IMG/VR virus record: IMGVR_UViG_2526164601_000037
DNA length: 37,714 nucleotides
Source of the DNA: a virus
Taxonomy: Duplodnaviria > Heunggongvirae > Uroviricota > Caudoviricetes
Strand: one strand, 5' to 3'
The notes beneath the pieces are model-generated. The model saw only the letters and a list, made by a program, of their open reading frames with translations, did no database searches and had not been told where the DNA came from. Every line of letters begins with the position of its first letter. Within the stretch, counting starts at the first letter, position 1. Shown one piece after another: positions 1 through 37,714 of this stretch. The translations under genes were made by a program, and so were the position numbers.

Positions 1-54
1 GGTATCCGTTCTGCTGAAGTGTCATGGCGTTGATTTTACGGTGACTCTTCGACA

Positions 55-83
55 GTGAAAAGAAAAAAGGCCGCAGAGCGGCC
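55..83 (-). terminator. Putative intrinsic terminator for the minus-strand operon ending at 193
   Basis: Inverted repeat GGCCGC-AGA-GCGGCC (69..83) followed on the minus strand by a T-rich run (complement of the A-run at 55..68). Confidence 0.4.
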
Positions 84-192
84 ATAATCACATTCAAAAA
101 TCAACAAGTTAAATAATTATCAATAACTTACAGACACACAAAAACACAGTCAACCACAACAAGTAACAGTGATGTGGTCACTTTGTGGATCA

Positions 193-735
193 TCAGCCAA
201 CAAATTTTGCAATGAAATACGTAGCCGCCGCTGTAAAAAGCGAAGTAAAGATGGCTATACACACAGGTATAATGATGCCACTCAACCGCCACTTCGTATT
301 ATCATCAACTTTGTCAAACCGCCGATTCATCTCATCCATAATCTTGTCAAAGCGTTTATCCATCGCTTCGGCAATCTCACCCTTCAGGCTGTTAATGTCT
401 GATTTGATCTGCTCTTTCAGGTGAGCTGTATCAGATTTAAGCTCACCTTTCAGATTCGCAATATCGCATTTAAGATCACCTTTCAGATTCGCAATGTCTG
501 CTTTGAGCTCACCTTTAACCTCACCAACATCGGCTTTGGTTGAGAGGTTTGTAGTGCGTTCAGCAAGCGTCGCAAGGTCGTTTCTTGTTAGCGATAAATC
601 ACCTTCGAGCCGCTCAATTCGCCTTTCAAGTTTATCTGACATTCCGCCTCCACTATCACCGCCTCCCCCACCGAAAGAGTTGCCAATGTCCTCACGAATA
701 AGGGTTATGCCATGCTCACTTTTAGCATATGCCAC
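193..735 (-). CDS. Coiled-coil protein with tandem 11-residue repeats and a C-terminal transmembrane anchor; function unknown
   Basis: ORF track; repeats DIANLKGDLKC / DIANLKGELKS / DTAHLKEQIKS / DINSLKGEIAE; Gly-rich N-terminus; hydrophobic C-terminal segment IIIPVCIAIFTSLFTAAATYFIAKF. True start may be the internal Met before SDKLERRIERLEG. Confidence 0.6.
   Translation of the reverse strand: MAYAKSEHGITLIREDIGNSFGGGGGDSGGGMSDKLERRIERLEGDLSLTRNDLATLAERTTNLSTKADVGEVKGELKADIANLKGDLKCDIANLKGELKSDTAHLKEQIKSDINSLKGEIAEAMDKRFDKIMDEMNRRFDKVDDNTKWRLSGIIIPVCIAIFTSLFTAAATYFIAKFVG
444..509. repeat. Tandem 33-bp coding repeats inside the coiled-coil gene
   Basis: Exact 19-bp direct repeat cacctttcagattcgcaat at 444..462 and 477..495, with degenerate neighbouring copies; period 33 bp keeps the reading frame. 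Confidence 0.6.
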
Positions 736-1149
736 TCAGATTCCCTCCCAAACTATATATCCTTTGTCTCTTGCCCAACAAACAACTGTGTGGGCTGTAT
801 ATGTGGATGTGAAGCCGCAATAAGAACATGACACTTCATACCGAGTATTGTAGATGTTAATGGGCTCGTTCTCCTTGTGTATGGGAGTGACATATTCCCA
901 ATCATTTGAATCATCATAATCATCAAGTTCAGGGTCTGTGCCGTGAACAACCGTATGTGGAATAAACAAATCTGGGCGCCCACACGAGAGACAAGAGGTT
1001 CTGGCTCCTCTATCTTTAAGGAATTGAATAAATAATTTGGGCGAAATCTGTTGCAGAACCTGCAAATGCCCACGTTCATTATCATTAAGAGACCTGTCTG
1101 CATATGGAAAATCATCAAATTTAAGAGGCTTCATATAAGGCATCTCCAA
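736..1149 (-). CDS. Hypothetical Cys-containing protein (CxxC pairs CLSC and CSYC); tightly coupled to the downstream coiled-coil gene
   Basis: ORF track; stop abuts the start of the 193..735 gene; the 5' end overlaps the 3' end of int, so the true start may be a downstream Met. Confidence 0.5.
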   Translation of the reverse strand: MEMPYMKPLKFDDFPYADRSLNDNERGHLQVLQQISPKLFIQFLKDRGARTSCLSCGRPDLFIPHTVVHGTDPELDDYDDSNDWEYVTPIHKENEPINIYNTRYEVSCSYCGFTSTYTAHTVVCWARDKGYIVWEGI

Positions 1150-2113
1150 GGGGATTAAATCTCACCGCATCCTGCAGGTAATCCGGCGCAAGATGGGCAT
1201 AAATCATCGTTGTCTGAATCTTTGCGTGCCCCAGAATTTTCTGGAGCGTCAGAATATTGCCGCCGTTCATCATGAAATGACTGGCGAAGGTGTGGCGCAG
1301 CGCATGAACAGCCTGGCCGTCAGGAACATCAGGTGCGACCGTTTTGATGACATCGCGAACCAATGGATAATCCAGCGTCGGAAACACCAGTTTCCCGCCC
1401 CGTTTTTTGATCTTTTCAAACAGGCTTTCAGAAATAGGAACGGTACGGTTTTTGCTGTTCTTCGTTTTTGAAAAAGTGATTCGACAATGAAGAACACGGC
1501 GCTGCTCCAGTGCCGCTACCTCGCCCCATCGCGCCCCGGTCGACAGAAGGATTTCGACAGCCAGCCGTTCATCGGGATTTTCAGCCAGTGCATCCAGCAA
1601 CTGAACACATTCAGACTTACTCAGATATCCCATTTCGCGCTCGTTAACCTTCATTCCTTTAAGGCCTTGAACGGGGTTATCGTTAAGAAAATGGCCGGAT
1701 GAGATGAGTGCGGTAAACATCGCGCTTAACGCCCCAATCTCTCGATTTATGGTGCTGGGCTGTATCCCCTGCTCTATCCTGGACACACGTAGCTCGGTGA
1801 GCATCGTTGTATTAAGTTTATGCACGCACGGGTCATCCATTGCCTCACTCAAGCGCAGCAATTTAAGGCGCGTGTTATGCCCTGACTTCATTAGCTGGCC
1901 GTGGTATTTCCACCACAAGTCAATAAGCACTGACAGCGGACGGCGATCAATGGAGTTTCCTTTCCACTCATTGTTATGCTGTTGCGCCAGCACCCACCGC
2001 TCATATAAAACTGCATCCGATTTCGTTTTAAATTTTTTGCGAATGCGTTTGCCTTTACGCCCCTCCGGGCGCATGTCAAGAAGATACCCTCCCGGAATTG
2101 ATTTTATGCTCAT
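1121..2113 (-). CDS. int: Tyrosine integrase, P2 Int-like
   Basis: N-terminus MSIKSIPGGYLLDMRPEGRKGKRIRKKF resembles the P2 Int N-terminus as recalled; catalytic-region motifs HALRHTFAS and MIYAHL. Start trimmed from the ORF-track 2263 to the ATG at 2113. Confidence 0.9.
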   Translation of the reverse strand: MSIKSIPGGYLLDMRPEGRKGKRIRKKFKTKSDAVLYERWVLAQQHNNEWKGNSIDRRPLSVLIDLWWKYHGQLMKSGHNTRLKLLRLSEAMDDPCVHKLNTTMLTELRVSRIEQGIQPSTINREIGALSAMFTALISSGHFLNDNPVQGLKGMKVNEREMGYLSKSECVQLLDALAENPDERLAVEILLSTGARWGEVAALEQRRVLHCRITFSKTKNSKNRTVPISESLFEKIKKRGGKLVFPTLDYPLVRDVIKTVAPDVPDGQAVHALRHTFASHFMMNGGNILTLQKILGHAKIQTTMIYAHLAPDYLQDAVRFNPLGDALYEAS

Positions 2114-2162
2114 TCGTGAAACCCCAGCGTTACAAGACCACCATGCCCCCAGCGCTCCATGA

Positions 2163-2474
2163 TTAGCCGGGCTGTGTGCCAGTCTTGCGGGGTTTTTGAG
2201 AAGGCGATGTGCTTTTTGGCCCATCAGGGGAGAGAGACGGACTGATCTGCCCAGCAGCCTCATTTGTTTCGTTACTCATCAACCACGTGGTGTATTTTTT
2301 AAAGTTCGGATGCATTGTGATTTTCAGTAAAACCTCCGTCCCCACACCTCTAATACCAGTCTCATATTGCTTAACTGTACCAACCGCAATACCTATTGAA
2401 TCCGCGAACTTTGCCTGGCTAAGTCCCTCAGATTCTCGAATTGCTTTTAGCTTCTTTGATATCTCTATTGACAT
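2163..2474 (-). CDS. C: Immunity repressor, P2 C-like
   Basis: Helix-turn-helix segment LSQAKFADSIGIAVGTVKQYETG and C-terminal FKKYTTWLMSNE...GQISPSL resembling P2 C as recalled; start trimmed to the internal ATG at 2474; divergent from the early operon. Confidence 0.8.
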   Translation of the reverse strand: MSIEISKKLKAIRESEGLSQAKFADSIGIAVGTVKQYETGIRGVGTEVLLKITMHPNFKKYTTWLMSNETNEAAGQISPSLSPDGPKSTSPSQKPRKTGTQPG

Positions 2475-2569
2475 GGTGTGCACCTGAATACTATATTGGT
2501 TATCAGTTGAGTACCACTTGACGCCACAAAAAGCCACAAATAGCACCAGATTGAATAGGTTATCACATC
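2475..2569. promoter_or_regulatory. Divergent repressor/early promoter-operator region
   Basis: Intergenic between divergent C and the first early gene; direct repeats GCCACAAA at 2523..2530 and 2533..2540 (10-bp phasing); GGTTATCA at 2498..2505 and 2558..2565; TTGACG at 2517..2522. Confidence 0.45.
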
Positions 2570-2848
2570 ATGGCAAAAGTCCTGAACACATACGAACAAG
2601 CGGATTTTGAGCGTTTGGCGGCGTTCTACCCATACCGTGATGAGCATGGGTTACCTGTGCTTGAAGAAAGCCTGGAAGATTACGCGAAACGCACGAATCA
2701 AAGCATTCTTGCGGTAAGAAGGCAGGCCGACAGATCAGTAATCCCCGTCACCCAAGAAGGAAGAAACACAAAACGCAAAGTAAACCTTTTCGCAATATTC
2801 CTGAAAACCATCAGGAGCGCAGAGAAATACGTGCAGATGACAAAATAA
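2570..2848 (+). CDS. First early-operon gene in the Cox/Apl position (excisionase/regulator by position only)
   Basis: ORF track; 92 aa; position immediately after the divergent repressor; no recognisable similarity to P2 Cox as recalled. Confidence 0.5.
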   Translation: MAKVLNTYEQADFERLAAFYPYRDEHGLPVLEESLEDYAKRTNQSILAVRRQADRSVIPVTQEGRNTKRKVNLFAIFLKTIRSAEKYVQMTK

Positions 2849-2862
2849 CGAGGTGTAATTTT

Positions 2863-3201
2863 ATGCTGAAGCAACGCCATAATTTTCGTACCGGAACGGA
2901 ACGCCACGCTAACCGTTTCGCTACCAGTGCATCACGTAGTAACTCCCGCTACAGCCTGAGCGAAACACACGCTACACCTGATGGCCATCCCGTAAAACAA
3001 ATTGGTGAACACACCTGGCTGATTGAGAAAGCTGGAATCGTGGTTCACAGATGCCAACGCAACCCATTTACCGGAAACCGCATTTTTGCTCTGAGCAACG
3101 GCGACACTCAGTTTGGACAGGATTTCACATTGTACGAAGCACTTCGCACGGTTGATCGTCTGCTTCGCGGGCAAAGTTTTATTAAACAGACTGATTTATA
3201 A
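2863..3201 (+). CDS. Hypothetical early-region protein
   Basis: ORF track, 112 aa, same strand and tight spacing within the early operon. Confidence 0.55.
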   Translation: MLKQRHNFRTGTERHANRFATSASRSNSRYSLSETHATPDGHPVKQIGEHTWLIEKAGIVVHRCQRNPFTGNRIFALSNGDTQFGQDFTLYEALRTVDRLLRGQSFIKQTDL

Positions 3202-3211
3202 CAGGTGCGTT

Positions 3212-3490
3212 ATGACCAAAGAGCATGCACAAGGTGTATTTATCCGTTTTATTGATTTTCGCGGTGAACTGTTATTGCGCGCATCAGCTATTGATGGAGT
3301 TGTCCCATCAGAAAAAAATGCAGCTACTTACGTTTATCTGAACGGCACGCGCCTGACCGTAGAACTTCCGTACCAGACTGTACACGGAATCATGAGCGAA
3401 GCTGAAAAGGCACGTCAGGTTAATGGCAATGAACCCTATATCGAAATTATTTGCATGGATTCAGAAGCTGAAATCCAGAAAGCAGATTAA
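3212..3490 (+). CDS. Hypothetical early-region protein
   Basis: ORF 3113..3490 trimmed to the ATG at 3212, preceded by AGGTG. Confidence 0.55.
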   Translation: MTKEHAQGVFIRFIDFRGELLLRASAIDGVVPSEKNAATYVYLNGTRLTVELPYQTVHGIMSEAEKARQVNGNEPYIEIICMDSEAEIQKAD

Positions 3491-3501
3491 AGGGTGTTGC
3501 A

Positions 3502-3744
3502 ATGGACAAAGAATATAAAACACTCATCAACAAAGCACTTGAGCGTTTTTATTTTCGCTTAAGCGCATCAGGCGTTCATGCTGAACGTGCAGCCCGTGAC
3601 TCATTGACCAGGGCAATCCGGAGTCTGTATGACGTGGCTTTTTACGCTGATGATCTGGATGCACTTAACGAACTTTCCGAGCTGATCTGTGCCGCAGAAT
3701 GCGGAGAACATATTGAACCGTATAAGCTGGGGAATATCGCATGA
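3502..3744 (+). CDS. Hypothetical early-region protein
   Basis: ORF track, 80 aa. Confidence 0.55.
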   Translation: MDKEYKTLINKALERFYFRLSASGVHAERAARDSLTRAIRSLYDVAFYADDLDALNELSELICAAECGEHIEPYKLGNIA

Positions 3745-3854
3745 GTATATTTATCTCATGGCTTGTTCTGATTATTTCGGTGGCCTGCGCCATTGGGATT
3801 ATGCGAATTATTAATTCAGTGAAAAAGATCGAGCGTTTTTTCTCTGATGAATAA
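3741..3854 (+). CDS. Possible small hydrophobic peptide (37 aa)
   Basis: ATGA overlap with the preceding stop; translation MSIFISWLVLIISVACAIGIMRIINSVKKIERFFSDE has one predicted membrane helix; below the ORF-track size cut-off. Confidence 0.35.
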   Translation: MSIFISWLVLIISVACAIGIMRIINSVKKIERFFSDE

Positions 3855-3947
3855 CGATACAAATAAAACATCAAATTAAATAAGAAAACGTGAAAACCAT
3901 CCGTATTAACGGAGGTATTCGCACACGCAAATAACGGAGATACAAAA

Positions 3948-4358
3948 ATGCACGCAAAAGAAGAAGGTATCATCAGAGCACTGAAAGAAATTTCAAAGAT
4001 GGAAAGCGAAGTAGCGAAAAAAGCCGTGGCCAATGCTCACATGGACGTCGCAACCCACACAATGATAGTCGCAAAAGTCACGGCAGAAGCTGCCAAAATC
4101 ATCGAAGAACAGGGTGTGGAACTTGCGCTTCTCAAAACTAAACCAGTCACCGGACTGGATTTATCTGACACCGGACGCCTTATTTACACTATTGGCTCGG
4201 AGTCACAGCGATACACCATTATCGCCGGATTACAGAACAAATACCTGATCACTCCTCATCCCATAAGGGAATCAGCGCTTCTGACAAATCTCCGCCTGAT
4301 AGAGCGCTCTCAAGTTGCATTCATTGATGACGCCCGACACACCGTATTTAACGCATAG
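3948..4358 (+). CDS. Hypothetical early-region protein
   Basis: ORF track, 136 aa, preceded by GGAG. Confidence 0.55.
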   Translation: MHAKEEGIIRALKEISKMESEVAKKAVANAHMDVATHTMIVAKVTAEAAKIIEEQGVELALLKTKPVTGLDLSDTGRLIYTIGSESQRYTIIAGLQNKYLITPHPIRESALLTNLRLIERSQVAFIDDARHTVFNA

Positions 4359-4381
4359 GGTTACTGGACAAAGGGGGGGCA

Positions 4382-4585
4382 ATGGCAATTAAGCATTTTC
4401 CCGTCGTTCGCTTTACCTCCAGAGGGCGCGAATACGAGGTCGACGAACGCCTGATTACCACTATCGACAAACATCGTTCGGAAAAGGATGCACACCACAT
4501 CTACCTCACTGACGGTACTTACTTCTGCGCCACCAACGTGGCGCGGGTGAATCTTATCCGACAGGTACAGGAGCCACGCAGATGA
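4382..4585 (+). CDS. Hypothetical early-region protein
   Basis: ORF track, 67 aa, preceded by a G-rich stretch. Confidence 0.5.
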   Translation: MAIKHFPVVRFTSRGREYEVDERLITTIDKHRSEKDAHHIYLTDGTYFCATNVARVNLIRQVQEPRR

Positions 4586-4848
4586 CCATTCTGGACTACA
4601 TCGCTACTCATCCGGGTTGTAGCGGCGGAGAGATCGCCGCAGCACTGAATACTCCAACCACAGCCATTAATGCTGAGTTACGCCAACTTTGGCGCGGCGG
4701 CTTAGTCATCAGAACAAACCGCAGCACAGGTGGTCGCGCTCGCAAAACTGGAGGCCAGGCTTCTTACCACGTAAACCCGATGCCGTTCGGGTGTAGCAAT
4801 CCACTTACTCACATGTTTAACCAGCTACTGAAGGAAGCCAGAACATGA
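4582..4848 (+). CDS. Hypothetical protein, possibly winged-helix DNA-binding
   Basis: ORF track, 88 aa; ATGA-type overlap with the upstream gene; helix-turn-helix-like segment GGEIAAALNTPTTAINAELRQL. Confidence 0.5.
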   Translation: MTILDYIATHPGCSGGEIAAALNTPTTAINAELRQLWRGGLVIRTNRSTGGRARKTGGQASYHVNPMPFGCSNPLTHMFNQLLKEART

Positions 4849-5144
4849 GCACCATCAACCACCAGAAGCTACGCGAACTGGCATTTTCCCTGCAACGAAT
4901 GGCAACGCCTCAAAAATTACTGGCGTTTCGCGCAATGCTCTCGCCGTCTGCTGTGCTGGCACTGCTGGATGAGCAGGAGCACGCCAGAACCACGGCTCCT
5001 GCCATTCGCCTGACGCTCCATCATGAAATCGCTGATTTCTGCGCAACGCTGGGGGCACCTGGCGAACCGGAAACGCCGGAAGCAATGCAGCAAGAGCTGC
5101 TGCAACGCATTGACAAGGTTTTTGATTTTTTTCTGAACCAGTAA
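4845..5144 (+). CDS. Hypothetical early-region protein
   Basis: ORF track, 99 aa, overlapping stop/start with the upstream gene. Confidence 0.5.
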   Translation: MSTINHQKLRELAFSLQRMATPQKLLAFRAMLSPSAVLALLDEQEHARTTAPAIRLTLHHEIADFCATLGAPGEPETPEAMQQELLQRIDKVFDFFLNQ

Positions 5145-5266
5145 GAAACCAGAACATGCACACACAAAAAAACCGCTTGCCATGCCGCAATCGGTCAGGT
5201 TACATTTCCGCTGCACCTCATAAAACGGGTGCCGGGATTCTCAACCCGATACAGAGCAAAGCGCAT

Positions 5267-5287
5267 AACCGCGCCAGCGGTTTTTTT
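5267..5287 (+). terminator. Weak candidate intrinsic terminator
   Basis: Short hairpin CCGC-GCCA-GCGG (5269..5280) followed by TTTTTTT (5281..5287). Confidence 0.35.
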
Positions 5288-5466
5288 GTGCGTACTGTAT
5301 TGCCACGTCTTTTTCGCGTCAGAATTATGGCGGGGCGTACGGGGCCGACTTCGGTCGGGCCGGATTCTTTGCTCTCCGGTGTTGAGAACCCTGTACGTCT
5401 CGCCACCCCGAGATTCTCAACTCTGGATGGTGAGCTATTTCTATCACCGAGCAAAGAGGCCACACC

Positions 5467-5697
5467 ATGGCAAACCGCAAACAACAGCGCGCATACGCTG
5501 CGCGTCGTCACATCCAGACTGAAATCAACCGCAGACTTTCCCGCGCATCACGCGTCGCGCAAATCATGCACATCAATATGCTGCATGAGCGCAGCCACGC
5601 ACTATCAAACATTTATTCCGCCTCTGTTTTCAGCTATCTGGCGGATGATCTGCACGAGCTTCAACAGCTCATCCAGCAGCAAAACAAACTCCATTAA
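5467..5697 (+). CDS. Hypothetical small basic protein
   Basis: ORF track, 76 aa; preceded by a structured intergenic region. Confidence 0.45.
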   Translation: MANRKQQRAYAARRHIQTEINRRLSRASRVAQIMHINMLHERSHALSNIYSASVFSYLADDLHELQQLIQQQNKLH

Positions 5698-5769
5698 TTC
5701 CTGTTCCGGGCCTTTCCTGCACCTTGCGGCGGGAGGCCTTCGCACATCTGTAGTAAAGAGAATTGCAGC

Positions 5770-6159
5770 ATGATTGACGCTCATGACTTCACAAGATGGG
5801 TGCGCACACAGGACACCAGTCTGGCTCCCGTTCTTCAGGGATTATTTGATCTCTACATCCGTGGTCGTGACAACAGAGCACGCACCACAAAACCAGAGAA
5901 TGCAGACACCCTTTATTTCACAGTAGACGACTGCTACCGCGTGGACTTCACACCACACGGGCTGGCGTTGCACTGCCTGACACCACACGGCGAATCACTA
6001 CTGGCGTATTACGACTCCCCGGCCTCCGTATTTGCGGCAATGCTGGCGCATCGCACTGCTGGCGGGTGTGCCTCGCTGAGTGAATACACCGCTGAATTTA
6101 ACCGCCTTTCCACCCTCTTCTCGCAGGAGTGGCAGCGCGTGACGGGATACCAGCCATGA
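5770..6159 (+). CDS. Hypothetical protein immediately upstream of, and translationally coupled to, gene A
   Basis: ORF track, 129 aa; its stop overlaps the A start (ATGA at 6156..6159). Confidence 0.55.
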   Translation: MIDAHDFTRWVRTQDTSLAPVLQGLFDLYIRGRDNRARTTKPENADTLYFTVDDCYRVDFTPHGLALHCLTPHGESLLAYYDSPASVFAAMLAHRTAGGCASLSEYTAEFNRLSTLFSQEWQRVTGYQP

Positions 6160-8996
6160 GTGAGTTTGCATGGAGCTGGAATGAACCACGGCCAGCCATT
6201 GATCCAGCCAGATTTACGGAGCACAGGCAGGAAACTGAAACCGACCTGCAACGCGCCATCCGTTACTACCTTGAGGCGGACAAAAGGGCACAGAAAGAAC
6301 AGGAAGCGAAGGAAGAAGCCTTTTTCGCACAATCCGCCATGGGTAAAAAACTCATGGCATCCCTTGAGGAAGCCGGACAGCGTGAAAAGCTGGCACAGAG
6401 CATCATCAGTAAGCGCCGGGCAACAGAACAAGACCCGGTAGCCCGTGCCTTTGCCACACTGAAGGCGCTTCCCGTTTATCTGCGAGAACCTCTGAGCCGC
6501 CACCTCTCTTTCCTGCGCAAGAAGCAGGAAGCCGATCGTCAGAAAGGCAAAAAGAGCTGGCAGGCGGAACGCTATGCACGCGGAACCCTGCGCAAAATAT
6601 TCGAACGTCTGGACCGCACCGACAGCCGCTGGCTGACACCGGGTTATCGCTCCCTTGCCGGACGCGAACGCCTGGACGATTTACTTTACCTGCCGCAGCT
6701 CAACAAACACCAGATACAGACGCTGGCCACCATGACGGCGGCGATGTTCAGCAGCACCTTCGAAAAACTCTGCGATGGCTTTGGCGCGACTGATGGCGAA
6801 CTGACCATGGATGTAACGCTGAAGGCGTATCAGATGCTGGCCCGCATGGCGTTACACCTGCACGCCATGCCTCCGCATTATGACGCACTGACAACAGACA
6901 AAGACCGGAGGAACGAACCGGACACGGAGCTGCTGCCGGGCGCAATCCTTCGCCTGACCTGTGCGGAATGGTGGAAACGAAAACTGTGGCTGTTACGTTG
7001 CGAGTGGAGAGAAGAACAACTCCGCGCCGCCTGTCTGGTTTCCAGAAAAACATCGCCCTATCTGAGCCAGGACGCGTTAAGCGAGTTTCGCGCACAGCGC
7101 GAGAAAACACGCGATTTCCTGAAAAGTTTCATGCTGGAAAATGAAGACGGGTTCACGATTGATCTCGAGACGGTGTATTACGCGGGAGTAAGTAACCCGG
7201 TTCACCGTAAGGCAGAAATGATGGCCACCATGAAGGGGCTGGAACTTCTGGCCGAAGCCCGTGGCGACAAAGCGGTGTTTCTGACTGTCACCTGCCCGTC
7301 AAAATACCACGCCACAACAGAGAACGGTCATCCGAATCCCAAATGGAACGGGGCCACCATGCGCGACTCCAGTGATTACCTGGTTAACACGTTTTTTGCG
7401 GCGGTCCGCAAGAAACTGAACCGCGACGGCCTGCGCTGGTATGGCATCCGCACGGTGGAGCCTCACCATGACGGCACCGTGCACTGGCATATGATGGTCT
7501 TTGCACATCCGGAAGAAATCGACACCATTGTGTCCCACACCCGCGATATTGCCATTCAGGAAGATCGTCACGAGCTGGGTGATGATATTACCCCACGCTT
7601 TAAGGCGGAGTACGTCGACGGCTCAAAAGGCACACCGACCAGCTACATCGCCACCTACATCGGGAAAAACCTGGACAGCCGTGCCGTGGATGGCATCGAC
7701 CCGAAAACGGGCAAGCCACGCGTTGACCACGAAACAGGTAAATCAATGGCCGAGAGTGTGGAGCGCGCCATCGGCTGGGCGCGCCTTCACCGGGTCCGCC
7801 AGTTCCAGTTCTTTGGCATCCCCTCCCGTCAGGTGTGGCGTGAACTCCGCCGCCTTGCCAGCCAGATGGCACGCAACCCGGAAGGCCCGCAACGGCTGAA
7901 GGATGACGCAATGGATGCGGTACTCGCTGCCGCTGATGCCGGATGTTTTGCCACCTACATTGAAAAACAGGGTGGCGTACTTGTTCCGCGCAAGGACTAC
8001 CTGATTCGCACCGCCTACGACCTCGCAGATGAGCTGAACGATTACGGCGAACAGAGTGTACAGATTTACGGGATCTGGTCGCCATTCATCGGGGAATCCT
8101 CCCGTGTGTGCACGCATCCGGATAACTGGAAGCTGGTAAGACGTAAACCGGAAGTGGAAGACAGCGCCCGCGAAAATGGTTTTGACCTTCAGGGCGGCCC
8201 TGCCGCCCCTTGGACTCGTGGCAATAACTGTCCCCGTGTACAGGAAACGGACAACAACGGGACAGAACAGCCGGAAGAACGGCCAGCACCGTGGCCGCAG
8301 CTCCCTGACGGCGTTGAAGTGAACGAATGGATGCGCTCACTGAAACGACACGAACGCCGGGCGCTGATGCGTTCGCTTCGTGACAAACAGGCAAAAAACA
8401 GCAGCGATGAAATGCAGAGCTGGACACAGAGCCGCAAACAGCAGCGGCCTTTGCCTGATAACCACGAATTACTCGCTAAAGAATGGCGGGAGTCTGCTGA
8501 ATCTCTCGGCCTGCATATCGGTGAACAACAGATGCAGCACCTGTTACGGGGCGGCAGTCTGTACGTTGACGGCAGCATCATTGCACCGCAGGGATTTGAA
8601 ATTGTACGCAAACCGGATACCCGCCCGGACAGCCGAATCACGCAGCTCTGGCAGCGCCTGAGCCGTAATCACGGTGTAAGCAGCACGGAGATCCGCCATA
8701 ACCCGATCGCCAGCTATCTGGAACAGCTGGGGGCATCAGACCCTGAAGCCGCCACACGCCTGGCATCCACACTTCAGCAGGACCAGAACACCATGAAAAC
8801 ACCCGTTACCGTGCTTTCTGACATGCTGCGCGCCATCCGCGACGCAGAGCACGCACAGAGAATCAGTGAAACCACTGAACGTGCCCGCCGCAAAGCAGAC
8901 CTGCTGCGGGGTGGCCTGACCAGTGGAAACAAAAAACAGACAGAAACGGGACTCACGAATCCCGTAAATGAGCAAAAAACGCGCAGCGATATATGA
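6156..8996 (+). CDS. A: Rolling-circle replication initiator (endonuclease), P2 gpA family
   Basis: HUH-type motif HWHMMVF and tyrosine motif YIATYIGKN; position at the end of the early operon. Alternative GTG start at 6129. Confidence 0.9.
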   Translation: MSEFAWSWNEPRPAIDPARFTEHRQETETDLQRAIRYYLEADKRAQKEQEAKEEAFFAQSAMGKKLMASLEEAGQREKLAQSIISKRRATEQDPVARAFATLKALPVYLREPLSRHLSFLRKKQEADRQKGKKSWQAERYARGTLRKIFERLDRTDSRWLTPGYRSLAGRERLDDLLYLPQLNKHQIQTLATMTAAMFSSTFEKLCDGFGATDGELTMDVTLKAYQMLARMALHLHAMPPHYDALTTDKDRRNEPDTELLPGAILRLTCAEWWKRKLWLLRCEWREEQLRAACLVSRKTSPYLSQDALSEFRAQREKTRDFLKSFMLENEDGFTIDLETVYYAGVSNPVHRKAEMMATMKGLELLAEARGDKAVFLTVTCPSKYHATTENGHPNPKWNGATMRDSSDYLVNTFFAAVRKKLNRDGLRWYGIRTVEPHHDGTVHWHMMVFAHPEEIDTIVSHTRDIAIQEDRHELGDDITPRFKAEYVDGSKGTPTSYIATYIGKNLDSRAVDGIDPKTGKPRVDHETGKSMAESVERAIGWARLHRVRQFQFFGIPSRQVWRELRRLASQMARNPEGPQRLKDDAMDAVLAAADAGCFATYIEKQGGVLVPRKDYLIRTAYDLADELNDYGEQSVQIYGIWSPFIGESSRVCTHPDNWKLVRRKPEVEDSARENGFDLQGGPAAPWTRGNNCPRVQETDNNGTEQPEERPAPWPQLPDGVEVNEWMRSLKRHERRALMRSLRDKQAKNSSDEMQSWTQSRKQQRPLPDNHELLAKEWRESAESLGLHIGEQQMQHLLRGGSLYVDGSIIAPQGFEIVRKPDTRPDSRITQLWQRLSRNHGVSSTEIRHNPIASYLEQLGASDPEAATRLASTLQQDQNTMKTPVTVLSDMLRAIRDAEHAQRISETTERARRKADLLRGGLTSGNKKQTETGLTNPVNEQKTRSDI

Positions 8997-9041
8997 AGCG
9001 CGCACAAAACAGGCAAAAACGGGATTTCAGAATCCCGTAAA
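8944..9041. repeat. Two 25-bp dyad-symmetric repeats upstream of parM; candidate ParR-binding centromere or operator
   Basis: aaacgggactcacgaatcccgtaaa (8944..8968) and aaacgggatttcagaatcccgtaaa (9017..9041), each with an ACGGGA...TCCCGT inverted repeat; the first lies within the 3' end of A. Confidence 0.4.
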
Positions 9042-9072
9042 CGATTAATTAATCAACATAAGGAAAAGCGAC

Positions 9073-10032
9073 ATGAAAATTTGTATCGACGACGGCTCCA
9101 CCAACATCAAGCTGGCATGGACTGAGAACAGCGAACGCCGCAACGCCATCAGCCCGAACAGCTTCAAGTCGGAATGGTCTGCGCCGTTCGGTGGCTCGCA
9201 GCCTGCGAACTACATGCTTGATGGCGTGCGCTATGGTTTTGATCCGGTCAGCGATCGCTTTGTCCAGACGACCGACACGCAATACCAGTACAGCGATGTG
9301 AATGTAATCGCCATTCACCACGCGCTGGTCAAATCAGGCATCACACCACAGGAGGTGGATGTGGTTGTCACCCTGCCACTGAGCGAGTATTTCGACACAA
9401 ACGCACAGCCGGACATGGCCAACATCAACCGCAAAAAAGCGAACGTTATGCGCCCGGTGGAGTACCAGAACGGTGAGGCATTCACTATCCGTAACGTGCG
9501 GGTTATGCCTGAATCCATTCCGGCTGGCTTTAAAGCACTGGCTGACATGAGTCCGTTTGAATCCCTGCTGATTGTGGATTTAGGCGGAACCACGCTGGAT
9601 GTGGCAAAGGTTCAGGGACAACTGGCAGGTATCAGCCAGGTGTTTTGCGATCCACACGTAGGCGTTTCCCTGATGGCCGATGCCGTACTGTCGGTGATGG
9701 CCACTAACGGTATGCGTACCAGTCACCACATCGCCAATACCATTATCGAACATCGCCATGATGAAGCCTGGCTGCGCCAGCACATCCACAATGACGCGCA
9801 TTACAACAGCCTGATGGCGGTTATTCGTGAAAAGGAAGAAACACTGAAACAACGCGTGATCCGCGCGCTGGCGGGTTTTTCGGGTTACGGGCGGGTGATG
9901 GTTGTCGGTGGAGGGGCGGAGATTGTGGCACCCGCTATCCGCGAAGCCTGCGGAGTTAATGCGACTTTCATCGCGGACGGGGTGCCACAGTTTGCTCTGG
10001 TTAATGGGCTGTACGCAATGGACAAGGAGTAA
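9073..10032 (+). CDS. parM: Actin-like segregation ATPase, ParM/StbA family
   Basis: N-terminus MKICIDDGSTNIKLAW and motifs SPNSF, YSDVNVIAIHHAL, VMPESIPAG, LIVDLGGTTLD, VMVVGGGAE match plasmid R1 ParM as recalled; RBS AAGGAAAAG. Confidence 0.9.
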   Translation: MKICIDDGSTNIKLAWTENSERRNAISPNSFKSEWSAPFGGSQPANYMLDGVRYGFDPVSDRFVQTTDTQYQYSDVNVIAIHHALVKSGITPQEVDVVVTLPLSEYFDTNAQPDMANINRKKANVMRPVEYQNGEAFTIRNVRVMPESIPAGFKALADMSPFESLLIVDLGGTTLDVAKVQGQLAGISQVFCDPHVGVSLMADAVLSVMATNGMRTSHHIANTIIEHRHDEAWLRQHIHNDAHYNSLMAVIREKEETLKQRVIRALAGFSGYGRVMVVGGGAEIVAPAIREACGVNATFIADGVPQFALVNGLYAMDKE

Positions 10033-10036
10033 ACCA

Positions 10037-10348
10037 ATGACGACACCAACCAGACGGATAAGTTTCTATCTGAAGCCCGCCGCCGTCAAGAACGAAGGCG
10101 AAGCATGCGCCTGGCTGGACAGCCTTACACCAGAAGCCCGCAAAAGCGGCCAACGCGTGGCTTTTCTGGCCGGGCTGGCACTTCTGAAAATGAATCCGGC
10201 AGAGGCTTACCGACTGGCTGCATGGGCTGACGATGAGGCGTTATCGGTGACACAAACCAGGACAGAACGCCCCGTGTCACAGCCAGTACCAACCGCACAG
10301 ATAACCAGTCAGATGGCAGGGAATATCCGGGCATTATTTCCTGAATGA
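10037..10348 (+). CDS. parR: ParR-like centromere-binding adaptor
   Basis: Immediately downstream of parM with strong RBS AAGGAG; ISFYLKP, AGLALL and C-terminal RALFPE resemble R1 ParR as recalled. Start trimmed to the ATG at 10037. Confidence 0.7.
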   Translation: MTTPTRRISFYLKPAAVKNEGEACAWLDSLTPEARKSGQRVAFLAGLALLKMNPAEAYRLAAWADDEALSVTQTRTERPVSQPVPTAQITSQMAGNIRALFPE

Positions 10349-10408
10349 CGAATTTGACGGCTTTTAATTTTATCGGGGTGCACTGTCGCCCCGCACGAGG
10401 AAAACACG

Positions 10409-10933
10409 ATGAAAAAATACGAATACATGCTAATGAAAGAAGCACTGCGGGCTGGTCTGGCTCCCTGTCCTGTATCCGTAGAAGCTGTTGTTGGGAACAC
10501 GATTTTCCGAACGCTGCGAAATCGCGTATCCGTGAAGATGATTCACCAACCACCCAAATCTACCAGCATGATCTATCTGCCGCTGCCCGAGGCTATCAAA
10601 CTTATGCGTTCGCTGAAATTTGCGATTTGGATGCAGACACAACTCAACAAAGCGGTGCAAAACACCTTCGTTAAGAAACTGATGCCGGAGCTTGCTGCCA
10701 GATGTGCAAAATGTACCAGACCCGCACTTCAATTTGATCTGTCATTGATTCAACAAGCTACGGAGGCAGAACTGTACCGCCTGTCACCTCTCCATGATGC
10801 TCACACGGAAGCCTCAGAAATGTTCCGGCTCATGTTTCAATTTAATTTTGCCGTTCGACGCACACGCATTCAGGTCAATCGCATGATGCAGGCGCAGGAA
10901 GAGCTGACGCAACACAAAGGAGGCAACCAGTGA
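10409..10933 (+). CDS. Hypothetical protein in the A-to-Q cargo region
   Basis: ORF track, 174 aa, RBS GAGG eight nt upstream; no similarity recognised. Confidence 0.55.
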   Translation: MKKYEYMLMKEALRAGLAPCPVSVEAVVGNTIFRTLRNRVSVKMIHQPPKSTSMIYLPLPEAIKLMRSLKFAIWMQTQLNKAVQNTFVKKLMPELAARCAKCTRPALQFDLSLIQQATEAELYRLSPLHDAHTEASEMFRLMFQFNFAVRRTRIQVNRMMQAQEELTQHKGGNQ

Positions 10934-11105
10934 GCAAAATTGACTATCAGGCATTACGCGAGGCGGCACAAAACTATCAATCGACGCTGGCGTGGTATGA
11001 GGTTGACGCGGGCTAGTTTTGCCGCAAGGATAATTCGTTTCAGCGGGTGATTTTTTGCGCTATCATTCCGGCAGTGGTTCACGATTATTGGCAGGAAAGG
11101 CAATT

Positions 11106-11699
11106 ATGAGCAGTAAAAAAAATAAAATAACATCTATGGCCGCAGCGCTGGCGGTGGCTCTCGCCCCTGTTCCTGCCAGTAGCATTGTGCATCATGACTT
11201 ATCAATCTCCCGGCACAGTACGTCTACGCTATCCCTCCAGGACGTAAAGGATTCTGTGGCATACCTTCCTATTGATGAGGCCACCAGTTATATGCTTAAC
11301 CTGGCTGATAGGATGAAGACACACAGGGCAAACCTTCGCATCGAATGGGAAGAAAAGCAGATCCCTATTATTCTGAAAAATCAGAAAAAAGAGACTCAGG
11401 AAGGGTTTGAAAGCCTTTTCCGTCATATTGCGGTATGTGCAAGTTTTGTCGAGGCTGCAAGGGTTGCGCTGAAAAGCGTACCTGAAAGTAACGCGGAACT
11501 GAGAAAAGAGATTGTCGCTTTTGCTCGTTCCGCTGCGACGCTCCGCTATACGATTGAAGATATTTTATCCTTCATTGAAAGCACGCATGTGCCGAAGAAA
11601 ACTTCAGATGCTGATCTGGGTGTTACCGCCGATCAGGTTCGCGCACTTATCCGCAGTGAACATAAAAAGCTGGGCCTTAAAGATCCAACGTTCCATTAA
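11106..11699 (+). CDS. Hypothetical protein upstream of the YafO-like toxin gene; candidate antitoxin or partner, not YafN-like
   Basis: ORF 11055..11699 trimmed to the ATG at 11106 (RBS AGGAAAGG); hydrophobic N-terminal stretch AAALAVALAPVPA; 9-nt gap to the downstream toxin gene. Confidence 0.55.
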   Translation: MSSKKNKITSMAAALAVALAPVPASSIVHHDLSISRHSTSTLSLQDVKDSVAYLPIDEATSYMLNLADRMKTHRANLRIEWEEKQIPIILKNQKKETQEGFESLFRHIAVCASFVEAARVALKSVPESNAELRKEIVAFARSAATLRYTIEDILSFIESTHVPKKTSDADLGVTADQVRALIRSEHKKLGLKDPTFH

Positions 11700-11708
11700 G
11701 GCAGGGCC

Positions 11709-12089
11709 ATGATTAAAGTCTCTGTCCACAATGACATAGAACTCCCCGCAGTTGCTCGTAAATATGCACATGCTTTGCAGTCATGGAAAAACGGCGGATC
11801 TTTACCCTCAGTCTTTGGCAACGAAGGGCAGTGGGAAGATAGCGGGCGTCTTCGTGATTCTTTTGTTTTTAAGATTCACATTCGTTTACCTGATGAACAG
11901 CCGTGGCCTGCAAAGCTACCTGCCGCCTCGCGTAAATCAAACAGTTATCTTGTTTACTCCCGCCATTTCTTATATCCAGATAAGTATCAGCTAATCAGCA
12001 TTATGACACCCAATGCGCATGAGTTAGCCCGTACATCCTACATGGCAGAAATTGAGCGCAGAGCAGAAGAGTTCCAGTCTTCTTTTTGA
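11709..12089 (+). CDS. YafO-family toxin-like protein (ribosome-dependent mRNA interferase family)
   Basis: Segments SWKNGGSLPSVFG, FKIHIRLP, SYLVYSRH, QLISIMTPNAHELAR and MAEIERRAEEF align with E. coli YafO as recalled. Confidence 0.7.
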   Translation: MIKVSVHNDIELPAVARKYAHALQSWKNGGSLPSVFGNEGQWEDSGRLRDSFVFKIHIRLPDEQPWPAKLPAASRKSNSYLVYSRHFLYPDKYQLISIMTPNAHELARTSYMAEIERRAEEFQSSF

Positions 12090-12130
12090 GTTTTGCGACG
12101 ACTATCTATCAATCCCTTACTAATCTGAAA

Positions 12131-12160
12131 AGCTGCCTTTTGAAGGCGGCTTTTCTTTCT
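12131..12160 (+). terminator. Candidate intrinsic terminator after the YafO-like operon
   Basis: Imperfect hairpin AGCTGCC-TTTTGAA-GGCGGCT followed by TTTCTTTCTT. Confidence 0.45.
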
Positions 12161-12180
12161 TCCTGGCCTTCTTTCTCTGT

Positions 12181-12210
12181 TGCACAATAGTGCACAAATT
12201 TGCACAATTT
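12181..12210. repeat. Three helically phased 10-bp direct repeats TGCACAA(N3)
   Basis: tgcacaatag / tgcacaaatt / tgcacaattt at 12181, 12191, 12201; a fourth TGCACAA at 12273..12279; adjacent direct repeat GGATCCGT at 12251..12258 and 12262..12269. Confidence 0.5.
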
Positions 12211-12631
12211 TTTTGAACGACTTTTTACCCTTCCGGCCCGCATGGCGGCTGGATCCGTCAAGGATCCGTGCGTGCACAAAAAAACGCGCTTTTTCTGCGC
12301 GCAGGTGACGGGGGAACAGCCCGCGTTTCAGGGGGTAAATAGCATTCCCTGAACGATGTCGCAGCGACACAACAGAATGGCTGTATTTCTCACACTGAGC
12401 GTGAAAAAGGCGTGAGGGCTTTTGATTTGATGGGGTGACAGATAAGGCCGTCAAAATCGCACTGAGGCGGCAAGAACATGCAGTCAACGCGGTGGGATTG
12501 CGTAAGAGCCTGACCGTCGATGATGGCGATAAGCTGGAAGACGTCGTGAAATTATCTGATTGATACAGGAGCTGGAGAGTCGGGGCATAAATTTTTTATG
12601 CCCCGGCGAAGCAGCAGACAAGCGAAGCGCG

Positions 12632-13678
12632 TCAGGATGTGGGCTGGGTGTCCAGCAGTGCGTAAGGGTTAAAGCGGATCACCTCTTCGCCAAGCCAGTC
12701 ATTGATATGCTTCATGGCCTCCATGACGGGCATCAGCTCGTTAATTGCGTAAACCCGCGCTGCCTTCTCCACATCACCAAACGCACTTTTTTCGCCCGGC
12801 ATCGCCCCCATCAGTTGCGGCGGAACGCGGTGCGCAGCCAGCACATCATCACGGGATGCCGCCTTAACATTCATGAACTCATCCTTTGCGGTGATCTGCT
12901 GGAACGGCAAAATTTGCACACCTTCTTTGCCCCCGTTGGGCGCGTGAATGAGCACGTTTTTAAATGCACCACCACCACGCGCACCCTGTAGCGTTTCCTT
13001 CAGGGAGTCCATGCTTTCGCGGTTTACCTGCGCTGCACCGATGTAGATGATGCACCCGGCGTGGGATCCATTGTCGTAGTACAGTTTTCTGAACATGTCC
13101 GCCGAATGAGACAGGCTGGCCGAGAGTAATGCGCCAAGATATTCCGGCATGCCGTAGATTTCCTGGTTAATATCCGGATTCATCAGGTGGCACACTTTGC
13201 CAGGGCGAAACTGGAACGCGTCCTTGCCATCCTGCACATACCACCATGATTCAAGATCGCTTCCGCGTCGCATGTATTTCGCCAGGGCGTGCCGTAATTT
13301 AAGCGGTTCGCCGAGCATATTGCTTCGAAGCTCAAGGAATGCGTTACCGAACACAAACCAGTCCAGCGCCAGCGCCGAGAAATCCTGCCGGGAAAGCAAC
13401 GGGTGCGGGATGTAGCAACCGAGTAATACATTGCGCTTAAAGTAAAGCGCAGACTGATGCCAGGACGTTTGCCGGGCAGCTCTTGCCAGACCGTACCAGT
13501 CCACCGGGGTTTCATACCACCGCCCGTTATCAGCACAGTACATATTATCCAGCAGGTCATGCCCGGTCAGGCGATAAGGACCATCAAATGTGAATGCACT
13601 GAGCGATGATTCTTTCCTGAGCGCATCAGCGAGATCAATGCGTGAACTCATGCGCACTTTTTTATTTTTTCTGCTCAT
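12632..13678 (-). CDS. Q: Portal protein, P2 gpQ-like
   Basis: ORF track, 348 aa; size and position next to terminase P on the minus strand match the P2 Q-P arrangement. Confidence 0.85.
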   Translation of the reverse strand: MSRKNKKVRMSSRIDLADALRKESSLSAFTFDGPYRLTGHDLLDNMYCADNGRWYETPVDWYGLARAARQTSWHQSALYFKRNVLLGCYIPHPLLSRQDFSALALDWFVFGNAFLELRSNMLGEPLKLRHALAKYMRRGSDLESWWYVQDGKDAFQFRPGKVCHLMNPDINQEIYGMPEYLGALLSASLSHSADMFRKLYYDNGSHAGCIIYIGAAQVNRESMDSLKETLQGARGGGAFKNVLIHAPNGGKEGVQILPFQQITAKDEFMNVKAASRDDVLAAHRVPPQLMGAMPGEKSAFGDVEKAARVYAINELMPVMEAMKHINDWLGEEVIRFNPYALLDTQPTS

Positions 13679-15429
13679 CAGAACTCCATAACCGTGAAAC
13701 GCTCGTTTTCTCCTTCGCCGCCAATCGGTTCGTTAATGACAGCAAGCATGGTTGCCCACGCAAGGTCGCCGTGGCTGATCCCCCTCGCGCGGTCCGTTTC
13801 GTAAGTGATAAAGCCGCCCGGTGTTTTCACCTTACGCACGGCGTTAAAGGCCGCGACCAGCTCGCGTTCGGCGCGATCGTATTCCCACCGCCCGGCACGC
13901 ATTATTTGCAGCATTTTCAGTACCAGCGACCGTTTTGATGACAGCGTGAAGGTGTACGGAATAGCAGCAGGGAAAAACCGTTTCACTATCTGATAAACAG
14001 CCTCCCCGTTCCCACCCGTCACATCAATGCCGATGTGTTCCACGTTGTAGCGATACGTGAACTCTTCAATGACTCTGGCCTGTTCTTCAAACTCCAGCCC
14101 CTGAACGCGTCGCGTCTCCACCGTTCGAAAACGGCCACCAGGAACAGCCGGAGGAACCACCACGGACACAGCGCCGCTGTCGCCGTTGCCACTGCTGCCG
14201 TTTGCGTCATACCCAATCCATACCGGACGATTCCCCATCGGGCGGGGAGCAAAAGGTTTCCAGTCTTTCCAGTCGTCGTATCCGTCAACACCGCAGCCAA
14301 TCAGGATATTCAGGTTAAATGCCGATTCCCCTTCGCGGACAAACTCACACATATAGAGATTGCGGAACTCGTCTTCGGTGTTTTCATCACGAATTTCATC
14401 AATATCGGTGTGTTTCCAGCCGTGATTAACCACATCTTCCAGCGTGACAATTTGCCGCCACGTCCGGTCGGGGCAGATAAGCCCGTTATGCAGCGTTTTC
14501 CAGTCCACAGAAAAACGCTGGCGTTTATGCGCGGCCTTTTTCTCGTTCCAGCGGTCGCCGTTCCAGTAGACGTATGCCTCGTGCGTTTCGGTTGATGGCG
14601 TGGAGAAGTAGGTGCGTCGCAGCCCGCTGAGGGTTGCCATAGCGCCAGCCACCTTGCGCAGTTCAGCAAAGCGACTGACCCAGAAAAATTCATCAAAATA
14701 AAAATTGCCTGTGTAGGACTGTGCCGTCGCAGCAGAAGTGCCGAGAAAATGCAGCTCTGCGCCGTTGGAGAGGATGATTTTATCGCCCCCTTTCAGCTCC
14801 ACATCAACTTCAGATGCAGCCTTCTGAATAATGCTTTTAAACTGGAACGCCTGACGACGCGACGCAGACAAAAAAATCTGGTTACGCTGGTAAGGTTGCG
14901 CCACATCGTCACGCAGCGCCATCAGCAGTGCTTCCTGTGCAAAATACCAGGTCGCCCCAATCTGTCGGGATTTCAGGATCATCCTGTTACGTATCCCGGC
15001 TTCCCTGCAAAGGGTCAGGGAGTCAAACCAGCCCCGCTGATGCCACTCCAGCCTGCTGATGATTTTTTCCCGCAGTGCGGCAATCTGTTCCGGCGTGAAA
15101 TGATTTTTAAGCTTTTTCGCCCGGCCTTTCTTTCCTGTGGCCGTCGCATCCGGCTGGCCATCATGCAGTTTTTTAAGCTGCCGGGTCAGCAGGTCTATTT
15201 CCTTAAAGTCACCGCCTGTTTTATTCTGTTTTTCAGTAAGCTGGATGAGGCGCGCATCGATGGACTGCGTGACACGCTGCACGGGTGGCGTTTCATCCCA
15301 CTGGTCGCGTTTTTTCCACGCATAAATCGTGTTCGGGTTTATTCCCATCAGACGTGATATTTCAGCGGGCGGATAACCCTGCCAGTAAAGTTGTCGCGCA
15401 CGCTGGCGCACAAAAGCGTCCTGAATCAT
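13678..15429 (-). CDS. P: Terminase large (ATPase) subunit, P2 gpP-like
   Basis: ORF track, 583 aa; divergent from the O-N-M-L capsid operon as in P2. Confidence 0.85.
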   Translation of the reverse strand: MIQDAFVRQRARQLYWQGYPPAEISRLMGINPNTIYAWKKRDQWDETPPVQRVTQSIDARLIQLTEKQNKTGGDFKEIDLLTRQLKKLHDGQPDATATGKKGRAKKLKNHFTPEQIAALREKIISRLEWHQRGWFDSLTLCREAGIRNRMILKSRQIGATWYFAQEALLMALRDDVAQPYQRNQIFLSASRRQAFQFKSIIQKAASEVDVELKGGDKIILSNGAELHFLGTSAATAQSYTGNFYFDEFFWVSRFAELRKVAGAMATLSGLRRTYFSTPSTETHEAYVYWNGDRWNEKKAAHKRQRFSVDWKTLHNGLICPDRTWRQIVTLEDVVNHGWKHTDIDEIRDENTEDEFRNLYMCEFVREGESAFNLNILIGCGVDGYDDWKDWKPFAPRPMGNRPVWIGYDANGSSGNGDSGAVSVVVPPAVPGGRFRTVETRRVQGLEFEEQARVIEEFTYRYNVEHIGIDVTGGNGEAVYQIVKRFFPAAIPYTFTLSSKRSLVLKMLQIMRAGRWEYDRAERELVAAFNAVRKVKTPGGFITYETDRARGISHGDLAWATMLAVINEPIGGEGENERFTVMEF

Positions 15430-15583
15430 TGCTCCCCCTGAGTAATTACAGGAAGATTACCCGCGCGCGAAACCGTTCTCCTTAACCCCCTGTTCTGGCC
15501 ATTTTCTTACAACAAAAGCCCTTTGTATCAGCCTGTTACGCTTTGCCATCATGACTGAAGAACCAGTCAGAGGGGCAAAAACT
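15430..15583. promoter_or_regulatory. Divergent late promoter region between P and O
   Basis: Intergenic region between divergently transcribed late operons; no specific activator site could be confirmed by eye. Confidence 0.35.
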
Positions 15584-16420
15584 ATGGCTAATGAAAAAAA
15601 GACATCACGCAAAAAGTTTCGCGTGGCTGTCTCCGGTGTAACGGCAGACGGGCGCGAAATCAACGGCGACATGCTGAAAGCTGCCGCCACCAGTTATAAC
15701 CCGTCCGTTTATGGTGCACGTGTGAATATTGAGCACATCCTGTCACCACTCCCCGGTAGCGAGTTTTCCGCTATGGGCGATGTTGTGGGGTTGAGCACCG
15801 AAGACATAACCGATGGCCCGCTGGCAGGCCGCACGGCACTGTATGCCGAAATTGAGCCGACCGCTCGCATGATGTCCCTGCTTAACGATGGTAAAAAAAT
15901 TTACTCCAGTATTGAGCTGGAACCACAGTCAACCATCACGGGAGGCCCTTACCTGCGCGGGCTGGCAATGACCGACACCCCTGCCAGCCTGGGCACGGAA
16001 CGTCTGGCCTTTGCGGCACAACAACGTATGCAACTGATGACATTCAACTGTCAGCAGGGAGACGTGGCGATGTTTACCGCCGCTATGGAGTCAGAACTTA
16101 TCGAACTCACCGAACAACGTCAGGAAGAAGGCACCCAGTGGTTTAACCGCGTTATGGGGATTATTGGCCGTGGCCGCAAAGCGGATGACGCCAGTTTCTC
16201 CCGTATTCAGGAAGCGGTGGAAGGTGTCGCAACGTCACAGGCCGACATTATCGACCGTTTTAATGCGCTGGAAACCCGCCATCAGCAGGACAGCCAGAAA
16301 ATCACTTTACTGACCACAGAGCTGACAGCACTGAAGGAAAAACTGCGCACGCAGGACGGCGATCCGCAGAACCGGTTCACCGCAACAGGCGCAGCCTCCG
16401 ACCAACTGGCTGACTTCTGA
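15584..16420 (+). CDS. O: Capsid scaffolding protein, P2 gpO-like
   Basis: ORF 15551..16420 trimmed to the ATG at 15584 (RBS GAGGGG); N-terminus resembles P2 O as recalled. Confidence 0.8.
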   Translation: MANEKKTSRKKFRVAVSGVTADGREINGDMLKAAATSYNPSVYGARVNIEHILSPLPGSEFSAMGDVVGLSTEDITDGPLAGRTALYAEIEPTARMMSLLNDGKKIYSSIELEPQSTITGGPYLRGLAMTDTPASLGTERLAFAAQQRMQLMTFNCQQGDVAMFTAAMESELIELTEQRQEEGTQWFNRVMGIIGRGRKADDASFSRIQEAVEGVATSQADIIDRFNALETRHQQDSQKITLLTTELTALKEKLRTQDGDPQNRFTATGAASDQLADF

Positions 16421-16443
16421 TAAGACAAAGGAGCAAAATTTTT

Positions 16444-17496
16444 ATGAATCTGGTGATGTCAGATAATGCCCGTAACAAGCTGGGCTGCTACATGACGCAG
16501 CAGGCGTCGCTTAACAATATCCCGGTTTCTGCGCTGGTATCGCGATTTACCGTCAATCCATCGGTACAACAGCGTTTTGAAAACGCTTCAAAGGAAAGTA
16601 CCGAATTTACGAAAAGAATTAACGTAATCGGTGTAACTGACCAGAAAGGCGAAAAAGTTCTCCTGGACACCACCGGGCCGATTGCGCGCACGAATACCAG
16701 TTATGACGGCACAGATCGCCGTAATCCGATTAACGCTGTCGATATGAAGGCTCGTCAGTACCAGTGTGAACAGGTGAACTACGACACCTTTATTTCGTAT
16801 CCGAAGCTTGATGCCTGGGCGGCTCACAGCGATTTTCAGTCGCGCATCAGCACACAGATTGCCCGGCAGGTGGCGCTTGACCGCATCATGATCGGCTTTA
16901 ACGGCACATCACACGCGGAAAAATCCAATTTCAGCACCAACAAGCTGCTTCAGGACGTTAACGTGGGCTGGCTGGAGCACATCAGAACCGATGCCAGTGA
17001 ACGCGTAATGAATGACGTGACGCTGACTTCCCGCAACATGGACAACACCGTGGCGCACGCGGGTAAGTATGCGAACGCTGATGCACTCGTACAGGACGCG
17101 CGCTCATCCCTGCTGGATGAATGGCACAAGGAAGCAGACGACCTCGTGGTGATTATGGGGCGCAACCTGTTTAACTCGCTGCGTCTGCCCGTTCTGAACA
17201 GCATCAGCGGCCAGAATCCCAATGCGGAATTACTCGCCGGACAGCTCATCCTGTCATCGCGCACCATTGGCGGGCTGGATGTATTCCTTGCGCCGTTCTT
17301 CCCGGATGCAACGATGCTGATTACCTCATTCAACAACCTGTCAATTTACTGGCAGAGAGGCTCAATGCGTCGCCTGATGAAAGACGAGCCGGAATACAAC
17401 CGCATCGCCACTTACCAGTCCATCAATGACGCTTATGTCGTTGAAGACTATGGCAAGTGCGCGATGGTCACTGGCCTGAAGTTCGCCGACAGCTAA
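16444..17496 (+). CDS. N: Major capsid protein, P2 gpN-like
   Basis: ORF track, 350 aa; RBS AAGGAG; position after O. Confidence 0.85.
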   Translation: MNLVMSDNARNKLGCYMTQQASLNNIPVSALVSRFTVNPSVQQRFENASKESTEFTKRINVIGVTDQKGEKVLLDTTGPIARTNTSYDGTDRRNPINAVDMKARQYQCEQVNYDTFISYPKLDAWAAHSDFQSRISTQIARQVALDRIMIGFNGTSHAEKSNFSTNKLLQDVNVGWLEHIRTDASERVMNDVTLTSRNMDNTVAHAGKYANADALVQDARSSLLDEWHKEADDLVVIMGRNLFNSLRLPVLNSISGQNPNAELLAGQLILSSRTIGGLDVFLAPFFPDATMLITSFNNLSIYWQRGSMRRLMKDEPEYNRIATYQSINDAYVVEDYGKCAMVTGLKFADS

Positions 17497-17541
17497 TCAA
17501 CTCACGGCGGGCATCATGCCCGCCTGTAACGGAGAGAAAGA

Positions 17542-18342
17542 ATGATTACCCCTGCACAGCAACACTGGCAGAACGTGATGGCGCAGCGCGCAGGCCGGGC
17601 GAATGAAGGCGTGGATCACGCCGCACGTACCGCGCATGAAGAGGTGCTGTATCGTCTGCGTCTGGCACAGGCCCGACTTAAGGGCGTACAGGCCAGAAGC
17701 GCCAAAGCCGCCATCAAAAAAGAGTTGTTACCGGACTTTTCTGGCTGGATTGAAGGAACGCTGGAGGCTGACGGCGGGCAGCAGGATGAGGTGATTGCCA
17801 CGCTGATGGTGTGGGCGATTGACTGTGGCGATCTTCCGCTGGCCTTGCGTATTGGTGCGTATGTGGTCCGTCACAACCTCATCATGCCGGATAACTTTGG
17901 CCGTACTGCTGCCACAGTGCTGACCGAAGAAATCTGCAACCCGGTACTGACGCAGGCCGGGACGGATGCCGACGCGGATTTGTCCGCCTTTATCGAACCA
18001 CTGGACACCCTCCGGGAGATTGTCACCGACCAGGATATGCCGGACGAAGTACGCGCCAAATTATGCAAGGCGTGCGCCTTTGCCCGCCGTGGCCTGAGCG
18101 ATGCGGACAGCATGGCCCTGTCACTGAAGCTGCTGCGCGAAGCGATGCACCTGAACCCGAACGCAGGTGTGAAACGCGAGATTGCAACCCTTTCCCGCGC
18201 CCTGAAAAAAGCCGATTCCGCAGCCGCCCCAGATGACGCCAGCGCACAGCAGGCGCAGGACGAAAGCAGCAAAAGTAAAAAGACAACGCGGAAGCCTGCA
18301 ACACGAAAAACCACCGCGACGCAGAAGGCGAAGCGCGTTTAA
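17542..18342 (+). CDS. M: Terminase small (endonuclease) subunit, P2 gpM-like
   Basis: ORF track, 266 aa; RBS GGAGAGAAAG; position after N. Confidence 0.8.
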   Translation: MITPAQQHWQNVMAQRAGRANEGVDHAARTAHEEVLYRLRLAQARLKGVQARSAKAAIKKELLPDFSGWIEGTLEADGGQQDEVIATLMVWAIDCGDLPLALRIGAYVVRHNLIMPDNFGRTAATVLTEEICNPVLTQAGTDADADLSAFIEPLDTLREIVTDQDMPDEVRAKLCKACAFARRGLSDADSMALSLKLLREAMHLNPNAGVKREIATLSRALKKADSAAAPDDASAQQAQDESSKSKKTTRKPATRKTTATQKAKRV

Positions 18343-18434
18343 CGACTGACCCCGTCAGCGGGCGGCGTGCACGGTGTTCCGGTTTGACTCCGTGACCGTT
18401 TACACCGCGCACCCACCGCCCGATTTTTTCAGGA

Positions 18435-18938
18435 GTGAACCCCATGAGTATGGTTGCCAGAACTGACCCCAGACCCGCAGAGGACGACATCACCGATACC
18501 GATGATGGCGACACTCGCATTTCAGCGGGCGCATTCTGGCCGGATATTGTGCTGCGAGATCTGCGTCTGGCGGTACGACTGCCGGGGCGTGTGACCACCT
18601 CCCGCCTGCTGCATACCGCCACCGGGGCCGTGGCACACGTTATCCGCGAGCTGGAAGCGTGGCAGCAGGAACAGCAGGCGGCTGGCCATCAGACGCTGGC
18701 CGATGTTCCGGCACCCGTAATTAACGGAGAAAGCGTCAATCTCTGGCACTGGCGCAATGCGGTTTACACCGCCACACGCGCCCTGATTCTGGAGCGTTAC
18801 CGCGATGCGGACACAACGGACAAGGGCGACCGCCGGGCGGACGCACTGGATATACAGACATCGGATTTGTGGCGCGATGTGAGCTGGGCCATCTCTGACA
18901 TTCTGTGCCGCCCGCGAATCTTTGCGGAGTTGTGCTGA
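18435..18938 (+). CDS. L: Head completion protein, P2 gpL-like
   Basis: ORF track, 167 aa; position after M. Confidence 0.75.
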   Translation: MNPMSMVARTDPRPAEDDITDTDDGDTRISAGAFWPDIVLRDLRLAVRLPGRVTTSRLLHTATGAVAHVIRELEAWQQEQQAAGHQTLADVPAPVINGESVNLWHWRNAVYTATRALILERYRDADTTDKGDRRADALDIQTSDLWRDVSWAISDILCRPRIFAELC

Positions 18939-19138
18939 TGAAAGTGAAGGCACTGGAAGGCGACACCGTGGATTCGCTCTGTTTTCGGTACTACGGCACG
19001 ACGCAGGGCGTCACCGAAAAGGTGCTGGATGCCAACCCCGGACTCTGTCAGCAGGTATTTCTGGACGCCGGGCAGGAAGTGGAGATGCCGGAGCCGGAGA
19101 AGAAGAAACGAGAAATGATTCAGTTGTGGGGGGGGTAG
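18938..19138 (+). CDS. X: Tail protein X, P2 gpX-like
   Basis: Internal ATG at 18938 overlapping the L stop; MKVKALEGDTVDSLCFRYYG...ANPGL resembles P2 X as recalled. Confidence 0.75.
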   Translation: MKVKALEGDTVDSLCFRYYGTTQGVTEKVLDANPGLCQQVFLDAGQEVEMPEPEKKKREMIQLWGG

Positions 19139-19140
19139 CA

Positions 19141-19464
19141 GTGAGCACCATTCAAACAGGGATCACAGAGCAGGTTATTGCGTGGCTCTTTGACCACCTG
19201 CCAACGGTGTATGCAGTAGGCGCGGCGGTCAGCATTTCCGCGCTGATGAGTCTTTATGACGGACGAACACTGGTTCAGACCGTAACGGGATCGCTGGCGT
19301 GCGGCGTTCTTGCCATGGCCGTGGCCGGGTCGTTGCGCTTCTTCGGTTTTCCTGAAGATGCCGTGACGTTTATCGGCGCATCAATCGGTTTTATGGGGGC
19401 AGAGAAAGCACGCGACAAGGTTATTGCGGCCTTTAATCGCAGGGTGAAGGAGAAAGACGAATGA
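19141..19464 (+). CDS. Holin
   Basis: GTG start at 19141 after a G-rich RBS; three hydrophobic segments and a charged C-terminus (RRVKEKDE); P2 gene Y position. Confidence 0.6.
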   Translation: MSTIQTGITEQVIAWLFDHLPTVYAVGAAVSISALMSLYDGRTLVQTVTGSLACGVLAMAVAGSLRFFGFPEDAVTFIGASIGFMGAEKARDKVIAAFNRRVKEKDE

Positions 19465-19853
19465 GCAACACATTTAAATTCAGCAGCCGGAGCGAAAAGA
19501 ATTTGCAGGGCGTAAATCCTGATCTGGTGAAAGTGACCCGACGGGCACTGGAAATCTCGGAAGTGGATTTTGGTATCACCGAAGGGTTGCGCAGCCGTTA
19601 CCGCCAGAAGCAACTTGTGGCCACAGGTAAGAGCCAGACCATGAACAGCCGCCACCTTACGGGGCATGCCGTGGATGTTGTGGCTTATATCGGCAGCCAG
19701 GTGTCATGGGAATGGCCGCTGTACGAAAAAATCGCAGCAGCATTCAGACAGGCCAGCCGGGAACTGAATATTCCGGTGGAATGGGGCGGCGACTGGAAGA
19801 CCCTGAAAGACGGACCGCATTTTCAGTTACCACACGGAGCCTATCCGGCATGA
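19461..19853 (+). CDS. Endolysin, peptidase M15-type (L-alanyl-D-glutamate peptidase-like)
   Basis: Zinc-ligand-like pattern HLTGHAVD (H-x6-D) plus downstream His in PHFQLPHG; lysis-cassette position. Confidence 0.75.
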   Translation: MSNTFKFSSRSEKNLQGVNPDLVKVTRRALEISEVDFGITEGLRSRYRQKQLVATGKSQTMNSRHLTGHAVDVVAYIGSQVSWEWPLYEKIAAAFRQASRELNIPVEWGGDWKTLKDGPHFQLPHGAYPA

Positions 19854-20257
19854 AGCTCTGGCCCACGCTGGGCGTCGCTTTCCTTCTGATTGCCGCATGG
19901 GGAACATCCATGCGTCTGTCGTGGTCGCTGGGCCGGGAGAACGCCAGAAACGAAGCGCAGGCCAGCACCCTGAAAAGTACCGTCGACACCCTGAATATCA
20001 TCAGCGCCGGGGTACAGGATATGCAGCAGGTGCTGGCACAACTCCGCGTGGAAAATCAGCAACGCAATCAGGACGGAGAAGCCAGACGTGAACAGCTACG
20101 CAACGATATTGCAAAAGATGAATGCGCCCACGCTTTGCCTGATGCTCGTTTTACTGACAGGTTGCGCAGGCACGCTGAACGCGCCACGGCCAGCGCCGTC
20201 AGTCCGGCTTATACCGCAGACGCTGACCATACCGGTAACGCCTCCCCCCGTCCCTGA
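19850..20257 (+). CDS. i-spanin (Rz/LysB-like)
   Basis: ATG at 19850 overlapping the endolysin stop; N-terminal membrane helix then coiled-coil-like sequence. Confidence 0.65.
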   Translation: MKLWPTLGVAFLLIAAWGTSMRLSWSLGRENARNEAQASTLKSTVDTLNIISAGVQDMQQVLAQLRVENQQRNQDGEARREQLRNDIAKDECAHALPDARFTDRLRRHAERATASAVSPAYTADADHTGNASPRP

Positions 20258-20408
20258 CACTCCCACATGGGGAAATCTCGGTATATGGGGCGACCGCCTT
20301 CTGGATGCACTGGAAACCTGTAACGCGGATAAACGGGCCATTGAATTACTGGAACAGCGCAGGCTGCAACGACTGAACAACGAGGACAACAACCATGCTG
20401 AAAACTGA
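20118..20408 (+). CDS. o-spanin lipoprotein (Rz1/LysC-like), overlapping the i-spanin gene in another frame
   Basis: Lipobox LLTGC in the signal peptide MNAPTLCLMLVLLTGC; Pro-rich mature region. Confidence 0.65.
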   Translation: MNAPTLCLMLVLLTGCAGTLNAPRPAPSVRLIPQTLTIPVTPPPVPDTPTWGNLGIWGDRLLDALETCNADKRAIELLEQRRLQRLNNEDNNHAEN

Positions 20409-20862
20409 TTCCCTGCGTGAAGCCATGACCCGTTCATGCCGATGGTGTCAGGCCAACCCGGAAAAATTCACCATTTTCGTGGAGAGCGGCAACATTGAAA
20501 CGACCGGAGAAACTCCCTCGTTTGTTTACCGCTATCAGATGGTGATGTTTGTCATGGATTACGCCGGGGAGCTGGACGACCTCACGCTGCCGCTGCTGGC
20601 GTGGTTATCCGAAAATCAGCCACAGTTGTTGCTCAACCCTGAGCGTAATCAGGACATCAAATTCTCCGCCGTTATCAATGACGATGACAGCGCCGATCTC
20701 CTGTTTACGCTCCCCCTGCGGGAACGCGTTCGCATCACGCGCAGCAGTCAGGGCACACCGCAGGCAGAACACCTGCCGGAGCCAAAACCCCGCCTGCCAT
20801 CTTCCGAAGGCGACTGGTCGCATGTATTCCAGGATGTGACGTGGGGTGAAAGCGATGGATAA
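20395..20862 (+). CDS. R: Tail completion protein, P2 gpR-like
   Basis: ORF track, 155 aa; position after the lysis genes. Confidence 0.75.
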   Translation: MLKTDSLREAMTRSCRWCQANPEKFTIFVESGNIETTGETPSFVYRYQMVMFVMDYAGELDDLTLPLLAWLSENQPQLLLNPERNQDIKFSAVINDDDSADLLFTLPLRERVRITRSSQGTPQAEHLPEPKPRLPSSEGDWSHVFQDVTWGESDG

Positions 20863-21490
20863 GGCATTCACCCGCGTGGATGAAACCTTTGAGGCTATCC
20901 GCGACAGCCTGAATCAGCAGGCCATCAATAACATCGCCAGAAAGCTGGCACAGGATTTACGTCGCGCCCAGCAGGCACGTATCCGGTCACAGAAAGCGCC
21001 GGACGGGACTGCATGGACACCACGCAGACGCCGCGTAACCCGGATACAGGAGCGCATTCGCTTTATCTGGAATAACGAAGCACGCACGCTGAAAAACTGG
21101 CATCACGACACGGGGAAATACGGGCGAACCATTACCGGGTGGGATGAGGATAAAAACAATATCCGCACGTTTTACCGGGATGACATCGACCGTTTTCTGG
21201 AAATACGCACCCGGCGCATCAACCAGGACAGCACAAAGCGCGTCCCCATGTTCGTAAAACTGCGCACCGCCCGCTACCTGAAAGCCCGTGCAGATGCTTC
21301 CGGTGTGACGGTGGGTTACAGCGGCGTGGCCGCACGTATTGCCCGCGTTCATCAGTTCGGTGAGCGCGATCAGGTTGCGCCGGGCATTTTCACCGATTAC
21401 CCGGTACGTGAGCTGTTGGGTATCAGCCAGGCAGATGAGCGCCTGATTTATAACACGGTGCTGGGCCGGATTGCGGAGGCTGTACGGTGA
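20855..21490 (+). CDS. S: Tail completion protein, P2 gpS-like
   Basis: ORF 20846..21490, ATG at 20855 overlapping the R stop; position before V. Confidence 0.7.
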   Translation: MDKAFTRVDETFEAIRDSLNQQAINNIARKLAQDLRRAQQARIRSQKAPDGTAWTPRRRRVTRIQERIRFIWNNEARTLKNWHHDTGKYGRTITGWDEDKNNIRTFYRDDIDRFLEIRTRRINQDSTKRVPMFVKLRTARYLKARADASGVTVGYSGVAARIARVHQFGERDQVAPGIFTDYPVRELLGISQADERLIYNTVLGRIAEAVR

Positions 21491-22068
21491 GCGCTGAACT
21501 CATGCGACTGCTGAGCAACATCATCCGTACCGGGATCATCTCTGAAGTTGATGAGGAATCCTGGTGCGTGCGCGTTCGCAGCGGCGAACTGGAAACAGGC
21601 TGGCTGCGCTGGAACACCACGCGCGCGGGTGCCTTCAATGTGTGGTTGCCGCCATCACCCGGCGAACAGGTGGTAATTGCCTGCATCGGCGGCAACCCGG
21701 AAACCGCCATGATAATTGGCAGTCTGTGGAGTGATGCCATTCCGGCACCCGGCAAAAGCCTGAAAGAAATCGTGGTCAGCGCGCCGGATGGCGCGGTGTT
21801 CCGCTACGACGCGGACGCAGGCGCACTGAGCGCCAGCGGCATGAAAACGGCCACCCTGCAGGCATCCGTCAGTGTGACACTGGACACACCTGTCGTGGAA
21901 TGCACAGACCTTCTGAGAACAGCGACGCTTGACGTCACAAAAGGAGGAAAGATGAGCGGCAATATCACGCACAGCGGCGGCAACTTCACCTCAAACGGCA
22001 TTACCGTGCATACGCATAAACACGGTGGCGTGAAAGGCGGCAGCGATTCGACAGGAGGCCCGCAGTGA
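21487..22068 (+). CDS. V: Baseplate spike/assembly protein, P2 gpV-like
   Basis: NIIRTGIISEVD and PSPGEQVVI motifs resemble P2 V as recalled; GTG start at 21487, alternative ATG at 21502. Confidence 0.85.
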   Translation: MSAELMRLLSNIIRTGIISEVDEESWCVRVRSGELETGWLRWNTTRAGAFNVWLPPSPGEQVVIACIGGNPETAMIIGSLWSDAIPAPGKSLKEIVVSAPDGAVFRYDADAGALSASGMKTATLQASVSVTLDTPVVECTDLLRTATLDVTKGGKMSGNITHSGGNFTSNGITVHTHKHGGVKGGSDSTGGPQ

Positions 22069-22415
22069 CAACCCGCTACACAGGAATGAATCCGGACGGG
22101 ACGGGAAACCTGAACGATATGGAGCACCTGAAACAGTCAGTCAGGGATATCCTGACCACCCCGCTGGCAAGCCGGGTTATGCGACGGGAATATGGCAGCC
22201 TTGTGCCTGATTTGATTGACGAACCCATGAATAACACCACGCGTCTGCAATGCATGAGTGCTGCCGTGATTGCGCTGACACGATGGGAACCCCGCATTGC
22301 CCTGGATGCCATCGACGTTGTCTGGAAAGCGGGAGGCCGCGCCGGGGTGACGCTGTCGGGCACTGTCATGCAGACCATGCAGAATGTTGAGTTAACCATC
22401 ACGCTGAGGGAGTAA
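22065..22415 (+). CDS. W: Baseplate protein, P2 gpW-like
   Basis: ORF track, 116 aa; RBS AGGAGG; GTG start overlapping the V stop. Confidence 0.8.
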   Translation: MTTRYTGMNPDGTGNLNDMEHLKQSVRDILTTPLASRVMRREYGSLVPDLIDEPMNNTTRLQCMSAAVIALTRWEPRIALDAIDVVWKAGGRAGVTLSGTVMQTMQNVELTITLRE

Positions 22416-22418
22416 ATC

Positions 22419-23315
22419 ATGCCCGCCGTTGACCTTTCCCAGTTACCGGAACCCGCCATCATCGCGGAGCCTGACTTTGAGGCAATTCTGGCTGACACAA
22501 AGGCCATGATGATTGCAGCTTATCCCGCCGAACAGCGTGAAGCCGTCTCCGCCGCGCTGGAGCTGGAATCGGAACCCCTGAACGTTATCGCCCAGACAAC
22601 AGCGTTTCGTGAAATGCTGTTACGCCAGCGGGTCAACGAGGGCGCACGCGCCTGCATGTTAAGCCACAGCGCCGGGACAGACCTGGACAACCTCGCGGGT
22701 AATATGAACACAAAGCGCCTGGTTATCACTCCTGCAACGGATACCACCGACGCGGTGATGGAAAGCGACACCTCACTGAGACTGCGGGCGCAGCGGGCGT
22801 ACGACGGGCTGAGCGTTGCTGGCCCGTCAGGTGCATACGAGTATTTTGCCCGCAGTGCCAGCGGTCTGGTGCGTGATGCGCGGGCCATCAGCCCGTCTCC
22901 GGCCAACGTGACGGTTTCCATCCTGTCCACTGAGGGCGACGGCACAGCAACGGAGGCGTTGCTTAATACCGTTCGCGCCGTTCTGAATGCAGAGGATACC
23001 CGCCCGGTGGCCGACCGCCTGACCGTACAGAGCGCCAGAATCGTGACATGGCGGCTGAATGCAAAACTGTACTTTTACCCCGGCCCGGAATCCGAACCTA
23101 TTCTGGCTGCGGCTGAATCGTCGTTCAGGAAGTGGCTGGCTGAGCAGGGGCTTATCGGTCAGGACGTGGCGTTGTCCGCCATTGCTGCCGCACTGCATGT
23201 GCACGGTGTGCAACGCGTGGAGATAATCGAACCCACACAGAATATGGCCATCAGCGACATACAGGCGGCGCGCTGTGAGTCATTCACCATCAGCGAAGGT
23301 GGGCGTAATGAGTAA
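22419..23315 (+). CDS. J: Baseplate protein, P2 gpJ-like
   Basis: ORF track, 298 aa; position after W. Confidence 0.8.
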   Translation: MPAVDLSQLPEPAIIAEPDFEAILADTKAMMIAAYPAEQREAVSAALELESEPLNVIAQTTAFREMLLRQRVNEGARACMLSHSAGTDLDNLAGNMNTKRLVITPATDTTDAVMESDTSLRLRAQRAYDGLSVAGPSGAYEYFARSASGLVRDARAISPSPANVTVSILSTEGDGTATEALLNTVRAVLNAEDTRPVADRLTVQSARIVTWRLNAKLYFYPGPESEPILAAAESSFRKWLAEQGLIGQDVALSAIAAALHVHGVQRVEIIEPTQNMAISDIQAARCESFTISEGGRNE

Positions 23316-23916
23316 TTCACTGTTACCACCATCAGCCAGCAATTTCATGCGTTGTGCCGAAGCCGTCGGAACACGCATTACAGACATTCCGGTAGACCTC
23401 AACACGCTGTGGTCGCCGGACACCTGCCCGGCGCATCTGCTGCCTTATCTCGCCTGGGCGTTTTCCGTTGACCGCTGGGATCGCAACTGGCCGGAAGAGA
23501 CAAAGCGACAGGTGATTCGTGATGCATGGCTGATACACCGACACAAAGGGACCATCAGCGCACTGCGAAGAGCCGTGGAGCCTCTCGGCTACCTGATTGA
23601 AGTAAAGGAGTGGTGGCAACTCAACGAGGAGCCAGGAACATTTCGCATTGTTGTCGGAGTACTTGATCAGGGCATCACCGATGAAATGTATCAGGAACTT
23701 GAGCGCCTTATTGCGGATGCAAAACCAGTAAGTCGCCATCTGACAGGGCTGGCGATCAGTCTGAGTGTGAACGGAAAGATTTTCGTTGGTACGGGATGCT
23801 ATCACGGCGATGCCCTGACGGTTTATCCCTACACCCCGGAGTCCATTATTGTCGAAGGGGATTATTTCCCTGCCCCGGCCATTCATTTAATTGATAATCT
23901 GAGAGTAAACGCATGA
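23308..23916 (+). CDS. I: Baseplate protein, P2 gpI-like
   Basis: ORF 23275..23916 trimmed to the ATG at 23308 overlapping the J stop. Confidence 0.75.
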   Translation: MSNSLLPPSASNFMRCAEAVGTRITDIPVDLNTLWSPDTCPAHLLPYLAWAFSVDRWDRNWPEETKRQVIRDAWLIHRHKGTISALRRAVEPLGYLIEVKEWWQLNEEPGTFRIVVGVLDQGITDEMYQELERLIADAKPVSRHLTGLAISLSVNGKIFVGTGCYHGDALTVYPYTPESIIVEGDYFPAPAIHLIDNLRVNA

Positions 23917-25526
23917 CAGTGAAATACTACGCCATTCTGACTAATCAGGGCGCGGCACGACTGGCTAACGCGACGATGCTCGGCAGTAAGCTGAATCTGA
24001 CGCAAATGGCCGTTGGTGATGCAAATGGTGTGTTACCAACACCAGACCCTGCACAAACAAAACTGATTAACCAGAAACGCATTGCACCGCTGAATCTTCT
24101 GAGTATTGACCCGAACAACCAGAACCAGATTATCGCGGAGCAAATCATCCCTGAGAACGAGGGCGGATTCTGGATCCGTGAGATTGGTCTTTATGATGAT
24201 GAAGGCGTACTCATTGCGGTGGCAAACTGCCCGGAAACGTACAAACCGCAGTTGCAGGAAGGCAGTGGACGCACCCAGACTATCCGCATGATTCTGGTTG
24301 TCACGAACACCGAAGCCATCACGCTGAAAATCGACCCGTCTGTGGTTCTGGCAACCCGCAAATATGTGGATGACAAAATCTCAGAGCACGAGCAGTCACG
24401 ACGTCACCCGGACGCCTCGCTGACCGCAAAAGGTTTTACTCAGTTAAGCAGTGCAATTAACAGTGAATCAGAAACACTGGCCGCAACACCGAAAGCGGTT
24501 AAGACTGCATATGACCTGGCTAACGGGAAATATACCGCCAAGAACGCCACCACAACACAAAAAGGGATTGTTCAGCTCAGTAGCGCCACAAACAGCACGT
24601 CTGAAACGCTGGCAGCGACACCAAAAGCTGTTAAGGCGGTAATGGATGAAACGAGCAAGAAAGCCCCATTAAACAGCCCGGCACTGACCGGAACGCCAAC
24701 AACACCAACAGCGCCACAAGGGACTAATAGTACCCAGATCGCAAGCACGGCTTTCGTTATGGCCGCGATTGCCGCACTTGTAGATTCGTCACCTGATGCA
24801 CTGAACACGCTGAACGAACTGGCTGCGGCGCTGGGCGATGACCCGAATTTTGCGACCACCATGACTAACGCGCTTGCGGGTAAGCAACCGAAGGATGCCA
24901 CCCTGACGGCGCTGGCGGAGCTTGCTACAGCAGCAGATAAACTCCCATATTTTACAGGGGCAGATCGTGCCGCGTTAACCGCGTTGACAAGTGTTGGACG
25001 TGCCATTCTTAGTAAGCCCAGCACACAGGGAGTTCTTGATTATCTTGGTTTGGGAGAAGGCTCTGCATTGCCTGTTGGTGTACCGATTCCGTGGCCTTCT
25101 GCTACTCCGCCGACAGGCTGGCTGAAATGCAATGGTGCTGCCTTTGATAAAGTGAAATATCCCAACCTTGCCAAAGCATACCCGTCAGGGAAACTGCTGG
25201 ATTTACGCGGTGAGTTTATTCGTGGATGGGATGACGGGCGTGGTATTGATGCAGGACGTGCTTTATTGAGCATTCAGGCTGGGATGCTGGAGAAGCACCG
25301 CCATATTGTTGTTGCCAACGATGGTTATGATTCAGGTGAAGAATGGGAGTTGGCTACAATTTTTCAGAATACATACACACAAGGTCGGGGGCTTGACGCC
25401 GTTTATACAGGGGGAACCCTTATTCCGGCTCCGAGGTTGCATTCACGAGGAAGTATTGGTAACACGGGCGGGAGCGAAACACGACCGCGCAATATTGCAT
25501 TTAACTTTATTGTGAGGGCTGCATAA
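23913..25526 (+). CDS. H: Tail fiber protein, P2 gpH-like
   Basis: ORF track, 537 aa; internal tandem repeat SETLAATPKAVK typical of tail fibers; position after I. Confidence 0.85.
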   Translation: MTVKYYAILTNQGAARLANATMLGSKLNLTQMAVGDANGVLPTPDPAQTKLINQKRIAPLNLLSIDPNNQNQIIAEQIIPENEGGFWIREIGLYDDEGVLIAVANCPETYKPQLQEGSGRTQTIRMILVVTNTEAITLKIDPSVVLATRKYVDDKISEHEQSRRHPDASLTAKGFTQLSSAINSESETLAATPKAVKTAYDLANGKYTAKNATTTQKGIVQLSSATNSTSETLAATPKAVKAVMDETSKKAPLNSPALTGTPTTPTAPQGTNSTQIASTAFVMAAIAALVDSSPDALNTLNELAAALGDDPNFATTMTNALAGKQPKDATLTALAELATAADKLPYFTGADRAALTALTSVGRAILSKPSTQGVLDYLGLGEGSALPVGVPIPWPSATPPTGWLKCNGAAFDKVKYPNLAKAYPSGKLLDLRGEFIRGWDDGRGIDAGRALLSIQAGMLEKHRHIVVANDGYDSGEEWELATIFQNTYTQGRGLDAVYTGGTLIPAPRLHSRGSIGNTGGSETRPRNIAFNFIVRAA

Positions 25527-26128
25527 TGAATCACGCGGTATTAAATAATGAACTTATTGCCGTGCAGGAAGGAAACATTATCGTTTACAACTATGACAGT
25601 GAGACGCGGGAATATATTTCTGCATCAACTGAATATCTTGCTGTGGGTGTCGGTATTCCGGCATATTCCTGTTTAGACGCTCCTGGCACACATAAGGCTG
25701 GTTATACAATTTGCCGTTCTGTGGATTTAAAATCATGGGAATATGTGTCAGACCATCGTGGTGAAATTGTCTATAGCACCGAAACAGGGGAATCAAAAGA
25801 AATTAAAACTCCGGGTGATTACCCTGAAAATACAACCACTATCGCCCCGTTAACGCCATACGATAAATGGGATGGTGAGAAATGGGTGACAGATACTGAG
25901 GAGCAACATCACGTCGCAGTAGAGACGGCAGAAACACAGCGCCAGTCGCTGATTGATGCCGCAATGGCTTCCATTAGTCTGATTCAACTGAAATTACAGG
26001 CCGGGCGGAAGCTGATGCAGGCAGAGACCTCCCGACTTAACACTGTGCTGGATTACATTGACGCGGTGACGGCAACAGATACCAGCACCGCGCCGGATGT
26101 CATCTGGCCTGAACTGCCGGAGGCGTAG
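25526..26128 (+). CDS. G: Tail fiber assembly chaperone, P2 gpG-like
   Basis: ORF track, 200 aa; C-terminal Tfa-type motif DTSTAPDVIWPELP. Confidence 0.8.
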   Translation: MNHAVLNNELIAVQEGNIIVYNYDSETREYISASTEYLAVGVGIPAYSCLDAPGTHKAGYTICRSVDLKSWEYVSDHRGEIVYSTETGESKEIKTPGDYPENTTTIAPLTPYDKWDGEKWVTDTEEQHHVAVETAETQRQSLIDAAMASISLIQLKLQAGRKLMQAETSRLNTVLDYIDAVTATDTSTAPDVIWPELPEA

Positions 26129-26351
26129 GCCATTCAATATCTGGCGCACTGGAAGTATCGACCAGTTCCAGTGCGTCCAGATAATCCAGCCACAAATTAT
26201 ATTGCGCCAGTTCCTCACCTTTCAGACGACCAATAGCCGCTTTACCGGGCCATTGTTTACTGTTCATGTATTCGTTGGTCTGATTAATCAGTTGCTGTTT
26301 TTTGATGGGGCCGACTAAAGACAGTCGCGACAGGAAACAACTGGCAATAAT
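26100..26351 (-). pseudogene. Remnant of a second tail-fiber-assembly (Tfa) gene C-terminus, convergent with and overlapping the end of G
   Basis: Minus-strand frame open 26351..26103 translates to ...KQQLINQTNEYMNSKQWPGKAAIGRLKGEELAQYNLWLDYLDALELVDTSSAPDIEWPTPP, matching the Tfa C-terminal motif of G (LDYIDAVTATDTSTAPDVIWP); no full-length gene. Confidence 0.5.
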
Positions 26352-26438
26352 TTACGGCATTGGTACATCGACGATTTATCGTTACCACCCCGCAGGAGAA
26401 TCAAGCGGAACAATTGAGAAGAGTCAGGAAACAAAATA

Positions 26439-26470
26439 ACCGCTAATCTGGCCATTAGCGGTTTTTGTGT
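26439..26470. terminator. Bidirectional intrinsic terminator between convergent G and U
   Basis: Stem ACCGCTAAT / ATTAGCGGT with loop CTGGCC, flanked by A-run upstream and TTTTTGTGTT downstream. Confidence 0.6.
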
Positions 26471-26474
26471 TAAA

Positions 26475-26969
26475 TCAGAACAGCCCTTTAACGGAACTGG
26501 CCGCGCTGTTAAGGGATGATGTCACCTTATCTTTGAAGCCGCACAGCATATCGCTGAACGATGAAGATTGCAGGCGCTCCCGCAAATCCTCATCACAGCG
26601 TTCAAGAGTCAGTGAAAATTCTATCTTTTTCGCCTTACCGTAGCGATCAAACTCGGAACGGGTCGTATTCGTTTCAGTCAGTACATACATGCCGTAAATC
26701 TGCCCGACACCATCAATCAGAGGCCAGGGGCGTCCTGTATATGCCTGCGTGGTCAGCAACGAAAGCGACACTTCGCCACCTGTAATTTCAGGATAAAGCA
26801 CGCCGGAAAGCACGATGCGATCATCACCTGCGCCGATATACTGCCAGCTTGCTGAACGGTTAACGCGTTCATTTTTCACATGCCGCCAGCTTTTGTTTTG
26901 CTGTAACTGCTGATGCGGCAATGTGCGCAGCTCAAAAACAAACATGCCGTAGATCATCATCATGGCCAT
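26475..26969 (-). CDS. U: Tail protein, P2 gpU-like
   Basis: N-terminus MAMMMIYGMFVFELRTLPHQQLQQNKSWRH resembles P2 U as recalled. Confidence 0.85.
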   Translation of the reverse strand: MAMMMIYGMFVFELRTLPHQQLQQNKSWRHVKNERVNRSASWQYIGAGDDRIVLSGVLYPEITGGEVSLSLLTTQAYTGRPWPLIDGVGQIYGMYVLTETNTTRSEFDRYGKAKKIEFSLTLERCDEDLRERLQSSSFSDMLCGFKDKVTSSLNSAASSVKGLF

Positions 26970-26975
26970 GACTCC

Positions 26976-29819
26976 TCAATCTTTATCGTAAAAACTGCCA
27001 CGTCCGGCACGGTCGCGTCGTTCCAATTCTGCCCTGACCATTTCACCGACCAGTTTCGCCAGTTCGCGGGGATTCTGCGTAACAACGTTATGCAGATGAA
27101 CATGAATTTCACCGCCAAATCCGGAGGCAACAGGCTCCCGGTTACGGGAAGTTGCAGGAACTGATGCCACTGGCGATCGTATGGCCTCCGCCACCGGGCG
27201 GGAGCTGGCCGTAACAACAGGGACCAGCGCCGGAGGCAGCGGAGCCGGAACCACGGGTGTGATCTTAATTGCGGGGGCAGGCTTACTGACCTGCGCAATC
27301 TTCCGCTCCTGCCACTCCCCACGAACAGCAAGTGCGCGGGGCAGGTTCTTAAAGACAATATCGCCAGGGCCAATGCGTTTTTTCGTCTCATCAACCAGCT
27401 TACCTGTGTTATCAGCAATCTTGCTGAGTCTGCGTAGCGTACCGGTATTGCTGTCTGTGAGCGGTTTGTTGTCTTTGGGTTTATCGCCTCCGGTGCCATT
27501 GCCATTTTCCGCAGACTTCGGCGGATTGATTTTCGCAATGTCCCCCTGAAGCAAGGCAACCTTGTCCTGAAGAATGGCCGCACGCTGTGCGTCTTCGATT
27601 TTCTTTCCCGCCCTTTCCGCTTCATCCGGAAGCACACCGAGTTTTTCAAGTATCCACGCCAGCGTATCCAGCAACATTTTTGCAGGCGTCAGAACAAGCT
27701 GTAACGCACCGCCAAGAACGTTACCGAATACCTCGCCAGCACTGGCACATTTATCCAGCGTTTCCTTGCTGGACTCCATCGGTGACAGCAGCGATTTAAA
27801 CCAGTTAAACACCTGGCTGATCCCGCTTCCGATTACGTCAAAAACAGGGCCAAACCGTTCAAAGGTTTCGCGCAACGGGGTCAGCCTTTCCATAATCCCG
27901 CTGAACACCCCGGCAAAAAATGCCCTGATGGGATCCCAGTATTTCCAGATAAGAACGGCAGCTCCGGCAAGCGCAGCCACGATAAGACCAACCGGACTGA
28001 ACAGCGCCCCGATAGCGCCTCCCAGTAAAGAAACGGAACCCGTCACCATTCCCCATAGTGCTGGCAGGACCCTGACAGCATTCATTGATCCGGTCAGGAG
28101 AGAAAAACCAAGACGCAGTTTTGCCAGCGGACCAGCAAGCACACCAATAGCCAGCGACAACGAGCCAACCGTTGCAGTCATTGCCAGCAACGCACCGCCT
28201 GCTATCAGTAGCTGGCGCGTCAGTGCCGGATGGGCCTGCGCCAGCGCCGTCACCCTTGATACCACCCGCGCGAGCCACTGCGTGACAGAACGCAGCGGAC
28301 CGTCAATCAGATCTGCAATGCGGATGCGCAACCCTTCCCATGCACTGCCGAGTGATTTCAGATCGCCGTCAAGGTTGTTGGCCATAACCTTTGCTGTGCG
28401 TTCAGCCTCACCGCGCGCGCCTTCAAGTTCTTTTCTCAGTTTGGGTAAGGAACCGTCACCCGCTGCATCAACGAGCGCCATAAACGATGTGAATGCCTCT
28501 TCTCCGGCAATGTCCTTAAAGAACGATACCCGGTCAACTTCCCCGTATTTGCGGGTGGCTTTATAAAGGTCGGCCAGCACATCTTCCATCGGGCGCATTT
28601 TGCCCCCGGCATCCGAGACGGACACGCCCAGCTCTTTCAGAGCTTCTGCCGCCGCCTTTGGCGGTGATGCCAGACGAGCCAGGCTGGCACGCATTGCCGT
28701 CCCGGCATCACTCCCTCTGATGCCCATATTCGCCAGCACGCCAGCCATCGCTGCGGCCTGTTCCAGCGATATTCCCAGCTTACCCGCCACCGGACCTGCA
28801 TATTTCATGGTTTCGCCCAGTGCGCGAAGGTCAGTGTTGGTACGGGTAAACGCTGCGGTGAGTGTGTCACCGACCCGGTCCATCTGGTCAGCAGAAAGGC
28901 CGAACTGCGTCAGGATATTTGAGCCAATATCTGCCGTCTCGCCGAGATCCATACCGCCAGCCGTTGCCATGCTCAGCACGCCGGGAAGCGCAGCCTGAAT
29001 GGCCTGCGGAGTGAAGCCAGCCATTGCAAGAAATGCCTGTCCACTGGCGGCATCGCCTGCGGTGAACTGCGTTTCAGAGCCAAGTTTTAACGCCTGCTCA
29101 CGCAGCGCCTTAAACTGCGGGCTGTTCTGGTCGATTCGCGTCAGTGCCTGAACGCGGGACATCTCTTTGCCGAACCCGATCGCAGGCTGCAAAAAACGCC
29201 CGGCAGCATAGCCGCCCGCCGCTGCCGCACCAATTGCCAGCGCACCACCTGTTTTCAGTTTTCCCGCTGTTTCCTGCGCGCGCGAATACCGCTCACGCGC
29301 CCGCGTTACACGCGCAAGCGCCTGCCGTTCGCGTTCAAGCTGGTTGTTGTACTGTTCGGTGCGTCTGATGGCCTGCTGGATGGTGTTATCGCTGCCTGTC
29401 AGGGAAATGCCGTGGCGTTTCAGCTCTCCGCCAAGCTCCCGCATTTTCTGAATTTCCCGTGTGCGCGATTCATTCAGGCGTTCAAGCCGGGTGCTTAACT
29501 GCTGCATCAGCTTTTGTTGTTTTTCGCTGAGCACTGTACCCGTGCGTTGTAACTGATTAAGGGCGTTAAGCTGGCGTCGTGCTTTCACGATACCCGCATC
29601 CGCTTTACTGACAGCGTCGCGGGCGCGCTCAAATGAACGCGCCTGACGCTCGAGATTTTTGATCGCCCCCTGCGTTCGCTGGATGGAGTCACCAAACTGC
29701 CCCATCAGGCGGCGTGCGTTTTCGGCAGGTCGGGTCAGCCTGTCAACGGCGCTGAAAGCGACCCGGATATCAAGAGTCTTCATTGTCTGCATTCCCGCTG
29801 CGAAGTGCCGCCCGCTCAC
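26976..29819 (-). CDS. T: Tail tape measure protein, P2 gpT-like
   Basis: ORF track, 947 aa; Ala/Gly-rich hydrophobic stretches typical of tape measure proteins; position between E/E' and U. Confidence 0.85.
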   Translation of the reverse strand: MSGRHFAAGMQTMKTLDIRVAFSAVDRLTRPAENARRLMGQFGDSIQRTQGAIKNLERQARSFERARDAVSKADAGIVKARRQLNALNQLQRTGTVLSEKQQKLMQQLSTRLERLNESRTREIQKMRELGGELKRHGISLTGSDNTIQQAIRRTEQYNNQLERERQALARVTRARERYSRAQETAGKLKTGGALAIGAAAAGGYAAGRFLQPAIGFGKEMSRVQALTRIDQNSPQFKALREQALKLGSETQFTAGDAASGQAFLAMAGFTPQAIQAALPGVLSMATAGGMDLGETADIGSNILTQFGLSADQMDRVGDTLTAAFTRTNTDLRALGETMKYAGPVAGKLGISLEQAAAMAGVLANMGIRGSDAGTAMRASLARLASPPKAAAEALKELGVSVSDAGGKMRPMEDVLADLYKATRKYGEVDRVSFFKDIAGEEAFTSFMALVDAAGDGSLPKLRKELEGARGEAERTAKVMANNLDGDLKSLGSAWEGLRIRIADLIDGPLRSVTQWLARVVSRVTALAQAHPALTRQLLIAGGALLAMTATVGSLSLAIGVLAGPLAKLRLGFSLLTGSMNAVRVLPALWGMVTGSVSLLGGAIGALFSPVGLIVAALAGAAVLIWKYWDPIRAFFAGVFSGIMERLTPLRETFERFGPVFDVIGSGISQVFNWFKSLLSPMESSKETLDKCASAGEVFGNVLGGALQLVLTPAKMLLDTLAWILEKLGVLPDEAERAGKKIEDAQRAAILQDKVALLQGDIAKINPPKSAENGNGTGGDKPKDNKPLTDSNTGTLRRLSKIADNTGKLVDETKKRIGPGDIVFKNLPRALAVRGEWQERKIAQVSKPAPAIKITPVVPAPLPPALVPVVTASSRPVAEAIRSPVASVPATSRNREPVASGFGGEIHVHLHNVVTQNPRELAKLVGEMVRAELERRDRAGRGSFYDKD

Positions 29820-30299
29820 GCCAGCTAACCACTTCGCCGGGCGTCATCATGAAGATTTCGGCGGGCGACCAGTTAAAAATAACGGCAATATCTGCCACAA
29901 AGTCTTCTATGTGCTCAAAGCACACAACCGTGATCAGGCTTCCGTCGCCTGTTCGTTCTTCCCGCCAGAGTCCGCACCGCTCAAAAAATTTACGGCAACC
30001 ACACATAACTGAATAAAGTCACGGGATGCCATTTTTTTGATCGTCACTTCATCCAGTCGCGGTGATGTCACGCGTGACAGCAGCGAAAACATGGATTCCG
30101 CTTTCAGACTCAGCACATCAGACAGCGACAAATCTCGCAGAGATCCAGCCTGCTCAATAGCCCCGGTGATCTCCACATACGTGATTTTTTCGCCGCTTCG
30201 CTCAATTGGTTGGGTAAGTTTTACGCCACGCTCACTGGTTTCTTTCACAGTGTCAGTAACTACCGTGTTTTCGGTATCGATGTTTTTCGTCTCTTTCAT
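29770..30299 (-). CDS. E': E+E' fusion produced by programmed -1 ribosomal frameshift
   Basis: Slippery heptamer T_TTT_TTG on the minus strand (plus-strand caaaaaa at 29982..29988), 16 codons before the E stop; the -1 frame continues as FFERCGLWREER... to 29770, overlapping the T start as in P2. Confidence 0.7.
29934..30299 (-). CDS. E: Tail assembly chaperone, P2 gpE-like (0 frame)
   Basis: ORF track; C-terminus VAVNFLSGADSGGKNEQATEA spans the slippery site. Confidence 0.8.
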   Translation of the reverse strand: MKETKNIDTENTVVTDTVKETSERGVKLTQPIERSGEKITYVEITGAIEQAGSLRDLSLSDVLSLKAESMFSLLSRVTSPRLDEVTIKKMASRDFIQLCVVAVNFLSGADSGGKNEQATEA

Positions 30300-30353
30300 C
30301 AGGAAACTCCTTTCAGTCAGAGGCGACGCACTGCGCCGCCTGCATATTACTTA

Positions 30354-30866
30354 TCAGCCAAGCCCAAGCGCGGAACGGATGCGATCGGGCACAATGTCCT
30401 TGCCGTCCTTCCGGTAAATGAAGTTCAGCAGGTCAATCTCCCACAACGGGCGATCGTTAACACTCAGCTTGTAGTAGGTGTTTTTAATGGCATAAGTGTG
30501 TGATGTGGCTTCGCCCTGTTTGGCTTCCCCCATATCAATTTCCGTCACACGTCCGCGCATTTCGACTTCATACAGATCGCTTTCTGCATCGGTGTAGTAT
30601 TCACCCGCAAAACGCAGCAGTGTGCCGTCAATCGTGCCGCCATACTTAAGGAACAGCTCACGAACTGCGCCCCCCATGACAAAGCTCGCATCAAGCGCGG
30701 AGTCGTCCAGGCCGAGATCAATACTTACCGCCCCCATCATGCCACCACCCCGGTAGCTGTCGGTTTTGCGCGTCAGCTTAGGCAGAGTGACGGACGTCAC
30801 CTTACCCACTTCGTTTTCACCATCCACAAACAGCGTAAAAAAGCGAAGATGTTTTGGCACAGCCAT
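30354..30866 (-). CDS. FII: Tail tube protein, P2 gpFII-like
   Basis: ORF track, 170 aa; position between sheath and E. Confidence 0.85.
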   Translation of the reverse strand: MAVPKHLRFFTLFVDGENEVGKVTSVTLPKLTRKTDSYRGGGMMGAVSIDLGLDDSALDASFVMGGAVRELFLKYGGTIDGTLLRFAGEYYTDAESDLYEVEMRGRVTEIDMGEAKQGEATSHTYAIKNTYYKLSVNDRPLWEIDLLNFIYRKDGKDIVPDRIRSALGLG

Positions 30867-32050
30867 CAGGCACCTCCCAGCACCGCAAATGCGGGTTCAA
30901 AGTATTCATCAGTAAACGTCTGGTAAAGCTCCATGTCTTCCAGTGGCGGAACGGGCGTATATTTGTAGCGAATACGCACACGTCCCTGACGTAAATCCGT
31001 GGTGCTGTTATCCACCACGTCATACCAGCACTCCGCGCCAATCAGTTTCCCGGCAGTAACCAGTGAATCCAGTTTTGCCCTGATGGCACTGATAACATCC
31101 TTCACGTTCGCAGGCGTCAGTGGACTGTCGATGGTTTCAAACTGCGCTTCCGCAATTGAATCAGCCAGCACCTGTGCGGTTCGGGTATACACCTCAAAGA
31201 TGTAGGCGTTCGTTTCCGGTGTGCGGTTGCCCCAGAAGCGGAACCCGTTGCGACGAATAATGGTCGTGATTTCTTTGTTGTTGAGGCTGTTGGCATCGCT
31301 GTCTTCGGCCTGCAACGACCAGAACACATGCCTCGACATCCCCAGCACATTTTTAACCGGAACGTTGGACAGTGATTTGTGCCATCCCTGCTCATGGTCA
31401 ATGTACGCACGAAGGCCGCACGCATAGGCAGACGCGGGGAACGTTTCGTTTTTGCCACTTTTCGGGTTGTAGGCGATGAAGTCCGGCCATAAGAGCATCA
31501 CCTCACGTTCGTTGAATTTCTGGCGGTAGGTAATCGCCTCAGCCATCGTGTTACAGCCGTGACATGAGGCATACACAAACGCGCGCAGTTTACCTGCAAT
31601 CACGCACAGGGATTTTGTTACAGCCTCCGTGTCCAGCTCCGGCGCGGCCAGAATACGCGGACGGTATCCGATGCTTTCATCCTGCTCTGCAACAAGCAGC
31701 GCATACATCCCCGTATAGCTGCCGTCATCCTCAGAACCACCGATAACCAGTTGATCCTGCGTCTTTCCGTCTTCTTCTTTGTGTTCAGCCACGCGAACGA
31801 CGATCACCTTTGTGCTCACCTGGTCTGCGATGGCCTTAAGCGCACGATAAAGCGTCCCCGTTGTCCCGCATTTTCCCAGCACGTCATTGACGCGGGTCAG
31901 CAGTGTGGGCTTGTTCAGCGGGAACAGCTTCGCGTCCGCATCATCCGCCGTTGCCACGATACCGATAACGCTGGAATCAACATCGTTAATCGCTGTTACC
32001 AGGTCGGTATTTTCCGTAACACGGGCACCATGAAAACGAGTTTCACTCAT
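30866..32050 (-). CDS. FI: Tail sheath protein, P2 gpFI-like
   Basis: ORF track, 394 aa; first gene of the minus-strand FI-FII-E-T-U block. Confidence 0.85.
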   Translation of the reverse strand: MSETRFHGARVTENTDLVTAINDVDSSVIGIVATADDADAKLFPLNKPTLLTRVNDVLGKCGTTGTLYRALKAIADQVSTKVIVVRVAEHKEEDGKTQDQLVIGGSEDDGSYTGMYALLVAEQDESIGYRPRILAAPELDTEAVTKSLCVIAGKLRAFVYASCHGCNTMAEAITYRQKFNEREVMLLWPDFIAYNPKSGKNETFPASAYACGLRAYIDHEQGWHKSLSNVPVKNVLGMSRHVFWSLQAEDSDANSLNNKEITTIIRRNGFRFWGNRTPETNAYIFEVYTRTAQVLADSIAEAQFETIDSPLTPANVKDVISAIRAKLDSLVTAGKLIGAECWYDVVDNSTTDLRQGRVRIRYKYTPVPPLEDMELYQTFTDEYFEPAFAVLGGA

Positions 32051-32207
32051 AGCTTCAGCCCCTTGTATCCGTTAAATGATTCGGCAACAATCATCACCCA
32101 CCACGCGCGTAATCTCACCCCTGCGCCGTTCTCCCGCCACGGCGACAACAAAAAGCAGTAACCCCCTCCGCACGCACATGCGACCATGCCGCACAGGGAG
32201 GGAACAG

Positions 32208-33308
32208 ATGACCGATACCACCATGCAATTGCTCAGTCAGGGCACAGACCCCGTGAAAATGCCGGATTTTGATATTCTCGCGGAGGGTAAAACGCTGTCA
32301 GGCGTGGCAGAGCGCCTGATGAGCCTGTCACTGACCGACAACCGGGGATTTGAGGCGGACCAGCTCACCATCACGCTGGATGATGCGGATGGTCAGTTGC
32401 AGCTACCGCCACGGGGCGCGCGCCTGACGGTTCTCATTGGCTGGAAAGGAGAACCGCTGACAGAAAAAGGCACTTACATTGTTGATGAAATCGCTCACGA
32501 AGGACCGCCGGACAGGCTGACTGTTTCAGCCAGAAGCGCAGATTTTCGGGATGAATTTAACGTTAAACGTGAGGTGTCCTGGCATGATGTGACCGTTGAG
32601 CGTGTGGTATCCGCCATCGCTCATCGATGGTCTGAAACCGCAAATCAGCGAAATGCTGATGGATATCGAAATCGACCACGCCGACCAGACCGAAGAAAGC
32701 GACATGTCCTTTCTTACGCGCATGGCGGAAATGCTGGGCGCAATCACCACCGTAAAAAGCGGCAATCTGTTATTCATCATGCCAGGTGGTGGCGTGAACG
32801 CACAGGGCCAGCCGTTGCCCTCGTTCGCCATTACACGCAGCAGCGGCGATCGCCATCAGTTCCGTATTGCTGACCGCGAGGCGTATACGGGGGTACGCGC
32901 TTACTGGCTTGATCTTAATTACGGGAAAAAGAAAAAGTCAGCGTGAAACGCCGCAAACCGCCAAAACCCAAAAAGGAGAAAAGCAGCAGCCGTGAAGGTG
33001 ATTATATGGAAGGCGCGGAAGGAAATGTGTTTGTGTTACGCAAGACTTATCAGAACGAGCAGGCAGCAAGACGCGCTGCGGCGGCAAAGTGGCAGCAGCT
33101 ACAACGCGGAGCCGCATCATTCTCCATCACGCTGGCGCGTGGACGTGCAGAACTCTACCCCGAAATGCATGGCACGGTAACAGGATTTAAAAGCGAGATT
33201 GATAATCAGGACTGGATTATTGCAAAAGCCGAGCACACCATTGATAACAGTGGCTTTACCACGCAGCTTGAGCTTGAGGCAAAAATCCCGGAATGGATAG
33301 CAGAATGA
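32208..33308 (+). pseudogene. D: Gene D (P2 gpD-like tail/late protein) interrupted by two frameshifts
   Basis: gpD similarity runs through three frames: 32208 to about 32625 (LSLTDNRGFEADQL, SARSADFR), about 32626..32946 (FLTRMAEMLG, ITRSSGDRHQF, AYTGV), and 32943..33308 (GDYMEGAEGNVF, NSGFTTQLELE). Second shift lies in the A-run gggaaaaagaaaaag (32923..32937). Confidence 0.55.
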
Positions 33309-33472
33309 GACTCTTAAATGTATTAGTCCAGACACGTACTAGCGGGCTAAACGGCACAGTCTTATCTGACCATCTGCCCCTAACACAGAGCAGACGGTCC
33401 TTGATCTTACCCACTAATAATGGACGCGCGACTAATATAATTTATTGCTTTTTATTTATACCTCACTGAGAT

Positions 33473-34108
33473 TTAGCGAGCTAATATATTCAAAGAATTT
33501 AACAATTGAGTGTCGAGTGTTTCAGTTGCAGGAATCGGTAATCCATTCGCAATGCGGTAATTTTTCACAGACAGCCTTGTGGATGGCCCCATTATGCCGT
33601 CAATATTTCCGTTATAAAATCCCCTGTCCAGCAATGCGAACTGAACTCGCATAATCAATCGCTTACGTTTCTCTGCATCAGAAGCAAGCCCATTACTCGT
33701 ACGGTTAACCTCTGAAGTTCCAACAGAACTCGTGTTAGTGGTTCTATTATTATCGTTAGAACGAAGTGCACGCACCGAGGAAGAGGACGATGAGGAACTT
33801 GCACCTGAACTTGAAGAACCAGATGAACTTGGTGAGCTGTATGTTTTTGGATAATAGGGGGTACTTCCACCATAGTATCCACCACCTGATGAGGATCTAT
33901 GAGAGCTATGGCTCCTATGAGAGCTATGGCTTCGATGCCCTGCGATATAAAATGGGACTTCCGTGTTAAGTGGAGCTATCACTAAATCATGCTCATTAAG
34001 AGTCATACCAGGTAAATCACTCGCTCCTGTAGATGAATCGCTTGCCCATACAGAATTGTTGAGAGCCAAAAATCCCGGAAGTAGAGCAGCAAAATTAAAC
34101 TTTTTCAT
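33473..34108 (-). CDS. hxsA: His-Xaa-Ser repeat protein (HxsA-like precursor) with signal peptide, Ser-rich tract and C-terminal peptidoglycan-binding-like domain
   Basis: Start at the ATG at 34108 (MKKFNFAALLPGFLALNNSVWA); repeats HRSHSSHRSHSSHRSSS; poly-Ser tract; C-terminal LDRGFYNGNIDGIMGPSTRLSVKNYRIANGLP. ORF-track frame extends upstream to 34186. Confidence 0.7.
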   Translation of the reverse strand: MKKFNFAALLPGFLALNNSVWASDSSTGASDLPGMTLNEHDLVIAPLNTEVPFYIAGHRSHSSHRSHSSHRSSSGGGYYGGSTPYYPKTYSSPSSSGSSSSGASSSSSSSSVRALRSNDNNRTTNTSSVGTSEVNRTSNGLASDAEKRKRLIMRVQFALLDRGFYNGNIDGIMGPSTRLSVKNYRIANGLPIPATETLDTQLLNSLNILAR

Positions 34109-35217
34109 AAAATTGGTCTCGGTGATTGATGAAAACGGCCTTTTGAGGAACTGAAATAGCCAGCACAGGAAGGCTTCTGAGTACATTCATCACATTCTTT
34201 TGGATAGTAATTTTTCCAATCAGAGATCGACTGAACAGCAAGCTCCCTAGCCCTTTCAGGAAGATAACACAAAGGATAATTAAAAATTGTCAGAGGTATG
34301 CCTGACCTGTATGCAGCGTCTATGGCAGAGATTATTTTCTCACTATAACTACTGTGATCAATGAAGATGGTGGACCAGTTTTTTCGTGCCCAACCGATAG
34401 GCTCCAACCCCATAAGGGAAATCTGATTGATGTTGGAGAACACACGGCCAGCGAATTCTACAATATCATCCAATTCGGTATAGTTAGCCAGTGTAGGAAT
34501 AACTCTAAGTTCGATATTAATCCCCAAGTTTCCTGCATTGATTAACCCTTTAACCGTTTCATTAAATGCGCCATCACTCCCTACCAGATGATCATGCACA
34601 AGTGGTCTTGATGAGTAGAGCGGGATACCAAAGGTGATTTTGATCTTTTTGCTTCGCTTTGCCATTTCCTGTGTAAAGTTGATATCAGCAAATTTGCGTC
34701 CGTTTGTTAAAACATGTAAAGCAGTATCTGGTGAATTCTCGATGATAAAGTCAATGAAGTGAAGGAAGTCATCCCCATATAGCAAAGGTTCACCACCGCT
34801 GACCCCAACAACTCCGTTCAAGCCAAATGAAGCTATAGCAAGAGCTGATTGGGTAAGTAGCCAGTCATCATTTATTTTCTTTGGTGGCTGCGAACAAAAC
34901 AGACACAAGTTATTGCAGCGTTCCGTAACTAAGACAGTATTATGATTGGCTTTGCGTGACAGAATAACGCGTATCATATTGCCATTGTTGATTATCCCAA
35001 TATCTCCATCTTCAATTGACTCAAATAATTCAGTGCTAATAACAGAGAAATCAAAGCATGGTGGAATGGCATCATTATTGCCTTCAGCAACTACTAGCAA
35101 ATTGGGCAAAAAGAATAAAGGGTTCACTGGTTTTTGTTTGCATAACCGATAGAACCCCGTGGGCACGTTCTCTGTAGAAGCAAAATGAAAGATATCGTTC
35201 CTGATAACCTCAGACAT
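34105..35217 (-). CDS. hxsC: Radical SAM maturase of the His-Xaa-Ser system (HxsC-like; B/C assignment tentative)
   Basis: CNNLCLFC (CX3CX2C) cluster motif, GGEPLL SAM-binding motif, C-terminal Cys cluster CDECTQKPSC; overlaps neighbours by a few nt. Confidence 0.8.
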   Translation of the reverse strand: MSEVIRNDIFHFASTENVPTGFYRLCKQKPVNPLFFLPNLLVVAEGNNDAIPPCFDFSVISTELFESIEDGDIGIINNGNMIRVILSRKANHNTVLVTERCNNLCLFCSQPPKKINDDWLLTQSALAIASFGLNGVVGVSGGEPLLYGDDFLHFIDFIIENSPDTALHVLTNGRKFADINFTQEMAKRSKKIKITFGIPLYSSRPLVHDHLVGSDGAFNETVKGLINAGNLGINIELRVIPTLANYTELDDIVEFAGRVFSNINQISLMGLEPIGWARKNWSTIFIDHSSYSEKIISAIDAAYRSGIPLTIFNYPLCYLPERARELAVQSISDWKNYYPKECDECTQKPSCAGYFSSSKGRFHQSPRPIL

Positions 35218-36598
35218 ATGCCCATCCTTTTAGCATCTCAGCCTTCGAACCACCCTCTGAGATGCAGTTCATCAGATACCTGAACATCCCCTTGTGGTAT
35301 TGACAAAACGTTGAACGACTCCTATCACCGACAGGCTCACCCTGTACACTTATGTTCTGGCATGGATCTGAACCACAAAATGGTTGATATGCACATGTAT
35401 CACAACCTGGCAGAGCAAAATTGAACGATGAACTCAATACTGCGTTATAGTAAGGACTATCAGAAAATGATAGCGTCTTAACTTCACCCGCACTGAACTC
35501 CATTTCAGGATTCACCTTCTGCAACATACGGCTCTCATCGCTACCATATACTCGACCGTCATAATTGAAAAGAATACTGTTAAGCACGACTCCACTTGGA
35601 GACTTTAAATCCGCATAACCACTAAAACCGGGATTGAAGATCCTTTTCAGATGAATGGAGGCCGAATGTTCCACAACCCTTATCCCTTCATTATTAATCT
35701 TAAGGATTTCATCTATCAACGAGGCATAGAAGCTGAAGTATTCGTCCATAGAAAAGGTGAAAGAAGCTTTTTGTGCAAACCCATAGGGACTAACAGGTCG
35801 GATAAACATGTCCTTGAGACCAAGAGACAAGTGAGCCTGAACAATCGATTCAGGACGTCTGATAAGCTCTTTAGTAACTGTAGTAACCGTTGCAACGCGG
35901 CCAGCACCTAAAGAGTGTTTGATAGCCTCCACCCCTGACACTGTTCTACTGTACGCAAGCCCACGACCAAGAATTCGATTACTGTTGTGAACAACTTCCT
36001 CACCATCAAGCGACACAGAGAACGTTATGTTCCGGTCTCTCGACCATTCAATCATATCCTCATTCAAGACAGACAGACTTGATGCCACCACCATCTCAAA
36101 ATTGGTTCTTCCCAGCGTTTCAGCACATTGATCATAGATGCTCTGAATTAAATCAAACCGCAAGAGAGGCTCCCCACCCTGTATCTCTATTTTGTAAGGT
36201 GGCGTTGATAGTTTTTTAATAGCCGAAATAATATCGGGGATGAGCTCAGGATTTAGGTCGTAACCTAAGGCATTAACAGAAGCTCTACTAACCTGGCAAT
36301 ACTTGCATGTATGGTCACAACGTAATGTGGGTACAATCATGAAAATTGGCCTGACAGCCAGTTCATTCATCAATCGTTTTGCAAAAGCAGAACTTAAAGC
36401 ATAGGGAGTTATAGCAGATGAGCTTTCACTGGTTATGAAAAGCTTACTTTCTAGCACGTTTGATTGCTCCGAACTAATTCGCTCATCAGAAAGATCAATA
36501 AGGTCTTGCTCACCAATGAAATGATGAAAACCTGCAAGGTTGCTTATAAACACCTGTCCATTAGGCAATCTGTCAAAATTAAATGGCATCAATTCCAT
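35210..36598 (-). CDS. hxsB: Radical SAM maturase of the His-Xaa-Ser system with SPASM-like C-terminal Cys cluster (HxsB-like; B/C assignment tentative)
   Basis: CDHTCKYC (CX3CX2C), GGEPLL, C-terminal CDTCAYQPFCGSDPC; start overlaps the hxsD stop. Confidence 0.8.
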   Translation of the reverse strand: MELMPFNFDRLPNGQVFISNLAGFHHFIGEQDLIDLSDERISSEQSNVLESKLFITSESSSAITPYALSSAFAKRLMNELAVRPIFMIVPTLRCDHTCKYCQVSRASVNALGYDLNPELIPDIISAIKKLSTPPYKIEIQGGEPLLRFDLIQSIYDQCAETLGRTNFEMVVASSLSVLNEDMIEWSRDRNITFSVSLDGEEVVHNSNRILGRGLAYSRTVSGVEAIKHSLGAGRVATVTTVTKELIRRPESIVQAHLSLGLKDMFIRPVSPYGFAQKASFTFSMDEYFSFYASLIDEILKINNEGIRVVEHSASIHLKRIFNPGFSGYADLKSPSGVVLNSILFNYDGRVYGSDESRMLQKVNPEMEFSAGEVKTLSFSDSPYYNAVLSSSFNFALPGCDTCAYQPFCGSDPCQNISVQGEPVGDRSRSTFCQYHKGMFRYLMNCISEGGSKAEMLKGWAYV

Positions 36599-36912
36599 TA
36601 TGAAAGTCTCTCATCAACACTGCGAAGCACTTTATGGACAATAGAGTCTCTCAACGCCCCTGTTTTATGCTGTAGCTTTTCTCGCAAAGAGTAATCATTA
36701 AGCAGCCTATCGAATTCATAAAGGAATTTGGGATTATCGTTTTCAAAAGAGATTATCCAGTGGGAAACGTCTTCATGGAGTTTCCATCGAGTAAGCGGAG
36801 TCATCCAATATAGACTATTGCGTATAACCCATTCAGAATATAGTTCTTTCTCAAACACTCTTTCGCTCATTGCAATTATCTTCCAATACAAATATTCATG
36901 ATCAGCAACCAC
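36598..36912 (-). CDS. hxsD: His-Xaa-Ser system protein HxsD-like
   Basis: Contains LLNDYSLRE, matching the LLNDYxLRE signature recalled for the HxsD family; first gene of the minus-strand cassette. Confidence 0.8.
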   Translation of the reverse strand: MVADHEYLYWKIIAMSERVFEKELYSEWVIRNSLYWMTPLTRWKLHEDVSHWIISFENDNPKFLYEFDRLLNDYSLREKLQHKTGALRDSIVHKVLRSVDERLS

Positions 36913-37122
36913 TTTAAAGCGGATTTTTCCTATGGCAACAATAATATAACATATCCATAGATATGTTACAGATGCCTTGTTTCCCGTTGACTAATACATC
37001 ACAACGTTAGTAATGGCTATCACAATTGTGAACTTCCACTTTTCACACAAGACAAGCTGTTAATTGGAATCTGTATCAGTACAACTTAGAATAGCGGAAG
37101 CACCACAGTAAGGGAGGTCGCT

Positions 37123-37383
37123 ATGTTCCGTTGTCCACTTTGTGGCGCATCTGCCCGTATCCGCACTAGTCGTCCGGAAAATGATTCAAACACTGTGCGG
37201 CAAAAGTATTACCAATGTAACAACCTAGAATGCGGCGTATGCTTCTCAACACTGGAAGCTTTCCATAAATTCACATCGAAACACGCCTCCGGCGCTCACT
37301 CTTCAGAAGGTATCCCGTGGCATGAACTGCCAGCTTCACACAAAGGAAACAATCAGATGAGTTTGCCCTTACCTCAAAATTAA
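37123..37383 (+). CDS. ogr: Late-gene transcription activator, Ogr/Delta zinc-finger family
   Basis: MFRCPLCGASARIRTSRPE...YYQCNNLECG matches the P2 Ogr pattern (MFHCPLC...ARTSR...QC.N..C) as recalled; RBS AGGGAGG. Confidence 0.85.
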   Translation: MFRCPLCGASARIRTSRPENDSNTVRQKYYQCNNLECGVCFSTLEAFHKFTSKHASGAHSSEGIPWHELPASHKGNNQMSLPLPQN

Positions 37384-37473
37384 CAGGCAGAATTGCCGGA
37401 GTAACAAAAAAGAGATAGATTACGCGCGGGTGCCTTTCGGCTGATGGTCGGAGGGAATACCTGAAGGCCAGAT

Positions 37474-37707
37474 GTGGAAAGGCCCCGGAAAACATTTCTG
37501 TTTAACCGAGGCCCTAACCGCATTACCTTGACAAGTGAAAGGTTAGCGCCTCTCCGGAAAAGGAGCAAGTGCTATGTCGCAAAAATCGCTTACGGCCATC
37601 ACGTTCTGCGTGACGGCAATCCTCATCATCTGGATGTTGCACGGTTCGCTGTGCGAAATACGGATGAGCTTCTGGGGAGCGGAGTTTGCGGCGTTCTTAC
37701 AGTGTAA
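37474..37707 (+). CDS. Possible mok-like overlapping reading frame of the hok locus
   Basis: ORF track; overlaps nearly all of the hok-like gene in another frame, as mok does in hok/sok loci. Confidence 0.35.
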   Translation: MERPRKTFLFNRGPNRITLTSERLAPLRKRSKCYVAKIAYGHHVLRDGNPHHLDVARFAVRNTDELLGSGVCGVLTV

Positions 37708-37714
37708 GCAGTAA
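37574..37714 (+). CDS. hok: Hok/Gef-family membrane toxin (type I toxin-antitoxin)
   Basis: 46-aa product MSQKSLTAITFCVTAILIIWMLHGSLCEIRMSFWGAEFAAFLQCKQ with the SLCEIR motif and single TM helix; RBS AGGAG; stop codon is the last three bases of the window. Confidence 0.8.
   Translation: MSQKSLTAITFCVTAILIIWMLHGSLCEIRMSFWGAEFAAFLQCKQ

Follow-up and report, generated by a model that had tools for sequence, protein, structure and literature searches.

The hok/sok locus is a textbook system, and hok genes have been reported to be enriched in prophages. In the toxin-antitoxin (TA) system of plasmid R1, Hok synthesis requires that mok be translated up to the Shine-Dalgarno (SD) sequence of hok, but this translation need not continue past the hok start (Le Rhun et al. 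2022, PMC9841398). The hokW-sokW locus of the prophage Sp5 is a type I TA system that depends partly on RNase III and Hfq, and the antitoxin activity of sokW needs the sokW promoter (Takada et al. 2021, PMC8621323). RecA-dependent induction brings a loss of SokW together with production of HokW, and phage release falls by half when the locus is missing (PMC8621323). R1 hok/sok also lowers the plating of T4 (cited in PMC8621323). At the level of the toxin, 42 of 45 tested Hok homologs were toxic and the three non-toxic ones were named; the study was deliberately limited to Hok coding sequences, and Mok, Sok and mRNA structure were left undefined (Escalera-Maurer et al., bioRxiv 10.1101/2025.08.07.668861). 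One homolog of that collection, 72_1621, stands for a high-abundance cluster and was cloned as plasmid LRP137 for arabinose-induced toxicity assays (bioRxiv 10.1101/2025.08.07.668861). Its coding sequence is identical, in nucleotides and in peptide, to an open reading frame of the DNA described here (Table S2 of the same study). Since the result is read by exclusion and not from a figure, it can be said of 72_1621 that it is absent from the three homologs named as non-toxic. Another member of cluster 72 (60% identity), 72_1589, encodes the identical peptide and has a few synonymous differences from the lom-adjacent copy of an Stx phage (L007) (bioRxiv 10.1101/2025.08.07.668861).

The DNA analysed here, called the window, comprises 37,714 nucleotides and represents a P2-like E. 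coli prophage of the P88/Xuanwuvirus type (Peduoviridae). Very probably it carries a complete hok/sok-family type I TA module, to judge from sequence homology and predicted folds, as cargo between ogr and attR of this prophage at the ihfA terminator. Over the right end of the window (36600-37714), identity is 100% with the chromosome of strain 96_1414B and 99.8% with that of O26:H11 11368. The ogr gene occupies 37123-37383 on the plus strand and matches Pfam Ogr_Delta with 52 bits, which backs the claim of an earlier note on this DNA that hok comes directly after ogr. The order ogr-hok is common to the phages P88, PhiR44_2, 500465-2 and Chuche, and the stretch is 94-97% identical to these phages and to Xuanwuvirus P884B11. 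In those phage records the hok gene is labelled either 'MokW-like host killing' or 'hok/gef family protein'. The locus is real and already known, being annotated in RefSeq and in phage P88.

The toxin gene lies at 37574-37714 on the plus strand and is supported by Pfam, PHROG and the RefSeq annotation WP_000078916.1, which PGAP/RefSeq names 'Hok/Gef family protein' in the identical chromosome. Its translation is MSQKSLTAITFCVTAILIIWMLHGSLCEIRMSFWGAEFAAFLQCKQ, a peptide of 46 aa in which SLCEIR forms residues 25-30, downstream of a hydrophobic N-terminal half. The Pfam family PF01848 (HOK_GEF) matches the peptide with 29.9 bits against a cut-off of 22 (E 4e-7), and PHROG 251, 'MokW-like host killing', matches it over the full length with E 1.3e-22. 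The earlier note had recognized a 46-aa Hok-family toxin with the SLCEIR motif, and these two matches bear it out. The lack of toxicity that would have counted against that note is addressed indirectly by the absence of 72_1621, the same peptide, from the homologs named as non-toxic. The more narrowly defined NCBIfam models score under their curated cut-offs on this peptide, with 34 bits against 89 for NF007290 (HokA equivalog) and 21.6 bits against 73 for NF007279 (Hok subfamily). Identical residues shared with Hok-R1, HokW, HokB and HokC number about 10-12 each; for instance, 12 identities were counted over 31 aligned residues with the 52-aa Hok of R1, and 11 over 37 with the 51-aa HokW, which belongs to another cluster. 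The scores under cut-off together with so few identities place the peptide in a separate Hok cluster. The dN/dS of the frame ranges from 0.08 to 0.6 against relatives; the frame is more than a chance ORF and is under purifying selection.

The hok TAA provides the final three bases of the window, as the earlier note had stated. Among the IMG/VR contigs fetched that carry this hok, 47 of 80 end exactly at its stop codon, so that the boundary is an artefact of trimming to gene calls and has no biological meaning. Such trimming at the last called gene systematically removes the 3′ UTR of hok, including the fbi element and the terminator, as well as attR. The extension downstream that the earlier note had proposed was made by taking the sequence 3′ of the window from the 100%-identical chromosome L004, and fbi, the terminator and attR were all located outside the window. 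The longest exact repeat between the start of the window and the sequence past hok is a 25-bp att core, AAAGAAAAAAGGCCGCAGAGCGGCC, found at window positions 59-83 (attL) and at L004 7379-7403 (attR). The chromosomal order 3′ of hok is ihfA-pheT-pheS, and the attR copy lies in the ihfA terminator, 264 bp past the hok stop. Accordingly, hok is cargo between ogr and attR. The earlier note had expected attR or attP at the position of hok itself; this did not hold, and an attR overlapping hok is ruled out by the distance of the core. The true right end of the prophage is not at the hok stop, and about 290 bp are absent from the window.

Other cargo was seen at this end in related P2-like prophages, where a zinc-ribbon protein with a TagO-like protein, or Com with a DNA methyltransferase, lies between hok and attR (L002 3616-5108, L003 3615-5106, L015 977-1248). 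The homology of these loci to the window stops right past the fbi element (...GGCACCCTATCTCACAG), which indicates that the hok module borders a hotspot of variable cargo. Within the window, a four-gene His-Xaa-Ser cluster occupies 33473-36912 on the minus strand between tail gene D and ogr; PGAP annotates in the identical chromosome hxsA (repeat protein), hxsC and hxsB (radical SAM maturases), and hxsD. Since gene D is followed directly by ogr in P88 and PhiR44_2, the cluster is a second cargo module at the same prophage end. Gene D itself (about 32076-33308, plus strand) seems split over three frames when set against gpD of PhiR44_2, which is intact with 370 aa. The tblastn matches correspond to aa 1-141, 142-262 and 242-367 of that protein, in frames that alternate, and one of the breaks falls at an A-rich run near 32940. 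The cause is either a defect of the prophage or homopolymer errors in the assembly; a partial gene is also called by PGAP at gene D in 96_1414B. At the other end, two minus-strand ORFs at 193-735 and 736-1149 lie between attL and the integrase (1121-2263). They encode a coiled-coil protein of 180 aa, hydrophobic in its C-terminal tail, which has only sub-threshold Pfam matches, and a 137-aa Cys-rich protein that gave no Pfam match, and may be further cargo. An isrK match (5213-5287, plus strand, 62.8 bits) sits beside one to the C4 antisense RNA (5323-5410, plus strand, 78.5 bits), both above the Rfam gathering threshold, and the pair suggests an antisense immunity element of the P1/P7 type in a P2-like prophage.

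The leader of hok was examined with covariance models. At the gathering threshold Rfam gave no hok/sok match in the window. At an E-value threshold, RF01794 matched 37428-37587 on the plus strand over model positions 1-157, with 48.3 bits against a gathering score of 59 and an E-value of 6e-10. The covariance search suggested in the earlier note thus did recover a hok leader, although with a score below gathering. Relatives of the subfamily score 33-46 bits and classical loci 89-118 bits, with 89 for the R1 type; by comparison of these sequences, the low score is one of a divergent leader, not of an absence of homology. RF01794 bears the name 'sok antitoxin', yet it matches the hok-sense strand, from the mRNA 5′ end to the hok start codon. 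Its orientation was tested on loci L021, L022, L023 and L006, which represent hokB/sokB and hokC/sokC of K-12, hokW/sokW of 933W and the R1 type. The model was sense to hok in all annotated loci, so that the strand of a match gives the orientation of hok and not that of Sok, and a supposed strand problem with the plus-strand match was dropped. The start of the model coincides with the mRNA 5′ end in R1, hokB, hokC and hokW. As a model of the hok leader, RF01794 predicts through its position 1 that the transcript here starts at G 37428, with the 5′ end and tac element GGGUGCCUUU at 37428-37437.

A scan of 37300-37714 for consensus promoters and terminators found nothing on either strand, and both the hok and the Sok promoter were therefore assigned by homology and not by consensus. 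The putative hok promoter, as read from the sequence, spans 37393-37421 (plus strand) and consists of a -35 TTGCCG (37393-37398), a 17-nt spacer and a -10 TAGATT (37416-37421). It agrees with the consensus at 8 of 12 positions, just below the scan threshold, and its -10 lies 6 nt from 37428. In relatives from different genomic contexts, ATTGCC and TA-rich hexamers keep a constant distance from the conserved GGGTGCC. The transcript is predicted to run from 37428 to beyond the window end, about 410 nt in all. A terminator, CCCGCAGCGUAAAAACUGCGGG followed by a U run, is present about 90-125 nt past the window end.

The mRNA 5′ end GGGUGCCUU is exactly complementary to the fbi sequence AAGGCACCC at L004 7172-7180, which is 58-66 nt past the window end. 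Minimum free energy (MFE) folds of the 350-nt and 412-nt transcripts close the 5′ end onto fbi with z-scores of -6.9 and -7.1. In a consensus fold of 13 loci with 74-100% identity there are 100 pairs, 16 of them with compensatory changes, and the fbi-tac closure, the leader hairpin and a hairpin just past the stop codon are all retained. The hok SD, AAGGAG (37560-37565), is covered by a CUCC/GGAG hairpin (37552-37565, plus strand, read from the sequence) whose pairs (columns 130-133 with 140-143) persist in the consensus, where the hok AUG is paired with codons 36-38. The tac/fbi sequences are GGGUGCC/GGCACCC in this subfamily and in K-12 hokB, versus GGCGCUU/AAGCGCC in R1, a coordinate difference. 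An alternative conformer like that of R1 is possible, in which the mRNA 5′ end pairs with AAAGGCCCC (37478-37486) and a sokT-like target hairpin forms; 93% of the alignment cells are paired in it. The target hairpin, GAGGC-C-CUAACC / loop / GGUUAG-C-GCCUC, corresponds to the third helix of RF01794 and lies at 37508-37552 (plus strand). Among the 13 loci 95% of its cells are paired, and all changes (A-U to G-U, C-G to U-G) are wobble-compatible on the plus strand. The helices of the refolded conformer are nearly invariant within the subfamily, and consequently covariation lends them little support beyond these wobble-compatible changes. A YUNR U-turn (CUUG) noticed by eye in the target loop was set aside, since the motif is too short to mean anything.

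The earlier note expected a Sok-type antisense RNA on the minus strand of the leader, where it could not be located with confidence by eye. Such a gene can now be placed at 37532 to about 37470 (minus strand) by homology to sokW, sokB and sokC together with an asymmetric hairpin. The predicted RNA, GUCAAGGUAAUGCGGUUAGGGCCUCGGUUAAACAGAAAUGUUUUCCGGGGCCUUUCCACAUC, of about 57-63 nt, would comprise a 5′ single-stranded tail of about 18 nt (37532-37515), a stem-loop (37514-37479) and a short U-containing tail. As the U tract after the stem is short, the 3′ end is only approximate (about 37470-37476). The hairpin sequence GGCCUCGG...CCGGGGCC and its layout are as in the annotated sokB, sokC and sokW, and the hairpin is nearly identical to those of SokB and SokC. 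The closest Sok architecture is that of K-12 hokB/sokB (compare GGCCUCGGUUGAUAGAAAUAUCGGUCGGGGCC with GGGCCUCGGUUAAACAGAAAUGUUUUCCGGGGCC), which differs in belonging to another peptide cluster and in being chromosomal rather than carried on a prophage.

A promoter for this RNA can be assigned by the same homology. In sokW, sokB and sokC the -35 coincides in part with the region immediately 5′ of the hok SD, the spacer is 17 nt, and the -10 lies 6-7 nt before the RNA. The putative promoter here (37540-37568, minus strand) follows this layout with a -35 TTGCTC (37568-37563), a 17-nt spacer, a -10 TAACCT (37545-37540) and 7 nt between the -10 and the start G 37532. The annotated counterparts are TTGCCT-17-TAACCT in sokW and TTGCCG-17-TAAGAT in sokB, so that the -10 and its spacing are those of sokW in 933W. 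The putative promoter agrees with the consensus at 6 of 12 positions and was missed by the promoter scan, while its region is among the most conserved non-coding stretches (0.98 identity). What was found inside the hok leader is hence a predicted antisense gene with a putative promoter of its own.

The hairpin gives further indications of strand. The predicted Sok RNA has an MFE of -26.4 kcal/mol (z -4.4), and the consensus hairpin of 10 relatives reaches -19.1 kcal/mol on the minus strand versus -7.8 on the plus strand. Three G-U pairs of the minus-strand hairpin become C.A mismatches on the plus strand. This asymmetry in energy and in G-U pairs argues for selection acting on the minus-strand structure. 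Variation was surveyed in 81 loci that encode the identical Hok peptide and comprise 44 distinct sequences. Variable columns make up 63% of the Sok 5′-tail target and 56% of the hairpin loop and inner stem, compared with 17% of the Sok promoter, 10-15% of the stem arms and 11% of the coding sequence. A peak of variation in the tail target and loop is what the recognition determinants of an antisense pair would be expected to show.

The locus follows R1 hok/sok (parB) in its order of genes and in its logic, and shares with it the LCEIR core, an antisense gene predicted within the leader, a putative Sok promoter overlapping the region just upstream of the hok SD, the fbi-tac closure, the hairpin right past the stop codon, and an overlapping frame whose stop precedes that of hok by a few nucleotides. 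It differs in being prophage-borne and not plasmid-borne. With hokW-sokW of the Stx2 phages 933W and Sp5 it shares the prophage location; that locus, however, has a classical leader (113.5 bits) and resides in a lambdoid phage, whereas the present one is next to attR of a P2-like phage. The departure that concerns regulation is the mok start. An annotated mokW starts opposite the SokW 5′ end, and mokB starts likewise opposite the 5′ end of SokB. No start codon lies here opposite the Sok 5′ tail, the site of the mok start in R1, hokB, hokC and hokW, and the candidate start is displaced upstream by about 45 nt, to a site facing the Sok 3′ end. TTG 37528, at the position equivalent to R1, was ruled out as a mok start, since it lacks both conservation and an SD.

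An overlapping mok-like frame, which the earlier note had reported, does exist. It begins at GTG 37474 and extends through 77 codons to a TAA at 37707 (37474-37707, plus strand), 7 nt before the hok stop; in the window no stop interrupts it across the hok SD and ATG, and its phase relative to hok matches that of R1 mok. The frame is not uniformly conserved, being closed in some close relatives, among them P88 with 94.5% DNA identity. Its candidate start region (37463-37476, plus strand) contains an SD-like GAAGG (37463-37467) and the overlapping codons ATG 37472 and GTG 37474. The resulting GAUGUG motif, which faces the Sok 3′ tail, contains an AUG and a GUG in different frames and is kept in 34 of the 35 distinct leaders derived from 93 loci; the S. 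diarizonae locus is the one without it. In 29 of the 35 leaders, an ORF from the GAUGUG starts extends at least to position -31, counted from the hok ATG. Of these, 19 have an ORF that runs through the hok AUG and 10 have one that stops 5-17 nt short of the hok SD; in 5 other leaders, including P88, it ends earlier. The 19-codon ORF from ATG 37472 was ruled out as a conserved leader peptide, as its length varies from 1 to about 79 codons in relatives. By our own estimate, made on related sequences, the chance of such a long leader ORF is roughly 0.5, compared with the 29 of 35 seen; from these leaders, retention of a long ORF is suggestive but not conclusive.

Coupling of hok translation to a leader ORF is the most likely mode of control here, and it is also the least certain step of the explanation. 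The main rival holds that the same family of toxin and antisense RNA is controlled without mok, the overlapping frame being fortuitous and Sok repressing hok by no other means than RNase III cleavage or the release of the CCUCUCC anti-SD, which would then sequester the hok SD. It is consistent with the 5 leaders, P88 among them, whose GAUGUG ORF stops at least 20 nt before the hok SD, with the loss of the motif in the S. diarizonae locus, and with a synonymous TGC-to-TGT change in hok that shuts the frame in many relatives. The long ORFs, moreover, are not far above the rough chance expectation, and the ATG opposite the Sok 5′ tail of R1, hokB, hokC and hokW has no counterpart. Nevertheless, we consider control without mok rather improbable, for R1 needs mok translation up to the hok SD (PMC9841398) and the AUGUG provides two frames, so that after 1-nt indels the other start restores the long ORF (L012, L015, L027 and L037 compared with L004). 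Conservation is also high around the motif and the GAAGG, in a stretch to which the Sok 3′ tail would pair. For the cluster of the 46-aa Hok peptides as a whole, borne by P2-like and lambdoid prophages, we tentatively propose, with little confidence, that the classical mok start was lost and that its role may have passed to a relocated leader ORF at the dual-frame AUGUG or, in variants devoid of the ORF such as P88, to a mok-independent refolding or RNase III cleavage induced by Sok.

Insertion of IS186 inactivates hokC of K-12. That the present locus is likewise a silent relic, with an intact toxin ORF that is never expressed, as in several chromosomal hok loci of K-12, no functional antitoxin RNA, and a minus-strand hairpin that only mirrors an mRNA structure, is very unlikely, because against the RF01794 score below gathering, two promoters weak by consensus and the IS186 immediately adjoining K-12 hokC stand an ORF under purifying selection, putative promoters, fold and terminator that are intact and conserved across P2-like, lambdoid and chromosomal contexts, G-U pairs that speak for the minus strand in the case of the Sok hairpin and for the plus strand in that of the sokT hairpin, variation focused on the recognition tail and loop as an active antisense pair predicts, and a peptide that belongs to the tested set and is not listed as non-toxic.

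With coupling through a leader ORF, the module would be expected to work by analogy with R1 and hokW-sokW. The full-length hok mRNA would be stable yet translationally inert, owing to the 5′-3′ closure and the sequestered SD and AUG. Slow trimming from the 3′ end would then allow the mRNA 5′ end to refold onto the complementary leader segment at 37478-37486. As long as it is made, the short-lived Sok-type RNA may pair with the leader, its variable 5′ tail probably making the first contact. This pairing would cover the GUG and AUG of the mok-like ORF and so prevent the leader translation that opens the hok SD, and the duplex of Sok and leader would be marked for RNase III. Once Sok transcription stops, possibly through loss of the prophage, shut-off of the host by another phage or induction of the prophage, the stable mRNA would be translated and Hok would depolarise the inner membrane.

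The full locus was found in 1757 of 5426 complete E. coli genomes (about 32%); a scan of genome contigs gave 6 loci only. In P2-like prophages the locus follows ogr, in lambdoid and Stx phages it adjoins lom or separates J from the tail-fibre genes, and in O157-type chromosomes it lies beside the type B L31 gene. The locus is only mildly unusual, in its missing classical mok start and its variable leader ORF, and the anatomy of Mok, Sok and mRNA given here for cluster 72 is a prediction of this analysis, made from sequence and folding comparisons. Beyond correct annotation the finding matters little. The antitoxin RNA of this Hok cluster, which had no annotation, gains predicted coordinates, and the cluster occurs in roughly one third of complete E. 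coli genomes. If true, either route of control, by a relocated leader ORF or without mok, would constitute a regulatory variant of the textbook hok/mok/sok circuit. Should the module behave like hokW-sokW or R1 hok/sok, it could affect retention of the prophage, the timing of lysis on induction, or the exclusion of other phages.
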